A DNA stretch of 64,000 nucleotides from Vicinamibacteria bacterium. Its GTDB lineage: Bacteria > Acidobacteriota > Vicinamibacteria > Fen-336 > JAGNNV01. Position 1 is the first letter of the stretch, and each line of letters begins with the position of its first letter. This document shows, in pieces, positions 1 through 64,000 of the stretch. The notes under the pieces were generated by a model. The model was not told where the DNA came from and made no database searches. It saw only the letters and a list, made by a program, of their open reading frames with translations. The stretch is taken from assembly GCA_031392925.1 (NCBI GenBank), contig JANMVV010000049.1, forward strand, positions 36,835 through 100,834. Direction: 5' to 3'. The translations under genes and the position numbers were made by a program.

Positions 1-68
1 GGCGCTACCTGGGGACATGAACAGTCTCCGTCCGCCGCTCGGCAGGGTTCCCCTGGGGCGGCCGGTTC

Positions 69-203
69 CTAGGCGCCGAGGCGCTGCCTTCCCTTGGCGC
101 GGCGTCTCTTGATCACCAGTCTCCCGCCGCGCGATCTCATGCGGACGAGGAAGCCGTGAGTCCTTCTTCTGCGACGATTGTTCGGCTGGAACGTTCTCTT
201 CAC
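69..203 (-). CDS. rpmH: 50S ribosomal protein L34
   Basis: Absent from the ORF track (44 aa). Reverse-strand translation from GTG at 203 gives [44 protein letters not shown]-stop (TAG 69-71). This matches the conserved L34 pattern KRTFQP..R.R.HGF..RM. Classic divergent position upstream of dnaA. Confidence 0.9.
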
Positions 204-424
204 TGTTTCTGGAATCCCTTGCGAAAAGTAGAACCTGCGATCTTATCGGGTATTGCCTCCATCGTCAAAACGAGCCGTTTTTAGGAGGTGGTTCGCGCGG
301 GCCGGCGTGTTATGGTTGACACCTCTCGCGGGGCAACTTCTTGCCCGATACCGAGCCTGATTTCAGGGCTCTCTGGTTGATCCGGTAACCCACTCTTTCT
401 GACGATGCGCCTGGTTTCTATTCG

Positions 425-1714
425 ATGACCGTTTGGGATCGTGTTCTGGATCTTGTGGAGAAGGAGGGCCGCGTCAGCTCCCACTCCTTCGTCACCTGGT
501 TCAGGCCCACGGCCTTTCGCGCCTTCGACGGATCGGTGCTGTCCGTCAGCGTCCCGAGCGCGCCCTTTCGCGATTGGTTCTTGAAGAACTACTCGAGTCT
601 CGTTTCGGAGATGCTCGCAAGCCTCGGCCATGGCTCGGTTCGCCTTCAGTGCGACGTTGAGACCTTTGGCGTCGTTGAATCACTCCCGGTCATCGAGGCC
701 TCGTCCCTGAACCCGAAGTACACCTTTGAAACCTTCGTGGTCGGCGCCTCGAATCAGATGGCTCACGCCGCCGCGAAAGCGGTCGCGGAAGTGCCCTCCA
801 AGTCCTACAACCCCCTTTTCATCTATGGCGGCGTCGGCCTCGGAAAGACCCACCTCCTTCAGGCGATCGGGCACTATCTACTCAAACGAAACCCGAAGCT
901 CGCGCTCACCTATGTCTCGAGCGAACACTTCGTCAACGAAGTGGTTTCGGCTATCCGCTACGAGCGCATCCTTCCTTTCCGTCAGCGATACCGCGCCATT
1001 GATGTTCTTATCATCGACGACATCCAGTTTCTCTCGAACAAGGAGCGCTCCCAGGAAGAATTCTTCCACCTCTTCAACACGCTGTACGAGGCCGGAAAGC
1101 AGGTCGTCATCTCCGCCGATGTTCCTCCGAAGATGCTGACCGGCGTTCACGAGCGAATGCAGAGCCGGTTCTCTTCCGGGATGTCGGCCGATGTGGGTCC
1201 TCCCGATATCGAAACCCGGGTGGTGATACTCCAAAGACTCGCGGCCGCCGAGGACATACTCCTTCCCGACAACGTCGGGCTCTTCGTGGCTTCGAAGGTC
1301 CGTTCGAACATCCGGGAACTGGAAGGCGCGTTCAACCGCATCGTGGCCCACGCGAGCCTCCGCGGAGTCGACATCGACATCGATGTGGCCCAGGCGGCCA
1401 TGAAAGACCTGATGGACGCGCCGGAAAAACGCCTATCCATCGAAACCGTCCAGAAGTTCGTGGCCGACCACTACAAGGTCAAGATCTCCGACCTCAAAGC
1501 GCGTAACAATTCGCGGAGCGTCACCATCCCGCGACAGGTGGCCATGTATCTGGCCAAACAACTCACCACCTCCTCGCTGCCCGAGATCGGCCGTGGGTTC
1601 GGAGGAAAACACCACTCCACCGTCATTCACTCGATCAGAAAGGTCGAGATGGATCGGAAAGCCGACAGTGATTTCGACAGGCTGCTCAACAGCCTTATTG
1701 CCTCGCTCAAATAG
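425..1714 (+). CDS. dnaA: Chromosomal replication initiator protein DnaA
   Basis: 429-aa ORF. AAA+ Walker A GGVGLGKTHLL, Walker B LIIDDIQF, C-terminal DNA-binding signature GGKHHSTVIHSIRKVE. Flanked by rpmH and dnaN. Confidence 0.97.
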   Translation: MTVWDRVLDLVEKEGRVSSHSFVTWFRPTAFRAFDGSVLSVSVPSAPFRDWFLKNYSSLVSEMLASLGHGSVRLQCDVETFGVVESLPVIEASSLNPKYTFETFVVGASNQMAHAAAKAVAEVPSKSYNPLFIYGGVGLGKTHLLQAIGHYLLKRNPKLALTYVSSEHFVNEVVSAIRYERILPFRQRYRAIDVLIIDDIQFLSNKERSQEEFFHLFNTLYEAGKQVVISADVPPKMLTGVHERMQSRFSSGMSADVGPPDIETRVVILQRLAAAEDILLPDNVGLFVASKVRSNIRELEGAFNRIVAHASLRGVDIDIDVAQAAMKDLMDAPEKRLSIETVQKFVADHYKVKISDLKARNNSRSVTIPRQVAMYLAKQLTTSSLPEIGRGFGGKHHSTVIHSIRKVEMDRKADSDFDRLLNSLIASLK

Positions 1715-1981
1715 TCTTATCGTCGTGCCTTCTTTTCTTCAACACAGAAGGATCCGTCTCTGGTTTCGGATCCTTCAAGACTCTCTTTTCTCCAACACTT
1801 CCCGATTGAGATTCACAGAACTTTCAACATCGTTTAGAATAACGTAACGGGTTGAAAATAAAAGACATCAATCAGATATTCACTGCTCAAAACAAACTCC
1901 TCTGAATAGATAACTATCTCTTCTGATTCTCAAGTAGAAGAAGAAAGAAACGTTGCTTCAAGCAGGTTCTGAAAGTAGGCC
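1715..1981. other. Candidate oriC / AT-rich unwinding region in the dnaA-dnaN spacer
   Basis: 267-nt non-coding spacer, strikingly AT-rich against GC-rich flanks (e.g. gttgaaaataaaagacatcaatcagatattcac at 1851-1883). Canonical oriC position in many phyla. Only degenerate DnaA-box-like 9-mers (6/9 matches, e.g. agattcaca, aatagataa). Inverted repeat ggatccg-N11-cggatcc at 1750-1774. Confidence 0.5.
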
Positions 1982-5615
<3,634 letters not shown>

Positions 5616-5619
5616 AACG

Positions 5620-8130
5620 ATGACCCAGAACGACTACGCCCTCCACACCATCCCGGTCAACATCGCCGACGAGATGAAGCAGTCCTACATGGACTACGCC
5701 ATGTCGGTAATCATCGGTCGGGCCCTGCCCGACGTTCGCGACGGCCTGAAGCCGGCGAATCGCCGCGTGCTCTACACCATGCACGAGATCGGTCTCGTCC
5801 CCGGCAAGCCCTTCCGAAAGAGCGCCGGCATCGTCGGCGACGTCATGGGTAAGTACCATCCTCACGGCGACGTGGCGGTCTACGACACCCTCGTGCGCAT
5901 GGCGCAGCCCTTCAACATGCGCGCCATCCTGGTCGACGGCCAGGGCAACTTTGGCTCGGTGGATGGGGATCGCGCGGCCGCCATGCGCTACACCGAGGCC
6001 CGGCTGACCAGGATCGCGGTCACCATGATGGCCGACCTCGACAAGGAGACGGTCGAGTTCCAGCCGAACTACGACGACCGACTGGAAGAGCCGACCGTGC
6101 TCCCGACCATCCTCCCCGCCCTTCTGGTGAACGGGTCTTCGGGCATCGCGGTGGGCATGGCCACGAACATCCCTCCCCACAACTTGAGCGAGGTCGTGGA
6201 CGGGCTCGTCTACCTGGTGGAGAACCAGAATCTTTCGGTGGATGAGCGCGTGGACGGCCTTCTTGAGCGCGTGACCGGGCCGGACTTCCCGACCGGCGGC
6301 TACATCCTGGGCAAGAGCGGGATCCGGCAGGCGTACCTCACCGGCCGCGGCTCCGTCACCATGCGCGCCCGTGCGGAAATCGAGAAGCGCAAGGGCGACA
6401 AGGAAGCGATCGTCGTTACCGAGATCCCGTTCCAGGTGAACAAGGCCCGGGTGATCGAGAAGATCGCCGAGCTGTGGCGTGAGAAGAAGATCGACGGCAT
6501 CACCGAGGTTCGCGACGAAAGCGATCGTCGCGGCATGCGCATGGTCGTCGACATCCGCAAGGGCGAGTCCGCCCAGGTCATCCTGAACCAGCTCTATAAG
6601 CAGACACAGCTTCAGGACACGTTTGGCATCAGCATGCTCGCCATCGTCCACAAGCGGCCGCGAGTGCTCTCGCTGCTCGAGGTGTGCGACTACTTCATCG
6701 GCTTCCGGCGGGAGGTTGTTCGAAAACGGATCGAGTTCGAGCTTCGCAAGGCCGAGGCCCGCGCCCATATCCTGCGCGGCTACGTCATCGCCCTCGACAA
6801 CCTCGATGCGGTGATCTCGCTGATCCGCAGCGCCCCGTCGCCCCAAGAGGCCCGAACCCAGCTCGTCGCACGATTCGTTCTTTCCGAGATTCAAGCGGTC
6901 GCGATTCTTGAGTTGCAGCTGCAGCGGCTGACCGGTCTCGAGCGGCAGAAGATCATGGACGAGCTCGCGGAGATCGAGGCCACCATCGCGCGGCTCAAGA
7001 AGATCCTCGGGAGCAAGCACGAGATCGACCTGATCGTGGTTGCCGAACTCAAGGCCCTCAAGGAGACCCACGGCGATGCCCGCCGGACCGAGCTGATCGA
7101 CGCCCCCGACGACATCTCGATCGAAGACACCATCGCCGACGAGGACGTGGCCATCTCGATCACCCACGACGGCTACATCAAGCGCACGCCGATGACTCTG
7201 TACCGCAGCCAGCGCCGCGGCGGTCGTGGCCGGGTGGGGATGAAGACCAAGGAAGAGGATTTCGTCGAGAACCTCTTCGTGGCCTCGACTCACTCCTACG
7301 TCCTGATCTTCACCAATCGAGGCCGCCTGTACTGGCTCAAGGTCCACGAGATCCCGGATGTCGGACCACAAGCCAAGGGCAAGGCCGTCGTCAATCTGGT
7401 GCGTCTGCAAGAGGGCGAGAAGATCGCCGCCTTCGTGGCCTGCCGGGATTTCGAGGCCAAGGGCTACATCGTGCTTGCCACCCGCAAGGGCGTCATCAAG
7501 AAGACCGAACTCGCTTCGTTCTCGAACCCGAGACCGGGCGGGATCATCGCCCTTGGGGTTGAAGACGACGATGCTCTCATCGACGCCATGCAGACCAGCG
7601 GCACGGATCAACTCCTGCTCTCCACGCGCGGAGGCATGGCCATCCGGTTCGAGGAGACGGATGTCCGTCCGATGGGCCGAACGGCTTACGGGGTCAAAGG
7701 CGTCGACCTCGACGAGGCCGACACCGTGGTGTCTCTGGAAGTGGTACGCGCGGCCGGCCGGGTCCTGACCGTGTGCGAAAACGGCTACGGAAAGTGCACG
7801 CCGATCGAGGAGTACCGGATCCAGGGGCGGGGCGGTAAAGGCATCATCAACATCAAGACCGAGGGCCGCAACGGAGCGGTGATCGGGGTGAAGTTCATGA
7901 GCGGAGATGAGGGCGTCATGCTCATCACCGGCAAGGGTATGATCATTCGAACACGATCTACCGAAATCTCGACAATGGGTCGGAACACGCAAGGCGTGCG
8001 ACTGATTCAGACGGACGACGGCGACCAGCTGGTTTCCATCGCCCGTCTCGCCGAGAAGGACGAGAGCACAGACACTACGGACACGGCTGAGGGCGAGGCC
8101 CCAACCGAAACGCCAGGGAGCGAATCATGA
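5620..8130 (+). CDS. gyrA: DNA gyrase subunit A
   Basis: 836 aa. [27 protein letters not shown]. Catalytic Tyr context [11 protein letters not shown]-terminal beta-pinwheel repeats and acidic tail. Starts 4 nt after gyrB. Confidence 0.97.
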
Positions 8131-8798
8131 AGAATTCCTACATCGGCTTTACCGCGGCAGCGGCCTTCGCTGCTCTCACCATCGCCTGCGGCAATCAGGA
8201 AACACAGGTGATCGAGAACTTCTTTCGCGCCGTTCAGGCGAAGGACAATCAGACCGTCAGCAGCTTCGCCGTGGTCCAGTTCGACCAGGAAGTGAAGAGC
8301 TGGAAGGTCAAGAGTGTCGGCGAGGAAGAGCGCGGCCCCGCCCCCCTGGCCACCTTGGCCAAGGCGCTCAAGGACGCCGACGAAGCGGCCGCCCAGAACA
8401 AGAAGGACGCGAGCGCCTACTTCAACGCGCATCCGCTCGAAGTCGACAAGGTGAAGCCTCTCGTCGAGAGCGGAGGCAAGGTGCCGGCGAATCTGCAGAA
8501 GACCGCCGATGACTGGAAGCGTTTCAGCGAAACCGACCGCGATCTGAAGGAGAAGGCCGCCAACGCCAAGCAGGCCTACGAGCGGGAAAAGCGTCTCGTC
8601 ACGATGTCCACCGGCTCCGCTGGCAGCGCCGACTCGCTCGCCGGGGACCTGATCAGCAAGACCGCCATTGTCGAGGTCGAATCGGGTGGCGACGTGAAGC
8701 CCTATGCGATCCAGCTTCGCAAGTACGACGTCGCCCCCGCCGGCCAGACCGCCAAAGTGATGAGCCGCTGGCTCATCTATTCCATCACCAAGCAGTAG
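8127..8798 (+). CDS. Hypothetical lipoprotein (NTF2-like N-terminus?)
   Basis: 223-aa ORF. Signal peptide plus lipobox ...FAALTIAC-GNQ. Its ATG overlaps the gyrA stop (ATGA at 8127-8130). No recognisable catalytic motif. Confidence 0.75.
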   Translation: MKNSYIGFTAAAAFAALTIACGNQETQVIENFFRAVQAKDNQTVSSFAVVQFDQEVKSWKVKSVGEEERGPAPLATLAKALKDADEAAAQNKKDASAYFNAHPLEVDKVKPLVESGGKVPANLQKTADDWKRFSETDRDLKEKAANAKQAYEREKRLVTMSTGSAGSADSLAGDLISKTAIVEVESGGDVKPYAIQLRKYDVAPAGQTAKVMSRWLIYSITKQ

Positions 8799-8830
8799 TT
8801 CTCTCCGACGGTCCGGAGCCCGCGCGAGGA

Positions 8831-10957
8831 CTAGGCGGGCTTCAGGCCAGCGAACTTTGCGAGCAGTCGTGTGGCGCCGCGGTCGGGGAAGGAAACCGTC
8901 AATTTCGCATCCCCCCCCGCGCCCTCGACGCGAAGTACCGTTCCGCAGCCGAAGTGATCGTGCATGACCCTTTGCCCCGGGTGGAAGCGCAGGGGCCGCG
9001 GGGTTTCCTCACCGGGCTCCCGAACCAAGACCGGCCGAATCGCGGTCGCACGAACCGCGCCCCCTCCGGAAGGACCGTCGAAACACTCCGGGGGGATCTC
9101 CGAAAGGAAGCGGCTCGGGAGGGTGACCCGGCGATCTCCAAAATAAGAGCGTTCGCGCGCCCTGGTCAACACCAGCCGGTTTCGCGCCCGGGTCATTCCC
9201 ACGTAGCACAGCCGGCGCTCCTCTTCCATCTGTCCCGGGTCTTGCACCGCGCGCATGTGGGGGATCAACCCCTCCTCCATGCCGACCAGGAACACGGTAT
9301 CGAACTCCAGGCCTTTCGCGGCATGAAGCGTCATCAGCAGAACCGGAGCATCGTCGCGGATTGAGTCGGCGTCTCCGAGGAGGAAGGTCCGGTCCAGAAA
9401 CTCCCTCACCCCGAGGCCCTCCCGCTCCTCGAAGTCAGTGGCCGCCGTCCGCAGCTCCTTGAGGTTCTGCAGTCGATCCTCCCGGATCGGAGAGGGTTCC
9501 TCGTCGATGAGCGTCTCGTAGCCGGTCTTTTCGATCACCGCATCCACGAGCGCGCCCGGTCCGAGCGACTCCTGGAGGTCCTTGAGTTCAGCGACGAGCG
9601 CGATGAAGCGTCCGAGAGCCGATCGCGTTCTCGTGGGCAGCACATCCGAAGCGAGGATGTCCTTGAGCCCCGCCCATAAGGAGACACCTTTCCGCTGGGC
9701 CGCGGCGGTGATGGCGCCGAGCGTCTGCTCGCCCACGCCGCGGGGCGGAACGTTCACCACGCGCCGGAACGCCGAATCATCATCCGCGTTCAAAACGAGG
9801 CGCAAATAGGAAAGGACGTCCCGGATCTCCCGCCGGGCGTAGAAACCGACCGCACCCACCACCTGATACCGGATCCGTGCCGCGGCGAACGCTTCCTCGA
9901 GCGCGCGGCTCTGAGCGTTCATTCGATAGAGGCAGGCGATGCGGAGGCCGTCGCCATTTCGCTGGATATCCGCCGCCACTTTGAGCGCCTCCTCGTACTC
10001 GTCGCGCGCCACCAGATTCTCGACGTGGCGGCCGCCCGGCCGCATCGCCTTCAGGGTCTTGCCAATCCGGTTTTCGTTCTTGACCACGAGCCCGGAGGCC
10101 GCATCGAGGATGGCCTGAGTGGACCGGTAGTTTTCCTCAAGACGGAGAATCGACGCCCCCGGGAAGTCGCGCTCGAACTCCAGGATGTTCCGGATATCGG
10201 CGCCCCGCCAGGAATAGATGGACTGGTCTTCGTCGCCCACCACCGTGACGTTCTTGTGGGTGGACGCGAGCGCGCGCACGATCCGGTATTGAAGACGATT
10301 CGTGTCCTGGTATTCATCGACGAGGATGTACCGGAAGGCGAGTTGGGTATCGCGATCGAGGACATCGCTCTCTTCGAGAACCCGGGCCGAAAACGCCAGC
10401 AGGTCGTCGAAGTCCACGGCGTTGGCGGCACGAAGCCCCGCGTTGTACCGGCCGGCCAGTTCGTTCAGAACCTCAAGCCGGTAGTCCCTCACGTCCCCTT
10501 CGGAATAGGGCCTCCCGTTCTTCTGCATGGAAAGCAGAGAGAGAACGCGCCTTGGCGCGTAGGTCTTGTCGGAGAGGCCGACGGATGCGATCGCGCGCTT
10601 GACCAGGGACACGGACTCATCCTGGTCGTAGATCACGAAGTCGCGAGACAGGCCGGCGTCTTCGGGATGCCGGCGCAGGATGCGCACGCACAGCGCGTGA
10701 AAGGTCATGATCCAGGCCGACTTCGCTCGCGGGCCCAGGCGTTCCTCGATCCGGCGACGCATTTCGTCCGCGGCCTTGTTGGTGAACGTGACCGCGAGGA
10801 TCTCCCGCGGTTCGACACCCATCTCCGAAACCAGGAAGGACACGCGCTCCGTGATCACCCGGGTCTTTCCGCTGCCCGCTCCGGCCAGGATGAGGGTCGG
10901 GCCATGGGCCGCGCGCACCGCGGCAATCTGCTCGGCGCTGAGCGAGGGAAGGCTCAA
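8831..10957 (-). CDS. uvrD: ATP-dependent DNA helicase UvrD/PcrA family
   Basis: 708 aa. SF1 motifs AGAGSGKTRV (Walker A), VDEYQDTN, TLHAAKGLEFD. C-terminal Tudor-like tail. Confidence 0.93.
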   Translation of the reverse strand: MSLPSLSAEQIAAVRAAHGPTLILAGAGSGKTRVITERVSFLVSEMGVEPREILAVTFTNKAADEMRRRIEERLGPRAKSAWIMTFHALCVRILRRHPEDAGLSRDFVIYDQDESVSLVKRAIASVGLSDKTYAPRRVLSLLSMQKNGRPYSEGDVRDYRLEVLNELAGRYNAGLRAANAVDFDDLLAFSARVLEESDVLDRDTQLAFRYILVDEYQDTNRLQYRIVRALASTHKNVTVVGDEDQSIYSWRGADIRNILEFERDFPGASILRLEENYRSTQAILDAASGLVVKNENRIGKTLKAMRPGGRHVENLVARDEYEEALKVAADIQRNGDGLRIACLYRMNAQSRALEEAFAAARIRYQVVGAVGFYARREIRDVLSYLRLVLNADDDSAFRRVVNVPPRGVGEQTLGAITAAAQRKGVSLWAGLKDILASDVLPTRTRSALGRFIALVAELKDLQESLGPGALVDAVIEKTGYETLIDEEPSPIREDRLQNLKELRTAATDFEEREGLGVREFLDRTFLLGDADSIRDDAPVLLMTLHAAKGLEFDTVFLVGMEEGLIPHMRAVQDPGQMEEERRLCYVGMTRARNRLVLTRARERSYFGDRRVTLPSRFLSEIPPECFDGPSGGGAVRATAIRPVLVREPGEETPRPLRFHPGQRVMHDHFGCGTVLRVEGAGGDAKLTVSFPDRGATRLLAKFAGLKPA

Positions 10958-10972
10958 GGCTCTCGTTTCGAG

Positions 10973-12835
10973 CTACTCGACAGTGACCGACTTCGCGAGA
11001 TTTCGCGGCTGGTCCACATCCCGGCCCGCCCGTAAGGCCACATGATAGGCGAGGAGCTGCAGGGGGATCACGGTCACGAAGGGAGAGAAGATTTCGCTCA
11101 CCCCCAGAACGTCGATTTCAACGCCCGGGACTTCGATGATCAAGTCGTCCTTGCCGAGCACCTTTCGCACATGCTCATCGCCGCTGTTGATCACCGCCAC
11201 CACCCGCCCTCCCCGTGCCTTCACTTCCTGGACGTTCGAGAGAATCTTCTCGTAGCCCCGTCCGCGCGGGATCAGCGCCACCACCGGAAGGGACTCGTCG
11301 ATGAGCGCGATCGGGCCGTGCTTCATCTCGCCCGCCGGATACCCCTCGGCATGGATGTAGGAAATTTCCTTGAGCTTGAGCGCGCCTTCGAGCGCGATCG
11401 GATACTGGACCCCCCGGCCCAGGAACAGGAAGTCGGTGGCCTTGAACAAGGAGCGCGACATTTCCTCAACCAGGCCCGCGCACGAAAGGGCGTGGTCCAT
11501 GATCTGGGGAACCCGAGCCAGCGAGGCCAGGAGATTTCGTCCCGCGGCCGCCGACAGAGCGCCCTTTCGGCGGCCGAGGAAGATCGCGAGAAGAGCGATC
11601 GCCGCGACCTGAGCGGTGAAGGCCTTGGTCGAAGCGACACCGATCTCCGGGCCGGCGTGAGTCAGAAGGGCGCCGTCCGCCTCCCGCGTGACCTGGGAAC
11701 CTGCTACGTTGGTGATGGCGAGAATGGACGCGCCGCGCGACCGCGCCTCGCGCATCGCCGCGAGGGTGTCCGCGGTCTCGCCGCTCTGGGAGATGGCGAC
11801 CACCAGGGTCCCCTTGGGAACAACCGGATCGCGATAGCGGAATTCGCTCGCGTAGTCGGTGCTCGCGGGAACGCCCGCAAGCTGCTCCATGAAGAATTGT
11901 CCGATGAGGCCCGCATGCCAGCTGGTGCCGCAGGCGAGGAACTGGATCCGCTCGGCCTTTTCGATGACCTCGATTCCCAGGGCTCCCATCTCGTCGAGAT
12001 GGACATCGCCCGTGTCAAAGCTCATGCGTCCCAGCAACGTATCGCGCACCGCGCGGGGCTGCTCGTGAATCTCTTTGAGCATGAAGTGGCGATAGCCGCC
12101 CTTCTCCGCCTGAACCGGGTCCCAGGAGATCGTCTCCTCCTTGAAGGGCTCAGCCTTGCCCTGGGCGTCCACGATGCGCAGACTGTCCGCCTGGATTACC
12201 GCGATGGTTCGTTCGGGAACGAACACGAACTTTTTAGTGTGGGCAAGAAGCGCTTGAACGTCCGATGCGAAGAAGTGCGCGCCCACTCCTATTCCAATGA
12301 CCAGTGGCGGTCCCAGCCTGGTGGCGACCAGACGATCGGGCTCGTCCGCGTGCATCAGGACCAGCGAGTAGATCCCGCGCAAGTCGGCGGCGGCGCGGGC
12401 GGTGGCCCGTTCCAGGGAACCGTCGTAATAGGACGCGACCAGATGGGCCACGACCTCGGTATCGGTTTCCGTCTGAAAGGCGACGCCCGAAGCGGACAGG
12501 CGCTCCTTGAGTTCCAGGTAGTTTTCGATGATCCCGTTGTGCACAACCACCAGTCGACCCGAGGCATCGGAGTGGGGATGAGCGTTCTCCTCGCTGGGGC
12601 GCCCGTGGGTGGCCCAGCGCGTATGCCCCACGCCGATGGGGCCCGACACGGGCGAGGCTTCAAGGACGGTTTCGAGATTCCGCAGCTTCCCGGGAGCGCG
12701 GCGGCGCTCGATGCGGCCGTTGGAAATGACGGCGACACCCGCGGAATCGTAGCCGCGATACTCGAGCCGCCGCAGGCCATCCACCAGAATCGGGGTTGCG
12801 TTGCCCGGACCGACGTAGCCAACAATGCCGCACAT
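10973..12835 (-). CDS. glmS: Glutamine--fructose-6-phosphate aminotransferase
   Basis: The internal ATG at 12835 gives the obligatory N-terminal MCGIVGYVG (catalytic Cys2). Two SIS domains. C-terminal ...LAKSVTVE. The track start at 12919 adds 28 unsupported residues. Confidence 0.96.
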   Translation of the reverse strand: MCGIVGYVGPGNATPILVDGLRRLEYRGYDSAGVAVISNGRIERRRAPGKLRNLETVLEASPVSGPIGVGHTRWATHGRPSEENAHPHSDASGRLVVVHNGIIENYLELKERLSASGVAFQTETDTEVVAHLVASYYDGSLERATARAAADLRGIYSLVLMHADEPDRLVATRLGPPLVIGIGVGAHFFASDVQALLAHTKKFVFVPERTIAVIQADSLRIVDAQGKAEPFKEETISWDPVQAEKGGYRHFMLKEIHEQPRAVRDTLLGRMSFDTGDVHLDEMGALGIEVIEKAERIQFLACGTSWHAGLIGQFFMEQLAGVPASTDYASEFRYRDPVVPKGTLVVAISQSGETADTLAAMREARSRGASILAITNVAGSQVTREADGALLTHAGPEIGVASTKAFTAQVAAIALLAIFLGRRKGALSAAAGRNLLASLARVPQIMDHALSCAGLVEEMSRSLFKATDFLFLGRGVQYPIALEGALKLKEISYIHAEGYPAGEMKHGPIALIDESLPVVALIPRGRGYEKILSNVQEVKARGGRVVAVINSGDEHVRKVLGKDDLIIEVPGVEIDVLGVSEIFSPFVTVIPLQLLAYHVALRAGRDVDQPRNLAKSVTVE

Positions 12836-12854
12836 GGTCTGTCGCCCGTTCCCT

Positions 12855-14240
12855 TCAGTGCTTCTTTGGACGACGGCTGGCCCAACCGGGCTTGTTTTCC
12901 TGGCGAGCCCGCGCGACACCCAGAGCCTCCGCGGGCACGTCCTGGGTGATCACACTCCCCGCAGCGATGTAGGCGCCGCGGCCGATTCGCACCGGGGCCA
13001 CGAGAATGGAGTTGCTTCCCACGAAGGCGTCATCCTCGATCGCGGTTGGGCTCTTCACCACGCCATCGTAGTTGCAGGTGATGGTGCCCGCGCCGATGTT
13101 GGCTTTCGTGCCGATGGTCGCATCGCCGAGGTAAGAGAGATGTGGGGCCTTCGAACCCGCGCCGAGATGCGTCTTCTTCAATTCCACGAAATTTCCGACC
13201 CTGGCGTTCTCTCCCACCACGGAATCCGGGCGGATATGGGCGAACGGACCCACCGAAGCGCCCGCCTCGATACGGGAACTTCGGACCAGGCAGGAATCCA
13301 GAATCGTGGCATTGGAACCGATCTGTGAATCTTCTATCCGGCAGAAGGGACCCACCGAAGCGCCGGCCTCAACCCGCGTTGCGCCCTCCAGAATCGTGAA
13401 CGCGCGAATCCGCGCCCCCGAGGCAACGCGGACCGCGGGTCCGATCAGAACGGTGTCCGGCCGCTCTATGGAGACACCCGCGGCCAGAAGGGCGCGCGTC
13501 CGCCGTGCATACAGCTCTCGCTCCGCGCCTGAAAGCTCACCGGTTGTGTTGACGCCGCTGGCCTCGGTCGGATCGTCCACCACCAGCGCTTCCACACGGT
13601 CGCCGGCCGCGACCATCAGTCCGATCACGTCGGTGAGATAGAGCTCGCCTTGCGCGTTGTTCGAGCGGAGATTCTGAATGGTCGCGCGCAGCTTCTGCCC
13701 GTCGAATACGTACAGGCTGGCGTTGACCTCGTCGACCCCGAGCTGTTCCTTGGTCGCGTCTTTCGCCTCGACGATGCCCGCGACGCGCCCTGCGCTGTTT
13801 CTCAGCACCCGCCCATAGGCTCCGGGGGACGGCGCCCGGAAGGAAACGAGAGCCGCAGCTGCATCAGAGGCCTGCCGCAACGAGCAGAGCGCGCGGAGGG
13901 TGTCCGCGCGAAGCAGTGGAACGTCTCCGGCCAGAACCAGGACCGGGAGCCCCGAATCAACCGGAATCTCCCCCAGGGCGATCTGGACGGCATGCCCGGT
14001 GCCAAGCTGCGGCTCCTGGGTCGCGAAGCCGAGCGGCGGTCTTTCGACGCAAGCCGCCCGCACGGCATCGGCCTGGTGCCCGACCACGACCACGGTCTCC
14101 GCGCCGAGTTCCTCGCACAGGTCGAGGACATAGTCCAGCAGGGGGCGGCCCGCCGCTTCATGAAGAACCTTTGGTCGCGCGGAATTCATCCGCGTGCCTT
14201 TCCCAGCCGCCAGCACGACCGCCCGAAGCGCAGATGGCAT
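12855..14240 (-). CDS. glmU: Bifunctional GlcNAc-1-P uridylyltransferase / GlcN-1-P acetyltransferase
   Basis: 461 aa. N-terminal LAAGKGTRMNS. C-terminal hexapeptide-repeat (left-handed beta-helix) region. Immediately upstream of glmS. Confidence 0.95.
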   Translation of the reverse strand: MPSALRAVVLAAGKGTRMNSARPKVLHEAAGRPLLDYVLDLCEELGAETVVVVGHQADAVRAACVERPPLGFATQEPQLGTGHAVQIALGEIPVDSGLPVLVLAGDVPLLRADTLRALCSLRQASDAAAALVSFRAPSPGAYGRVLRNSAGRVAGIVEAKDATKEQLGVDEVNASLYVFDGQKLRATIQNLRSNNAQGELYLTDVIGLMVAAGDRVEALVVDDPTEASGVNTTGELSGAERELYARRTRALLAAGVSIERPDTVLIGPAVRVASGARIRAFTILEGATRVEAGASVGPFCRIEDSQIGSNATILDSCLVRSSRIEAGASVGPFAHIRPDSVVGENARVGNFVELKKTHLGAGSKAPHLSYLGDATIGTKANIGAGTITCNYDGVVKSPTAIEDDAFVGSNSILVAPVRIGRGAYIAAGSVITQDVPAEALGVARARQENKPGWASRRPKKH

Positions 14241-14293
14241 GACCGATTTTCGAGCGATAGGCGACTCGATCTCTGGTGGCCTTCTTAGAGAAC

Positions 14294-14800
14294 TCAGGCC
14301 GCGGTCAGAGCTTCGAAGGCCGGGTTGCCCAGAAGGGCCGCGAACTCGCCGTCAAGGGGGGCCTGCGCGCGACGCTCCGCCGAAAGGGAGCACGCGGTCT
14401 TCAGAGAGGCGAGGGCCTCATCGACCTTCTCGCGGCGGGCCCGCACGATGGCGAGAGAGTAGTGCGCGTCCGCGTTTTTCGGCTCCTCGGCCAGAACCGC
14501 GTCGATGTCTTTTTCGGCCGCGTCGAGGTCACCGGCGTTGAGCGCGATGATTCCCGCGAGCAGACGCTCGGCTATGTTCTTCGGACGTCCGGTGCGGCTC
14601 GCGTCCTTGGTCAGGTTCATCGCGCCAAAACGTCGCGCCCGGTCGAGGATGTCGATCTCATCCGAAAACTGAGACTCGATGACGCCGAGCGCTTCCTTCG
14701 CCTTGTCGGCCTCGCCCTTGAAGGCGGCGCGTACAACCTTTGCAAAGGCTTCGGTTGCGAGTTCTCTTCGGCGGTCGTCCGCGAGCGGCTTCTTCGACAT
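14294..14800 (-). CDS. Hypothetical helical / TPR-like protein
   Basis: 168-aa ORF at the head of the glmU-glmS-uvrD string. One TPR-like segment (AEKDIDAVLAEEPKNADAHYSLAIVRARR). Function unknown. Confidence 0.65.
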   Translation of the reverse strand: MSKKPLADDRRRELATEAFAKVVRAAFKGEADKAKEALGVIESQFSDEIDILDRARRFGAMNLTKDASRTGRPKNIAERLLAGIIALNAGDLDAAEKDIDAVLAEEPKNADAHYSLAIVRARREKVDEALASLKTACSLSAERRAQAPLDGEFAALLGNPAFEALTAA

Positions 14801-15099
14801 GGCTTTGCGATCTCTTTCTGAACTTCTGATGGCGTGGAAACTATGGAAGACCGCAGTTTTAGCGGCGCGAAACGATCGGGCGGGACCGATGAATGTACCA
14901 CAGGACAGTCGATCTTCGTGCTGTGTCTAACAGAACCTGCCCGTGGCTCAGGAGACACTGATTGAAGCGTCGGAGTGGTCGCCCGGCCACAGAGGCGCAC
15001 GTCCGGTCGATACTTCTAACCAATTGATAAACAAAGCCTTAAACAAATGTGTTCAGCCTCTGGTGTCAGGGTACAGCAATTGCAACGCCAAAGTCACCT

Positions 15100-15990
15100 G
15101 TGCGCCAACGCACCCTCCAACGAATTGTCGAAACTCAGGGCGTCGGCCTCCATTCCGGCAAGCTGGTTTCGCTCCGTCTTCTGCCTGCCCCCGCCAACAC
15201 CGGTATCGTCTTCGTACGTACGGACCTTGAGAATCGCGAGATTCCGGCCCGAGTCGAATGGGTGGCGCAGCAGGAGCTCGCGATGTCCTTGAGGCGGGAC
15301 GGAGCGCAGGTGATGACCGTGGAGCATCTCCTCGCCGCACTCTACGCCACGGGGGTCGACAACCTTCGCGTCGAGCTCAACGGTCCAGAGATTCCGGTCT
15401 TCGATGGATCCTCCCGGATGTTCCTGCATCTTATCGACGAGGCCGGCGTCAAGAACCTGGCGGCTTTTCAGAGCACCATGGTGGTTCGACGCTCGGTTCG
15501 GGTGGCCTCCCCAAATGGCGACCGGTCCGTGCTGATCGAGCCCTCCGACGAGTTCGAGGTCGACTACTCGATCGAATTCGACCACGCTCTCGTGGGACGG
15601 CAGCGGGTCGCTCTCGATGTCACCGAGGAGAGTTTTCGGAACGAGCTTTCCACCGCTCGGACCTTCTGTTTCCTCAAGGACGTTGAAGCCATGCGCGCGC
15701 GCGGCCTGGCCCTTGGCGGGTCACTCGAAAGCGCGGTCGTGATTGGAGAGAATGGGTTCCTCTCCAGCCCACGGATGAAGGACGAGTTCGTGCGGCACAA
15801 GGCCCTCGATGTCGTTGGCGACCTGGCCCTGCTCGGTTTCCGTCTTCGTGGACGCGTGGTCGCGCAGTGCGCGGGCCACGCTCTTCACGCGGAGCTGGTA
15901 CGCGCTCTTTTGCGCGACCACGCCGCCTGGACGATCGAGACCTCGACCTCTCACATCTCCGGTTTCGAACACGTGGCAGCTTCCGCCTAG
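15100..15990 (+). CDS. lpxC: UDP-3-O-acyl-GlcNAc deacetylase
   Basis: GTG at 15100 gives VRQRTLQRIVETQGVGLHSGKLVSLRLLPAPANTGIVFVRTDL. This is colinear with the canonical LpxC N-terminus (E. coli MIKQRTLKRIV..GVGLHTGK..). The track start at 15049 adds 17 unsupported residues. Confidence 0.93.
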   Translation: MRQRTLQRIVETQGVGLHSGKLVSLRLLPAPANTGIVFVRTDLENREIPARVEWVAQQELAMSLRRDGAQVMTVEHLLAALYATGVDNLRVELNGPEIPVFDGSSRMFLHLIDEAGVKNLAAFQSTMVVRRSVRVASPNGDRSVLIEPSDEFEVDYSIEFDHALVGRQRVALDVTEESFRNELSTARTFCFLKDVEAMRARGLALGGSLESAVVIGENGFLSSPRMKDEFVRHKALDVVGDLALLGFRLRGRVVAQCAGHALHAELVRALLRDHAAWTIETSTSHISGFEHVAASA

Positions 15991-16040
15991 GCAGCCACCG
16001 CCCGCCCGCTCCGGGGTGGCATTGAGAAAAACCCAAAAAA

Positions 16041-16070
16041 AAGCCCGCTCCTGTAAGCGGGCTTTTCTTC
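16041..16070. terminator. Bidirectional intrinsic terminator between convergent lpxC and exbD
   Basis: Perfect 9-bp stem aagcccgct / agcgggctt (16041-16049 / 16056-16064), loop cctgta. A-run upstream (aaaaaaaa) and T-run downstream (ttttcttctt). Confidence 0.8.
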
Positions 16071-16095
16071 TTCTGTCCCCGGAGGGAGCCCTGGT

Positions 16096-16563
16096 TTACT
16101 GGGGCGGCTGAGAAGGCGCCGCGGCGGCGGTATCGGAGATGATGCCGACGCGGTCGGCGCCCGCGCCCCGCGCGATGTCCATCGCCTCCACCACCTTGCC
16201 GTAGAGCGACTTCGCGTCCCCGCGCACGAAGATGGTCTTATCGTTTCTGGTCTGGAAGACATCCTTGAGTTTCTGGTCCAGCTCCTCAAGGCTCGCCATC
16301 GGGAGCTTGTTGACGGAGATGGCGCCCGATTCGCTGATTTCCATAACAAGAACCTCTTTGTTGATGGGGGGAGGCGGCTGATTCTTATTGTCCTTGGGAA
16401 GGGCGATATCGACGCCCTTCTGGGCGGTGGGCGTCACCAGCATGAAGATGATGAGCAGCACCAGCATCACGTCGATGAGAGGCGTGATGTTGATGTCCGA
16501 GACGGACTTCGGCCCTTCGGCGTAGTGGGCCTCCTCGTGCTTCTTCTTTTTCGCCTGCGCCAT
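16096..16563 (-). CDS. exbD: Biopolymer transport protein ExbD/TolR
   Basis: Start at the internal ATG 16563 (MAQAKKKKHEE...). INITPLIDVMLVLLIIFM TM helix and ExbD periplasmic domain. Confidence 0.9.
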   Translation of the reverse strand: MAQAKKKKHEEAHYAEGPKSVSDINITPLIDVMLVLLIIFMLVTPTAQKGVDIALPKDNKNQPPPPINKEVLVMEISESGAISVNKLPMASLEELDQKLKDVFQTRNDKTIFVRGDAKSLYGKVVEAMDIARGAGADRVGIISDTAAAAPSQPPQ

Positions 16564-16567
16564 GGTC

Positions 16568-16999
16568 TTAGCCCTCCACCTTGGGTTCGGAAATGAGCGC
16601 GATTTCTTCAACGCCCGCATCGCGGCAGGCGTCCATCACCTTCATGACTTCACCGTACTCGATCTTGATGTCCGCCTTCAGGAAGGCCACCTTGTCGGTG
16701 TCTCCCTTTTCCTCGAGCGCCTTCACCAGAAGCTCCTTGAGCTCGGGAATGCCACCATCAAGCTTCCGACCCTTGAAGAAGACGGTGAAGTTCCGGGTGA
16801 ACCCGATCGTGATGTTGTCCTGCTCGTCCTTGCGCTCTTTGGTGTTCGCTGCCTTGGGCAGCTCGACATCGACGCCCTTGTTGATGAGGGGCGTGATCAC
16901 CATGAAGATGATCAGAAGCACGATCATGATGTCGGCCATGGGCGTCACGTTGATGTCCGCGATCGCACTGCCTTTTTTTGCGCCGACTGCCATCGACAT
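16568..16999 (-). CDS. exbD: Biopolymer transport protein ExbD/TolR (second copy)
   Basis: Start at the internal ATG 16999 (MSMAVGAKKGSAIADINVTPMADIMIVLLIIFMV...). The track N-terminal extension overlaps exbB out of frame. Confidence 0.9.
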   Translation of the reverse strand: MSMAVGAKKGSAIADINVTPMADIMIVLLIIFMVITPLINKGVDVELPKAANTKERKDEQDNITIGFTRNFTVFFKGRKLDGGIPELKELLVKALEEKGDTDKVAFLKADIKIEYGEVMKVMDACRDAGVEEIALISEPKVEG

Positions 17000-17097
17000 G
17001 GTGTTTGCGAGCCTCCGTTGAATACTGCGGGGTGCCAGACAAGCCCCCCAAGATCCCCCGCCGCCCGCGAGGACCTCTTTGGGCTTTCGGCCGATGT

Positions 17098-17769
17098 TTA
17101 GGCGATCTTCTTCACGAAGTCGAGGAGCTCCGAACCGGAGTTGTCCATCTCGACCGTAAAGCCGTCCACCTGACCGGCGAAGTAGTTGTACGCCCACACC
17201 GCGACGATGGCCACGACGAGGCCAAGAGCGGTGGTGATGAGCGCTTCTGCGATGCCGGCGGAGATCGCCGCGATACCGCCCGAGCCGGTCATAGCCATGC
17301 CCGAGAACGCATTGATGATGCCGAAGGTCGTTCCGAACAGACCAACGAAGGGCGCGGTGGCGCCGGTGGTGGCCAGGAAGGAGAGACCCTTCTTGAGGTC
17401 AGCGAGGTTGACCGCGGTCGCCCGCTGCATGGCGCGCTTGGCCGCTTCAAGAGCGGCGTCCTTGTCGGTTTCGCCCGTGGCGCCCTGGAACTGCCATTCC
17501 TGCAGACCGGCGAGCGATACTTTGGCGAGGTGGGAGGACTTCATGCCCGAGGAGCCCGAGAGATCCACGGCTTCCTTCAACTTACCGGCCTTGAGCAGAC
17601 GGGCCACGTCGGCCGCGTACTTCCTCGACTGAGCCTTGGCGCTGGTAAAGAGCTTCCAGCGGTCGAAGATGATCGAGATTGACCAGATGGACATGATGAG
17701 CAGGGTGAAGACAACGCCCTTCGCAACCCAGCCCATGCTGGACCACAGATGCGCCATATCGAATTGCAT
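17098..17769 (-). CDS. exbB: MotA/TolQ/ExbB proton channel protein
   Basis: 223 aa, three TM segments, conserved ...TAPFVGLFGTTFGIINAF.... Precedes the two exbD genes. Confidence 0.92.
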   Translation of the reverse strand: MQFDMAHLWSSMGWVAKGVVFTLLIMSIWSISIIFDRWKLFTSAKAQSRKYAADVARLLKAGKLKEAVDLSGSSGMKSSHLAKVSLAGLQEWQFQGATGETDKDAALEAAKRAMQRATAVNLADLKKGLSFLATTGATAPFVGLFGTTFGIINAFSGMAMTGSGGIAAISAGIAEALITTALGLVVAIVAVWAYNYFAGQVDGFTVEMDNSGSELLDFVKKIA

Positions 17770-17820
17770 TTTTTGAGACTCCTAAGGTCGGTTATTGAGA
17801 GGTAGGACGAGAGGGGAGGG

Positions 17821-18531
17821 CTAGTTCAGCCTGAAGTTGACTGTCACCGTCATGATGACGGGGACCGGCACGCCGTTCAGGAGCGTGGGAGTGTACTGCC
17901 ATTGCTTGACCGCATCGATGCCGGCCTGATCGAGCAGGGGGATTCCGCGCAGGACCTTGACGTCCGTGACGCGGCCCTGGGGGCTGATGGTGCACTCGAG
18001 AATGACGATGCCCTGGACTCTCGCCTGCTTGGCGATGTCCGGGTAGACCGGGGCCACGTTCTTGGTCTTCGTAGGCTCCTTGATGTTGCCGCCGACCCGC
18101 ACGGCCTGGACCACGGGAGGGGGCTCGGCCGGCAATCCACCGACGATTCCGCCGGCCACGCCACCCTCAACACCTCCCGCCCCGCCCGCGCCGAGATCGA
18201 TTCCCGCTGACGGTCTGATTTCCTGTGGCACTTCCACCGGGGCCACGAACTTCGTCTCCTGAACTGGAGGCGGGGCCGCCTGCTGCACAACCTTGGGAGC
18301 CGGGGGCGGGGGGGGAGGCGGGGGAGGGGGAGCGGCCGCCGGCTCGACGAAGAAGGCCTTGACCGCGGCCGCCGGCTCAGGAAGCTCCTGGGCCTGGAGG
18401 AGGGGGACAATCACCACCGCCAGGAGTCCGATGGCATGGAGCGCCAGGGAAATGGAGAAGAACAGGCTCCGCTTGGGCCGATGACCCTTGGTGTCCGATT
18501 CCACTAAGTCTTCAAACAGTTTTCGTTCCAT
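17821..18531 (-). CDS. tonB: Energy transducer TonB
   Basis: N-terminal TM anchor, Pro-rich spacer (AAPPPPPPPPPPPAPK), C-terminal TonB domain (YPDIAKQARVQGIVILECTISPQGRVTDVKVLRG). Heads the exbB-exbD-exbD operon. Confidence 0.92.
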   Translation of the reverse strand: MERKLFEDLVESDTKGHRPKRSLFFSISLALHAIGLLAVVIVPLLQAQELPEPAAAVKAFFVEPAAAPPPPPPPPPPAPKVVQQAAPPPVQETKFVAPVEVPQEIRPSAGIDLGAGGAGGVEGGVAGGIVGGLPAEPPPVVQAVRVGGNIKEPTKTKNVAPVYPDIAKQARVQGIVILECTISPQGRVTDVKVLRGIPLLDQAGIDAVKQWQYTPTLLNGVPVPVIMTVTVNFRLN

Positions 18532-18636
18532 CTGTCACCTCGCTCTTGTCTTTCGAGATCAAGAGACGTTTCGAAGGTGGATGAGGTCAATGAAGAACCA
18601 ATTTTCCGAAACGGTTCTCGTCGGATAAGTCATCGA

Positions 18637-18666
18637 ATTGTAGACACCGTGACGAAACACTGTCAA
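18637..18666 (-). promoter_or_regulatory. Near-consensus sigma-70 promoter for the tonB-exbB-exbD-exbD operon
   Basis: Minus strand reads TTGACA (18666-18661), 18-nt spacer, TACAAT (18642-18637). About 100-nt leader to the tonB ATG, containing hairpins gaacc/ggttc and ctcttg/caagag, then SD gaggtg. Confidence 0.6.
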
Positions 18667-18783
18667 CGAATTGCCGCGCATTCTTTCGCCACATTTCGGC
18701 AGGCGCCCGTTGTGATCGCTCGGGCACCGGTAAGATAATTCACCACGCACTATAGACAGAAGACGCGCGAAACACATGAATCG

Positions 18784-18813
18784 TTGACGTAACTTCGACC
18801 GCTGCCCTACAAT
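18784..18813 (+). promoter_or_regulatory. Near-consensus sigma-70 promoter for the TPR lipoprotein gene
   Basis: TTGACG (18784-18789), 18-nt spacer, TACAAT (18808-18813). About 155-nt leader to the ATG at 18975. Confidence 0.55.
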
Positions 18814-18974
18814 TCCCCGAAGCCGTCGGCTTCTTTCCAAGATCGATCCATCCTCCAACCCGGCCGATCGTCCTCAAACCGAGGTCGCCGTTTCGGAGAA
18901 ACAAGCTCCCCTATCCCTCACCGCCCGCAGGAAAAGCGGGTAGCGAGAACCAAGCCCCCTTGAAAGACACCAAC

Positions 18975-19997
18975 ATGAGGCACGCGATTCGGACCCTGGC
19001 CGTCATTCTCCTTGCAATTCCTGTTCTGAATTGCGGGCCGGTTCAAGCGCGGACGGCGCTTCGAGAGGGGCACAAGCTCTACAAGGACGAGAGCTTCAAG
19101 AAGGCGATCGAACAATACGACATCGTCCTCGAGAAGGATCCTTCGAACATCGAGGCCACCTTTTACCGGGGAAGCTCGTACCACCAGCTCTTCCGGCCCG
19201 GAAAGGACGACACGAAGGTCAACCTGGAATCCGCGATCAAGGATTACAAGGTGGTTCTTGCGAACCCCCCTTCGGCCGGCGACAAGAAGTACCCTGTCCT
19301 TAAGAAGAACGCGCTCTCGGCCCTGATCGGAATTTACGCCGACGATCCGTATCGCGACTTCGACACCGCGATGAAGTACGCGGGAGAACTGACGAACAGC
19401 GAGCCCGGCAACCTGCAGAACCTGTTCGCCATGGCGAACCTCTACGAGAAGTTCGGCAAGGTGAACGAGGCGGAAGGAGCCTATAAGAAGGCCGTCGAAA
19501 TCGCCCCGAAGGATCCGAAGGCATGCGGAGCTCTGGCCGGCTTCTACAACAAGACCCTCTGGGACGAAAAGGGCGTGCCGGTTGGCGACGGCGGGGCCGG
19601 CCGGGGCCGTTTCGACGATGCCGTCAACCAGCTCAAACAGTGCGCCGAGCTCGATCCCAAGGATCCCAAGGGCTACTACACCGTGGCCACGTTCTACTGG
19701 GATCAGTGCTACCGCGGCCCCCTTCTCGACGACGCCCGCAAGAAGCAGCTCGCCGATGAGGGAATGGAGTTCGTGAACAAGGCGCTCGCCCTCAAGGGCG
19801 ACTTCGTAGAAGCCCTGATCTACAAGGGTCTGCTCCTCCGCGAGGAGGCCAAGCTGACCCGGAACCCGGCCACGCGCAACAGCCTCATGGAGGAAGCACA
19901 GGTCCTTCAGAAGCAGGCCGTCGAGCTCAAGAAGCAGCAGGACGCTGAGCTGGCTGAGAAGACGAAACAGGCGGCCGCGTCCGCCTCATCCAACTAG
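18975..19997 (+). CDS. TPR-repeat lipoprotein
   Basis: The ATG at 18975 gives MRHAIRTLAVILLAIPVLNC-G (lipobox). Multiple TPR units (e.g. AIEQYDIVLEKDPSNIEATFYRGSSY, AEGAYKKAVEIAPKDPKA). The track start at 18960 is a TTG five codons upstream. Confidence 0.85.
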   Translation: MRHAIRTLAVILLAIPVLNCGPVQARTALREGHKLYKDESFKKAIEQYDIVLEKDPSNIEATFYRGSSYHQLFRPGKDDTKVNLESAIKDYKVVLANPPSAGDKKYPVLKKNALSALIGIYADDPYRDFDTAMKYAGELTNSEPGNLQNLFAMANLYEKFGKVNEAEGAYKKAVEIAPKDPKACGALAGFYNKTLWDEKGVPVGDGGAGRGRFDDAVNQLKQCAELDPKDPKGYYTVATFYWDQCYRGPLLDDARKKQLADEGMEFVNKALALKGDFVEALIYKGLLLREEAKLTRNPATRNSLMEEAQVLQKQAVELKKQQDAELAEKTKQAAASASSN

Positions 19998-20047
19998 CCG
20001 ACCTCCAGCCAAGGGCTCGGACAAGGGGACGCCCTCAAGGGACGAGG

Positions 20048-20422
20048 TCAGCCCGCCTTCTTCTTTGAAGTCTTGGGGGCCGCCGCCTTCTTTCTCGTTG
20101 TCCGGGTTCGGGCCTTCGCTCCCGATGGGGCTTTGACGGCGGACGACGGTTTCGCGCCGAGACGACGCACATAGGCCGACAGCATCTCGTTCTCGTAGGT
20201 GACCGAGTTGAGGAAGAGCGACTCGGCGAGGTAGGCGCGCTGCTCGGAGGCGCTCATCTGGTCAATGAGAGACAGGATCTGCGTGCGCATGGTCTCGAAC
20301 GAAGAATTGAGAACACTGCCGAGCGTGATCTCCTGGTAGAGCGCCTCGATGATGGCCAGAAGATCGCCATCGAGGGGAACCTCGAAGCCGGTGGACAGAC
20401 GGACGTTTCGTGCCTTCGACAT
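20048..20422 (-). CDS. Hypothetical protein with Lys/Ala/Pro-rich basic C-terminal tail
   Basis: 124-aa ORF. Its ATG shares one nucleotide with the STAS gene stop (TAATG at 20420-20424). Helical body, then tail ...AKPSSAVKAPSGAKARTRTTRKKAAAPKTSKKKAG (histone H1 / AlgP-like). Confidence 0.75.
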   Translation of the reverse strand: MSKARNVRLSTGFEVPLDGDLLAIIEALYQEITLGSVLNSSFETMRTQILSLIDQMSASEQRAYLAESLFLNSVTYENEMLSAYVRRLGAKPSSAVKAPSGAKARTRTTRKKAAAPKTSKKKAG

Positions 20423-20796
20423 TATTGCTTCCCGGCCGCGGGCCCGAAGGCCTTCAAGGCTTCCTCTTCCTCGCGGAAGATGGGCACTATCTTGTGGACG
20501 CCGGCCATGGACAACATGGTTTCGACCCGCGCCTGGGGGGCCAGGATGTGCAGCCCGCCCCCCTCATCCTTGGCCATACGGTAGATGTCCATGATGCAGC
20601 CGATGGTCGCGCTGTCGATGTAGGACACGGCCCCAAGGTCCAGAACCAGAGACCGGGCCCCGCCATCCACCGCTTCCTTCGTCTTTGCGACGAGGGTCGG
20701 GAGCAGCGGGTAGATAACTCGGGCGGTCTGAACGCGGATGATGGTCGCGTCGCCAATTTTCTCAATCGAAAGATCCACGGTCTTCTCCTTCAACAA
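20422..20796 (-). CDS. STAS-domain anti-sigma-factor antagonist (SpoIIAA/RsbV family)
   Basis: 124 aa. Family pattern ...ARSLVLDLGAVSYIDSATIGCIMDIY... with the conserved phosphorylatable Ser in the DS motif. Starts 12 nt after the ECF sigma gene. Confidence 0.85.
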   Translation of the reverse strand: MLKEKTVDLSIEKIGDATIIRVQTARVIYPLLPTLVAKTKEAVDGGARSLVLDLGAVSYIDSATIGCIMDIYRMAKDEGGGLHILAPQARVETMLSMAGVHKIVPIFREEEEALKAFGPAAGKQ

Positions 20797-20808
20797 ATGT
20801 CTTTCGTT

Positions 20809-21393
20809 TCAACGGGGCCCTTTGGCGCGGAGCGCTCTTGCGAGCTCCTCGCGACCCCGATTGATCCGGCTCTTGATCGTTCCGACCGGCAGGGAGAGTC
20901 TCACCGCCATTTCCTCGTAAGCGAGGCCCTTGAGGTCGCGCAGGACCACCGCCTCCCGGAGTTTCTCGGGTAGCAGGGCGAGGCCCTTTCGCAGGAACTC
21001 TTTTGCCTCCGAGGCTTCGATGGAGCGCAACGGATCGGTGGAGAGGGGAGCCACCGCCTGGTCGAAGGCCAGCCCATCGTCCACCATGGTTCGTTGTTCT
21101 CGCCGGGTGGAGCGATAGTTGTCGATGCAGTGGTTCCGGGCCACGGAGGCCAGCCACTTCGAAAAATCTGCAGAAACGTCGAACTTGCCGAGGTTTCTAA
21201 AGATGCGCAGGAAGATCTCCTGGGAAAGATCCTCGGCGCGGTCGTGGCGCCCGGTGAACTTGTACGCGATGTTGAACACCCGTCGCCGGTGCTTCACCAC
21301 CAGCGTCTCCCAGGCCGCGCCATCGCCGGCCAGGCACAGGGCCACCATAAGCACGTCCTCGGGCCGCGGCGCGGTAGGGGTTGTTGAAAGCAC
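20809..21393 (-). CDS. ECF-type RNA polymerase sigma-70 family factor
   Basis: 194 aa (GTG start). Region 2 (DRAEDLSQEIFLRIFRNLGKF, WLASVARNHCIDNYR) and region 4 HTH (LREAVVLRDLKGLAYEEMAVRLSLPVGTIKSRINRGR). Confidence 0.9.
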   Translation of the reverse strand: MLSTTPTAPRPEDVLMVALCLAGDGAAWETLVVKHRRRVFNIAYKFTGRHDRAEDLSQEIFLRIFRNLGKFDVSADFSKWLASVARNHCIDNYRSTRREQRTMVDDGLAFDQAVAPLSTDPLRSIEASEAKEFLRKGLALLPEKLREAVVLRDLKGLAYEEMAVRLSLPVGTIKSRINRGREELARALRAKGPR

Positions 21394-21452
21394 TTGGATG
21401 GGAGACTTTCCGGGGAAGTCGGTTCAGCCGCCAATAAGCAGAGGGCGCGGGC

Positions 21453-22259
21453 TCACTTCAACTCCGGCCGCCCCGCCTCGGTCCATGCGGTATACCAGAA
21501 GCTGCCCACGTCGGCGGCCGCGTTCGAGAGGAGATCGCTCAGAAGCCGGCCCGCCCGGAGTTCGAACGCCTCGAAGAAGGCGCCGGCGTAGGAGGACTTC
21601 CCGCGATAGGCCAGGCTGTCCGCGTACAGGATGTTGTCCACCCAGATGTGACTCCGCACCATGGTGGAGAAGATGTAGTCTCGCGGATTCTCAAGTAGCC
21701 GGGCCGCCTCCGGGTTGATCTTGAGGCGTCCCTCCATGTCTTCGGGCAGCCGGGCCCCGAGTCGCTTCGCGACGCCCGCCTGGTCCGTCTTCTGGCCGTC
21801 GAAATTTTCCGTCATGGCGAGAGGGTTGTTCAGGTCGGCGGCGAGAATGGCGACTTCGTCCGCGGCCAGGAGGATCTTCTCCTTGTCGCCCGCTTTGAAG
21901 GCCGCGAGGAGACGCGCCTGGGCTTCGAGAAGGAGGAAGGGGAGCCGGCCCACGAGCCGGATATCGGCCTTGGCCTTGACGCCCGCCTCATCCTGCGGCA
22001 CATCCTTGAACGGGAACGCTCCCAGGAGCTCCATCGCGAACCGTCGCCCCTCGGGCCGAGCCGGAGGATCCTCGTCGGGGGTGAGACTCGGCAGCTCGTA
22101 CTTGTGGTCCTCGAAGTACTTCTTCTGGCCCTTGGGCAGGGTATCGATCGCCTTCCGGATCACCAGACGGTATACCGAATCGCTCCACGCGAACGCGGAT
22201 CCAGGCATCAGGACCACGAGTACCACGAGGCCGAGCCGGGAGAGAGTGATCAGTTTCAT
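21453..22259 (-). CDS. Secreted hypothetical protein (possibly degenerate S1/P1-nuclease / zinc-PLC-like fold)
   Basis: The ATG at 22259 is preceded by GGAGG. Signal peptide MKLITLSRLGLVVLVVLMPGSAFA, and the mature protein starts with W. The fold assignment is tentative (see finding). Confidence 0.75.
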   Translation of the reverse strand: MKLITLSRLGLVVLVVLMPGSAFAWSDSVYRLVIRKAIDTLPKGQKKYFEDHKYELPSLTPDEDPPARPEGRRFAMELLGAFPFKDVPQDEAGVKAKADIRLVGRLPFLLLEAQARLLAAFKAGDKEKILLAADEVAILAADLNNPLAMTENFDGQKTDQAGVAKRLGARLPEDMEGRLKINPEAARLLENPRDYIFSTMVRSHIWVDNILYADSLAYRGKSSYAGAFFEAFELRAGRLLSDLLSNAAADVGSFWYTAWTEAGRPELK

Positions 22260-22291
22260 TGGTTCCTCCGAATGAACGGTTGTCGAAAACC

Positions 22292-23011
22292 CTATTCTGC
22301 GCGAGCCACCGTGATCGAACGAACCTCCCGCACTCCGTAGGCCAGCAAAGTCGCCGCGCACTCACGAAGGGTGGCCCCGGTCGTGGTCACGTCATCGACC
22401 AGAGTCACGGCGGCGCCCTTGAGGGTGAAATCGGAGCCGGCCGCGAAGGCGTTCCGGACATTCCGCCGCCGCTCGCCGGCCGAGAGGTCGGTCTGAGTCC
22501 TGGTGTTCCTGGTCCGGGCAAGACCGCTCGATACCCGCAGACCGCAGTCTCTGGCAAGCTCGCCTGCGAGCAGATGGGCCTGGTTGAATCCCCGGCGGCC
22601 TTCCCGGTCGGGATGGAGCGGTACCCCCACGAGCACGTCCGAGGCCTTCAGGATGCCCCGGCACCGCTCGCTTTTGAGGAGCCGGACGGCGAGTCGCGCC
22701 GCGGTCTTGTGCCGACCGCGGTACTTGAGAGCGACCACGCAAGCACGCAGCGGACCGGCGTAGGCTCCGAGGGAAACGCCCTCCAGGATTGGAGAACGGC
22801 CCCGCCGGCAGCGCCCGCAGTCTTCGCCCTCAGAACCCGGCAGAGGAGAACCGCAGCGGCATTGGGGCCCGGTGATCAGGGGAAGACTGTCCCAGCACTT
22901 CTGGCACAGGGGCGGGTCGTGGGCGGAAACCAGATCTCCGCACGAAACGCAGCCCGTGGGGAACAAGGCGCCCGCCAGGGCGTCACAGGTCCTTGTCCAG
23001 AAGAGAGTCAA
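22292..23011 (-). CDS. comF: ComF-family phosphoribosyltransferase-domain protein
   Basis: 239 aa (TTG start). N-terminal Cys4 zinc-finger pattern (CVSCG...CQKCW). C-terminal PRTase motif VTLVDDVTTTGATL. Confidence 0.85.
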   Translation of the reverse strand: MTLFWTRTCDALAGALFPTGCVSCGDLVSAHDPPLCQKCWDSLPLITGPQCRCGSPLPGSEGEDCGRCRRGRSPILEGVSLGAYAGPLRACVVALKYRGRHKTAARLAVRLLKSERCRGILKASDVLVGVPLHPDREGRRGFNQAHLLAGELARDCGLRVSSGLARTRNTRTQTDLSAGERRRNVRNAFAAGSDFTLKGAAVTLVDDVTTTGATLRECAATLLAYGVREVRSITVARAE

Positions 23012-23023
23012 TCCAGCCGCTTT

Positions 23024-23377
23024 CTAGATGATGCCGGCTTCAATCTTCTCCTGGCAGCTCAGGCAATGCTTGGCCCAGGGAACCGCCTCGAGGCGCTTGC
23101 GCTCGACGTCGTCACCGCACACGATGCACGCCCCAAAACGCTTCTCGTCGATCCGGACGATGGCGTCGTCGATCATCTGAATCTCGTCGCGCTCCTTGTT
23201 CGAGAGGCTGAACAGGAACTCCTTGGTGTAGGAATTGGCGGCTTTGTCGACCGGGTCATGGGAAACGTCGGAGTCGACCTGCTTGCCTTGCGAGCGAGTC
23301 TTGTCATATCCCTTCGTTATGTCGGTCTTCTGATCGACGAGGCGCTTCCGATAAAGCTTCAGCGTCTTTGTGTCCAT
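23024..23377 (-). CDS. dksA: DksA/TraR-family C4 zinc-finger RNA polymerase-binding factor
   Basis: The internal ATG at 23377 gives a 117-aa protein. Coiled-coil tip DPVDKA (DxxDxA as in DksA). CIVCG-x17-CLSCQ zinc finger. Colinear with E. coli DksA ...DPADRA...FGYCESCG...CIDCK. Confidence 0.85.
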   Translation of the reverse strand: MDTKTLKLYRKRLVDQKTDITKGYDKTRSQGKQVDSDVSHDPVDKAANSYTKEFLFSLSNKERDEIQMIDDAIVRIDEKRFGACIVCGDDVERKRLEAVPWAKHCLSCQEKIEAGII

Positions 23378-23430
23378 GTCCGATCTTCTCTCCTTGATCT
23401 TCGTCTTTCCACCACGACCCGCGTGATCGA

Positions 23431-24369
23431 TCACGCGATTCCAAATCGCTTGCATTTCTCCCAGAGGGACTTGCGCGAGATGCCCAGCGTTTTCGCGGCA
23501 TCCGCCTTTGTCCCCTCCGAGTGTTCGAGCACCCACAGGATGTAAACGCGTTCCAGTTCCTTCAGGGTTGGCTGTTGGGAATGGAGCGAACGCAAGACAG
23601 TATCAGCACTCAGCATGTGTTTGGGCAGGGACGAGGCCTCGAGGAGGCCGTCGCCATCATGCCGCAGGATGGCCCGCTCGATCGCCGACTGCAGTTCACG
23701 CACGTTTCCCGGCCACGGATAGGCGGAGAGGATCTGCCCCGCCGCCTCCGAGAAACCCGAGGCCAAAGTCTTCTTTCGTCGTCGCTCCGAGGCCAGGAAG
23801 GCGGTGGCCAAAGGCAGAATGTCTTCGACGCGCTCCCGCAGCGGCGGAATGGGAATCGTGATCACGCACAAGCGGTGGTAGAGATCGTCCCGGAACGTCC
23901 CCAGGGCGATGGCCTCCTTGAGCGATCCACGTGAGGTAGCCACGAAACGAACGTCCACCGGTCTCGCGACGCTGTCTCCGAGACGTTGAATCGTTCCGTC
24001 CTCGATGGCCCGAAGGAGTTTGGCCTGGATTGAAAGGGCCAGGTCCTCGACGTGATCGAGAACCAGAGTACCGCCGTTCGCCCGTTCCAGCCGTCCGCTC
24101 TGTGCCTCGAACGCATGGGTGAAGGCGCCGCGGGCGTGGCCGAAGAACTCCGAGTCGGCGAGAGACTCCGCGATGGCCCCGCAGGACAGAACCTCGTAGG
24201 GCCCCTCCCGTCGAGGGCTCAAATCATGCAGGGCCTCCGCGATCCGGCCCTTGCCGGAGCCGGTTTCACCCTCGATCACCACGGGCGCCGATGCGGCCGC
24301 CACCCGCGGCAGCCACGACGCCAGGTCCCGCATGGCCTTCGAGACGGCGATCAGGGGCTCTGGGTTCAA
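23431..24369 (-). CDS. Sigma-54-dependent enhancer-binding protein (AAA+ plus Fis-type HTH) without N-terminal regulatory domain
   Basis: The proposed TTG start at 24369 overlaps the rsfS stop (TTGA). LNPEPLIAVSKAMRDL runs straight into Walker A GETGSGKG. GAFTGA-like loop GAFTHA (24112-24129). Walker B GGTLVLDHVEDL. FRDDLYHRL, PPLRERVEDI, C-terminal HTH AAKTLGISRKSLWEKCKRFGI. The 38 residues upstream in the track ORF are Arg/Pro-rich and overlap rsfS. Confidence 0.85.
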   Translation of the reverse strand: MNPEPLIAVSKAMRDLASWLPRVAAASAPVVIEGETGSGKGRIAEALHDLSPRREGPYEVLSCGAIAESLADSEFFGHARGAFTHAFEAQSGRLERANGGTLVLDHVEDLALSIQAKLLRAIEDGTIQRLGDSVARPVDVRFVATSRGSLKEAIALGTFRDDLYHRLCVITIPIPPLRERVEDILPLATAFLASERRRKKTLASGFSEAAGQILSAYPWPGNVRELQSAIERAILRHDGDGLLEASSLPKHMLSADTVLRSLHSQQPTLKELERVYILWVLEHSEGTKADAAKTLGISRKSLWEKCKRFGIA

Positions 24370-24710
24370 TCCTTGACCTCTTCGCGCTTGGCACCGCCCC
24401 ACAGGCGTTCGAGGTCGTAGAACTCTCGGCTCTTGGGTGTGAACACGTGAACCACGAACGGGCCGTAGTCCATCAGGATCCATTCCCGCCGCGGGTAACC
24501 CTCGAGATGCCGGGGCTTCACCCCTTCGAGGCGAAGCTTGTCCTCGATGGCGTCGACGATGGCCACGACCTGCCGCTGGTTGCGGCCGGTGGCGATGGTG
24601 AATCCATCCGCCAGTCCCGAGCCTGCCGAAAGCTCGAGTATGACGACATCTTCCGCCTGTTTAGCGAGCGCCGCCTTCGCGGCGGTTCGACAGTACGCAA
24701 TGGCGTTCAC
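24366..24710 (-). CDS. rsfS: Ribosomal silencing factor RsfS
   Basis: 114 aa. DUF143/RsfS pattern (DVVILEL...ADGFTIATGRNQRQVVAI...WILMDYGPFVVHVFTPKSREFYDLERLW). GTG start overlaps the nadD stop (GTGA). Confidence 0.92.
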   Translation of the reverse strand: MNAIAYCRTAAKAALAKQAEDVVILELSAGSGLADGFTIATGRNQRQVVAIVDAIEDKLRLEGVKPRHLEGYPRREWILMDYGPFVVHVFTPKSREFYDLERLWGGAKREEVKD

Positions 24711-25267
24711 TTGTAAAGGCCTTTCTCCTCGATGTAGAGCCGCACCGATTCGGGAGTGAGATAGCGAATGGACCTCGACGCCTTGACCGCGTCACGTATG
24801 TCCGTCGACGAAATGGCCAGCCCCTCGAAGGGAACGGCGGCCGAATCCCGGGCTCGATCCCCCGGCCGGCCCAGCACGCGAACTTCAGCCAACCGCCGGA
24901 CTTCAGCACTCTCCCGCCACGCGTCGAGGCCCGCGGCCGCATCCGAGCCGAGGATCAAAGTGAAGCAGGCTTGCGGCGAGCGCGCGGTGAGGTTTTTTAG
25001 GGTGTCCACGGTGTAGCTCGGCGGCTCCCGCTCAAGCTCGCAGCCTTCGACGGCCAGAGCGGGGTTGCCTTCGACCGCGAGGTCCAGCATCGCGCGCCGA
25101 TCCTCCCCAGACGCGGCGCACGGGCCCTTGAAAGGGGATTGGCGCGCGGGGACGAGTCGCACCTCCTGGAGTTCGAAGGCCTCGATGGCCCACTGCGCCG
25201 CCCGAAGATGGCCGTAGTGAACCGGGTCGAACGAGCCGCCGAGGAGACCGACGCGACGGAGACTCAT
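24707..25267 (-). CDS. nadD: Nicotinate-nucleotide adenylyltransferase
   Basis: 186 aa. GLLGGSFDPVHYGHL (GxFxPxHxGH). Its ATG overlaps the obg stop (ATGA). Confidence 0.93.
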   Translation of the reverse strand: MSLRRVGLLGGSFDPVHYGHLRAAQWAIEAFELQEVRLVPARQSPFKGPCAASGEDRRAMLDLAVEGNPALAVEGCELEREPPSYTVDTLKNLTARSPQACFTLILGSDAAAGLDAWRESAEVRRLAEVRVLGRPGDRARDSAAVPFEGLAISSTDIRDAVKASRSIRYLTPESVRLYIEEKGLYK

Positions 25268-26274
25268 GCTTCCTCCCGTGGCGTCTGCAGCATGGAAGCG
25301 AGGCGCCGGACGAGCTCCTTCAAGCCGTGGCCGGTGGCCGCGGAAATTTCGAAAATCTCCAGGCCCTCCCGCTTCGCAATCGCCTGGATGGAGGGCAGCG
25401 GATCCTCGTCTTCGTGGACCAGGTCCCGCTTGCTGGCCACGATCACGCGCGGACGGCCGGCGAGTGCGGTGGAGAACGCGTTGAGCTCGCGGCAGATGGT
25501 TTCGTAGTCCGAGGTCGCGTCCCGGCCGGAAAGGCCGGAGGCATCGATCACGTGCGCGAGCACGCGCGTTCGCTCGATGTGCCTCAGGAAATCGAGGCCG
25601 AGACCGGAACCGGTGGAAGCGCCTTCGATGATTCCGGGCACGTCGGCCACCACGAAATCGTAGTCATCGAAGGACGCCATGCCGAGAACCGGACTCAGGG
25701 TGGTGAACGGGTAGTCCGCGATCTTGGGCTTGGCCGCGGAAATCTTCGAGAGCAGCGTCGACTTTCCCGCGTTGGGGAGACCGACGAGACCCACGTCGGC
25801 GAGGAGCTTGAGGTCGAGACGGAGCCAGTGCTCCTCTCCGGCTTCTCCGGGGTCGGCGTTTCTGGGCGCACGATTCATGTTCGAGAGATAGCTCTTGTTG
25901 CCGCGACCGCCGCGACCGCCCTTGGCGATGAGAAGCTCTTCGCCGTCGGCGACGACCTCGCCCATGACGACGTCGCTACCCTCTTCACGAACGATGGTTC
26001 CGAGGGGCACGTCGATGAGCGTGTCCTGGGCATCGCGGCCGGTCCGGTTGCTCGGGCCTCCGTGACCTCCGCGCTTGGCGCGGAATTCGGTGTGGAATCG
26101 AAGCTGAAGCAGCGTGTTCTGGTTCACCCGGCCGACCAGAATAACGTCTCCACCGGATCCGCCGTTGCCGCCATCCGGCCCGCCCATGGGGACGAAGGTC
26201 TCCCGACGGAAGCTCGAGCAGCCGCGACCGCCGTCACCGCCTTTTACGAAAATCTTGACGCGGTCGACGAACAC
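25264..26274 (-). CDS. obg: GTPase Obg/CgtA
   Basis: 336 aa. Gly-rich Obg fold MFVDRVKIFVKGGDGGRGCSSFRRE. G1 GLPNAGKSTLL. G3 DVPGIIEGAS. Confidence 0.96.
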   Translation of the reverse strand: MFVDRVKIFVKGGDGGRGCSSFRRETFVPMGGPDGGNGGSGGDVILVGRVNQNTLLQLRFHTEFRAKRGGHGGPSNRTGRDAQDTLIDVPLGTIVREEGSDVVMGEVVADGEELLIAKGGRGGRGNKSYLSNMNRAPRNADPGEAGEEHWLRLDLKLLADVGLVGLPNAGKSTLLSKISAAKPKIADYPFTTLSPVLGMASFDDYDFVVADVPGIIEGASTGSGLGLDFLRHIERTRVLAHVIDASGLSGRDATSDYETICRELNAFSTALAGRPRVIVASKRDLVHEDEDPLPSIQAIAKREGLEIFEISAATGHGLKELVRRLASMLQTPREEA

Positions 26275-26340
26275 TATCTAAACCAGGACCGGGGGAGCTC
26301 TATGCCCTCGGGTGAGGGTTTGCGGCGCTCCGGAAAGCGC

Positions 26341-26601
26341 TTACGCCTCGGCCGGGACGATGCTGATGAATTTCCCGCGGCCGCCATGATCCTCGAAACG
26401 AACATGGCCGCTCACCTTGGCGAAGACGCTATGGTCTTTCGCGAGCCCGGCGTTCTTGCCGGCCTTGAAACCGGTGCCCTTCTGGCGCACGATGATGCTG
26501 CCGCCCGACACCAGTTCGCCGCCGAAGGCCTTCACGCCGAGGCGCTGCGAATTGGAGTCGCGCCCGTTGCGGGATGATCCGCCGCCTTTATTGGTAGCCA
26601 T
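26341..26601 (-). CDS. rpmA: 50S ribosomal protein L27
   Basis: 86 aa, [28 protein letters not shown].... Confidence 0.96.
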
Positions 26602-26615
26602 ATCTGCGGTGCTCC

Positions 26616-26927
26616 TTAGGCCGAAACGCCGTCAACGAGGACGGTGGTGAGGTATTGACGGTGGCCGCGGGTCTTCTTGTAGTGCTTGCGGTGCTTGAAC
26701 TTGAACACCCGGACCTTGGTGTCGCGAATCTGCGCGACCACGGTGGCGCTCACCGAGGCGCCGGAAACCGGGTTACCGGCCGTAACACCCGCATCGGTGC
26801 TGACGAGGAGCACATCCGAGAACGTGATCTTGTCGCCGACATTGCTGGTAAGCCGATCGACCTGAAGCTTCGCCCCAGGTTCGGCACGGTACTGTTTTCC
26901 GCCGGAGCGGACAATTGCGTAAACCAA
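26616..26927 (-). CDS. rplU: 50S ribosomal protein L21
   Basis: 103 aa, [18 protein letters not shown].... Directly upstream of rpmA. Confidence 0.96.
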
Positions 26928-27024
26928 GGTGGCCTCCGTCTAGACCCGAAATAGAGCCGTTGATTCTACCTCAAGCGGCGTTTCCCCGGGGACACCGGCT
27001 CGGATTTGGCGTTCAGCCCAGGCT

Positions 27025-29970
27025 CTAGAAGTCGTACCCGATCCAGAACTGGAAGCGCGGAGAGGTGCTTCGGACCTTGAGATCGGTGAGCCAGCTCCAG
27101 TCGAAGTGCATCGGCATGCCGAGGAGGAAGGCCTGAATGCCGACACCAAACGAGGCCCGTCCGTCCACCAGCCGTCGGCCATCGACCGCCTGTCCGAAGA
27201 GCGGATCGTTCACGTAAGAGACCCCGGGGCCCGTGGTCGAGAAGGTAAAGGGCTCACCCGGGTAGTGCGCGCCGCCAACGTTTCCAAACAGGGTGCCGCG
27301 CACCGGGCCGAGCACGCCGATGGGGGTGGCCATGAGGTCGATCAGCGGAATACGCAGCTCGGCGCCGGCAAAGAAACCCTCGGACCCTACGAAGGAGCGA
27401 TAGTCATAGCCCCGCATTTCCATGTTTCCGCCAAAGGCGAAGAGCTGCGGCTGATCTCCCTTGGACGAATACGCGCGCACGCGGGTGGCCAGAAGCATGG
27501 AGGTCCCCGGAACCCGCAGGTACTTGCGGGCGTCGAAATCGACGGTCCTTCGAGAGAGGAATGAACTGACCCCGGGGGAGTACTCGAATCGGAGATTGAC
27601 GGTGGAACCCGCCAGAGGCCCGAACTCGCGGAAGCGCGTGGTCTCCCGGGTGTAGCCAATCGTGAGAGGGAGAGTGGAGCCATCGTAGATTGGGACCTGC
27701 CCGACGGCCGCGGCCTGTTGTTGGATCTGGATCTGCACGGTCGGATCCTGATAATCGGTCTTGATCCTGGTGTAGCCGGCCGAGAACTGGATGCGGTTGA
27801 ACTTGTTGAGGGGATAAACGGCAAAGCCGGCGGCGCCCGTGTACCGTTCGGTGGCAAGCGCGCCGGCTCGGGTGTAGCTGGCCGAATACAGCGACGGGAA
27901 GTAGTAGACGGTGAAATCGGAGCCGATGACCCCCCAGTTCCAGCGGCCAGAGAGGTTCGAATACTGGCCCGAGTAGTTCCGGTAGTCTCGAACCGATTCC
28001 ACGGTGAACAGGAAGCTCTGATCGCCCAGGACATCGGTGAGTGCTATCTGCGATCCTCCGAAGAAGTCGCCGTTTGAAGTGACTCCAACGTTCAACGGGG
28101 GGCGTCCCTCGAGATACAGACCCTCGAACAGCCGCTTTCGCCGCTTGTTCTCCGCCACCACCTGGTGAGTCACATCGGGCTGAAAGTCCACGACCTCGGC
28201 CGGAGCGGAGGAAGCCTGTTCCACCTCCTTGGTCTGTTCCGTGGGATCGAGGGTGTAGAGCTGGTAGGCGCCCTTGAAGTAGCTGATGAAGCCGACCCGA
28301 TCGCCCAGGGAAGTCTTGAGCGGCGCGGGCGCCATGTTCCCACCCATGGTGTCGGTGAACTGTCTGATCACTCCGGTCTTGATGTCGATGCTCCGGAGGT
28401 TGTAGATCCCGTCATCCTCGTTCGAGGAATAGAAGACTTCCGAGCCATCGCTCGAGAAATAGGGAGACATGTCCGCGAAAGGACCGTAGGTGAGGTCGAT
28501 CCGGCGCGACGGGTTGCCGAGCGGAAACATCACGATCTTGTAGTTGCCGCTGACCCTTCGGTTGTAGACCACCAGCGTTCCGTCCGGCGAGATCCGGGGA
28601 TTCGCGTCGAAGAACCCATCGTTGGTGAGGTTCTTGTACTCACCGGTCTCCAGGTTCATGAGGTAGATGTCGGCCACGCCCTCCTTGGTGGCGGCGAAGA
28701 GAACCTGCTTTCCGTTGGGAAGGATGCAAGGGGATTCCACCTCATCGAGATCGATCGGTAACTTCTTCACCACATCACCCGAGAGTGGCGAGACCAGGAA
28801 CAGGCTCCGCCTCTTGCCCGTCCGTCCGACGAAGGCAACCACATCGCCCTTCGGCGAGAAGTCGATGGTCCGTCCGGTCACGAAATTCTCGCCGGGGAAG
28901 GTGACGCCCTCGTATTTCCCGGTGTAGCCCTTGGTGAGATTCTTCACCACCGCCCCGTCCTTGGCTGACAGCATGACGATGTCGGCCTCGCCGTCGTTTC
29001 GATTGCCGGTGACGGCGGCGACCAGCTCGCCCGACGGAGAAGGCGCAAAGGCGTACACCTGAGAAAAGGATGTCTTCTCCGGATCCGGGGAGATCTCGGT
29101 GCCGTAGTCGGTGGGCCGCTGACGGTCGCGGAACGGCTTGAAACGTTCCTTGATCCATTTCACGAAAGCCTCGTCGAACTCCTTCGGCGTCAGCCGGAAC
29201 GCCTGCTGATAGATGCTGTCCTCGGAGGTGGTGACGATGCTCTTACGCAAGGTGTACATGAACTGACGGATTCCCTCCTTGCCGAACCGGGCGGCCATGA
29301 AGTCGAAGGTGGCATGGCCGAGGTTGTAGTCGGTCCTTCCGCCTGCCACTTCCAGTTTCGACATGCGCGGCACCTGATCGTTCAAGGCGGCGTCGCGCAC
29401 GGTCATCAGGTCGTGGGAGTCCCATTCGCCGCGCATGTAGTCGGCGAGACCTTCCCCGACCCACAGCGGGGTGCTGCGCGAGAAGATGCCCTGGGGAATC
29501 AGGTCGAACTCGAAAACGTGCGTGAGTTCATGAGTGATGAGGCCCTGAAGCCGGTCCGGCGCGCCGTCCGCGGGGATGACCATCCGGTTGCGGACGGGCT
29601 CGGTGAACGCCTGCACCTGTTCAGGGATGAAGTCCGGGTAGAGGTTCGTCTGCTCGAACTCGGAATGGGTCTTGTAGAAGACCACGGGAATCGACGACTG
29701 GATCTCGTGCTTGAGCTCGGAGGAAACGTGCTGGTACGCGCTCTCGAGGTACGAGACCAGCCGCGCCAGGTGTTGTTCGAACTCCGGGTAGTAATACACC
29801 TCGAAGTGCGGGCTCTTGTAGACCCGCCAGGCGAACCGGTCGTAGTTCACCTTGTTCTTGCCGAAGTAGGGGATGTACTGAGCGAAGGCGACGGGGGCGG
29901 CGAGCGTCGCGATCAGCCCGAGGGTAAGGAGATAGCAAGATCGTTTCATGAGGGGGCGGGTCATGGTCAT
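27025..29970 (-). CDS. Chimeric outer-membrane protein: HEXXH metallopeptidase-like domain + PD40/TolB-like beta-propeller + Omp85 (surface-antigen) beta-barrel
   Basis: 981 aa. Signal peptide ...APVAFA-QY. HELTH at 29518-29532 followed by GEGLADY (peptidase-MA-like). PD40 repeats (FSPKGDVVAFV, ISPDGTLVVYN, FSSDGSEVFYSS). C-terminal FGGNMEMRGYDYRSFVGSEGFFAGAELRIPL and terminal ...FWIGYDF beta-signal. Confidence 0.85.
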   Translation of the reverse strand: MTMTRPLMKRSCYLLTLGLIATLAAPVAFAQYIPYFGKNKVNYDRFAWRVYKSPHFEVYYYPEFEQHLARLVSYLESAYQHVSSELKHEIQSSIPVVFYKTHSEFEQTNLYPDFIPEQVQAFTEPVRNRMVIPADGAPDRLQGLITHELTHVFEFDLIPQGIFSRSTPLWVGEGLADYMRGEWDSHDLMTVRDAALNDQVPRMSKLEVAGGRTDYNLGHATFDFMAARFGKEGIRQFMYTLRKSIVTTSEDSIYQQAFRLTPKEFDEAFVKWIKERFKPFRDRQRPTDYGTEISPDPEKTSFSQVYAFAPSPSGELVAAVTGNRNDGEADIVMLSAKDGAVVKNLTKGYTGKYEGVTFPGENFVTGRTIDFSPKGDVVAFVGRTGKRRSLFLVSPLSGDVVKKLPIDLDEVESPCILPNGKQVLFAATKEGVADIYLMNLETGEYKNLTNDGFFDANPRISPDGTLVVYNRRVSGNYKIVMFPLGNPSRRIDLTYGPFADMSPYFSSDGSEVFYSSNEDDGIYNLRSIDIKTGVIRQFTDTMGGNMAPAPLKTSLGDRVGFISYFKGAYQLYTLDPTEQTKEVEQASSAPAEVVDFQPDVTHQVVAENKRRKRLFEGLYLEGRPPLNVGVTSNGDFFGGSQIALTDVLGDQSFLFTVESVRDYRNYSGQYSNLSGRWNWGVIGSDFTVYYFPSLYSASYTRAGALATERYTGAAGFAVYPLNKFNRIQFSAGYTRIKTDYQDPTVQIQIQQQAAAVGQVPIYDGSTLPLTIGYTRETTRFREFGPLAGSTVNLRFEYSPGVSSFLSRRTVDFDARKYLRVPGTSMLLATRVRAYSSKGDQPQLFAFGGNMEMRGYDYRSFVGSEGFFAGAELRIPLIDLMATPIGVLGPVRGTLFGNVGGAHYPGEPFTFSTTGPGVSYVNDPLFGQAVDGRRLVDGRASFGVGIQAFLLGMPMHFDWSWLTDLKVRSTSPRFQFWIGYDF

Positions 29971-29986
29971 CCTCTAAGAGGCGGCA

Positions 29987-30739
29987 CTATGGCAGGAGAA
30001 CGCGGGTTCCCCGGATCTTCTGGGGCGCGATCACCCCAAGAAAATTCGGCAGGAGACGGTCCATGAGTTCGAAGTACGAGGACAGGGGTGACACCTTCTG
30101 CTCTTCGCCGTAGACGACTTCTTCGGAGAAACGCTCCTTGTGCAGAAGGCGGCCGGTGGCCCCGTCGATGAAGGAGAAATCGGCGGAGAGGTTGAAGGCC
30201 TTGCGCTCCGCGTATCGGTTTCCCTTCACCTCTCGCACGCGGCCGCGGTTGTCCCGGACGAGGGCCGAGTCCTGCTGGAATCCCGACCGATTCTGCTCCT
30301 CGAAAGCGAGCTTGCCGGTGACGATGAGCGGGTTCTGATACTCCTCGCCGAGCTTCCTCCAGAAAGCGCCGTCCTGAAGGAGCCGTTCTCCCTCGGCGCG
30401 GTACCGATCGCGGTCTTCGCGGGTAACCCGCACGTCCTCGGTCGGCTTGAATGCCTTCGCGAGGGCCTGGTTCAAGGGCGGCCGGTCGGGTTCGATCACC
30501 TGCAGTTTTGACGAGGAACGCAACTGGTTCTGGAGCAGCCGGGAGGTTTCGGGGGACAGCTCGATGCCCTCTTCGACGAGGTCGGTGACGAAGCCGGCCA
30601 CCAGAACCCGGCGGAATTTCGAGACATCCAGCTTCGACTTCAGAGGGGTTTCAATCGGAACCTCGAGCGAGCTGGCGCAACCCGGAACCAGGAGCGCCGC
30701 GCCCATCGCACCCGCCAGGAGACGAACATGCATTCTCAT
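29987..30739 (-). CDS. Hypothetical lipoprotein
   Basis: 250 aa. Lipobox ...ALLVPGC-ASS. Its ATG overlaps the upstream TPR gene stop (ATGA at 30736-30739). Vague LpoB/TolB-N-like alpha/beta pattern only. Confidence 0.75.
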   Translation of the reverse strand: MRMHVRLLAGAMGAALLVPGCASSLEVPIETPLKSKLDVSKFRRVLVAGFVTDLVEEGIELSPETSRLLQNQLRSSSKLQVIEPDRPPLNQALAKAFKPTEDVRVTREDRDRYRAEGERLLQDGAFWRKLGEEYQNPLIVTGKLAFEEQNRSGFQQDSALVRDNRGRVREVKGNRYAERKAFNLSADFSFIDGATGRLLHKERFSEEVVYGEEQKVSPLSSYFELMDRLLPNFLGVIAPQKIRGTRVLLP

Positions 30740-31179
30740 TGGCGGATCTCCGATCCTTGGCCCTTGGGGGCGGCGGGCGCCGGGGTGGGCGTCTCTTTCG
30801 GCTTGGGCGTCGCGTCTTTCTTCAGCTTCTTGTTTCTCTTTTCATCCGCCTCTCGAAACAGGTCGTAGTTCTGCTGAATCGAGACGTTCTTGGGTTGCAG
30901 TTGAAGGGCGCGTTCGTAGGCGGCTCGCGCCTTGTCGAAGTCGCCCTGCTGCTCGAGGGTGACGCCCAGGTTGTTGAAGGCCGAAGCGTACTCGGGGTTG
31001 AGAGCGGTCGCCTGCTCAAAACGGAATCGCGCCTCATGCCACAGTCCCCGCCGGGCCACGTCAATGCCGAACGCCACTTCTTTCTTGGCGTTCTTGTCAG
31101 CACTGTCGGCAGCCGAGGCCGGAAGCGAGGAGAAGAGGAGACAGGAGGCGAATGGAAGATAAAAGCGGAATCGCGTCAT
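30736..31179 (-). CDS. Secreted TPR-repeat protein with Lys-rich C-terminal tail
   Basis: The ATG at 31179 is preferred (AAGGAG 9 nt upstream; signal peptide MTRFRFYLPFASCLLFSSLPASA). TPR units (ATALNPEYASAFNNLGVTLEQQGDFDKARAAYERALQLQPKN). Confidence 0.8.
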   Translation of the reverse strand: MTRFRFYLPFASCLLFSSLPASAADSADKNAKKEVAFGIDVARRGLWHEARFRFEQATALNPEYASAFNNLGVTLEQQGDFDKARAAYERALQLQPKNVSIQQNYDLFREADEKRNKKLKKDATPKPKETPTPAPAAPKGQGSEIRQ

Positions 31180-31361
31180 CGGGAAGCGCTCCTTAATAGA
31201 GGATCCGATCATATTAAGTCACGGCTACACGCTCACAGCAAAAGATACGCCAGCGAACTCGGGGCGGACGCCGGGGTCCAGGGAAGCAGTTTGTCCGGTG
31301 GCGGGGACACTGGTTGACCGGGAGAGGACGGCCGGCCGTCCACGGGCCCGAAGGGGGCGGC

Positions 31362-32147
31362 TCAGTAGATTCGGAAACTGACCGGCGCCTGGGCGATTGT
31401 CGCCACCGGGCGCCCGCCCTTGATCGCCGGAGAGAAGACCCACTGGCGCACGGTCTGAATCGCCGCGGCGTCGAGCTGGGGAATAGAACGGAGAACGCGG
31501 GCCCGCCCAACCCTGCCGTCGACGCCGATGACGATCTCCAGAGTCACCACCCCTTCGATCTTCTTGATGAAGGCCTCCTGGGGATAGACGGGCCTCGTCT
31601 GCTTCAGAAGGCGCGGCGGCTGGTCGTAGTCGAGCACCGGAGAGTCGCCCGTGCCGCCGATCACTCCCCCCAGGGTTCCCCCGAGGGTTCCTCCCACGGT
31701 GCCGCCTTCAACCCCGCCGGCCATTCCGTCGGCGGAGCCCGCTTCAGATCCGTCCGCCACGCCGAACTGCTTCAAGGGATCGATTCCCTTTTCCGGCTCC
31801 ACGGGCTTTGGCTCGTCCGGTACCTTTGGCTCCACCAGCACGTCGGGATCCGGTGGTTTGGCGCCCGTCTTCTCCGGAGCCTTTTCAGCCTGCTTCGTGG
31901 AAGCGCCCCTGGGGAGGGGTGGTGGTGGCGGGGGAGGCGGGTTGTAGATGAGCGCCCGGATGTAGTCCACCGGCGGCGGCGTCGCCGGAAAAAGAAGAGG
32001 AGAGAGCACGAGGGAAAGTATCAGAAGGCCGTGAATACCCGCCGAGACCCAGAACCAGCGGCCGCGCCCCTCCGGCGCCCGCACTTCTCGCGTGTACAGG
32101 GAGAAGAGGTCGACCGGCGCGCTCTGGGGTTGTTCGTTCTCGGTCAT
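31362..32147 (-). CDS. TonB-family (TolA-like) energy-transducer paralog
   Basis: 261 aa. TM anchor WFWVSAGIHGLLILSLVLSPLLF, Pro-rich spacer (NPPPPPPPPLP). C-terminal TonB domain (YPQEAFIKKIEGVVTLEIVIGVDGRVGRARVLRS). Confidence 0.88.
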   Translation of the reverse strand: MTENEQPQSAPVDLFSLYTREVRAPEGRGRWFWVSAGIHGLLILSLVLSPLLFPATPPPVDYIRALIYNPPPPPPPPLPRGASTKQAEKAPEKTGAKPPDPDVLVEPKVPDEPKPVEPEKGIDPLKQFGVADGSEAGSADGMAGGVEGGTVGGTLGGTLGGVIGGTGDSPVLDYDQPPRLLKQTRPVYPQEAFIKKIEGVVTLEIVIGVDGRVGRARVLRSIPQLDAAAIQTVRQWVFSPAIKGGRPVATIAQAPVSFRIY

Positions 32148-32289
32148 ATGGCGGCTCTTGATTGCAGCTCACAGCAAGAAAACTGCCACCTTCTTAAGAG
32201 CTCGCGGAGTCTACCCCTCGACCTCTCTCGGTCGGGCACGCCGCCTAGACGGTGGCGGAGCCCAACCCGACGGCTTCGGTCGCCGCTGT

Positions 32290-33216
32290 CTATGCTGATG
32301 GGACGCGTGAGGCCTGGCGGTTCTGCCACCACACGACGATGGGGCTCGCGATGTAGATCGTCGAGTATGTCCCGACGAGAATCCCGATCACCATGGTAAA
32401 GCCGAAGCCGCGCAGGACCTCGCCGCCGAACAGGAAGAGGCCCAGAACCGCAAGGAAGGTCGTGCCGTTCGAGATCAGGGTCCGGGTGAGGGTCTGATTT
32501 AGCGAGTCGTTGAGGATCTTCGCGAGCGAATCCTTCTTCTTTGTCTTGAGGTTCTCACGGGCGCGGTCGAAGATGACGATGGTGTCGTTGACCGAATAGC
32601 CGACCAAGGTCAGGAGTGCGGCGATGATGTTCAGGGTGATCTCGTAGTTGAAGAAGGCCAGGAACGCCAGAGTCACGAGAACGTCGTGCAGCACGGCAAT
32701 GGTGGCGGCCGCGCCCCAGATGGCGCCCCCGAAACGCCAGGTGATGTAGAGGAGCTGGAAGACGAGGCCCCAGACCGTCAACTGAACCGCCTTCTGGCGC
32801 AGATCCGCGCCGACTGTCGGGCCCACGATCTCCGAGGAGGACTCGAGGATCTTGTTCTCGGGATACTGGACCGCGATCGCCGCCTTCGCGTTGTTCGCCG
32901 CCTGATCGAGCGCGCCCTCGTCTACCGCCGCGATTCGCACCAGAACCTGATTCTTGCTCGGGTCGTCGTAGGTCTGGATGGTGGCGTCGGGCACGGCGGC
33001 GCGGATCCGATCATTCTCCGGCGACTTTTCGAAATGGAGAATCAGCTGGGTCCCGCCCGAGAACTCGACGCCGTAACCCTTCGGGTTCGAGCCGACGTAG
33101 AGGCCCGTAGCGAGCATGTAGCCGAGACCGCCGAAGATGAGGGCGAGGCTCAGGGCGATGAAGTACTTCGCCTTGCCGAGGAAGTCGAAATTGGGGTTCT
33201 TGAGGATCTCGAGCAT
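32290..33216 (-). CDS. secF: Protein translocase subunit SecF
   Basis: The internal ATG at 33216 (MLEILKNPNFDFLGKAKYFIALS...) is the typical SecF N-terminus. Six TM segments. Starts 20 nt after secD. Confidence 0.93.
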   Translation of the reverse strand: MLEILKNPNFDFLGKAKYFIALSLALIFGGLGYMLATGLYVGSNPKGYGVEFSGGTQLILHFEKSPENDRIRAAVPDATIQTYDDPSKNQVLVRIAAVDEGALDQAANNAKAAIAVQYPENKILESSSEIVGPTVGADLRQKAVQLTVWGLVFQLLYITWRFGGAIWGAAATIAVLHDVLVTLAFLAFFNYEITLNIIAALLTLVGYSVNDTIVIFDRARENLKTKKKDSLAKILNDSLNQTLTRTLISNGTTFLAVLGLFLFGGEVLRGFGFTMVIGILVGTYSTIYIASPIVVWWQNRQASRVPSA

Positions 33217-33236
33217 TGTCTTGGGTAGCGATTCCG

Positions 33237-34871
33237 TTAGATGGAGAGGGTGTCGACCTTGCGATCGCCGAGCACCCATTCGAAGAGGAACTTACTCACG
33301 AAGTAAGAGGCGAAGACGTTCGCGATGAGACCCCAGACCAGAGTGACGGCAAAACCCCGGATCGCGCCGGTGCCGAACTGGAACAGGAAGGCCGAGGCGA
33401 TGAGCGCGGTCGCGTGGGTGTCGAGGATGGTGATCCAGACCCGATCGAAGCCGTTGCTCACCGCGGTCTTTACCGTCTTCCCCGAACGCAGCTCTTCACG
33501 GATGCGCTCGAAGACCAGGACGTTGGTGTCGACGCCCACGCCGACGGTGAGGATGATGCCGGCGATTCCGGGAAGGGTCAGGGTGGCGCCCGCGTAGGCC
33601 ATGGCGCCAAGAAGGATGAGCAGGTTGGCGAGCAGAGCCACCACCGCGTTGACGCCGGACATCCGGTAGTAGAAAAGCATGAAGAGGGTGATGAAGCCCA
33701 TGCCCGCCGCCGAAGCCATGACACCGGATCGGATCGAGTCCTTGCCGAGGGACGCGCCCACCGTCTGCTCCTGGAGGAAGTTCAAGGTGGCGGGCAGAGC
33801 CCCCGCGCGAAGCACCTTGGCGAGGGTGTCCGCCTCTTCCTGGGAGAACGAACCCTGGATAACGCCTTGATCGGTGATTCGGCTGTTGATGACCGGAGCC
33901 GATTCCACCGAGCCGTCCAGAATGACGGCGAGGCGACGGCCCACGTTCTCTCCGGTGGCCTGTCCGAATTTCTGGGCGCCGATGGGGGTGAGAGAAAACT
34001 GGATGTCCGGCTGTCCGGTTTCTCCGCTCACGCTGGGCCGAGCGTTCTTCAGGTCTCGTCCGGTGATGACCGCTTCCTTGCGCACCAGGTAGAAGGCGCG
34101 GCTTCCCGGCTCGTTGCCGGCGCCGCTCACGATCTCCATGGTCGGCGGGGGTTCGGTCTGGCCCGCGGGCAGGAGCAACTCGCGGGTCGCGGCCTCGTTC
34201 TCCACGAGCTTGAGCGAGAGCTGCGCCGTCCGCTTGATCATGTCCTTCGCGCGCACCACGTCGGTGACGCCCGGCAGTTGAACCAGGATCTGGTCGCCCG
34301 CGTTTCCGTGCGCGGTGATCACGGGCTCGGCCACGCCAAGGACGTTGACCCGACGCTCGAGGGTCCGGATCGATTCCTGAACCGTCTGATCCTTGAGGAC
34401 CCGCCGGTAGGGGTCGGTCAGCTTGATGGAGAAGCCGGTCGCGGTCTCGCTCATGTTCCATTCGGTCGAGCGGAAGAAGTCGCGCAGGGTGGTGCGCGCA
34501 TCCTTGGTTCGGGCCGGCTCGATCCCTTCAACCGTGAAGGTGTCGATGTCGGTCGCCATGACCTTGGCGCCGGGCATGCCGGCGCGACCGAGCTCACTGG
34601 AGGCCAGTGACACCCCGTCGGAAACAGTGGCGCGGAGCGCATCGTCGGTGACCACCTTCATGATCAGGTGCATGCCGCCCTTGAGGTCGAGACCCAGCTT
34701 GATCTTGTCCTCGAGAGGCCACATGGACACGAAGCAGGCGATCAGGAAGGAGGCGTAGAGGATTCCCCTGGTTCGCAGTTCCTTCCGCAGGAAGGTCCAG
34801 GCGAGCGCTCCCACGGCGATCGAGATCACCAGCCAGAGCAGGAATGGATTCTTTGTAAGACTGTCCATCAT
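33237..34871 (-). CDS. secD: Protein translocase subunit SecD
   Basis: 544 aa. Periplasmic P1 domain then RND-like TM bundle (…LTLPGIAGIILTVGVGVDTNVLVFERIREE…). Confidence 0.95.
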   Translation of the reverse strand: MMDSLTKNPFLLWLVISIAVGALAWTFLRKELRTRGILYASFLIACFVSMWPLEDKIKLGLDLKGGMHLIMKVVTDDALRATVSDGVSLASSELGRAGMPGAKVMATDIDTFTVEGIEPARTKDARTTLRDFFRSTEWNMSETATGFSIKLTDPYRRVLKDQTVQESIRTLERRVNVLGVAEPVITAHGNAGDQILVQLPGVTDVVRAKDMIKRTAQLSLKLVENEAATRELLLPAGQTEPPPTMEIVSGAGNEPGSRAFYLVRKEAVITGRDLKNARPSVSGETGQPDIQFSLTPIGAQKFGQATGENVGRRLAVILDGSVESAPVINSRITDQGVIQGSFSQEEADTLAKVLRAGALPATLNFLQEQTVGASLGKDSIRSGVMASAAGMGFITLFMLFYYRMSGVNAVVALLANLLILLGAMAYAGATLTLPGIAGIILTVGVGVDTNVLVFERIREELRSGKTVKTAVSNGFDRVWITILDTHATALIASAFLFQFGTGAIRGFAVTLVWGLIANVFASYFVSKFLFEWVLGDRKVDTLSI

Positions 34872-34877
34872 GATTTC

Positions 34878-35201
34878 CTAGGTTTTGGATACGCCGGCAG
34901 TATGTTCCAGCGCCGCGATGGCGCTGCGCTGCACGCGGATCTTTGTCTTGTCGGCGATGCGTATGTAGGCGTCCGTTCCCTCGATGCCTTCGATGACCCC
35001 GTAGATACCGGAGGCCAGAACCACGTGATCTCCGGCCTTGAGCGACTTCAGGAGCGTCTCCTGCTCCGACTGCTTCTTCCGGGACGGCCCGATGACCAGC
35101 ACATAGAAGATGCCGAACACGATGGCCATGGGCAGGAAGGCTTCGAACACGCTGGGCTGCGCCGGCGTCGCCTGCAGGTTCAGGAGAAAAACGGAGTCCA
35201 T
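34878..35201 (-). CDS. yajC: Preprotein translocase subunit YajC
   Basis: 107 aa. Single TM, ...RKKQSEQETLLKSLKAGDHVVLASGIYGVIEGIEG.... Between tgt and secD as in many bacteria. Confidence 0.92.
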   Translation of the reverse strand: MDSVFLLNLQATPAQPSVFEAFLPMAIVFGIFYVLVIGPSRKKQSEQETLLKSLKAGDHVVLASGIYGVIEGIEGTDAYIRIADKTKIRVQRSAIAALEHTAGVSKT

Positions 35202-35322
35202 ATTTGGGTGGGGTTTTCTTGGAAACGAGCCGAGCTTTTACTTTGAGGAAGAGCCGATCGAAGCGTCGCGCGGGGATCCTTAGACTCTCCCGAGCGCTCC
35301 TTACTCAGAAAGGATAAGGAGC

Positions 35323-36429
35323 TCAGGCCGAGAACCCCAGAAGGGTCTCCTGCCGGAACGATTCAAAGCGGCCCGCGACGATACTCTCCCGCGCCTTTCC
35401 GACCAAATCCAGATAGAAGAAGAGATTGTGCAGGGTGGCGAGCACGCCCCCGGTCATCTCATTCGACAAGTGGAGATGACGAAGGTAGGCCCGGGAGGCA
35501 ATCCGGCATGTGGGGCACCGACAGGAAGAGTCGATCGGCGAGGCGTCCCGGGCGAATTTCGCGTTCCGGATCGACATCTTCCCTCGCCAGGTGAACAGTT
35601 GCCCGGTGCGCGCGTTCCGGGTGGGTAGCACGCAGTCGAACATGTCGACGCCCCTACGGATGCCGTCGAGCAGGTCCTCCGGGGTGCCGACACCCATGAG
35701 GTAACGCGGCCGATCTTCGGGCAGAACAAGATCCATGACCTCGAGAATGCGAACCATGTCTTCCTTGGGCTCGCCCACCGAGAGCCCGCCGACCGCATAG
35801 CCGGGGAAGCCGATCGCGGTGATGGCGCGGGCGCTCAGTTCGCGCAGGTCGTCGTGAACGCCGCCCTGGACGATTCCAAAAAGCCACTGGTCGTCCCGGG
35901 TGTGCGCGCGCTTCGATCGCTCGGCCCACCGGGCCGTCCGCTCGGTGGCATCCTTGACCTCCTCGCGCGTGGCCGGGTAGGGCGGGCACTCGTCGAAGGC
36001 CATGATGATGTCGGCGCCGAGCTTCATCTGAATCTCGATGGAGCGCTCCGGCGACAGCTCGAGTCGGGCGCCGTCGAGATGACTTCGAAAGACCACGCTT
36101 TGCTCGGTTCGCTTCCGAAGGGCCGAGAGGCTCATGACCTGATAGCCGCCGCTGTCGGTGAGAAACGGCTTGTGAAATCCGGTGAAGCCGTGAAGGCCGC
36201 CGAGCTCCTGCACGAGATCCTCTCCGGGCCGCACGTGCATGTGATACGTGTTCGCGAGAATGATCTGCGCGCCGATCTCCTCGAGGTGCGTTGAGGTGAG
36301 GCCCTTCACCGAACCCGCGGTTCCCACCGGCATGAAGACCGGGGTTCGGATCTCGCCGTGGGGCGTGATCAATCGTCCCGATCGCGCGCGACCGGAACGC
36401 GCGTCCACCTGAAACTCAAAATTTTTCAA
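35323..36429 (-). CDS. tgt: Queuine tRNA-ribosyltransferase
   Basis: 368 aa (TTG start, SD gaagg). GRLITPHGEIRTPVFMPVGT, TDSGGYQV. Zinc site CRCPTC...YLRHL. Confidence 0.95.
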   Translation of the reverse strand: MKNFEFQVDARSGRARSGRLITPHGEIRTPVFMPVGTAGSVKGLTSTHLEEIGAQIILANTYHMHVRPGEDLVQELGGLHGFTGFHKPFLTDSGGYQVMSLSALRKRTEQSVVFRSHLDGARLELSPERSIEIQMKLGADIIMAFDECPPYPATREEVKDATERTARWAERSKRAHTRDDQWLFGIVQGGVHDDLRELSARAITAIGFPGYAVGGLSVGEPKEDMVRILEVMDLVLPEDRPRYLMGVGTPEDLLDGIRRGVDMFDCVLPTRNARTGQLFTWRGKMSIRNAKFARDASPIDSSCRCPTCRIASRAYLRHLHLSNEMTGGVLATLHNLFFYLDLVGKARESIVAGRFESFRQETLLGFSA

Positions 36430-36733
36430 ACAAGACCTTCATCGCGATCGGCGAGTATAGGGAATGCGTCGGCGAAGAACGGCCACCCTGGTCGCCATAT
36501 AAGAAACCATATAGAGCCGCAATCAAGGGATGCCACGGAGGGAATCCGCTCCCGCCAGCGTCATAACTAGAGCCAACGGAAGTCGTTGCCGGCCGCCAAC
36601 CTTTTCGTTTGTGTTAAATAAACCATACAAACTCAAAAATCTCACCGATCCACAACAGGTTCTCAACAGAACTTCCACAGGCTAAGACGCTGAAATAAAG
36701 GGAGACGCGCCGATGAAAAATCGCCGCGACCTC

Positions 36734-36762
36734 TTGACAATGTGCAAGTCATTACCTACGCT
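36734..36762 (+). promoter_or_regulatory. Sigma-70-type promoter of the mini-ORF transcription unit
   Basis: TTGACA (36734-36739), 17-nt spacer, TACGCT (36757-36762). Sits in the AT-richer 36430-36945 gap. Confidence 0.5.
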
Positions 36763-36848
36763 CCAACTAGTGCATGCCTCCGCTGTCAACACAAAATGTT
36801 GGAAGCGGGGGTCGGCAATACCTAGATCGAAAGGGGGGATTACACACC

Positions 36849-36896
36849 ATGGCCGCTAAGAAAGCTGCTAAGAAGGCTGCAAAGAAGAAGAAGTAA
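36849..36896 (+). CDS. 15-aa polybasic peptide MAAKKAAKKAAKKKK (small ORF; alternatively part of an sRNA)
   Basis: Not in the track. SD aagggggg (36831-36838), ATG 36849, TAA 36894-36896. Upstream promoter and 5' hairpin (36777-36811). Strong intrinsic terminator directly downstream. Confidence 0.45.
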   Translation: MAAKKAAKKAAKKKK

Positions 36897-36921
36897 GTCG
36901 CTTCCATTTGCGGCTTCAGGA

Positions 36922-36947
36922 GGGGGTGAGCGATCACCCCCTTTTTT
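36922..36947 (+). terminator. Intrinsic terminator of the mini-ORF unit
   Basis: 8-bp GC-rich stem gggggtga / tcaccccc with loop gcga (36922-36941), followed by TTTTTT (36942-36947). The T-tract is on the + strand only and overlaps the convergent HAD stop codon. Confidence 0.8.
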
Positions 36948-37818
36948 ATTTCCCCTCCGAATTCCCGATCAATCCATGGAGCACGAAGCGCTCCACCGCG
37001 TACGCGACGCCGTCCTCGTCGTTTCCGGGAATCACCTCGAGACCGAGGGCGCGCAGTTCCGGATCCGCATTCCCCATCACGCATCCCTTTCCGGCGGCGA
37101 GCAGCATCAGGCGATCGTTCCAGTTGTCGCCGATCGCGAGCACCTCGGCGAGCTCCACACCCCACCGCGCGCAAAGAAAACGGAGCGCCTCGGACTTGTC
37201 CACGGTGGGGGACACGACGTCGATGAGCGACAGATCGTCCTTCGGATAGACGGTTCTATGCGCAGTGATCTCGAAGCCGCGCGCTTCAATCGCTCCAGCG
37301 AGCGCGCTCATCTCGTTCATCGAACCGCCGAACATGACCTGCAGCGGATCATCGTCTTTCCCGGCCACCGCGGCCTCGAGGTTTGGGACCACGCGCACGT
37401 CCGGATGAGATCGGTTCAGGTAGTAAGCGAGGAGGGTGTGGGAGGGAGAGGCGTTTTCGACATAGAGCAGTCCTTCCCCGGCGTGCCCGAAATGCACCAC
37501 CGGATCCGCACCCACGCTCTTCGCGAAAGTGAGCACCGCGATCGCGGACGAACGAGCGAGCGGGCGAACCCTTATGGCGACCGACTCCTCGATTACCAGG
37601 CCGCCGTTGTGCAGAACCAGAGTCGGACGTCCGGGAAGAAGGTCGGCGATCTTCTTCGCCGCCGGATACCTTCGACCGGTCACGAGGGCAAGGCGAACGC
37701 CCGCCTCCAGGGCGGCGGCGATGGACGCGCGATTCCTCGGGGATATCTCCCGTCGAGAGTTGAGCAGCGTTCCATCGATATCGAGGGCGAGGACGCGCGG
37801 CGGCGCCTTCGAGAACAC
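36946..37818 (-). CDS. Cof-type HAD-superfamily hydrolase
   Basis: The proposed GTG start at 37818 lies 2 nt after the PPIase stop. Motif I LALDIDGTLL. Motif III AIGDNWNDRLML. The upstream part of the track ORF (to 38049) overlaps the PPIase gene. Confidence 0.82.
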   Translation of the reverse strand: MFSKAPPRVLALDIDGTLLNSRREISPRNRASIAAALEAGVRLALVTGRRYPAAKKIADLLPGRPTLVLHNGGLVIEESVAIRVRPLARSSAIAVLTFAKSVGADPVVHFGHAGEGLLYVENASPSHTLLAYYLNRSHPDVRVVPNLEAAVAGKDDDPLQVMFGGSMNEMSALAGAIEARGFEITAHRTVYPKDDLSLIDVVSPTVDKSEALRFLCARWGVELAEVLAIGDNWNDRLMLLAAGKGCVMGNADPELRALGLEVIPGNDEDGVAYAVERFVLHGLIGNSEGK

Positions 37819-37820
37819 GC

Positions 37821-39881
37821 TCAGCGGGCCTCGCGGCCGTCGAACACGTCGATTCGATCGATCACGTCGCCGGGGCGGATCTTCTCCACCACTTCCATGC
37901 CCGAGAGGACCTGGCCGAAGAGCGTGAAGGAGCCATCGAGATGAGGCTGCGGCTCGAGGGTGATGAAGAACTGAGAGCCGCCGGTGTCCTTTCCCGACAG
38001 CGCCATACCCACGGCGCCGCGGCCGTAGGGACGTTGGTTGTACTCGCATCGAACCGTCGAACCCGGGCCACCGTACCCGTCCCCGCGGGGATCTCCGCCC
38101 TGAATCACGAAGCCGGGGACCACGCGATGAAAAACGAGCCCGTTGAAGAAGCCGGACTGAGCGAGCCGCGCGAAAGACATCGAGGTGAGGGGGGCGTCCA
38201 CCACATCGAGGACGAGTTCGATGGTTCCGTAGCGCGTCACTATCCGCACGCGCGGCGAATACAGGGTCTGAGCCGTTGTCTCGTAAACGGAGACGAGCAG
38301 CCGGGCGTCGGCCAGACGGAGGGCGGTTTCTTCCGGAGGAGCGAACCCTTCGGAGAGAGCGCCGATCGCTCTTTGCCGCACCGCCCGTGAAGGATCCGAT
38401 CCGGCGATCCGGCGCAGGAGGGTTCGACCCTCGTCGGTGAGGCCCTTGGCGACCGCATCCACGACTGCGATCCGGGCTTCGATGTCCTGGTCGGCGAGCG
38501 AGGCATCGAGGGCGCGCGAAAAGGCCTGCGTGAACGCCCGGCCCGAACCCTTCTCGAGCGACGACAGACCTTCCACCGCCGCGGCCCGGATCCCCATGTC
38601 CGGGTTCTGGATCTGATCCAGAAGGGTGGGAACCGCGCCCTGACCCCGCGCGCGGGCCAGAGCCGCCAGCACGGCGGGGATGACGCGAGGATCGGCGTCC
38701 TTCAGCATCGGCAGGAGAAATGGAGCGGCGCGTTCGCCCAGGCTATCGGCCAGCGCCCCCGCCACTGCCTGCCGAACGCGCCAGTCGCTGTCGGGTCCGA
38801 TGGTGGACAGGACGATTCCCACCTCCTCCGCGTCTGCCTTGATGAGGGCGGGCCATGCCGCCGATCGGATCCACGGATCAGCATGACCGACGTTGTCCAT
38901 GATGCGCGAACGCCACTTCGACGGAGACGGAAGCATCGCGACCGAAAGCAACGCCTCGCGCCTCACCACCGGATTTGGAGAATCAATGTAAGCGGCCGCG
39001 ACCGAGGATCCTTCCGCGGCGCCCAAGGCGCCCACCGCGCGCAACGCCTGGACGGCGACCCCCGGATTGCCATCCTCGACCAGCCGGCGAAGGACACCGA
39101 GGTGCGACGGGTCCTTGAGCGCGCCCAGGCCGCGGGCGGCGAGGGCGCGTATGTACGGGTCTTCCGCTCGCGCTCCGGCGATCAGAATCGGGGTCAGCCT
39201 GGAGTCGCCGATGCGCATGGCGGCCCAGACGGAGACCCACCAGTCGACGAGCGGGGTCGAGTCGGAACCGAGAACCGCGCCGGCGAGGGACTCCGCATCC
39301 TTCAATCGGGCGAGGGCCACCAGATGGAGTCGAAGCTCTACCCAGGGATCGTCGGCACGTCCGGGATCGTCGCCCCGAATTCGCAGGGGACCCTCGCTGG
39401 TCCGGGGCAGGGCCCGACGGAAGGCCTTGGCGATCGACGGTCCGGCGGACGAGAGTCCAATGCGGCCCAGGGCTTCGGAGGCTCGGCCCCTGGTGGCGGC
39501 ATCCGGGTCGCCGAGAGCGGCGATGAGCGCGGGACTTCCCTCGGAGTTGCCCATCAGTCCGAGCGCGAACGCCGTCGCTCGCCGGACCTCGGTTTCGGGG
39601 TCTTTCAGTCGCTGGATCAGGCGGGGAAGGGCGAGCGGGTCGCCGATACGGCCCGCCGCGAGGGCGGCTCGGCGGCGAACCGCCGGATCCTCATGCTGCA
39701 AAAACCTCTGAATGGCGCCGTCTCCGAGCGAGCGAGAGTCCTCGAGCACGAGGATTCGGGCCAGTATTTCTATTCTCGAGAGCGGGTCGGGGAGGTCGGC
39801 TCCTCGCTTCGCGCCGCCGGTGGCGCAAGACAAGACCAGGGCGCCCAGGAGGCCGACCGATATCCGCGTGAATCGCCGCAT
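37821..39881 (-). CDS. Lipoprotein with about 10 HEAT-like repeats fused to a C-terminal cyclophilin-type peptidyl-prolyl isomerase
   Basis: The ATG at 39881 gives [20 protein letters not shown] (lipobox). Repeated ...DP.VRR.AA.ALG.IG... HEAT units. C-terminus [30 protein letters not shown]...GGSQFFITL (cyclophilin signature). Confidence 0.88.
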
Positions 39882-39953
39882 CAGGACAAGTGAACCTTTG
39901 GATTGAGAAAGGCGAAGTGTAATTGGCCCGCCCACATAAACTGAGGCTGCAAG

Positions 39954-40895
39954 ATGCTCTGTCCCGCCTGTGCCCGACCGATCGCCATGGCCCGGGCGAA
40001 CTGTGTCTACTGCGGCGCGGCGCTCTCGGCCGAGGGGCTTCAGGCGGCGGCACTCGCTGCGCAGAGGATCCTTCAGACCAGGAGTCTGGCCAATCTGGAG
40101 GCGGTCGCGAAAGCCTCCGCTCGCGACCACCCCCCCCGACGCTATGTGGTCATCGATACCAGCGTGGCCGGAGTGGAGACCATCGCCGACGCCTGCGGTA
40201 TTTCCGCCTGGGAAGCACGGCAATGGCAGGCCGCTTCACGCTATCGCCTCATCCGGGTGAGCAACGAGCCCGCGGACGGGCCCCTGGAATCAGGTCTCAA
40301 AGCCAAGGGACTTCGGGTTCTGATCGTGCCGGACGAGACGGTCGTGCGATCGCGAAACCCGATACCCCTGGAGTCGATAGATCCCTTCGCCGACCCCGCG
40401 CAATGCACCGTTCGCGAGGATCCTGAGGCGCCGCCGTTGAGGAAGGCCCTGAGGGAGCACGACCTTGCCCTCATTGTCTCCGCCTCCATCAAACGGGAGA
40501 GGGTCATGGATCAGACTTCCCGTCGCACGCCTGCAGATACCCGGCTCGAGGACGCCTGGCTCGTTCATCTCCATCTCAAAGGAGAGGCCCGGCCCTGGGA
40601 GATTGATCCCCTCCGGACGGCCTATGAGGGCGCGGGTCTCGCATCGGCGTACATGCGGACGCTCGAACTCGTGCGACGGCTACAGGCCTTCGCTCCGCAC
40701 GACGAGGCTTTCAAGAACGTGGTGCCGGCACTTTCCCCGGGCACCGATCCGCTCAAAGGCCTTGAAAGCTTCGCTTCCGCGCCCAGGAAGAAGGGCAAGG
40801 ACCCCAAGGTCGTGGTCCTCGACAACGTGGCCCAGTTCCGGGAGTATTCAGCCTGGCGCGGGGCCATCGAGAGCACTCGGCGGGACACGCCTTGA
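39954..40895 (+). CDS. Hypothetical protein with N-terminal zinc-ribbon
   Basis: 313 aa. [24 protein letters not shown] (CxxC-x11-CxxC). The rest has no recognisable motif. Heads the plus-strand glycan cluster. Confidence 0.7.
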
Positions 40896-40938
40896 GACGC
40901 GGAATTCCGAGCGCCCTGTGCTACCTTCCTCCCCGCGC

Positions 40939-41895
40939 ATGAAGCTCGTTGTCCAGATCCCCTGCCTGAACGAGGAAGAATCCCTCCCCGCGGCGTTGCG
41001 CGCAATCCCCCGGCAGATCGAAGGAATCGACGAAGTCCTCATTCTTGTGATCGATGACGGGTCGAAGGACCGGACCCGAGAAGTAGCCCTCGCGAACGGG
41101 GCCGACCACGTCCTCCGCTTCACCCGGCACAAGGGACTCGCAAGCGGTTTCATGGCCGGCCTCGACGCGAGTCTCAAGCTCGGGGCCGACATCATCGTCA
41201 ACACCGATGCCGACAACCAGTACCCCGCGGCGGACATTCCCCGCCTCATCGCCCCGATCCTGCGAGGCGAGGCGGACATGACCATTGGCGACCGGCAGGT
41301 CTCCGAAGTGGCGCATTTTTCCTGGATGAAGCAGCGTCTCCAGATGCTCGGGAGCTGGGTCGTGCGCAAGGTTTCAGGAACCGACGTGCCCGACACCACG
41401 AGCGGTTTTCGCGCCCTGTCCCGGGAAGCCGCCCTCCGGATCAACATCGTCAGCGAGTTCACCTACACCCTCGAATCGATCATTCAAGCCGGGAAGAAAA
41501 GGCTCGCCATCGCCCACATGCCGATCGAGGCGAAGCACACGCGGCCGTCGCGGCTTTTCGGCTCCACCGGCGAATACGTCAAGCGCTCGGTGGCCACGAT
41601 TCTGCGCATCTACGCGATGTACGAGCCGTTCAAGGTCTTCATGATCCTGGGTGGCCTGCTGTTCTCCGCGGGTGCCATCCTCGGCCTCCGATACGCGTAC
41701 TTCTGGTGGCAGGGGGCCATCACCGGCCACTTTCAGTCCGCGATCCTTTCCGTGCTCCTCCTCATCCTCGGCTTCCAGACCCTGCAGTGGGGTCTGATGG
41801 CGGACCTGATCGCCAGTAATCGAAAGCTGATCGAGGACGTTTTGTACCGGGTTCGAAAGGCGGAGCTGACGAAGGACGCGGAGCCTCGTGGCTGA
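40939..41895 (+). CDS. GT2 glycosyltransferase, polyprenyl-phosphate sugar synthase-like (GtrB/DPM1-like)
   Basis: The ATG at 40939 gives MKLVVQIPCLNEEESL...VIDDGSKDRT...NTDADNQY. Two C-terminal TM helices. The track ORF start at 40465 overlaps the preceding gene out of frame. Confidence 0.85.
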   Translation: MKLVVQIPCLNEEESLPAALRAIPRQIEGIDEVLILVIDDGSKDRTREVALANGADHVLRFTRHKGLASGFMAGLDASLKLGADIIVNTDADNQYPAADIPRLIAPILRGEADMTIGDRQVSEVAHFSWMKQRLQMLGSWVVRKVSGTDVPDTTSGFRALSREAALRINIVSEFTYTLESIIQAGKKRLAIAHMPIEAKHTRPSRLFGSTGEYVKRSVATILRIYAMYEPFKVFMILGGLLFSAGAILGLRYAYFWWQGAITGHFQSAILSVLLLILGFQTLQWGLMADLIASNRKLIEDVLYRVRKAELTKDAEPRG

Positions 41896-42736
41896 GCCCC
41901 GCGACGTCACCGTGGTCATTCCCGCTTTCAACGAAGCGAAGGGAATCGCCTCCACGGTGGCCGGGCTGAGGCCGCAGGGCTTCGCGGAGATTCTCGTGGT
42001 CGACGATGGATCCACCGACGGCACCGCGGCCCTGGCGGAAGGCGCGGGCGCGCGCGTCGTGCGCCATCCTTACAACAAGGGAAACGGCGCAGCGGTGAAG
42101 ACGGGCATACGGGAGTCGGCGTCGCCGGTGATATTGCTCATGGACGCCGACACCCAGCACGATCCCGCCGAAGCACCCAAGCTCATCAACCCGGTTGGAA
42201 CGTACGACCTGGTCATCGGCGCCAGAGCTCTGGGCGACCAGTCAGTGACCCGGGCTTTGGGGAACGCGGTCTTCAGGGCTCTTGCCTCCTGGCTGACCGG
42301 CCGGCCGATTCCCGATCTCACCTCCGGCTATCGGGCCGCGAAACGCCAGGCCCTCCTCGACATCGTCCACCTGCTCCCGAACGGCTTTTCGTATCCGACC
42401 ACGTCCTGCCTGTCGATGATGAAGTCCGGTCACAGCGTCCTCTTCGTGCCGATCTCGGCGAAGGCCCGGGTGGGCACCTCGAAGATCCGGCCCCTTCAGG
42501 ATGGCTTCCGCTTCATCCTGATCATCTTCAAGATCGTGACCCTGTACGCGCCGCTCAGGGTGTTTGCACCCATCGCGGGCGCCTCCTTCTTCAGCGGAGT
42601 CGCGTACGGGATCTGGAATGTCGTCAAGTTCGAGAAGATCCCCATGGGTTCGGCGCTCCTGATTCAGCTGGGGGTCGTGGTCTTCCTGTTCGGCCTTATT
42701 TCCGAACAGATCGCGTCGATGCAGGACAGGCGTTGA
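41888..42736 (+). CDS. GT2 glycosyltransferase, GtrB/DPM1-like (second copy)
   Basis: GTG start with 8-nt overlap on the previous gene. VVIPAFNEAKGI...VVDDGSTDGT...LMDADTQHDP. Two C-terminal TM helices. Confidence 0.85.
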   Translation: MAEPRDVTVVIPAFNEAKGIASTVAGLRPQGFAEILVVDDGSTDGTAALAEGAGARVVRHPYNKGNGAAVKTGIRESASPVILLMDADTQHDPAEAPKLINPVGTYDLVIGARALGDQSVTRALGNAVFRALASWLTGRPIPDLTSGYRAAKRQALLDIVHLLPNGFSYPTTSCLSMMKSGHSVLFVPISAKARVGTSKIRPLQDGFRFILIIFKIVTLYAPLRVFAPIAGASFFSGVAYGIWNVVKFEKIPMGSALLIQLGVVVFLFGLISEQIASMQDRR

Positions 42737-45084
42737 GCAGGGCCTACTTCAAAGGCGATGTCTTTGCTCTCCTCGTCCTCGCCGTCTTTCCACTGATCGC
42801 CTACGCCGAGCCCCTGCTCGACCATCGCCTCCTGGGTCCGGGCGACGGTGTCGCCCTCCATCTGCCCCTTCGGACCGAGGCGTTCCGGGCCTATCGCGAC
42901 TTCTCCTGGCCGTTCCTCAATACCCGGGAGTTCCTGGGAACACCGCTTCTCGCCGCATACCGGGGCGGCGTCTTGTACCCCCTCACCATCCTGCTTTCGG
43001 GGTTCGATTCGTTCTCCGCGTTTCAAGCCCTAGTCCTCATCTCGGTCTCCCTCACCGGGGTGCTGACCTATCTCTACTTGAAGCGCCTGGGTGCCGGAGC
43101 CCCCGGGGCCTTCGTCGGCGCGCTCTCCTTCGCTTACGGTCCGTATCTTCTGAGCCACTTCGAAGACACGGCCACGCTGGTGGCGGCCCCGATGCTGCCT
43201 CTCGTCCTTCTGGCCGCCGAATCGCACATGAATCGAGCGAGCCCCGCGCGCCTCGTCGGCCTCGGTGGTTCCATCGCGTTGCTCGTTCTCGCCGGATCGC
43301 CGGAAGCCCTTCGAGCGGGAAGCGCCCTTCTCTTTGGGCGCCTGCTCCTGGGACACACCCTCAGCCGGTTGCCACGGGCCCCGTCGCGCTTCGCCACCGG
43401 GCTCGCCATACTCCTGGGGATCGCGCTCTCGGCGCCCCAGTGGATGCCCACGCTCGAGATGCTGCCCTTCGCGGGACGACAGGTGACGGGACTCGCGGCC
43501 GAGGCCGCGGGCGAGGGCCTGTCGGGGCTCGCGGGGCTGATTTTGAAGACGGTCACGCACACTCCGGCCGCGAGCCTCGCGCTGGCCAGCCTGCCCCTCT
43601 TGTTCGAGCGGCTTCCGGTTCGGGTTCTTCTTCTCGCCGTACTCGCCTCTCTGACCCTCCAGACCGGCCGCGGCCCGCTCCTCGCCCCCGGCGCGCTGCC
43701 GCTGGTCCTGGAATTCGCCCTCGCGGCCCTTGCCGGACTGGCCCTCGATGAGCAATGGCGGGAACGGAGAACCCGCCGGGGACGAAGGCTTCGGGCGTAC
43801 TTTCTCGTCGCGTCGCTCGCCTCGGTGGCCATGCTCTCGATTGCCGCGGCCACCTTGGGCGGCCTTCCCGAGGAACTCGCCGCCGCGGTCGGGGTCTATG
43901 CGATCGCGCTCATCGCTTACTTCGCCCTGGCCGATGCCCATAGCGACGTCGCCGCCGGCGTCTTCCTTCTGCCTCTCGCGGTTTCGTTCGCGCTCCAGCC
44001 CACGAGCCGCGAAGTCTTCAAGACCGCTCCCACCCGCAGTCAGCTCGTGGAGGGAACGCCCACCCGCCGGGCCGTCGATCGCGCGCTCGGTGAACTCGGA
44101 GAGGATCCTCGCGTTCTCACCCTCGTGCGCGCCTTCCCCACGGACCTGGCACTCGACCTTGGCTTCGCGGGCTACGGCGCCCTCGCACCGAGAGTTCAGG
44201 CCAACGGCTACGATCCGATGGCGCCCATTTCGATTCGAAGAGCGGTGGGCGAGATGGGGGCGAGAGGCTTCCTGACCGACCGGACCCTTACCCCGCCCCT
44301 GGCCCTTCTCCGCAACTGGTCCATAGACGCGGTCCAGGTTCAGACGAGCGATCTCGTGCGCGCGGTCACCGATGAGCCGTTCGATGTGACCATCGAACCG
44401 GGCACGCGCCGCGTCTTTGCCATTCCCTTCCTTAGGCTCAAAGCCATCGCGTTGACCTTCGGCGGCGCTCCGAAGGCGCCACTCTCACTTCTGGTTCGAG
44501 TCAACGGGAACCGTGAAGTTCCTCTCGGCGCGGTGTCGGCCGTTAAGGGCACGGTGCCATCGCCGGCCTACCGCGTGGACGCGGTGATCCTCGAAGCTCC
44601 CCGCGAGGGTGTGGCGGTTCGGGTCACCGGCCTGGGCCTCGAAACCCAGGAAGGAAGCACCGTCCAGGCCTCCCGACTCTCCGCGTATCTCTCGCAGGAT
44701 GCGTTTCAGGAAATCGCCACCATGCCTCAGGTTCGAGTCTTCCGCGTGCTGGGGGCTTCTCCCCTCGTCCATGGAACCGCACCCGTCATGCGTGAGTCCG
44801 GACCCGGACCCGGCGGCCAGCTCGGGTTCACGAGCGGATTGGCCCAGACCGTGGAGGTGGCCATGCCGTTTCTCCACGGATGGAGCGGCGGCGCTTCCGA
44901 GTTCTCGGGACGAATCCGGGTGGAGGTCGGAGCCCGCTCCTCCACCCACCTAAGGTACACGCCGCCTCTATTCCTTCCAGGCCTCGTGATCGCCTTTCTC
45001 GGCCTCATCGGCGCCGTCTGGCTCCTGGCGAGACCCGCGAATCTGACCGCTTTCCTCAAAACCAGCCGAGACGAGGGAAAATAG
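42733..45084 (+). CDS. Large polytopic membrane protein, GT-C/YfhO-like (inferred)
   Basis: 783 aa. The TTG start overlaps the GT2 stop (TTGA). About 12 or more hydrophobic segments over about 430 aa, then a soluble about 330-aa region and a terminal TM. The family call is inferred from architecture and GT2 coupling only. Confidence 0.7.
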   Translation: MSRAYFKGDVFALLVLAVFPLIAYAEPLLDHRLLGPGDGVALHLPLRTEAFRAYRDFSWPFLNTREFLGTPLLAAYRGGVLYPLTILLSGFDSFSAFQALVLISVSLTGVLTYLYLKRLGAGAPGAFVGALSFAYGPYLLSHFEDTATLVAAPMLPLVLLAAESHMNRASPARLVGLGGSIALLVLAGSPEALRAGSALLFGRLLLGHTLSRLPRAPSRFATGLAILLGIALSAPQWMPTLEMLPFAGRQVTGLAAEAAGEGLSGLAGLILKTVTHTPAASLALASLPLLFERLPVRVLLLAVLASLTLQTGRGPLLAPGALPLVLEFALAALAGLALDEQWRERRTRRGRRLRAYFLVASLASVAMLSIAAATLGGLPEELAAAVGVYAIALIAYFALADAHSDVAAGVFLLPLAVSFALQPTSREVFKTAPTRSQLVEGTPTRRAVDRALGELGEDPRVLTLVRAFPTDLALDLGFAGYGALAPRVQANGYDPMAPISIRRAVGEMGARGFLTDRTLTPPLALLRNWSIDAVQVQTSDLVRAVTDEPFDVTIEPGTRRVFAIPFLRLKAIALTFGGAPKAPLSLLVRVNGNREVPLGAVSAVKGTVPSPAYRVDAVILEAPREGVAVRVTGLGLETQEGSTVQASRLSAYLSQDAFQEIATMPQVRVFRVLGASPLVHGTAPVMRESGPGPGGQLGFTSGLAQTVEVAMPFLHGWSGGASEFSGRIRVEVGARSSTHLRYTPPLFLPGLVIAFLGLIGAVWLLARPANLTAFLKTSRDEGK

Positions 45085-45103
45085 GGGTTTCCCGAAGGAA
45101 CTG

Positions 45104-45841
45104 ATGCCGAAACCCCGCCTCTCCGTCTCCGTTTTCTTTCCCGCTTACAACGACGCGGGGACCATCGCCAGTCTGGTCATTCTTGCCCACATGACGGTGC
45201 GGCGGTACTCGGATGACTACGAGGTCATCGTGGTCAACGACGGGAGCCCCGATCACACCGGGGAGCTTCTCGACGAGATGGCCCGGGTCAATCCCTGGCT
45301 CAAGGTAGTTCACCACGCCAAAAATCGGGGCTACGGGGGCGCCCTGCGCACCGGATTCGAAACCGCGTCAAAGGAGCTCGTGCTCTACACGGACGGCGAC
45401 GCCCAGTACGATCCGCGTGAATTTGCACTCCTGCTCGAGGCCTACTCGGACGCCGTCGATTTCGTGAACGGATACAAGATCTCGCGGAACGATCCCTTTC
45501 ACCGTAAGGTCATCGGCCGCGTGTATCACCACTTTGTGAAGCTCGCCTTCGGTCTCAAGGTTCGCGACGTTGATTGCGACTTCCGGCTCATGCGCAAGAG
45601 CATTTTCGACAAGGTGAAGCTCACCCGCTCCTCGGGAGTCATCTGCGTCGAACTCATGAAGAAGGTGACGGACTTCAACTTCCGGATCGCCGAGGTTCCG
45701 GTTCACCACTACCACCGCACCTACGGCAAGAGCCAGTTCTTCAACTTCCCCCGGGTCTTTCGCACTCTGCGCGACCTCGTGAACCTCTGGGTGGAACTTA
45801 CGATCTCCAAGACCCATCTGAAAACCGCGGTCCGATCATGA
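45104..45841 (+). CDS. GT2 glycosyltransferase (ArnC-like position, no TM tail)
   Basis: 245 aa. VSVFFPAYNDAGTI...VVNDGSPDHT...YTDGDAQYDP. Confidence 0.85.
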   Translation: MPKPRLSVSVFFPAYNDAGTIASLVILAHMTVRRYSDDYEVIVVNDGSPDHTGELLDEMARVNPWLKVVHHAKNRGYGGALRTGFETASKELVLYTDGDAQYDPREFALLLEAYSDAVDFVNGYKISRNDPFHRKVIGRVYHHFVKLAFGLKVRDVDCDFRLMRKSIFDKVKLTRSSGVICVELMKKVTDFNFRIAEVPVHHYHRTYGKSQFFNFPRVFRTLRDLVNLWVELTISKTHLKTAVRS

Positions 45842-46830
45842 CCGGGTATCTCGACACCTACCGGAATCGCGCCGTGCTGGTCACGGGGGGGCTTGGCTTC
45901 ATCGGCTCCAATCTCTGCCGGCGGCTCGCCGACCTGGGCGCGCGCGTGACCGCGGTCGATTCGCTTCTTCCCGACTACGGCGGGAACCTGTTCAACCTCG
46001 ACGGATACGAGGACAAAGTGCGCATCAACATCGCCGACGTGCGCGGCCACGCCATGGAGTACCTGGTCCAGGGGCAGGACATCGTCTTCAATCTCGCCGG
46101 CCAGGTGAGTCACATCGACTCCATGAGCGATCCCTTCACCGATCTCGAGATCAACTGTCATGCGCAGCTGTGGATCCTCGAGGCCCTGCGCAAACGCAAT
46201 CCCGAGGCGAAGATCGTATACGCGGGCACCCGGCAGATCTACGGCCGGCCCCAGCGCTTGCCCGTGAACGAGGATCATCCGCTCGCCCCCGCCGACGTGA
46301 ATGGCATCAACAAGATCTCCGGCGAGTTCTATCACCTAGTGTATAACCAAGTATACAACATCCGCGCCTGCTCGCTGCGACTCACCAACACCTACGGGCC
46401 GCGCCAGCTCATTCGCCACAACCGTCAGGGCTTCATCGGCTGGTTCATGCGAAAGGCCGTGCTCGGCGAAACCATCGAGGTCTTCGGCGACGGCGCCCAG
46501 CGGCGCGACTTCGATTACGTGGACGATGTGGTCGATGCCTTCCTTCGCGCGGGTGCGAGCGAAGCCAGTAACGGTCAGGTCTTCAATCTGGGCGGGGGGA
46601 CCCCGGTCTCCCTGCTCGACCTCGCCCACGACCTGGTGAGGCTGTCCGGCCAGAGCGAGATCAAGGTGGTCCCGTTCCCCGAAGAGCGCAAGAAGATCGA
46701 CATCGGCGACTTCTACTCGGACGCGCGGAAGATCGAAGGCGCTTTGGGCTGGAAGTCCAGCACTCCCTTCGTGGACGGTCTCACCCGGACCATTGACTAC
46801 TACCGAAAGCACAAGGACCGCTACCTTTGA
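45838..46830 (+). CDS. Extended-SDR NAD-dependent sugar-nucleotide epimerase/dehydratase/decarboxylase family protein
   Basis: The ATG at 45838 overlaps the GT2 stop (ATGA). VLVTGGLGFIGSNL Rossmann motif. In place of YxxxK it has NGINK (Asn codon aat at 46300-46302). Confidence 0.88.
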   Translation: MTGYLDTYRNRAVLVTGGLGFIGSNLCRRLADLGARVTAVDSLLPDYGGNLFNLDGYEDKVRINIADVRGHAMEYLVQGQDIVFNLAGQVSHIDSMSDPFTDLEINCHAQLWILEALRKRNPEAKIVYAGTRQIYGRPQRLPVNEDHPLAPADVNGINKISGEFYHLVYNQVYNIRACSLRLTNTYGPRQLIRHNRQGFIGWFMRKAVLGETIEVFGDGAQRRDFDYVDDVVDAFLRAGASEASNGQVFNLGGGTPVSLLDLAHDLVRLSGQSEIKVVPFPEERKKIDIGDFYSDARKIEGALGWKSSTPFVDGLTRTIDYYRKHKDRYL

Positions 46831-47942
46831 CCGAAACCATCCCGGTTCCCTTCAACGAACTGAAGCCCAAGGTCGCGGCCCATCGCGCCGCCATCGACCG
46901 GGCCATGGCCCGTGTGCTGGATCGGGGCTGGTTCATCCTCGGGCCCGAAGTCGACGCCTTCGAGAAGGAGCTCGCCGAGGCCATGGGTGCGAGGGATGCG
47001 GTCTCCGTGGCGAACGGCACCGATGCGCTCATCCTCGCCCTCGAGGTCCAGGGCATCGGTCCGGGCGACGAGGTCATCACCTCACCGATGTCCGCCGCGT
47101 TTTCCGCCCTCGCCATCTCCCGGCTGGGCGCCACCCCCGTCTTCGGCGACGTCGATCCCGTGACCATGAATCTCGATCCTTCCACCATCGAGGCCCTGAT
47201 CACGAAGCGCACCCGGGGCATCATGCCGGTGCATCTTTACGGCCATCCCGCGGACATGGATCCGATCATGGACATCGCCCGAAAGCACAATCTGATCGTG
47301 GTCGAAGACGCATGCCAGGCCCATGCCGCGAGGTACAAGGGCCGCCCAGTCGGCAGCCTCGCCGGCCTCGCCGGCCTCTCGTTCTATCCCACCAAGAATC
47401 TGGGCGGTTTCGGGGACGGCGGCGCCATCCTCGTCGACGATCCCAGCCTCGCGAAGAGACTCCGGCAGCTTAGAAACGGCGGCCAGAGCGAGAAGTACCA
47501 GCACGACATCCTTGGAACCAACTCCCGGCTCGACGACATGCAGGCCGCGATCCTCCGCGAGCTTCTCCACACCCTCGATGCCGAAACCGCGCGACGGCGC
47601 GAGATCGCCGAGCGCTACTTCGAGGCGTTTCGCGGCCTTCCCCTCGGGTTGCCCGAGGAGCAGAGTTACGCGCGGGCGGTGTATCACCTCTTCGTGGTCC
47701 GGCATGAGCGCCGGGCCGCCTTCATGGCCGCGATGGCCGCTCGCGGCGTGGGCACGGCGATTCACTATCCCGTGGCCCTGCACCTTCAGGGCGCCTTCGC
47801 GTCGCTCGGAGGAAAGCGCGGGGACCGAAAGGTGGTCGAGCGGGCTGCGGATGAGATTGTCTCCCTCCCCGTCTATCCTGAGCTGACCGACGCCCAGGTG
47901 GGCGCCGTGATCGCCGCGGTCAAGGAAGCCGTCTACGCCTAG
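46827..47942 (+). CDS. DegT/DnrJ/EryC1/StrS-family PLP-dependent sugar aminotransferase
   Basis: The TTG start overlaps the SDR stop (TTGA). ...VANGTDAL.... PLP-lysine context SFYPTKNLGGFGDGG. Confidence 0.9.
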   Translation: MTETIPVPFNELKPKVAAHRAAIDRAMARVLDRGWFILGPEVDAFEKELAEAMGARDAVSVANGTDALILALEVQGIGPGDEVITSPMSAAFSALAISRLGATPVFGDVDPVTMNLDPSTIEALITKRTRGIMPVHLYGHPADMDPIMDIARKHNLIVVEDACQAHAARYKGRPVGSLAGLAGLSFYPTKNLGGFGDGGAILVDDPSLAKRLRQLRNGGQSEKYQHDILGTNSRLDDMQAAILRELLHTLDAETARRREIAERYFEAFRGLPLGLPEEQSYARAVYHLFVVRHERRAAFMAAMAARGVGTAIHYPVALHLQGAFASLGGKRGDRKVVERAADEIVSLPVYPELTDAQVGAVIAAVKEAVYA

Positions 47943-47980
47943 GAGCCGGCGGCTCGGGCGGTCACTTCGGGAATCCACCT

Positions 47981-50620
47981 TTGCCACAGACCCTCGGCGC
48001 CGCCCTCGCCTTTCCCGCAGCGTTCGTCCTGCTGTTCCTTCCCGGCCTCGGCTTCCTCTCTCTGCTCCGCCCCGCCGATCGCGACCGGCTTGGTCTCGAC
48101 GAGAGGCTCTTCTTCACGGGAGCCATCTCGGTCGCGGTGTCCGCATGGTTGGCGCTGCTGCTCGCCGAGTTCGGGGCTTTCGGCACGGTCCGCGCCGCGG
48201 CCGTGGAAATCGTTCTCTTCGTCATTGTTCTCCTGATCGCCCGACTTCTTGGCCGGCCGGCCGCCGCGCCCTTCGCGCGGCCGGAGCGGGCGGTCACGCT
48301 TCTGCCCGCGCTGGCCATAGCCATCGGCGCCTTCCTGTTGCAGGCGAAGCCGAGCGAGTACATCGTCGGCGGCCGTGATCCCGGGGCGTATGTCTCGGCC
48401 ATGGGGGTGATCGCGCGGACGGGAGCCATCACGCATCTCGATCCGGTGGTGTCATCGATTCCCGCCGAGGACCTCTCGCTCTTCTACGCGAACCTCGACG
48501 AGGCCCCGTTCCGCTTCACGCTGGATGGCGACGACGATCACCCACAGCCGTCATGGCCGCGGTTCATGGGTTTCGAGCTGGATCATCCGAAGAGTGGCCT
48601 GATCACCCCGCAGTTCTTCCATCTCTTTCCGGCGTTCGGCGCCTACCTCTTCGAAACCATGGGCGTGCGAGGGGCCCTCGCGACCCCCCCCATCTTTGGA
48701 ATTCTCGGAACCCTGGCCGCGTTCTTTCTGGGACGCCGCATGTTTGGAACCGCGGTGGCGCTTATCGGCACGCTGGGCCTTGCCACCACCGTCCTTCAGG
48801 TCTGGTTCGCGCGATACCCGGTGTCCGAGGGTTTTTCGCAGTTCTTGATTCTCTCGGGCCTGCTCGCACACCGGCTCGATTCCCAAAGCGACACCCGAGC
48901 GTTCGGGTGGCTTTCCGGCGGACTTCTGGGCCTGACCCTGCTGGTGAGGATCGACAGCGTCCTCCTGCTCCTGCCTCTCGCATTCTGGGTGGCCGTCCAG
49001 TTCGTAAGCCGCGCGGGCCGGTGGAAGTCGAGAGTTCTCAGCCTTCTCGTTCCATTCGTGGTTCTGCTCGTCCACGCCGCGATTCACGCGGTGTTCTTCT
49101 CGAAGCGCTACGCGCACCAGATTCTCACCCGGCGCTACTGGAATCATCCGCCCTCGTTCTGGCTGCTTCTCGCGGCTCTCGGCCTGGTCGCGGCCCTTCT
49201 GATCCGGAAGCATGGCCCACGATGGATGAGCCTCATGTCTCGACGCGAAAAATCCCTTCGGACCGCGGCCGTGGTGGTCCTGGGCGTGGTCGTGATCTAC
49301 GCGCTCACCCTGCGCCCCGCCCTTTCCGCGTGGGCGGGCGGCGACGGGAACGTCAAGGCGGAGAGGCTCGCGGATCCGGGTGTCCTTCAGACGCTCGGCT
49401 TCAACCGGCTGGCCGCTCACGACGCCCAGGCCCTGCGCCGCTTCTCCTGGTTCGTGGGCGCGCCCGGGCTGGCCCTCGCCTTCTTTGGCCTCGCCCTCTT
49501 CATCAAGCGCGCCGGTTCGAACGACGTCCTGGCGCTCGCCGTGCTCCTCGTCTTTTCCGGCTTCTACTTCTACAAGATCCGCGTCTTCAACGACTACTTC
49601 TTCGCCATGCGCCGCTACCTGCCGGTGACGCTACCCTTCACCTTCATGCTCGCAGCGCTCGCCGTGGTGACGATGGCGCAGTGGTCGAAAGGGTGGCGGC
49701 TCGCTGGAGCGGCCGCCGGCCTTCTCGCTCTTGGCACCTCGGTGGCGAACACCCGGCCGATCCTGTCTTATGTGGACTGGAAGGGGAGCGTTCGATTCGT
49801 GGCTGACGTGGCCCGACGATTCGGTCCGAAAGATGTGGTCCTGTTCGAGCAACCCAAGAGCATCCACCTGCTCTCGCTCCCCCTTTGGGGCCTTTATGGG
49901 GCAAACGCCCTGGAGTTTCGCCGCTTCAATCCCGACCCCGAGCGGCTCGCCCATCTCATCGCCGCCTGGAGAAAGACGTATCGGAACATCTACTTCGTGA
50001 CCAGTTTCAGAACCGATGTCTGCGGCCTCTTCCTCGAGCGCACCCAGACCTTCCGTTTCAACTCCTCCGAGTTCGAATGGACGTACGACCGCGTTCCGAG
50101 CAGGCCCGAGCCGCGCATGGTGGAGTTCTTCCTTTCCCGGGTGATCGAACCGGAGACGCTCAAGGTCACCACCGAGCCGTTGATCGACATAGGCGGGCCC
50201 GGCGACCTCCAGACCTCCGGTTTCTTCGAGAGCGAAGCCACCGGAGAGCGCACGTACCGCTGGACCGGCGGCTGTCTCGATGAACGCGGCAACGCCACCG
50301 GCTCGATCTATGTGCCCGCCGCCACCGCCGGGGCCCACCTCAGGATCCGGGCCACCGCCCACCTTCGTCCGGCAAACGCCAGGCCCGCGCAAGTCAAGGC
50401 GTTCTTCAATGAGGCACTGGTCGGAGAGTTCACCGCGGATGGGACCTGGCGCGATTTCGAGATCGTGCTGCCGAGCCCGCTCCCGCCGGGTTCCAGGATC
50501 CTTCGCCTCGATGTGCCGGCCTGGCGGCCCACCAACACCGACCCTAGGGCCACGGACACGCGTGACCTCGGAATCATGGTGGACAGCGTCGAGGTGGTGG
50601 CTCGGCCCCCGAAGCCATGA
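47981..50620 (+). CDS. Large membrane glycosyltransferase, ArnT/PMT-like GT-C (inferred)
   Basis: 879 aa. N-terminal about 560 aa with many TM segments, C-terminal about 300-aa soluble domain. Follows the GT2-SDR-aminotransferase trio as ArnT follows ArnBCA. Confidence 0.7.
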   Translation: MPQTLGAALAFPAAFVLLFLPGLGFLSLLRPADRDRLGLDERLFFTGAISVAVSAWLALLLAEFGAFGTVRAAAVEIVLFVIVLLIARLLGRPAAAPFARPERAVTLLPALAIAIGAFLLQAKPSEYIVGGRDPGAYVSAMGVIARTGAITHLDPVVSSIPAEDLSLFYANLDEAPFRFTLDGDDDHPQPSWPRFMGFELDHPKSGLITPQFFHLFPAFGAYLFETMGVRGALATPPIFGILGTLAAFFLGRRMFGTAVALIGTLGLATTVLQVWFARYPVSEGFSQFLILSGLLAHRLDSQSDTRAFGWLSGGLLGLTLLVRIDSVLLLLPLAFWVAVQFVSRAGRWKSRVLSLLVPFVVLLVHAAIHAVFFSKRYAHQILTRRYWNHPPSFWLLLAALGLVAALLIRKHGPRWMSLMSRREKSLRTAAVVVLGVVVIYALTLRPALSAWAGGDGNVKAERLADPGVLQTLGFNRLAAHDAQALRRFSWFVGAPGLALAFFGLALFIKRAGSNDVLALAVLLVFSGFYFYKIRVFNDYFFAMRRYLPVTLPFTFMLAALAVVTMAQWSKGWRLAGAAAGLLALGTSVANTRPILSYVDWKGSVRFVADVARRFGPKDVVLFEQPKSIHLLSLPLWGLYGANALEFRRFNPDPERLAHLIAAWRKTYRNIYFVTSFRTDVCGLFLERTQTFRFNSSEFEWTYDRVPSRPEPRMVEFFLSRVIEPETLKVTTEPLIDIGGPGDLQTSGFFESEATGERTYRWTGGCLDERGNATGSIYVPAATAGAHLRIRATAHLRPANARPAQVKAFFNEALVGEFTADGTWRDFEIVLPSPLPPGSRILRLDVPAWRPTNTDPRATDTRDLGIMVDSVEVVARPPKP

Positions 50621-51843
50621 AGATCCTCATGGTCACGTCCTCGTACCCTCTGTTCGATGGAGACGGAACGGCGCCCTTCATCGAGGAGATCGCGCGAAGT
50701 GTCGCCGCGCGCGGGCATGAGGTCGACATTCTTCTTCCCGCGCACCCGAGGCTCCGGCGAGCCGACGAGCCTGGACTGCGGTTCTTCCCTTTCTCGTACG
50801 CGCCCGTTCCGAGCCTCAGCGTGTGGGGCTACGCGCAAAGCATGAACGCGGACCGGGGCTTCAAGGGGAAGACGCTGTTGGTGGCGCCCTTCGCCGCCCT
50901 CGCCACCACTCGCGCGGTGAAGCGACGGCTCCGGAGCGATTTCTACGACCTCGTTCACGCTCAGTGGGTGGTGCCGGGCGGCGTGCTGTCGCGCAAACCC
51001 GCAGTGGCGTCCCAAAAGCCTCTGGTCATCTCCCTACATGGCAGCGATGTGTTCGCCGCGGAGCGAAACACCTTCGTGGGGATCGCGGCGCGCCGCGCGT
51101 TTGCGGCGGCGGGTGCGGTGACCGCCTGCAGTTCCGACCTTCGAGACCGCGCGATCGCTCTCGGCGCACGAACCGAGAGCACGCGCACCGTGCCCTACGG
51201 CGTCGATGCCGGCTTCTTCGGCGGCGACCGCTCGACCCCGCAGCCGCAAGGCGCCGCGATGCGCCGGCGCCTGGGTGCGTCGTCGACGCAGACTCTGGTT
51301 GTCGCGGTGGGCCGGCTGGTCGAGAAGAAGGGCTTCGCCCACCTGATCGAAGCCGCGGGCGATTCACCCCAACTGCACCTCGCGATCGTCGGCGATGGGG
51401 ATCTTCACGAGGATCTGGAAGCGCGGGCTCACGCGTCTCGAGCATCGCTGACCCTCGCCGGGCGTTTCTCTCGCTCGGAGATCCGAGACGCGCTCCAGTG
51501 CGCAGACATCGTCGCCATTCCCTCCGTCGTCGATTCGAAGGGAAACGTCGATGGCCTTCCGAACGTCCTTCTCGAAGCCATGGCCGCGGGCAAGGCCCTG
51601 GTCGCGAGTCGCGTCGCCGGCATTCCGGATGTCGTGCAGGATGGCGTCGAAGGGATTCTCGTTCCCCAGAAGAACGCGACATCGATACGCGAGGCGTTGC
51701 TTCGCCTCGCCGCCAATGCGGGTCTCCGCTCTGAACTCGGGGAGGGCGCGGCGCGCCGCGTGCGCCGCGACCTCACCTGGGACCTTGTCGCATCCACGCT
51801 CGAAGAGTGTTATGTCCAGGCGCAGGCGCTGGCAAAACGTTAA
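50617..51843 (+). CDS. GT4 (group 1) glycosyltransferase
   Basis: The ATG overlaps the previous stop (ATGA). MKILMVTSSYP.... C-terminal ...GLPNVLLEAMAAGKALVAS... (E-x7-E region). Confidence 0.88.
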   Translation: MKILMVTSSYPLFDGDGTAPFIEEIARSVAARGHEVDILLPAHPRLRRADEPGLRFFPFSYAPVPSLSVWGYAQSMNADRGFKGKTLLVAPFAALATTRAVKRRLRSDFYDLVHAQWVVPGGVLSRKPAVASQKPLVISLHGSDVFAAERNTFVGIAARRAFAAAGAVTACSSDLRDRAIALGARTESTRTVPYGVDAGFFGGDRSTPQPQGAAMRRRLGASSTQTLVVAVGRLVEKKGFAHLIEAAGDSPQLHLAIVGDGDLHEDLEARAHASRASLTLAGRFSRSEIRDALQCADIVAIPSVVDSKGNVDGLPNVLLEAMAAGKALVASRVAGIPDVVQDGVEGILVPQKNATSIREALLRLAANAGLRSELGEGAARRVRRDLTWDLVASTLEECYVQAQALAKR

Positions 51844-51883
51844 CGGCCGGCAAAGCCGCGTCACCCGCCCGCGCGAGCGGTTG

Positions 51884-53038
51884 ATGGTGATGGTGGCGAG
51901 CGCCGGCGCCCGTCTGCTGGCCCCCTTTTTGGCCCGTCCCGCGGCGGATCCGCCCCTGGAGATTCTCCTGCTTCGGCTGGACCGGATTGGCGACGTCCTC
52001 ATGAGCCTGCCCGCGATCCGCGCCCTTCGCGACGCGGTTCCGGGCGCGAAGATCCGGCTCGCGGTGGGGGAGTGGTCGCGCGAGATCGCGAAAGACGCTC
52101 CCGTCGATGAGGTCCTGGTCTGGAGCGCTCCCTGGGTGGGTCGAAAGGACGAGGGAGCTTCGAGCGTCCGGTCTCTCTTTCAAGTCGCAAGGTCGCGGCG
52201 GGCGATGAGGCCCGATCTCGCCATTGACCTCCAGGGCGACGCGCGTGCGATGTGGCTCATGGCCGCGACCGGGGCTCGGGCCCGGGTTGGCTATGCCAAC
52301 ACCGGAAGCCCCGCCCTGCTCTCTGCCGTCGCGGACCTGGATGAGGGCGTGAGCTTCGTCGAGCAGAACTATCGCGCGATCGAAGCGGCCCTTGGCCGCG
52401 CGGTCCCGAGAAAGCCCTTCCGGTGGCTCGACGACGAGCGGCGCGCGCGTGGCGCGGCGCTTTTGGCCACTCGTTTCGCCGAAGCAGGCCTCGACCGGAA
52501 GGGACCGGTGATCGGGATTCATCCCGGAGCGGGCCGTCGCATCAAGGAATGGCCGGTCGAGAGATTCGTCGAACTGGGCCGGAGACTCGTGAAGGAAAAG
52601 AGCGCCACCCTGGTTGTGACCGGCTCGGTGGGCGAAACCGCCAAGGCGGGAGCGATCAGCTCAGGACTTCAAGGAGCCGCGCTGAATCTGTCCGGCCGGC
52701 TGAATCTGGGGGCCTTGGCCGAAGTCATGAGCGCCTTCGACGCGTTCGTCTCCTGCGATACCTCCGCCATGCACTTTGCCTGCGCGCTTGGTTTACCCTC
52801 GGTGGCGATCTTCGGGCCTTCCGACCCCCAAAGGTATTTCTCCGGAGGAGATCTGGGCTTCCTATCGGGACGCAAGCACATCGCTCTCGCCCCCACGCTG
52901 TGGTGCAGTCCCTGCAACCTCATCCGGCGGCCGCCGGAGGAATGCGAGACGGCGCCCGTGCCCGAGTGTCTGGCTCAGATCACCACGACGGCGGTGTTCG
53001 AGGCCGCGTTAGAGGTTCTCGAAACCCCGCGGGACTGA
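51884..53038 (+). CDS. GT9 glycosyltransferase (heptosyltransferase family)
   Basis: The ATG at 51884 is in frame within the track ORF. ILLLRLDRIGDVLMSLPAIRAL.... C-terminal CDTSAMHFACALGLPSVAIFGPS. Confidence 0.82.
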   Translation: MVMVASAGARLLAPFLARPAADPPLEILLLRLDRIGDVLMSLPAIRALRDAVPGAKIRLAVGEWSREIAKDAPVDEVLVWSAPWVGRKDEGASSVRSLFQVARSRRAMRPDLAIDLQGDARAMWLMAATGARARVGYANTGSPALLSAVADLDEGVSFVEQNYRAIEAALGRAVPRKPFRWLDDERRARGAALLATRFAEAGLDRKGPVIGIHPGAGRRIKEWPVERFVELGRRLVKEKSATLVVTGSVGETAKAGAISSGLQGAALNLSGRLNLGALAEVMSAFDAFVSCDTSAMHFACALGLPSVAIFGPSDPQRYFSGGDLGFLSGRKHIALAPTLWCSPCNLIRRPPEECETAPVPECLAQITTTAVFEAALEVLETPRD

Positions 53039-53045
53039 CCAGGGT

Positions 53046-55226
53046 CTAGGGGTTCGGGCTCTCGCGGGTCTCGTGGCCGTGCTTCTTTGAGCCCTCGCCC
53101 TCGGCGCCGTAGTACGGCGAGTAATAGCGCCCGTAGTAGTAGGAATGCCGGTGCAGGTCGACCCGGTTCAAAACGACCCCCAGTACCGCGGCTCGCACCG
53201 CGCGGAGCTGATCCGCGACATGACGAACCGCCTGGCGGGGCGTCTTGTCTCCGGAGCACACCACCACGATCCCGTCGGCCAGGGTCGCGATGATCGAAGC
53301 GTCCGACAGGCCCAATGCCGGAGGAGAGTCGATGATGACCCAGTCGTACCGGCTTCGCGCCTGATCAATGAGCGCCTTCATGGCGTCCGAGCCCAGGCGC
53401 TCCGAGGAGAGATTCTGCGGCGTGCCCGCGGGTATCACATCCAGACCCCGGACCGGTCCGGCTCGCGCCACCAGATTCACGGGACCTTCCGAGGAGAGAA
53501 CGCCGGACAACCCCGGACTCTGGGGAACGTTCAGGAGCTGATGGATAGAGGGCCGCCTCAGGTCGGCGTCGATGAGCAGAACGTGCGCCTTGTTCTGGGC
53601 GAAGAGGATGGCGAGACCCGCGGCCACCGTGGATTTCCCCTCGCCCGGCGACGCGCTCGTGAAGGCAAGGACTTTTGGCCGGGCCTGGGCCGAACCATAG
53701 ATGAGGTTCGTTCTCACCACGCGCAGACTATCGGCGAGGCCGTTCTTCGAATCGCCGATGGCGGGTGCCAGTGAACCCTGGGGAAGCCTTCGGATCAGCG
53801 GGACGATTCCGAGGAAAGGAAGTCCGAGGCCCTCCTTCACGTCCTCGGGCGACTGGACGGAATCATCGAAGCGCTCCGCCATCCAGGCCAGAAGAAGGCC
53901 GCCGATCAAGCCGCCGATGAAGGCGTAGAGGAAGTTGCGCTGTCTCTGGGGGGAGACCGGATCCTTTGAGGGCCGCGCGTTCTGAATGATCTGGGCATCG
54001 AGAATGGTGGTCGACCCATTCGCCTGCCGCTGGAACAGAGTTTCGATGGAGCTGCGGCTGACCTCGATTTTCTTGCGCTCCAGCGAGTAGCCCAGAGACT
54101 CCTTCTCCACGTCGGCCAGTTCATTCTGTATCCGCGCCATGTTGGACTTGAGCCGCGATTCTTCATTAACGGCCAGCTGGTATTCGGAGTCCGCGCCCTC
54201 TTCAAGCGAGCCCATTTCCTGAGCGAGGCGCTGTCTCGCTGCCGCGAGCTGCTGCTGGACCGCGAGGACATCCGGGTGCTTGGGGCCCAGGGTCGAAAGA
54301 AGCGTGGTCTCGCGGTCCTCGAGCTCGCTCACCCTGGCCGTGGCTGCGCGCACGAGGGGATCGGAACGCACGGCCGCGACGCCCCCGCGCAATTGAGTCG
54401 CTTCCCGTCTCCTGGCCTCGCGCCCCACCCGCGAGGTCTGGGCGTTGACGAGCGCTTCCTGAAACGCGCGGAACTCTCTTTCGAGCATGGCCTTCCGGAC
54501 TTCGAGATCGCCAAGCCCGGACTTGCCGCCCATCTCTCGCAGTCCGGTGATCTGCTCAGTCAGACGTTGCTCCTTTTCCTCCACCTGGGCGCCGAGCGCC
54601 TTTCGCGACTGGTCGACCGCCTGACTGTTCGCCGCTTCGGTTTCGCGCAGGTACTGGTCCAGTACCGCGTTCGCCACATCGGCCGCGATCTTCGGGTCGT
54701 AGGCGGCAATTCGGATCTCGATCCAGGTGGACCTGGTGTCGCCCGTCACCTGGAGACGCGAACGGAATGCCGCGACCATATCCGTGGGCGCGTCCGTTCC
54801 CTCGGCCCCGATGAGGCGTCCCCACTCCGCCCGCATGCGATCCGGCCAGCTTCCGATGGGCCCCAGAGAAAGTTCCTTCTGCGCGGCGGCATCGAGCGAC
54901 GGCACGGTGCGAGAGGCGAACTCCGGGCTGCGAATCAAGACCCGCTGACGCTCCAGGATCGCGCCCAGGCGCGTGACCTCCGTGGACATCCTCGCGAGGG
55001 GGTTCGCGGCCATGGCCTCGGCGACGGCGACGACCGCGAGGCCTTCGTACACCGACCGCAGAGTGTAGTTGTAGATGGTGGCGCCCACGAGCGAAACCAC
55101 GAGACCCAGCGCGACGAGCCGCCGCCTGCGGACGACAATCATCCACTCCCGACGCAGGCCGGGGACGACGTCGAAGCGTTCTTCGTTCAATGAGTTCTCA
55201 TGGGGAGGATTCGCGGGCCGGAGCAC
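53046..55226 (-). CDS. Polysaccharide co-polymerase / bacterial tyrosine autokinase (Wzc/GumC/EpsB-like)
   Basis: 726 aa (GTG at 55226; ATG at 55142 is an alternative). Wzz-type N-terminus with TM, long coiled coil, second TM. Walker A TSASPGEGKST, Walker B VLLIDADLR. C-terminal Tyr cluster HSYYYGRYYSPYYG. Confidence 0.88.
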   Translation of the reverse strand: MLRPANPPHENSLNEERFDVVPGLRREWMIVVRRRRLVALGLVVSLVGATIYNYTLRSVYEGLAVVAVAEAMAANPLARMSTEVTRLGAILERQRVLIRSPEFASRTVPSLDAAAQKELSLGPIGSWPDRMRAEWGRLIGAEGTDAPTDMVAAFRSRLQVTGDTRSTWIEIRIAAYDPKIAADVANAVLDQYLRETEAANSQAVDQSRKALGAQVEEKEQRLTEQITGLREMGGKSGLGDLEVRKAMLEREFRAFQEALVNAQTSRVGREARRREATQLRGGVAAVRSDPLVRAATARVSELEDRETTLLSTLGPKHPDVLAVQQQLAAARQRLAQEMGSLEEGADSEYQLAVNEESRLKSNMARIQNELADVEKESLGYSLERKKIEVSRSSIETLFQRQANGSTTILDAQIIQNARPSKDPVSPQRQRNFLYAFIGGLIGGLLLAWMAERFDDSVQSPEDVKEGLGLPFLGIVPLIRRLPQGSLAPAIGDSKNGLADSLRVVRTNLIYGSAQARPKVLAFTSASPGEGKSTVAAGLAILFAQNKAHVLLIDADLRRPSIHQLLNVPQSPGLSGVLSSEGPVNLVARAGPVRGLDVIPAGTPQNLSSERLGSDAMKALIDQARSRYDWVIIDSPPALGLSDASIIATLADGIVVVCSGDKTPRQAVRHVADQLRAVRAAVLGVVLNRVDLHRHSYYYGRYYSPYYGAEGEGSKKHGHETRESPNP

Positions 55227-55331
55227 CCTTTGGGCGATTTTCTCAGATGTGGAAGGTCAAGCGAGGCGACTAGAGTAAGCGTAGCCCCAGCCGCCTTCAA
55301 ACCCGTATCACCGAGAAACGAGAGAACCCGC

Positions 55332-56990
55332 ATGTTCCTGACCTCAAGCGCTCTTGCCCTTTTGCTCGCCGCCCCCCCCGATCGCATCCTCGTGAACGGT
55401 GTGGTCCACACGATGGACGAGGCCCGGCCCCGGGCCGAAGCGGTGGCGATGACCGGTGGCCGGATCACGGCGGTAGGCTCCACCGCCGATGTTCTGGCTC
55501 TCAAGGGTCCGCAAACCGAGGTCATAGACCTGCAGCGCGCCACCGTGGTTCCGGGTCTGAAGGAGAGCCACGGCCACTTCGTCGGCATCGGTCAGGCCCG
55601 GATGGTTTTGAACCTCGTGGGAACGAAGAGCTGGGACGAGGTGGTCGCGCGAGTGGCGGCGGCGGTGAAGCAGCGTCCCAAAGGGGTCTGGATCGTGGGT
55701 CGCGGGTGGCACGAGGGGAAGTGGGAAACGAAGCCCGTGGGGGAGGTCCGCGGCTTTCCGCGCCATGACGCTCTCTCCGCGGTCTCGCCGGACAATCCCG
55801 TCTACCTCGTCCGCGCCGACGGCCACGCGGGCTTCGCCAACGCCCAGGCCATGGCGCTCATGAAGATCACGAAGGAAACCAAAGCGCCCGCGGGCGGCGA
55901 CGTCATCCGAGATGAGACCGGACAGCCGACCGGCGTCTTCATCGACACCGCCAAGCGCCTGATCCAGCCGCCGGATCCGACCGAAGCGGACATTCGCGAG
56001 GCCATTCGACTGGCCACGGAAGAGTGCCTGCGCAAGGGCATCACGTTCTTGGATGACGCGGGCGCCGACCTTTCGACCATCGCCATCTACAAGGAACTGG
56101 CGGCGAAGAACCAGCTCGGGCTCCGCCTCTACGCAATGATCGCGGGCCTCGACAACCTGAAGAAGTTCGGCCCGCCCCAGCCCGGAGGGCCGGATTCGTT
56201 CCTGAGCATCCGTTCCGCCAAGCTCGTGATCGATGGCGCTCTCGGCTCCCGCGGCGCCAAGCTCCTCGAACCCTACGTCGATGATCCCGGCAACACCGGG
56301 CTGTGGGTCACCGACCCCGCGGTTGTTCGCGAGGCGGCGCTTTATGGAATAGAGCACGGCTTCCAGGTCAACGTGCACGCGATCGGCGACGCGGGGAACC
56401 GCGCGGTGCTCGACGCGTTCGAAGCCGCGCTCAAGGCGCATCCGGAGAAGAGGGACGTGCGTTTCCGGGATGAGCACTCCCAGATCCTCGACGAGAATGA
56501 CATCCCGCGTTTCGGCCAGCTGGGCGTGATCGCCTCGATTCAGGGAATCCACGGAACCTCCGATCTGCCCTGGGCCTCACAGCGCCTTGGGGAAGCGCGA
56601 GTCCTCGAGGGTGCTTACGTGTGGCAGAAGCTCAAGAGGTCCGGCGCCGTCCTGATCAACGGAACCGATGCGCCGGTGGAGGACGTGGATCCGATCAAGT
56701 CCTACTACGCCTCGGTCACGCGCCAGAGCGAAGCCGGGGTTCCTCAGGGCGGCTATCAGCCCGATCAGAAGCTCACTCGCCTCGAGGCGCTCAAGTCCTA
56801 CACGAAGGACGCCTACTGGGGATCCTTCGCGGAGGCGAACGGGGGCGTCATCGCGCCAGGGAAGTGGGCGGACCTGACGGTTCTTTCCCTGGACATCCTG
56901 AGCGTCCCTGACCCCGAGATACTGAAAACGCGGGTTCTCTACACCATCGTGAACGGAAAAGTCGCCTATCGAGGGAGCGCCGCGAAATAG
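55332..56990 (+). CDS. Amidohydrolase-3 (YtcJ-like) metal-dependent hydrolase, secreted
   Basis: The ATG at 55332 gives signal-like MFLTSSALALLLAAPP. LKESHGHF, NVHAIGDAGN, IQGIHGTSD motifs. Confidence 0.85.
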   Translation: MFLTSSALALLLAAPPDRILVNGVVHTMDEARPRAEAVAMTGGRITAVGSTADVLALKGPQTEVIDLQRATVVPGLKESHGHFVGIGQARMVLNLVGTKSWDEVVARVAAAVKQRPKGVWIVGRGWHEGKWETKPVGEVRGFPRHDALSAVSPDNPVYLVRADGHAGFANAQAMALMKITKETKAPAGGDVIRDETGQPTGVFIDTAKRLIQPPDPTEADIREAIRLATEECLRKGITFLDDAGADLSTIAIYKELAAKNQLGLRLYAMIAGLDNLKKFGPPQPGGPDSFLSIRSAKLVIDGALGSRGAKLLEPYVDDPGNTGLWVTDPAVVREAALYGIEHGFQVNVHAIGDAGNRAVLDAFEAALKAHPEKRDVRFRDEHSQILDENDIPRFGQLGVIASIQGIHGTSDLPWASQRLGEARVLEGAYVWQKLKRSGAVLINGTDAPVEDVDPIKSYYASVTRQSEAGVPQGGYQPDQKLTRLEALKSYTKDAYWGSFAEANGGVIAPGKWADLTVLSLDILSVPDPEILKTRVLYTIVNGKVAYRGSAAK

Positions 56991-57008
56991 GGCGCGCGAG
57001 AAGGCGTC

Positions 57009-58064
57009 ATGGTTTCCGCGACCGGACCCCGAGGCGCCGTCACGGCGTTTCCGACGAGCGAGGAAAGCCTGGCCCTCCAGGCGAGCCTTCTGGACGGAAA
57101 CCGCGCCCTGGAAGCCTGGCGGAAGCTCTCGAGTTCGACCGGTCTGGAGGAAGGCGGCATCGCTTGGATCGCCCCGCTGCTGATGGCGAACCTCCAGCGC
57201 ATCGTTCCGGACGACCCCTGGGTCAAGGGCAATCCGCACTACCTCACCCTCGCTCTCCTCAAGGGCCGAGCCATCACGACGTCGGCGGAGCAGATCCTTC
57301 GTTGCCTGGCCGAGGCCGCGGTTCCAACCATGGCCCTCAAGGGGCTCGCCCTGGGCGCCACCGTCTACGACTCGCCGGGCCTGCGCACGGTTTCGGATCT
57401 CGACATCCTCGTTCCCGGCAAAGACCTTTTCCGGTCCATGGAGGCACTCAAGCGGCACGGTCTGAGGGCCGGACTTGGCGAACCGGTGGGACCGAACGGT
57501 CTGCGCGCGAATCACGCGGTCGTTTTCGTCCCGTCAAAGCGGCACGAGCTGAGCATCGATCTCCACTGGCATGTTCTTGCGAGCGCGCGCGCAGACGACG
57601 ACGACGCCTCGTTCTGGTCGGCGGCTCAGCCGCTCGTGATCGGAAGCACTCCAACCCTCGGCCTGTGTCCGGAGCACCAGTTGCTGCACGTTCTGGTGCA
57701 TGGAGTGAGGTGGACCCGGATGCCGCACGTGCGCTGGGTCGCCGACGCCGCACTCGTCCTCCGCCGCGCGAAGGAGGGTTTTCGGGTGGAGAGATTTCTC
57801 GAGGCGACGCGACGCTTCGACGCGGTGGTCCCGGTTCAGGAAGGCCTGGCCTTCGTGGCCGACATCAGCGAAGAAGGTCGCGAACTCCTCGAGCGCGCGT
57901 CCACGCTCACCAGATCCCGCTTTTCGGAATTGGCGTTCAGGGCACGCAGCACGTCCTACGAGGATCGAACGATCGCCGACCGCATCGCTCTTCGCATCGA
58001 GTCGGCGGTCTGGACGCAGAGAGCGCGCAGGCGCTCTTCTCGCTCCGACACCGCGGATAGGTGA
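57009..58064 (+). CDS. Uncharacterised nucleotidyltransferase-family protein (NTP_transf_5-like)
   Basis: 351 aa. ...MALKGLALGATVYDSPGLRTVSDLDILVP...DLHWH... resembles the PF14907 pattern. Assignment from memory of the family signature only. Confidence 0.65.
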   Translation: MVSATGPRGAVTAFPTSEESLALQASLLDGNRALEAWRKLSSSTGLEEGGIAWIAPLLMANLQRIVPDDPWVKGNPHYLTLALLKGRAITTSAEQILRCLAEAAVPTMALKGLALGATVYDSPGLRTVSDLDILVPGKDLFRSMEALKRHGLRAGLGEPVGPNGLRANHAVVFVPSKRHELSIDLHWHVLASARADDDDASFWSAAQPLVIGSTPTLGLCPEHQLLHVLVHGVRWTRMPHVRWVADAALVLRRAKEGFRVERFLEATRRFDAVVPVQEGLAFVADISEEGRELLERASTLTRSRFSELAFRARSTSYEDRTIADRIALRIESAVWTQRARRRSSRSDTADR

Positions 58065-58126
58065 GGTCGCTTGGCCGGTTCCCTTTCACCAGGATCCGCC
58101 CCATCGACCAAAAACTGCTCAAAACC

Positions 58127-58155
58127 TTGACAGAACGCTCCTCCCCCCGTACCAT
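58127..58155 (+). promoter_or_regulatory. Sigma-70-type promoter of the CarH-like regulator, with possible operator elements
   Basis: TTGACA (58127-58132), 17-nt spacer, TACCAT (58150-58155). aaccttgacag (58123-58133) fits the nAnnTnnACAn unit reported for CarH operators. Palindrome ggggg-cgaacg-ccccc (58159-58174) lies between the -10 and the ATG. Confidence 0.5.
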
Positions 58156-58179
58156 GCCGGGGGCGAACGCCCCCTCATA

Positions 58180-59130
58180 ATGGCGAACCCCAAATCCCGA
58201 GCCCCCGCGTCCGAAGCGCCCGCCGTTTCCGAAAAGGCCTACGTGTCGATTGGCGGTCTCTCCCGCGCCACCGGCGTTCCCATCGAGACCCTTCGGACCT
58301 GGGAACTCCGCTACGGTTTTCCGAAATCGGTGCGCAAGCCTTCGGGACATCGTCAGTTCGATGTGTCGCACGTCGAGCGAATCCGCCGCGTCGCCCTCGC
58401 CCTGGAGCGGGGCCTTCGCGCGGGCGAAGTGGTGCCGGCCACGGATGTTGTGCTTGAATCCCTCCTCGCCACCGTTCCGGTGAAGCCGGTCGCGCGCCGC
58501 CAGGCTCTCCCCTTCGACACCCACTCCCTCATCGAAGCGATCCGGAGATTCGACGCTGATCGGCTGATGCGCTCGCTCTACAGCGACCTCGCGCAGGAAG
58601 ATCCGCTCGCCTACATCGAAACCCGCATCGTGCCGTGCCTTGAAGTCATCGGGGCCGCCTGGGAGGCCGGAGAACTCGACATCGCCCACGAGCACTTTGC
58701 CTCGGAGCGGATTTCGGATGTCCTGCGCGGCGCGCGTTTGCGGTTCGAGGAAACGGCCAGCGGACCGCTGGCGGTTCTCGCGACCCTGCCCGGGGAGCCG
58801 CATGGCCTCGGTGTTCAGATGGCGGCATTGGTCCTCTCCGCCCGTGGCGTGAGGGTCTTGAGCCTCGGCACCGAAGTGCCGCTTGCCGAGGTTGCCGCCC
58901 TCGCCGAAAGCACGGGCGCCCTGGCGGTCGGCATCTCCATTTCGGCTTCCACGCTCAAGCGCGCCGCTTCCGCGATCGCCGAGTTGAGATCGGAACTCAA
59001 TCGGAAGATCGAGCTCGTGGTCGGGGGCGCGGGAGCGCCCCGGGGCACCAAGGGGACGACCACGTTCTCGGATTTGCGCGAGCTCGACGCGTGGGCGCAG
59101 GAACTGATTCGCGTTCGGCGGAAGGGGTAG
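58180..59130 (+). CDS. carH: MerR-family regulator with B12-binding domain (CarH/LitR-type light-responsive repressor)
   Basis: N-terminal MerR HTH (YVSIGGLSRATGVPIETLRTWELRYGFP). Four-helix-bundle Wx9EH motif (WEAGELDIAHEH). B12-binding ExHxxG (GEPHGLG) ... ISIS ... VVGGAG. Confidence 0.8.
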   Translation: MANPKSRAPASEAPAVSEKAYVSIGGLSRATGVPIETLRTWELRYGFPKSVRKPSGHRQFDVSHVERIRRVALALERGLRAGEVVPATDVVLESLLATVPVKPVARRQALPFDTHSLIEAIRRFDADRLMRSLYSDLAQEDPLAYIETRIVPCLEVIGAAWEAGELDIAHEHFASERISDVLRGARLRFEETASGPLAVLATLPGEPHGLGVQMAALVLSARGVRVLSLGTEVPLAEVAALAESTGALAVGISISASTLKRAASAIAELRSELNRKIELVVGGAGAPRGTKGTTTFSDLRELDAWAQELIRVRRKG

Positions 59131-59186
59131 AACCCGCTTGCCCCCTGGGGGTGCGCCGGGATACCCACAGACCCTTCGGTGCCCTC

Positions 59187-60671
<1,485 letters not shown>

Positions 60672-60777
60672 CAAACCGCACCCGGTCACGAAATGCCGCG
60701 AGACGGACCGCGCTTTTAGAATCCATTGACTCTCTCCGCTCCGCGACGCTCCCTGGTCGGGGCGTCCACCCAAGTCC

Positions 60778-61590
60778 TTGACCAAGACCCAGGCCCTCCT
60801 TCCCAAGTCCGACCCGCCTCTCCGGGAAACCCGGGTGAAAGGGGCGCGCCTGACCTTCACCGACGAAGGCGCTTCGAAGGAGGTCTTCTTCGCTATTCAC
60901 GGCGTGCCCGGTTCGGTGCGTGATTTCCGCTACCTGGCCCCGCCTCTCATTTCCTTTGCCCGGCTCATCCGCGTGGACCTGCCGGGCTCCGGCGGATCGG
61001 AGCCACGGCGCGAAGCGTTGCGCAGTCTGGAGGCGCGGGCCGAGACCGTCCTGGGCCTCGCCGATGAGCTCGAGATCGGGAAGTTCGGCGTGATTGGCCA
61101 CTCCATGGGCGCGGGCACCGCACTCGTGACCGCTTCCCTGGCTCCGGAGCGCGTCTCTCATCTGGTACTGATCGCGCCCATGGGCCTGAGGCCGCACAAG
61201 GGTCTGTCCAGGTCGCGCGCGTCCTTCATGCGCATCGCCTTCATCCTGAAGGTCCCGGGCCTGCGCCATCTCGTTCTTCCGCTTGTTCGAGACCACTACA
61301 AAAAGAGGCGGTTTCCCCGGGCCGACGAGATGACGGCGGGCGAATACGCGACCCACCTCGAGTCGTTCAGCGCGGCTGACTATCCGCTCCTCAATCGCGC
61401 CGCCAGAAAGCCTCTCCCGAAAAAAACCCTCGTGATCTTCGCCGCGGACGACCACCTCGTCGAACCCCAGATTCCCATGGAGCTGGCCGAAGCGATTCCC
61501 GGAGCCCGCGCGCTCCGCTTCGAAGACGGCGGACACAGCATTCAGAAACACCAGGCCGCGGAGATCGCGCGCGCCATCCGCGAGCTGTAG
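60778..61590 (+). CDS. Alpha/beta-fold hydrolase
   Basis: 270 aa (TTG start; the exact start is uncertain). HGVPGS oxyanion region. Nucleophile elbow GHSMGAG. C-terminal His region GGHSIQ. Confidence 0.82.
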   Translation: MTKTQALLPKSDPPLRETRVKGARLTFTDEGASKEVFFAIHGVPGSVRDFRYLAPPLISFARLIRVDLPGSGGSEPRREALRSLEARAETVLGLADELEIGKFGVIGHSMGAGTALVTASLAPERVSHLVLIAPMGLRPHKGLSRSRASFMRIAFILKVPGLRHLVLPLVRDHYKKRRFPRADEMTAGEYATHLESFSAADYPLLNRAARKPLPKKTLVIFAADDHLVEPQIPMELAEAIPGARALRFEDGGHSIQKHQAAEIARAIREL

Positions 61591-61602
61591 CCGCCTCGAG
61601 CC

Positions 61603-63984
61603 CTACCCGAGCTTGCGGCAGATCGCGTCGAAGCGCTGGCGGAGCGCCTCGCCCTCGTCGCCCGTCACCGGGCCGAGCTTCTCGTAGATCGAACGAGCCT
61701 TCTCGACCTCGGCCTTGAAGTTCGACCCTCCGGGCTTGGCGCCCATGGTTCGCGAGGCCCAGGCCTCCTTCAACCGGGTGGCGAGATCCATGGAGTCGAC
61801 CTTCGCCTTGTCGTTCTCAAGCGCCTCGAGCTTCGTCACCAGCTTCTCGAGCTTCTTCCGGTTTTCGTCGACATCCATGTCCGTGCCCTTGAAGGCCTCG
61901 GAGTTCTTCGAGATGAGGCCGGCGAAAAGCGTCTTGAACTTGAGATCCTGCTCGCGGCTCGGGCGCCCGGACATCTTGCGCCAACGGGCGCGGAAGTCGG
62001 CCACTTTGTTCTTGTAGTCCTCCGAGCCCTCCGTGGCGGGTTCGGTGCCCGCGAGCGCTTCCATCTCGGCGAGGAACGAAGCACGCTCGGCCTGGAATTT
62101 CTCGTCCTCGATGGAGTCCCGGCGGCGATAACGGTCGAAGACCGAATCCACCGCCTTGTGGAACTTGTTGTAGAGCTTCTCGCGTTCGCGCATCGGAATC
62201 GGGCCGACTGCCTTCCACTCCGCCTGAAGCTTCTTCGCTTCGGTGGTGGTCTTGTCCCATTCGGTGGAGGCGGCGAGAGCCTCCGCGCGCTTCACCAGAT
62301 CCTCGAAGGCCGCGCGATTCGCGCCAAAGGACTTGTCGCGCTCCTCCATGGCCCCCTTGCGGGCAGCGAAGAACCGATCGGCCGGGGCCTTGAAACGCGG
62401 AATGAGATCCTTCTCGTGCTTGCCCGAGGAGGGAAGGGCCTTCCACTCGGTCTGCAGAGCCTTGAAGTCGTCCGCACCCCTCTTCCAGTCGGTGGACTCC
62501 GTGAGGGCCGCGATCATGGCCTCCGCCCTGACGATGAGATCTTCCTTCTTCTTCTTCGCGTCCTTCTGTTCCGCCGTCCGTTTCGCGAAGAACTCGTTCA
62601 GCCGCTTGCGCAGGGGATCGCGGAAAGAGGTGAACTTCTTCCACAACTCCTCGCCCTGGTCCTTCGGGACCTTGCGGACCTCGGCCCAGCGCGCTTCAAT
62701 ATCGCGAAGCTTGTTGGCGGCCGAGTCGGGATTCTCGATGGACGAAGCGGCCTCGATTTCCGCGATCAGGCGCTCTTGGGCGGCGAGGTGAGCGAACCCG
62801 GTCCACTCGACCGCCTCCCGCACCTCCTGGGTCTTGCCGAAGAGCCTCGGACGGACCTCCTCGAGCGCGCGGCCGATCTTCTTCCGCTCGTCACCCTGGA
62901 GCATGCCCACGAGAGGCTCCATGGTTCGAAGCTCGCGTTGCGCTTCCTCGAGCTGGGAGACTGCCACCTCCTTCTGCTGGATCAGGAACTCCAGACGGGC
63001 GGGCAGGGTGCGCAGGGATTCGAGCTCTTCGTCGCGCTTCTGCTGCGACGCGGCATCGATCTCGGCGAGGGCCTGTTCGACCTTGAGGGCCGCGGTCTCG
63101 AAGCGGAGGCGGCGCGGGTCGTCGTCGGGAACGCCCGCGTCTTTGGTGGTGTGATCCCACTCGGCGCGCAGTGCGCGGACGCGCTCCCGCTGGTTGCGAA
63201 TGATCTCCTCAGCCGCGAGCTTCTCCGCGCGCTCGGCCAGGGAATCGAGGGATGGCGAGACGGCAGCGAATCGCTCGGCGCGACCGGCCGCCGCGATCTT
63301 CCGCGAACAAAGCGCGCTGAATCGCTCGGCGGACTCGTGCCCCTGAACCCCCGAGAGAGGCGGCAGCGCGGCCCACTCGAGACGCGCCTCGACCACGGCG
63401 CCCCGGACTTCGGAGTTGGGAAGGGCCTCGACCCTGGCGAGGATCGCTTCACGCGCCTGGACCGCGGCATCAAAGTCGGCCAGCAACCGGGCCTCTTCGG
63501 CCGGATCGATCGGAGCCGCGGGCGCTTCCGCCTCCGAGGCAGGTTCGAGGTCGGAAGAAGCGTCCGCTTCTTCTTCTTCTTCTTCCTCCTCCTCCACTTT
63601 GCCGAGACGGGAGAGGGCCTCGCGGGCGACCGGCTTGAGACGGGCGCGCTCGGCCACCCGGGTCAGCGAGGCCTCGGACTCGATCTTCTCCACCGCGGCG
63701 ATTCCGGAGTCCTTGAACTCCGAATGGAGGGCGATGTCGACCAGAATGCTCTCGTCGGCGCCATTGACGCGCGAGAACGCGGCGATCCGGACATCATGCG
63801 ATCGCGCGGTCTTTGCCACGTCGGCCAGAGCTTTGGGCCCTTTGATGAAACCGACCGCCTTGGCGCCGGTCTCGCCATGCACTTCCTTGGCCACCCGAAC
63901 CAGCTCGTCGTCGGCGAGATGGGGTGCTATGTCCGCGAAGAGGGACGAGGCTTCGGGCTCGCTCGAGAGCAGAGCCTTGAACAT
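61603..63984 (-). CDS. DUF349-repeat protein
   Basis: 793 aa. Repeated about 75-aa helical units with the EW+..G..P pattern (LQAEWKAVGPIPMREREKLYNKF; LQTEWKALPSSGKHEKDLIPRF; IEARWAEVRKVPKDQGEELWKKF). Poly-Glu tract. Confidence 0.85.
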   Translation of the reverse strand: MFKALLSSEPEASSLFADIAPHLADDELVRVAKEVHGETGAKAVGFIKGPKALADVAKTARSHDVRIAAFSRVNGADESILVDIALHSEFKDSGIAAVEKIESEASLTRVAERARLKPVAREALSRLGKVEEEEEEEEEADASSDLEPASEAEAPAAPIDPAEEARLLADFDAAVQAREAILARVEALPNSEVRGAVVEARLEWAALPPLSGVQGHESAERFSALCSRKIAAAGRAERFAAVSPSLDSLAERAEKLAAEEIIRNQRERVRALRAEWDHTTKDAGVPDDDPRRLRFETAALKVEQALAEIDAASQQKRDEELESLRTLPARLEFLIQQKEVAVSQLEEAQRELRTMEPLVGMLQGDERKKIGRALEEVRPRLFGKTQEVREAVEWTGFAHLAAQERLIAEIEAASSIENPDSAANKLRDIEARWAEVRKVPKDQGEELWKKFTSFRDPLRKRLNEFFAKRTAEQKDAKKKKEDLIVRAEAMIAALTESTDWKRGADDFKALQTEWKALPSSGKHEKDLIPRFKAPADRFFAARKGAMEERDKSFGANRAAFEDLVKRAEALAASTEWDKTTTEAKKLQAEWKAVGPIPMREREKLYNKFHKAVDSVFDRYRRRDSIEDEKFQAERASFLAEMEALAGTEPATEGSEDYKNKVADFRARWRKMSGRPSREQDLKFKTLFAGLISKNSEAFKGTDMDVDENRKKLEKLVTKLEALENDKAKVDSMDLATRLKEAWASRTMGAKPGGSNFKAEVEKARSIYEKLGPVTGDEGEALRQRFDAICRKLG

Positions 63985-64000
63985 ACGGTCCTGGGCTTCC

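What the first reader, a model, noticed from the sequence alone, without database searches (positions are those of the whole stretch)
20048..21393. ECF sigma factor operon with a STAS antagonist and an unknown K-tailed protein instead of an anti-sigma factor
Seen:
- The three minus-strand genes are tightly packed. ECF sigma (20809-21393) is followed after 12 nt by a STAS protein with the conserved DS phospho-serine (20422-20796).
- The STAS stop shares a base with the ATG of a 124-aa protein (TAATG).
- That protein has no recognisable domain and ends in a histone-H1/AlgP-like tail (RKKAAAPKTSKKKAG).

Established: ECF sigmas are normally co-encoded with a membrane or zinc-binding anti-sigma. 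STAS antagonists normally work with a SpoIIAB/RsbW kinase-type anti-sigma on group-3 sigmas. Neither a zf-HC2/RskA-type anti-sigma, nor an HATPase kinase, nor a PP2C phosphatase is present in the window.

Inference: the 124-aa protein may be a new type of anti-sigma / partner-switching component, or a DNA-binding co-factor, for this ECF.
Basis: partly seen in the sequence, partly recalled or inferred. Interest (0 to 1): 0.62.

Follow-up and report, generated by a model that had tools for sequence, protein, structure and literature searches.

The report
ECF sigma, STAS, unknown partner operon
A common group of soil bacteria keeps a stress-type sigma factor in one tightly coupled operon with a phospho-switch (STAS) protein and a strongly conserved, unnamed 90-residue protein that is the best candidate for a new kind of sigma-factor inhibitor, although nothing yet shows that it binds the sigma.

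Summary
Three coupled minus-strand genes encode an RpoE-like ECF sigma, a STAS protein with an invariant Asp-Ser phospho-site, and a 124-aa protein ("K124") with no Pfam, NCBIfam, PDB or Foldseek match.

K124 belongs to a real family limited to Acidobacteriota. It occurs in 47 of 301 sampled genomes, 25 of 26 in the window's own class, and 486 species genomes, always as a single copy.

- **Pairing:** K124 directly follows a STAS gene in every locus examined.
- **Sigma link:** the ECF sigma lies just upstream in all 73 informative Vicinamibacteria-type loci and 25 of 30 phylum-wide loci, usually with overlapping stop and start codons.
- **Exceptions:** four other lineages keep STAS-K124 away from any sigma, beside a diguanylate cyclase or a hybrid kinase.
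- **Tail:** the lysine-rich tail occurs only in the window's subclade, so a DNA-binding role is unlikely.
- **Cis partners:** no kinase, phosphatase or zf-HC2 anti-sigma lies on the contig. RsbW-type kinases and PP2C phosphatases exist elsewhere in the genome.

An AlphaFold model of a natural STAS~K124 read-through fusion gave no confident docking.

My best reading, at about 40% confidence, is a partner switch with no kinase in cis, in which K124 sequesters the sigma and STAS antagonises K124. The logic resembles HsbA-FlgM. This would be a new variant of a known kind and needs interaction tests.

The parts
20809..21393 (-). RpoE-like ECF (group 4) sigma factor, 194 aa from GTG. An alternative ATG start at 21348 is preceded by GAGGA.
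   Evidence: Pfam Sigma70_r2 8e-19 and r4_2 2e-13. Only the superfamily model TIGR02937 exceeds its NCBIfam cut-off. The closest solved structures are SigE, AlgU-type sigma-H, SigW and RpoE, at 1e-19 to 4e-25. Region 2.2 keeps the usual AEDLSQE motif (sequence).
20422..20796 (-). Single-domain STAS protein of the SpoIIAA/RsbV type. The likely true start is the GTG at 20780, after AAGGAG.
   Evidence: Pfam STAS 3e-15. The closest solved structure is SpoIIAA at 1.7e-9. D61-S62 is invariant in 102 of 102 orthologues. The orthologous STAS domain models at pLDDT 93-98.
20153..20422 (-). Conserved acidic core of K124, residues 1-90. The model has a beta-hairpin (5-8, 14-17) and three helices (21-35, 42-54, 58-89). 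Invariant motifs are LDGD(17-20) and ESLFLN.V.YEN(67-78).
   Evidence: Family of 473 clusters and 179 representatives. Conservation. AF2 model. No Pfam, NCBIfam, PDB or Foldseek match.
20048..20152 (-). Lys/Arg/Ala/Pro-rich tail of K124 (residues 91-124) plus the stop codon. Predicted disordered and specific to this lineage.
   Evidence: pLDDT below 50 for residues 94-124. Long basic tails occur only in the window's subclade, 10 of 76 orthologues.
21394..21452 (-). 59-nt spacer between the conserved upstream gene and the sigma gene. No sigma-70-type promoter was detected here.
   Evidence: In other clades a TTGACx-N16-19-TAnnnT promoter precedes the sigma gene in 18 of 67 loci, against 0.14 expected from shuffles.
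21453..22361 (-). Upstream 302-aa secreted protein with no Pfam family. It is a conserved neighbour (dksA-comF-this gene-sigma) in part of the Vicinamibacteria and may be co-transcribed.
19969..19986 (-). Terminator-like hairpin downstream of K124, inside the 3' end of the convergent TPR gene. It is the likely end of the operon.
   Evidence: This is a consensus match only.

Best explanation
The three genes form one operon encoding a partner-switch-like control module for an RpoE-like ECF sigma factor, with no kinase in cis.

**Proposed mechanism (inferred).** The acidic, helical core of K124 binds and sequesters the sigma, acting as a soluble anti-sigma of a new family. The STAS protein, in one phosphorylation state of its invariant Ser62, binds K124 and frees the sigma. 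STAS phosphorylation would be set in trans by RsbW-type Ser kinases and PP2C phosphatases encoded elsewhere in the genome.

**Shown here.**
- Gene identities.
- Operon structure and translational coupling.
- Conservation of the trio and of the STAS phospho-site.
- Absence of known anti-sigma, kinase and phosphatase genes in cis, and their presence in trans.

**Inferred, not shown.** Every protein-protein contact, and the direction of the switch.
For: 1. STAS-K124 adjacency is universal. It holds in 30 of 30 phylum-wide loci and in every informative locus among the 80 genome loci.
2. The ECF sigma lies immediately upstream in 25 of 30 and in 73 of 73 loci. Stop and start codons overlap or nearly overlap: sigma/STAS by -4 in 22 loci, and STAS/K124 by -8 in 22 loci, otherwise -4, -1 or +2.
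3. D61-S62 of STAS is invariant in 102 of 102 orthologues, so phospho-control is retained even though no kinase is in cis.
4. The sigma is RpoE-like, a type normally held by a cognate anti-sigma, yet none is on the contig. In many clades the operon has a housekeeping-type promoter, 18 of 67 loci against 0.14 expected. That argues for post-translational control.
5. Residues 64-78 of K124 are conserved on nearly every position of a long helix, not on one face only. This is expected for a segment enclosed by a partner. The core is acidic, with mean net charge -4.5.
6. One complete genome of the same class (G122) lacks both K124 and a sigma orthologue, with a best hit of 5e-26. This is co-loss.
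7. Kinases and phosphatases are available in trans: three RsbW-type kinases, six SpoIIE-family (PP2C-type) phosphatase hits and seven STAS proteins.
8. There is precedent for a STAS protein antagonising a small anti-sigma that is not a kinase: HsbA-FlgM in Pseudomonas aeruginosa (PMC5085249; PMC8256260).
9. Rate covariation of the sigma with STAS (partial r 0.71-0.77) and with K124 (0.66-0.74) exceeds most neighbour controls. This is weak evidence.
Against: - No interaction is shown.
- An AF2 model of a natural STAS~K124 read-through fusion folded STAS at pLDDT 93-98 but left K124 at 52-80. That is lower than the 84-93 of the corresponding helices in the monomer model. pTM was 0.56, so there was no confident docking. 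The STAS part of that alignment had only 4 rows, and no interface read-out is available.
- K124 resembles no anti-sigma family. hhalign against FlgM and RseA gave probability 0.1%, and Foldseek found nothing with E below 3.
- In four other lineages STAS-K124 lies away from any sigma. There the nearest sigma relative is followed by its own membrane protein. The pair therefore does not strictly need an adjacent sigma.
- One covariation control (K124-ComF, 0.68) is as high as the test pairs.
- RpoE-like sigmas at E <= 1e-40 also occur in 55 of 254 genomes without K124, so the phylogenetic profile is not clean.
Confidence: 0.4

Rival explanations
1. STAS-K124 is a portable two-protein switch whose output differs between lineages: an ECF sigma, a diguanylate cyclase, or a hybrid kinase. 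K124 would be the regulator or adaptor of STAS rather than an anti-sigma. STAS, or the STAS-K124 pair, would act on the neighbouring output protein directly.
For: - The pair is the invariant unit.
- In G012 it directly follows a GAF-GGDEF gene. In G007 and G042 it precedes an HDOD/HisKA/HATPase/REC hybrid kinase. No sigma lies within 5 kb in either case.
- The invariant K124 motifs are kept in these lineages too.
- STAS proteins are known to bind cyclases directly, as HsbA-P binds HsbD (PMC5085249).
- Sigma-STAS rate covariation is the highest of the three pairs.
Against: - The AF2 fusion gave no confident STAS-K124 complex.
- Direct STAS binding to a free-standing ECF sigma has no precedent that I found.
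- The sigma linkage is overwhelmingly dominant: 73 of 73 and 25 of 30 loci.
Confidence: 0.25
2. The true anti-sigma is an unlinked RsbW-type Ser kinase, for example the orphan 152-aa kinase on contig C351. It would bind the ECF sigma and phosphorylate the operon's STAS, which is classical partner switching with the kinase in trans. K124 would be an accessory factor.
For: - The genome has two free-standing RsbW-like kinases and one HATPase-SpoIIE fusion.
- The C351 kinase is monocistronic, lying between aroA and a BamD-like gene.
- The STAS phospho-Ser is invariant.
Against: - The orphan kinase occurs in 267 of 301 genomes of the phylum, whether or not the trio is present, so there is no specific co-distribution.
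- This model does not explain why K124 is obligatorily coupled to STAS and so strongly conserved.
- To my knowledge, RsbW-type anti-sigmas are described for group-3 sigmas, not for RpoE-like ECFs.
Confidence: 0.12
3. STAS and K124 are merely co-transcribed with the sigma as regulon members or cargo, and do not control it. The sigma would be regulated by transcription, or by an anti-sigma encoded elsewhere.
For: - The fourth gene of the operon varies by clade: DUF1573 in 34 loci, a radical-SAM-like gene in 22, and a convergent TPR gene in 8. The operon therefore tolerates cargo.
- An orphan zf-HC2 protein exists on C429.
Against: - The C429 cluster belongs to a paralogous sigma in relatives. 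It is absent from most genomes that carry the trio.
- Overlapping stop and start codons persisting across hundreds of species suggest stoichiometric partners.
- In many clades the promoter is housekeeping-type rather than autoregulated.
Confidence: 0.1
4. K124 is a DNA-binding or nucleoid-associated co-factor of the sigma, acting through its histone-H1/AlgP-like tail.
For: The window's protein has a 34-aa Lys/Arg/Ala/Pro-rich tail.
Against: - Long tails occur in 10 of 76 orthologues, and many proteins end at residue 87-90.
- The conserved core is acidic.
- The tail is predicted to be disordered.
Confidence: 0.04

Closest known systems
HptB-HsbR-HsbA-FlgM-FliA pathway of Pseudomonas aeruginosa (PMC5085249; PMC8256260)
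   Same: A phosphorylatable single-domain STAS protein antagonises a small, helical anti-sigma that is not a kinase. The same STAS protein can also address a diguanylate cyclase. That compares with the GGDEF-STAS-K124 arrangement in one lineage.
   Different: - K124 shows no similarity to FlgM (hhalign probability 0.1%).
- The sigma here is an RpoE-like ECF, not sigma-28.
- HsbA is encoded next to its kinase/phosphatase HsbR, whereas here none is in cis.
- K124 binding is not shown.
RsbV-RsbW-SigB and SpoIIAA-SpoIIAB-SigF partner switching (Bacillus)
   Same: The STAS protein is of the SpoIIAA type. SpoIIAA is its best PDB match at 1.7e-9, and the phospho-Ser is invariant.
   Different: - There is no GHKL kinase/anti-sigma and no PP2C in the operon or on the contig.
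- The sigma is group 4, not group 3.
- An unrelated 90-residue protein occupies the position of the anti-sigma.
PhyR-NepR-EcfG (ECF15) partner switch of Alphaproteobacteria (PMC8999054)
   Same: An ECF sigma is held by a small soluble helical anti-sigma, which is removed by a phospho-controlled antagonist.
   Different: There the antagonist is a sigma-mimic fused to a response regulator, not a STAS protein. K124 matches no Pfam family at all. Phosphorylation chemistry would be Ser rather than Asp.
SipA / sigma-SsdA of Actinoplanes missouriensis (PMC10733313)
   Same: A STAS (antagonist) domain is wired directly to a sigma factor outside the classical three-gene module.
   Different: There the STAS domain is fused to the sigma and binds a kinase-type anti-sigma domain. 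Here the three proteins are separate and no kinase-type domain is present.
Bordetella btr locus: ECF sigma BtrS with BtrU/BtrV/BtrW (own knowledge; the locus is mentioned in PMC7498569, which I did not read in detail)
   Same: An ECF sigma is encoded beside STAS-based partner-switching proteins.
   Different: The btr locus includes the BtrW kinase and the BtrU PP2C phosphatase. Both are absent here.

Membership tests
ECF (group 4) sigma-70 family | Only the sigma-2 and sigma-4 domains are present, in a protein of about 200 aa | tested here: met
   Pfam Sigma70_r2 8e-19 and r4_2 2e-13, with no region 3. TIGR02937 scores 108 bits against a cut-off of 42.9.
ECF (group 4) sigma-70 family | Assignment to a named ECF group (ECF Hub HMMs) | not testable with these tools
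   No ECF Hub models are available. No NCBIfam equivalog reaches its cut-off. The nearest solved structures are SigE, AlgU, SigW and RpoE.
ECF (group 4) sigma-70 family | A cognate anti-sigma (zf-HC2/ASD type) encoded next to the sigma. This is typical, not strictly defining. | tested here: not met
   There is no zf-HC2 hit on contig C108. Five of the six zf-HC2 hits in the genome lie beside other sigma genes, and one (on C429) is an orphan.
STAS anti-sigma-factor antagonists (SpoIIAA/RsbV) | Single STAS domain | tested here: met
   PF01740 3e-15. SpoIIAA is the best PDB match. The orthologue models at pLDDT 93-98.
STAS anti-sigma-factor antagonists (SpoIIAA/RsbV) | Conserved phosphorylatable Ser after Asp | tested here: met
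   D61-S62 is invariant in 102 of 102 orthologues.
STAS anti-sigma-factor antagonists (SpoIIAA/RsbV) | Actual phosphorylation by a cognate Ser kinase | not testable with these tools
   This needs biochemistry. Candidate kinases exist in trans.
Canonical partner-switching module (STAS + GHKL kinase anti-sigma + PP2C) | An RsbW/SpoIIAB-type kinase in the same locus | tested here: not met
   All PF13581 hits lie on other contigs.
Canonical partner-switching module (STAS + GHKL kinase anti-sigma + PP2C) | A PP2C/SpoIIE phosphatase in the same locus | tested here: not met
   All PF07228 hits lie on other contigs.
FlgM anti-sigma-28 family | Sequence or profile similarity of K124 to FlgM | tested here: not met
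   hhalign of the K124 profile against E. coli FlgM gives probability 0.1%. No FlgM family appears among the Pfam hits listed for the 76 members; 25 of 54 weak families were shown.
Class I anti-sigma domain (RseA / zf-HC2 ZAS) | Sequence or fold similarity of K124 to an ASD | tested here: not met
   hhalign against E. coli RseA gives probability 0.1%. There is no zf-HC2 hit. Foldseek against PDB finds nothing with E below 3, although the model is only of moderate confidence.
Anti-sigma factors in the functional sense | Binds its sigma and blocks association with core RNA polymerase | not testable with these tools
Histone-H1/AlgP-like basic-tail proteins | The Lys-rich repeat tail is a conserved feature of the family | tested here: not met
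   The tail is present in the window, but long tails occur in only 10 of 76 orthologues.

The most novel reading that the evidence does not exclude
K124 founds a new structural class of soluble anti-sigma factor. With its obligate STAS partner it would form a minimal partner switch with no kinase in cis. In Vicinamibacteria and several other Acidobacteriota lineages that switch controls an RpoE-like ECF sigma. In other lineages it has been re-plugged onto c-di-GMP or two-component outputs.
Probability: 0.33. Interest if true: 0.78.

Novelty: new variant of a known kind. Interest (0 to 1): 0.6.

Why it matters
ECF sigma factors are the largest family of alternative sigma factors, and how the many groups without a recognisable anti-sigma are controlled remains an open problem.

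STAS-based partner switching has been tied to kinase-type anti-sigmas and group-3 sigmas. The main known exception is HsbA-FlgM.

This module occurs in hundreds of species, in one of the most abundant and least studied soil lineages. If the proposal holds, it would add three things:
- a new anti-sigma fold;
- a link from Ser-phosphorylation networks to ECF control;
- a compact, probably orthogonal three-part switch for synthetic biology.

The proposal can be tested directly with two-hybrid assays and in-vitro transcription using only three small soluble proteins.

Tried and rejected
- **Unpaired alignment for the STAS~K124 fusion.** MAFFT in every mode laid the STAS C-terminal halves onto K124. 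I fell back on an alignment that is deep for K124 and has 4 rows for STAS.
- **Natural domain fusions (Rosetta stone).** Long database proteins carrying the K124 domain are frameshifted or read-through assemblies, or over-extended starts. They are not real fusions.
- **Phylogenetic profile of the orphan RsbW-type kinase.** It is near-universal in the phylum (267 of 301), so it is uninformative.
- **Phylogenetic profile of the sigma.** RpoE-like paralogues blur it: 102 of 301 genomes have a hit at E <= 1e-40.
- **Orphan zf-HC2 / LiaF-TM / toastrack cluster on C429 as the missing anti-sigma.** In relatives this cluster is headed by a paralogous sigma. It is absent from 8 of the 11 trio-bearing genomes tested. 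I rejected it as a general explanation.
- **Fold and sequence searches for K124.** The PDB profile search gave a best E of 0.019, Foldseek a best E of 3.5, and Pfam across all 76 members only scattered coiled-coil noise. hhalign against FlgM and RseA found nothing.
- **Mirror-tree partial correlations.** These are suggestive at best. There were 24 taxa, and one control was as high as the test pairs.
- **ECF Hub supplements.** None are held for PMC7826278.
Full report
**1. Observation**

The minus strand of 20048-21393 carries three tightly packed ORFs exactly as described.

- **ECF sigma:** 20809-21393, 194 aa.
- **STAS protein:** 20422-20796, 124 aa, starting 12 nt after the sigma stop.
- **Third protein ("K124"):** 20048-20422, 124 aa. 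Its ATG shares a base with the STAS stop (TAATG), and it ends in RKKAAAPKTSKKKAG.

Pfam finds Sigma70_r2 (8e-19) and Sigma70_r4_2 (2e-13) in the first protein and STAS (3e-15) in the second. It finds nothing above cut-off in the third, and NCBIfam agrees.

Two small refinements follow from the sequence. The STAS gene more likely starts at the GTG at 20780, six bases after AAGGAG. The sigma may start at the ATG at 21348, which is preceded by GAGGA.

Whole-genome family searches put no zf-HC2, HATPase_c_2 or SpoIIE/PP2C hit on the window's contig.

**2. K124 is a real, restricted and unnamed family**

- A search of 5.8 billion clusters gave 473 relatives, all "hypothetical protein" where a name exists, from Vicinamibacteria, Acidobacteriota and Aminicenantes MAGs.
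- An exhaustive phmmer search of 1.84 billion representatives gave only 179 hits, essentially all 60-160 aa.
- Across 301 genomes sampled from the phylum, 47 carry it, always in one copy. That includes 25 of 26 genomes of the window's class.
- A scan of one genome per species found 486 loci.
- The conserved part is residues 5-90. Its invariant motifs are G12, LDGD (17-20), E26, I49, Q55, Y64 and ESLFLN.V.YEN (67-78).
- The core is acidic, with mean net charge -4.5.
Many orthologues stop at residue 87-90. A conserved DNA-binding role for the tail is therefore unlikely.

**3. Synteny**

- In 30 loci spread over the phylum, a STAS gene directly precedes K124 in all 30, and the ECF sigma precedes STAS in 25.
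- In 80 further species-level loci, every one of the 73 with enough upstream DNA has sigma-STAS-K124 in that order.
- The junctions point to translational coupling. Sigma/STAS overlap by 4 nt in 22 loci. STAS/K124 overlap by 8 nt in 22 loci, and otherwise by 4 or 1 nt or sit 2-5 nt apart.
- The fourth gene varies by clade: a secreted DUF1573 protein in 34 loci, a radical-SAM-like protein in 22, and a convergent TPR lipoprotein in 8, as in the window. The constant core is therefore the trio.
- The Asp-Ser of the STAS phospho-site is invariant in 102 of 102 orthologues.
- One complete genome of the same class (G122) lacks K124. Its best sigma hit is only 5e-26, against 1e-51 to 1e-70 in its relatives. 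The module appears to have been lost as a unit.

**4. Exceptions**

- Four genomes from other classes (G012, G007, G031, G042) keep STAS-K124 with no sigma within 5 kb.
- In G012 the pair directly follows a GAF-GGDEF gene. In G007 and G042 it precedes an HDOD/HisKA/HATPase/REC hybrid kinase.
- These genomes do encode close relatives of the sigma elsewhere. A tree shows two kinds.
  - A paralogous group sits outside the trio clade and is followed by classical zf-HC2 anti-sigmas.
  - A second group nests inside the trio clade (support 88/83, long branches). It is followed by B-box/DUF5683/LiaF-TM or LiaF-TM/DUF4097 membrane proteins.
- The invariant unit is therefore the STAS-K124 pair. The sigma is its dominant partner but not its only one.

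**5. Structure**

- The K124 monomer model comes from a 76-sequence alignment. It has a beta-hairpin (5-8, 14-17), three helices (21-35, 42-54, 58-89) and a disordered tail. Mean pLDDT is 67.8, rising to 84-93 for the last two helices.
- Foldseek against PDB found nothing with E below 3.
- A profile search of PDB sequences gave a best E of 0.019.
- Pfam scans of all 76 members gave only scattered coiled-coil noise.
- hhalign against E. coli FlgM and RseA gave probability 0.1%.
- To model a complex I used a locus (L124) where STAS and K124 lie in the same frame, separated by one TAG and eight codons. Reading through the stop gives a natural fusion with a linker of about 25 residues.
- MAFFT could not align unpaired STAS and K124 rows to this fusion. 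The alignment I used is deep for K124 but has only four STAS rows.
- In the result, STAS folds at pLDDT 93-98. The K124 part drops to 52-80, and pTM is 0.56. There is no confident docking. I treat this as inconclusive and mildly negative for a simple 1:1 complex between unphosphorylated STAS and K124.

**6. Trans factors**

- The genome has seven STAS hits, three RsbW-type kinases and six SpoIIE-family (PP2C-type) phosphatase hits.
- The three kinases are a complete RsbW-RsbV-RsbU-like cluster on C314, a STAS gene followed by a HATPase-SpoIIE fusion on C460, and an orphan 152-aa kinase on C351.
- Phosphorylation of the operon's STAS in trans is therefore feasible.
- The orphan kinase occurs in 267 of 301 genomes of the phylum, so its distribution says nothing specific about the trio.

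**7. Is the anti-sigma simply elsewhere?**

- Five of the six zf-HC2 hits in the genome lie beside other sigma genes. One, a 353-aa protein on C429, is an orphan. It is followed by a DUF5683/LiaF-TM protein and a LiaG-like toastrack protein.
- In relatives (G059, G278, G045) the same cluster is headed by a paralogous sigma.
- Eight of the eleven trio-bearing genomes tested lack the cluster.
- It is therefore not the general anti-sigma of the trio's sigma. In this particular genome, cross-talk from an anti-sigma that has lost its own sigma cannot be excluded.

**8. Transcription**

- In 18 of 67 loci a sigma-70-type promoter (TTGACx-N16-19-TAnnnT) lies within 150 nt upstream of the sigma gene. 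Shuffles give 0.14.
- The window's subclade has only a 59-nt spacer after the conserved upstream gene, and no such promoter.
- A housekeeping-type promoter argues that activity is set after translation, which requires an inhibitor.

**9. Mechanism**

The best-supported reading is a partner-switch-like module. K124 would sequester the RpoE-like sigma. STAS, depending on the state of Ser62, would bind K124 and release the sigma. Kinase and phosphatase input would come from unlinked genes.

This is the logic of HsbA-FlgM-FliA in Pseudomonas aeruginosa, where dephosphorylated STAS protein HsbA binds the small non-kinase anti-sigma FlgM (PMC5085249; PMC8256260).

- **Shown:** the operon architecture, the conservation, the phospho-site, and the absence of cis partners.
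- **Inferred:** all protein contacts.

Rate-covariation analysis on 24 taxa gave partial correlations of 0.71-0.77 for sigma-STAS, 0.66-0.74 for sigma-K124 and 0.47-0.63 for STAS-K124. Controls ranged from 0.16 to 0.68. This is compatible with the model but weak.

I put the main model at about 0.40. The rivals are:
- a portable STAS-K124 switch with variable outputs, at 0.25;
- an RsbW-type kinase acting in trans as the anti-sigma, at 0.12;
- plain co-transcription without a regulatory role, at 0.10;
- a DNA-binding co-factor, at 0.04.

**10. Comparison with what is known, and novelty**

Three papers were checked: the ECF reclassification (PMC7826278), the review of non-canonical ECF mechanisms (PMC8999054), and the review of STAS-only proteins (PMC8256260). 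The two ECF papers contain no occurrence of 'STAS', and the STAS-only review contains none of 'ECF' or 'extracytoplasmic'. Full-text searches found no description of this operon.

The module fails the membership test for a canonical partner-switching system, because it has no GHKL kinase and no PP2C in cis. K124 also fails the tests for every named anti-sigma family that I tested. It may still work like one of these systems.

Earlier notes of this scan describe the same operon in four other genomes, and one follow-up reached the same tentative reading. Those are repeats of the idea, not independent evidence.

- the detached lineages and their alternative neighbours;
- the placement of the detached sigmas in a tree;
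- the lineage-specific nature of the tail;
- the housekeeping-type promoter;
- the co-loss in G122;
- the exclusion of the C429 cluster as a general anti-sigma;
- the inconclusive fusion model.

**Verdict.** This is a real, widespread and undescribed variant of sigma-factor partner switching, built around a new protein family. Its mechanism is unproven but directly testable.

Noticed in passing
own genome G000 contig C429 (locus L135: 2264-3325, 3340-3855, 4055-5653): An orphan cluster holds a 353-aa zf-HC2 protein with a 155-aa N-terminal extension of unknown nature, a DUF5683/LiaF-TM membrane protein and a LiaG-like toastrack (DUF4097) protein. No sigma gene is next to it. In relatives (G059, G278, G045) the same cluster is headed by a paralogous RpoE-like sigma. 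This genome therefore seems to have lost or degraded that sigma while keeping its anti-sigma.
   Followed up: partly
L041 3448-5329 (G012); L042 1861-5966 and L044 1770-5821 (G007, G042): In non-Vicinamibacteria lineages the STAS-K124 pair lies directly after a GAF-GGDEF diguanylate cyclase gene, or upstream of an HDOD/HisKA/HATPase/REC hybrid kinase. No sigma is nearby.
   Followed up: partly
L125 2484-3056, L132 2345-3001, L126 1921-3072, L133 4048-5673: Sigma genes that nest within the trio clade but are detached from STAS-K124 are followed by membrane proteins. These carry either an N-terminal B-box-like zinc ribbon plus DUF5683 and LiaF-TM, or LiaF-TM plus a DUF4097 toastrack. They may be unconventional membrane anti-sigmas.
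   Followed up: no
L002 1441-1899 (own genome C351:25518-25973): A monocistronic 152-aa RsbW-type Ser kinase lies between aroA and a BamD-like lipoprotein gene. Relatives occur in 267 of 301 genomes of the phylum, which makes it a near-universal orphan partner-switching kinase.
   Followed up: partly
loci L057-L124, downstream of K124: The fourth gene on the same strand differs by clade. It is a small secreted DUF1573 protein in 34 loci and a 450-470-aa radical-SAM/SPASM-like protein in 22. In the window's clade a convergent TPR lipoprotein gene takes that position.
   Followed up: partly
window 21453-23536: The block dksA-like (23024-23536), comF-like (22292-23011), 302-aa secreted protein with no family (21453-22361), then the sigma gene, is syntenic across a large part of the Vicinamibacteria loci.
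   Followed up: partly
L059, L082, L094, L098, L114 (record titles): Contigs carrying this Acidobacteriota-specific trio are labelled Hyphomicrobium, Bifidobacterium or Acidimicrobiia in their MAG records. These are probably mis-binned or mislabelled bins.
   Followed up: no
L054 about 6250-6350; L120 about 2600-2700: Runs of N (masked or withheld sequence) lie just after the K124 core. They create artificial long ORFs in these loci.
   Followed up: no

What the first reader, a model, noticed from the sequence alone, without database searches (positions are those of the whole stretch)
36734..36950. Self-contained mini-transcription unit encoding MAAKKAAKKAAKKKK
The largest non-coding gap of the window (36430-36945, visibly AT-richer) carries a complete + strand cassette that no track ORF explains:
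- Promoter TTGACA-17 nt-TACGCT (36734-36762).
- An extended 5' hairpin, cctccgct-gt-caaca / tgttg-ga-agcggggg (36777-36811).
- SD aagggggg (36831-36838) and ATG at 36849.
- 15 codons ending AAG AAG AAG AAG TAA.
- An 8-bp GC hairpin plus T6 (36922-36947).

The T-tract is on the + strand only, so the terminator serves this unit rather than the convergent HAD gene. There is no downstream + strand gene, so it is not a leader-peptide attenuator.

Inference: it may be a tiny polybasic peptide, comparable to ultra-small basic ribosomal or nucleoid-associated proteins and H1-like AAKK tails. Alternatively it may be a roughly 180-nt regulatory sRNA whose ORF is incidental.
Basis: partly seen in the sequence, partly recalled or inferred. 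Interest (0 to 1): 0.62.

Follow-up and report, generated by a model that had tools for sequence, protein, structure and literature searches.

The report
Hidden 15-codon polylysine micro-gene
A real, never-annotated gene of only 15 codons, with its own promoter, structured leader and terminator, encodes the lysine/alanine peptide MAAKKAAKKAAKKKK; it belongs to a widespread hidden class of tiny polycation genes whose cellular role, probably coating DNA or RNA, is still untested.

Summary

**The unit is conserved.**
- The roughly 180-nt unit (36734-36947, + strand) is single-copy in its genome.
- It is 93-99% identical across 14 species of the genus, where the flanking tgt and HAD genes are only 69-90% identical.

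**The ORF is translated.**
- Across the order and class, the strong ribosome-binding site, the ATG, the reading frame and the stop codon are all kept.
- Codons change mostly synonymously. One pair from different classes differs at 11 bases, all silent.
- Length varies from 12 to 34 residues, and tandem paralogues are common.
- It is not an attenuator, because no co-oriented gene follows it.
- An sRNA-only reading is disfavoured. The untranslated regions are, however, unusually conserved, so an added RNA-level role is possible.

**The family is unannotated.** No version occurs in a 15-billion-protein collection, Pfam, NCBIfam, PDB or the paper library.

**Related forms.**
- Similar stand-alone micro-genes turned up in Acidobacteriaceae, Bdellovibrionales and Acidiferrobacterales.
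- The same K/A/T repeats also form tails on SWIB-domain and H1-like proteins.

**Best reading (inferred):** a free-standing, histone-H1-tail-like polycation that binds nucleic acids. A ribosome-bound micro-protein is the main rival.

The parts
36659..36686 (+). Conserved upstream element: the inverted repeat GTTCTCAACAGAAC (genus-specific) followed by TCCACAGGCTAAG (order-wide). It lies 59-60 nt before the -35 hexamer. Function unknown; probably a regulator binding site.
   Evidence: TCCACA(G/A)(G/C)CTAAG sits at a fixed distance from TTGACA in most of the 22 f1 and f3 loci aligned and in the f2 locus; two loci read TGCACA and one is altered in the CTAAG part. It occurs once in the genome, with no regulon-like copies. 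Its resemblance to a DnaA box (TCCACA core) could not be substantiated, because no box cluster near dnaA was available for comparison.
36715..36762 (+). Promoter: an A-tract (36715-36720), -35 TTGACA (36734-36739), a 17-nt spacer and -10 TACGCT (36757-36762). The inferred transcription start is about 36769-36770.
   Evidence: Read from the sequence. TTGACA is kept in all 15 congeners, and TTGACA-N17-TAC(G/C)CT is kept in most other genera of the order. An A-run precedes -35 in most of them. The simple scanner does not call it. The start site is inferred, not measured.
36771..36817 (+). 5'-terminal stem-loop of the leader. The outer stem is variable and the inner stem UCAACA/UGUUGG is invariant. 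It starts 2-3 nt from the inferred 5' end. Likely an mRNA-stabilising or regulatory hairpin.
   Evidence: Present in both the MFE and the centroid fold. Within the genus 96% of cells are paired and 5 pairs show changes on both sides. Nearly all of 30 orthologues fold into an equivalent hairpin with different outer-stem sequences.
36830..36839 (+). Shine-Dalgarno sequence AAAGGGGGGA. It can form 8 pairs with the 16S 3' end, one of them G-U.
   Evidence: (A/G)GGGGGGA(T/A) is kept before ORF1 in 28 of the 30 orthologues of the order aligned, and usually before the paralogous ORF2. The 16S 3' end in this genome is the canonical GGATCACCTCCTTTCT, and ribosomal-protein genes here have much weaker SDs. 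The word occurs once in the genome.
36849..36896 (+). 15-codon ORF: ATG GCC GCT AAG AAA GCT GCT AAG AAG GCT GCA AAG AAG AAG AAG TAA, encoding MAAKKAAKKAAKKKK.
   Evidence: Orthologues of 12-34 aa occur across the order and class. Synonymous changes dominate. Identical peptides are encoded by different codons, including one pair with 11 silent differences. Five of the six Ala codons are GCT or GCA, which together make up 16% of Ala codons genome-wide.
36897..36917 (+). 3' UTR spacer GTCGCTTCCATTTGCGGCTTC. It is almost invariant in the genus (a single 1-nt deletion in one species).
   Evidence: Genus alignment. A related word, GCGACTTCCTCAGGGG, follows the stop codon in another family of the class. 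There it is predicted to pair with the SD, P 0.7-0.9.
36918..36947 (+). Intrinsic terminator: stem AGGAGGGGGTGA / TCACCCCCTTTT, loop GCGA, then a T-run. The 3' arm GATCACCCCCTTT copies the 16S 3' end except for one base and can pair with the unit's own SD.
   Evidence: Scanner hit with 12 pairs. Unique in the genome. The stem sequence GGGGGTGA...TCACCCCC is kept across the order and in another family of the class. SD-to-terminator-arm pairing appears in the MFE fold, P 0.36-0.6.

Best explanation
**Shown by comparative evidence**
- Positions 36734-36947 (+ strand) form an autonomous, single-copy transcription unit of about 180 nt.
- Its 15-codon ORF is translated.

**Inferred design**
- The parts point to high output from a very small mRNA.
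- These parts are a perfect -35 hexamer with an upstream A-tract, a stem-loop at the very 5' end, a terminator hairpin at the 3' end, and an SD far stronger than those of the genome's ribosomal-protein genes.
- The two terminal hairpins are protective features that a message carrying few ribosomes would need.

**Inferred product**
- After removal of Met before Ala, the product would be a 14-residue peptide, AAKKAAKKAAKKKK, with eight Lys side chains and no acidic residue.
- The 4-residue AAKK period would place lysines on one face of a helix.

**Inferred function**
- The peptide acts through charge rather than a specific fold. It would be a free-standing version of the Lys/Ala tails of histone-H1-like proteins.
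- It would bind polyanionic nucleic acid (nucleoid DNA, and possibly RNA) in the manner of a genetically encoded polyamine.
- The conserved upstream element and the SD-complementary 3' sequences probably regulate its output.
For: **Real and selected**
- The unit is 92.6-99.1% identical in the genus, against 69-90% for flanking genes.
- It is present in 38 of 41 relatives.
- It stays next to HAD or the HEAT-cyclophilin gene in most of the order's loci, but also persists without them.

**Translated**
- The ATG lies 7-10 nt after a conserved strong SD in every orthologue.
- There are 36 distinct peptides of 12-34 aa, all Lys/Ala/Thr-rich and ending in a Lys run followed by a stop.
- 58% of codon differences are synonymous, against 20% expected.
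- A same-peptide pair from different classes differs at 11 bases, all silent.
- An AT-rich genome keeps the peptide while using AAA and GCA codons.
- Tandem paralogues each have their own SD.

**Composition matters, not exact sequence**
- Length varies by repeat units.

**Link to H1 tails**
- The same N-terminal K/A/T repeats head SWIB-domain proteins (Pfam E 1e-28 to 1e-30). They also head 120-277-aa H1-like proteins in this class and in Bdellovibrionales, one with a weak HC2 match.

**Breadth**
- Stand-alone 17-34-aa versions with an SD and terminator occur in Acidobacteriaceae, Bdellovibrionales and Acidiferrobacterales.

**Leader structure**
-.
Against:
- A free 14-mer may be degraded quickly unless it is bound to something.
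- UTRs and synonymous sites are nearly invariant within the genus. A purely peptide-centred model does not explain this.
- Indels in AAG and GCT repeats would fall in multiples of three through slippage anyway, so frame-preserving indels are weak evidence.
- No gene neighbourhood points to chromatin.
- The analogy to H1 tails rests on composition, not on demonstrable homology.
Confidence: 0.5

Rival explanations
1. The peptide is a lineage-specific ribosomal or ribosome-associated micro-protein. It would be analogous to bTHX, bL37, bS22 or eL41, lodged in an rRNA groove. Its conserved leader hairpin would serve as an autoregulatory mimic of its rRNA site.
For: - Its size and charge resemble the tiny basic ribosomal proteins.
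- It has a strong promoter with an A-tract and a GC-rich stretch after -10, as growth-rate-controlled promoters often do.
- It has a structured, conserved leader, as in autoregulated ribosomal-protein mRNAs.
- Such proteins are routinely missed by annotation. The papers listed report bS22 and bL37 in several phyla.
Against: - Length varies from 12 to 34 aa, and the sequence varies by repeat units within one class. Known tiny ribosomal proteins have fixed length and sequence.
- It contains no Arg, His or aromatic residues.
- It is not linked to ribosomal-protein operons.
- There is no NCBIfam, Pfam or PDB match.
- The same repeats serve as tails of SWIB and H1-like proteins.
Confidence: 0.2
2. 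The RNA is the main functional product: an sRNA, or a dual-function RNA. Translation of the ORF would be secondary, or would serve only to control the RNA's structure or stability.
For: - The leader, the 3' UTR and even synonymous sites are almost invariant in 15 species, and more conserved than neighbouring proteins.
- Loop sequences of the leader hairpin (A(U/G)GUUG) are kept across the order and reappear in an Acidobacteriaceae version.
- SD-like and anti-SD-like words in the terminator, and SD:3'UTR pairing, are predicted in two lineages.
- The fold has z = -4.24.
Against: - Across larger distances the UTR sequences change, while the SD, ATG, frame, peptide composition and stop are what persist.
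- Silent-only divergence between classes is not expected of a non-coding seed.
- There is no Rfam match at E <= 1.
Confidence: 0.12
3. The peptide has another charge-based role that does not involve nucleic acids. Candidates are binding polyphosphate or anionic membrane lipids, or acting as an exported antimicrobial or signalling peptide.
For: It has amphipathic Lys/Ala periodicity and a very high positive charge (sequence). No neighbourhood or domain evidence ties it to DNA or ribosomes.
Against: - It has no signal peptide, no hydrophobic face beyond Ala, and no transporter or modification genes nearby.
- The same repeats are fused to a chromatin-type SWIB domain.
Confidence: 0.1
4. It is a leader peptide or attenuator that senses Lys or Ala tRNA charging to control a neighbouring gene.
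For: It is a short ORF rich in two amino acids and followed by a terminator. This superficially resembles amino-acid operon leaders.
Against: - There is no co-oriented downstream gene; HAD is convergent and tgt divergent.
- The stop codon lies 22 nt or more before the terminator stem, and there is no alternative antiterminator overlapping the ORF.
- The neighbours change while the unit stays.
Confidence: 0.02

Closest known systems
Bacterial histone-H1-like lysine-rich proteins and tails (Chlamydia Hc1/Hc2, Pfam HC2 PF07382; AlgP; Lys/Ala tails of HupB-type proteins; eukaryotic H1 C-terminal domain)
   Same: Both use AAKK / KKAT-type Lys/Ala/Thr repeats, carry extreme positive charge and have no fixed fold. 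In Bdellovibrionales and in this class, the same repeats start 108-277-aa proteins, including SWIB-domain proteins and one tail with a weak HC2 match.
   Different: - This product is only 15 residues (12-34 in relatives), with no globular partner, and it comes from its own promoter-to-terminator unit.
- No profile match could be obtained for the tiny forms.
- DNA binding is untested.
Ultra-short polybasic ribosomal proteins (bTHX about 26 aa, bL37 about 24 aa, bS22 about 33 aa, eL41 25 aa)
   Same: They are tiny, very basic and often unannotated, and are encoded by small stand-alone genes.
   Different: Those proteins are Arg-rich, with a defined sequence and length. This family has variable length, contains only Lys/Ala/Thr/Pro, gives no NCBIfam, Pfam or PDB hit, and is not linked to ribosomal operons.
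Polylysine micro-genes noted earlier in this scan (Vicinamibacteria e1-2202457; also SAR11, Limnocylindria, Paceibacteria, DPANN, Planctomycetes)
   Same: They share the architecture: promoter, hairpin leader, strong SD, Lys-rich ORF of 11-30 codons and a terminator. The Vicinamibacteria note evidently describes the two-gene form that I found in the sister families.
   Different: Those are unreviewed AI notes, not literature. The window's genus has a single gene, its own G6 SD, and a leader and upstream element specific to the genus and order.
Amino-acid operon leader peptides (for example pheL, hisL, thrL; 14-32 codons)
   Same: The ORF length is comparable, with runs of one or two codon types followed by a terminator.
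   Different: There is no downstream regulated gene and no alternative antiterminator structure. The peptide itself is under purifying selection.

Membership tests
Histone-H1-like lysine-rich proteins (Hc1/Hc2-type) | Lys/Ala(/Thr/Pro)-rich short repeats with very high pI | tested here: met
   MAAKKAAKKAAKKKK is 8 Lys and 6 Ala in 15 residues. Relatives have the same composition.
Histone-H1-like lysine-rich proteins (Hc1/Hc2-type) | Detectable profile similarity to Pfam HC2/Hc1 | tested here: not met
   There was no Pfam hit for six 20-30-aa relatives, even at E 10. The 15-mer is too short for the tools. Only a long SWIB-fused tail gave HC2, at E 2.9e-6, below the cut-off.
Histone-H1-like lysine-rich proteins (Hc1/Hc2-type) | Protein of roughly 100-200 residues that condenses DNA | tested here: not met
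   Length is 15 aa here and 12-34 aa in the family. DNA condensation cannot be tested with these tools.
Tiny basic ribosomal proteins (bTHX, bL37, bS22, eL41) | Fewer than 40 aa, strongly basic, encoded by its own small gene | tested here: met
Tiny basic ribosomal proteins (bTHX, bL37, bS22, eL41) | Conserved sequence and length within a lineage; match to the family model | tested here: not met
   Length ranges from 12 to 34 aa with repeat-unit variation. There is no NCBIfam, Pfam or PDB-sequence match.
Tiny basic ribosomal proteins (bTHX, bL37, bS22, eL41) | Physical presence in purified ribosomes | not testable with these tools
   This needs ribosome MS or cryo-EM from a carrier organism.
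Leader-peptide transcription attenuators | A co-oriented downstream gene controlled by the terminator, with an alternative antiterminator coupled to the ORF | tested here: not met
   The neighbours are convergent or divergent. There are 22 nt between the stop codon and the terminator stem. No competing structure overlaps the ORF.
Described RNA families (Rfam 15) | Covariance-model match | tested here: not met
   No relevant hit at E <= 1 in 35500-38000 on either strand.
Protein-coding gene (generic) | Start, SD and stop kept across relatives, with an excess of synonymous change | tested here: met
Protein-coding gene (generic) | Transcript and peptide observed | not tested
No proteomic resource was available.

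The most novel reading that the evidence does not exclude
This gene would be one member of a pan-prokaryotic, entirely unannotated class of autonomous 'oligolysine' micro-genes of 11-34 codons.
- They would be the shortest free-standing protein genes known.
- Their products would be abundant, genetically encoded polyamine-like counter-ions for the nucleoid, the ribosome or both.
- Each lineage would have evolved its own high-output, self-regulating mRNA, with a 5' hairpin, a very strong SD and an SD-complementary 3' end.
- If so, a major cellular polycation has been missing from every proteome and genome annotation.
Probability: 0.35. Interest if true: 0.85.

Novelty: new variant of a known kind. 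Interest (0 to 1): 0.68.

Why it matters
- At 15 codons, this is among the smallest autonomous, evolutionarily constrained protein genes I know of. No gene caller or protein database searched here contains it or any of 20 relatives.
- The same kind of gene turned up in 4 of 48 unrelated genomes, and tiny forms made up 10 of 29 sampled loci from the 46 of 61 Bdellovibrionales genomes carrying the K/A/T pattern. The blind spot is therefore systematic.
- If the peptide is abundant, it changes how charge neutralisation of DNA or RNA is accounted for in these cells.
- Trypsin-based proteomics cannot see it.
- The unit also offers a compact natural design for very high expression of a very short ORF: a 5' hairpin, a strong SD and an anti-SD-like 3' end.

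Tried and rejected
**Searches that found nothing**
- Rfam scan of 35500-38000: only noise.
- NCBIfam and Pfam on six 20-30-aa relatives.
- PDB sequence search on two relatives.
- Exact look-up of 20 relatives in the 15-billion protein collection.
- Literature searches for the peptide strings and for related concepts: nothing relevant.

- The search for homologous proteins refuses queries under 40 aa.
- The listing of cluster members refuses the 15-mer.

- I spent the single genome-contig scan on Tgt to obtain organism names. Tgt is too conserved, so no close relatives were listed. Those loci later served as a cross-phylum sample.

**Ideas tested and dropped**
- Repeat or mobile element: rejected, because every part is unique in the genome.
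- Upstream ORF starting at the ATG at 36714: rejected, because that ATG is not conserved.
- uORF at the leader's AUGUUG: rejected, because the AUG is AGG in several genera.
- DnaA-box reading of TCCACA: not substantiated.
- Codon optimisation as the cause of the GCT bias: rejected, because ribosomal-protein genes here avoid GCT.
- Guilt by association in Bdellovibrionales and other carriers: the neighbours are uninformative.

**Technical failure**
- An order-wide RNAalifold run on a mixed alignment failed because of register shifts. I replaced it with per-sequence folds and in-register counts.
Full report
**1. Observation**

- -35 element TTGACA at 36734-36739, a 17-nt spacer, then -10 element TACGCT at 36757-36762.
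- A long hairpin at 36771-36817.
- Shine-Dalgarno sequence AAAGGGGGGA at 36830-36839.
- ATG at 36849 and TAA ending at 36896, giving MAAKKAAKKAAKKKK.
- A terminator with stem GGGGGTGA/TCACCCCC plus T6 at 36922-36947.

The region is AT-richer than its flanks. It lies between tgt (35323-36429, - strand) and a HAD-family hydrolase (36946-38049, - strand). Further along are a HEAT-repeat/cyclophilin gene and secD. The HAD stop codon overlaps the end of the T-run. Only the + strand has a U-tract after the hairpin.

The consensus scanner is not persuasive on its own. It finds the terminator at a frequency no higher than in shuffles, and it does not call the promoter. The predicted transcript does fold better than all 200 shuffles, z = -4.24.

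**2. It is not chance and not a repeat**

- In the 5.1-Mb genome this is the only tiny Lys-rich ORF behind an SD.
- The terminator stem, the SD word and the promoter word each occur once.
- A DNA search found the unit in 38 of 41 related genomes.
- Within the genus, the 217-nt unit is 92.6-99.1% identical. In the same genomes tgt DNA is 78-90% and HAD DNA 69-87% identical.
- High conservation starts about 75 nt upstream of -35 and runs through the terminator.

**3. It is translated (comparative inference)**

- Every locus fetched from the order carries an ATG-started ORF of 12-30 codons, 7-10 nt behind (A/G)AAGGGGGGAT.
- These ORFs encode peptides such as MAAKKKAAKKAAKKKK, MPAKKKAAKKATKKKK and MAAKKKAAKKTAKKATKKKK.
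- Many loci have a second paralogue 150-200 nt downstream with its own SD, for example MAMKKAKKAAPKKKAAKKK.
- A relaxed pattern found the same kind of unit in other families of the class. Examples are MAKKKKAAKKTAKKK (15 aa) and MAKKKAAKKKATKKKAAKKK (20-28 aa). These have the canonical SD GAGAGGAGGTGA and again a GGGGGTGA...TCACCCCC terminator.
- In all, 36 distinct peptides of 12-34 aa were collected.
- Identical peptides are encoded by different DNA. The strongest case is MAAKKKAAKKKATKKKK in a GC-rich genome of the order and in an AT-rich genome of another class. These differ at 11 bases, all silent.
- In a codon alignment of 19 orthologues, 58% of differing codons are synonymous, against 20% expected for random single changes. 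Third positions carry most differences: 829 against 315 and 225. One sequence in that set (L197) had its last codons mistyped by me, and one search gives the true sequence. The effect on the counts is negligible.
- Frame-preserving indels are weak evidence here, because AAG and GCT repeats slip in threes.

**4. mRNA anatomy**

*Promoter.*
- TTGACA is kept in all 15 congeners, and TTGACA-N17-TAC(G/C)CT in most other genera of the order, with an A-run before -35 in most.
- An order-wide 13-mer, TCCACAGGCTAAG, lies 59-60 nt before -35, with small variants in a few genera. It has no second copy in the genome.
- Its TCCACA core resembles a DnaA box, as an earlier first-reader note suggested. I could not substantiate that reading.

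*Leader hairpins.*
- The first hairpin starts 2-3 nt from the inferred 5' end. Its outer stem varies with compensation. Within the genus, 96% of cells are paired and 5 pairs changed on both sides.
- Nearly all of 30 orthologues fold the same way with different stem sequences.
- The sister family has a second small hairpin, GUCCA-N4-UGGAC, abutting the SD, with one compensatory pair.

*SD strength and codon choice.*
- The 16S 3' end is canonical, and the ribosomal-protein genes have weak SDs. The 8-pair SD here is therefore exceptional for this genome.
- Five of six Ala codons are GCT or GCA, which together make up 16% of Ala codons genome-wide and are avoided in ribosomal-protein genes. This fits selection for an unstructured initiation region or another RNA-level constraint, not codon optimisation.

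*3' end.*
- The terminator's 3' arm, GATCACCCCCTTT, copies the 16S 3' end except for one base. It is predicted to pair with the unit's own SD, P 0.36-0.6.
- In another family of the class, a conserved ACUUCCUC directly after the stop codon pairs with the SD, P 0.7-0.9.
- I read the two terminal hairpins as stabilisers of a very short message. I read the SD-complementary 3' sequences as a possible translational switch. Both readings are inference.

**5. What it is not**

- There is no Rfam family.
- It is not an attenuator. There is no co-oriented downstream gene, the stop codon lies 22 nt before the stem, and the neighbours change while the unit stays.
- It is not a known protein family.
- None of 20 relatives of 20-37 aa occurs in a 15-billion-protein collection.
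- The peptide strings and related concepts gave nothing in the paper library.

**6. Wider context**

- Earlier AI notes of this scan report the same family in another Vicinamibacteria genome. They report analogous micro-genes in SAR11, Limnocylindria, Paceibacteria, a DPANN archaeon and Planctomycetes. They also place this genome in soil Acidobacteriota, class Vicinamibacteria. I treated these notes as leads and did not check the taxonomy.
- As an independent test, I ran the relaxed pattern on 48 genomes of many phyla, reached through unrelated tgt loci. Four carry stand-alone tiny K/A/T ORFs with an SD and hairpin (a T-run in three of the four):
  - an Acidobacteriaceae MAG, MPAKKKAAKKAAKKKKK;
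  - two Bdellovibrionota genomes, 26 and 27 aa;
  - an Acidiferrobacterales MAG, 20 aa.
- In 61 Bdellovibrionales genomes, 46 have the pattern. Of 29 loci read, 10 are tiny genes of 22-34 aa. The other 19 are longer proteins that begin with the same repeats.
- Several of those longer proteins are SWIB/MDM2-domain proteins, Pfam E about 1e-29. One such fusion is also present in the window's class, and one tail gives a weak HC2 match.
- Long H1-like proteins that start MKKKKKK occur in sister families.
- The tiny genes thus look like the free-standing end of a continuum of Lys/Ala/Thr tails that elsewhere decorate chromatin-type proteins.

**7. Mechanism and odds**

- I am about 90% confident that this is a real, translated micro-gene.
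- What the peptide does is inferred. Only composition, N-terminal MAAKK/MPAKK and a C-terminal Lys run are conserved, while length varies. The same repeats are used as tails on SWIB and H1-like proteins. I therefore favour a non-specific polyanion binder: an H1-tail-like peptide that coats nucleic acid and behaves like a polyamine (0.5 for the whole statement).
- A specific ribosomal micro-protein is the main rival (0.2). It is weakened by the length variability, the absence of Arg or aromatic residues, and the lack of ribosomal linkage.
- A primarily RNA-level function (0.12) is kept alive by the near-invariance of UTRs and synonymous sites within the genus.
- Gene neighbourhoods give no functional hint.

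**8. Limits**

- The transcription start is inferred.
- The covariation support is modest.
- Pairwise substitution counts are not phylogenetically independent.
- The cross-phylum sample is small.

Noticed in passing
window 36430-36655: The rest of the tgt-to-unit intergenic region holds four short islands conserved in the genus. They are GAGTATAGGGAA at about 36457-36468 (TATACT on the - strand, possibly the tgt -10), TATAAGAAACCAT at about 36499-36511, GCGTCATAACTAGA at about 36558-36571, and TGTGTTAAATAAACCATACAA at about 36609-36630. The sequence between them is free to vary.
   Followed up: partly
L017, L019, L022, L024, L025, L027, L028, L029, L034, L035 (about 150-200 nt downstream of ORF1): Most genera of the sister family carry two tandem micro-genes in the layout ORF1, hairpin with T-run, ORF2 with its own SD, terminator. 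ORF2 is typically a Pro-containing paralogue. The window's genus has only one gene, followed by the ORF2-type terminator, which suggests a deletion.
   Followed up: partly
L189, L191, L192 (another family of the same class): A conserved 3' UTR word, CGACUUCCUCAGGGG, directly after the stop codon is predicted to pair with the SD GAGGAGG (P 0.7-0.9). This closes the whole ORF into a loop and could act as a translation-dependent switch.
   Followed up: partly
L195 (same class); L212-L214, L216, L219, L220, L222, L228, L230, L231 (Bdellovibrionales): SWIB/MDM2-domain proteins of 108-166 aa carry N-terminal K/A/T repeats of the same style as the tiny peptides. Three of them (L195, L214, L222) were confirmed by Pfam at E about 1e-29.
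   Followed up: yes
L175, L182, L183, L201: These are proteins of 120-190 aa with a polylysine N-terminal half and a strongly acidic or Gly-rich C-terminal tail, forming charge dipoles. They have no Pfam match. In the sister families they follow a conserved GATGGAGGT...CAGCTGAA junction, which suggests coupling to an upstream gene.
   Followed up: no
G000 contig C465:61822-62664 (outside the window): The ORF at the uL4 position of the ribosomal-protein cluster in this genome has a long Ala/Lys/Pro-rich N-terminal extension (MAESPKSKTVKTAPKAKAEKPAKKAAAAPKAKAPAAAKAA...). Several other proteins in the genome carry K-rich tails (C141, C120, C294).
   Followed up: no
G000 contig C108, about 190 nt upstream of the 16S 5' end (outside the window): A candidate rRNA promoter reads GGCTTGACT-N18-TATTCT with CCCTACCC in the spacer. 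The same CCCTACCC word lies between -35 and the start site of the micro-gene promoters in the sister family. This may be coincidence.
   Followed up: no
L197 (Acidobacteriaceae MAG), leader 60-90 nt before the ATG: The leader of this distant version also has a 5' hairpin followed by AUGAUGUUGG. This echoes the A(U/G)GUUG word kept in the leader hairpin across the window's order.
   Followed up: no
L150 and L159 (second loci in two genomes of the sister family): Additional small K-rich ORFs (34 and 30 aa, MAAKKKAAKKKAAPKAPAKKK... and MAKKKKAAKKKTTKKPAKKKKK...) lie at unrelated loci. They have weaker SDs and non-K C-termini. It is unclear whether they are genes.
   Followed up: no
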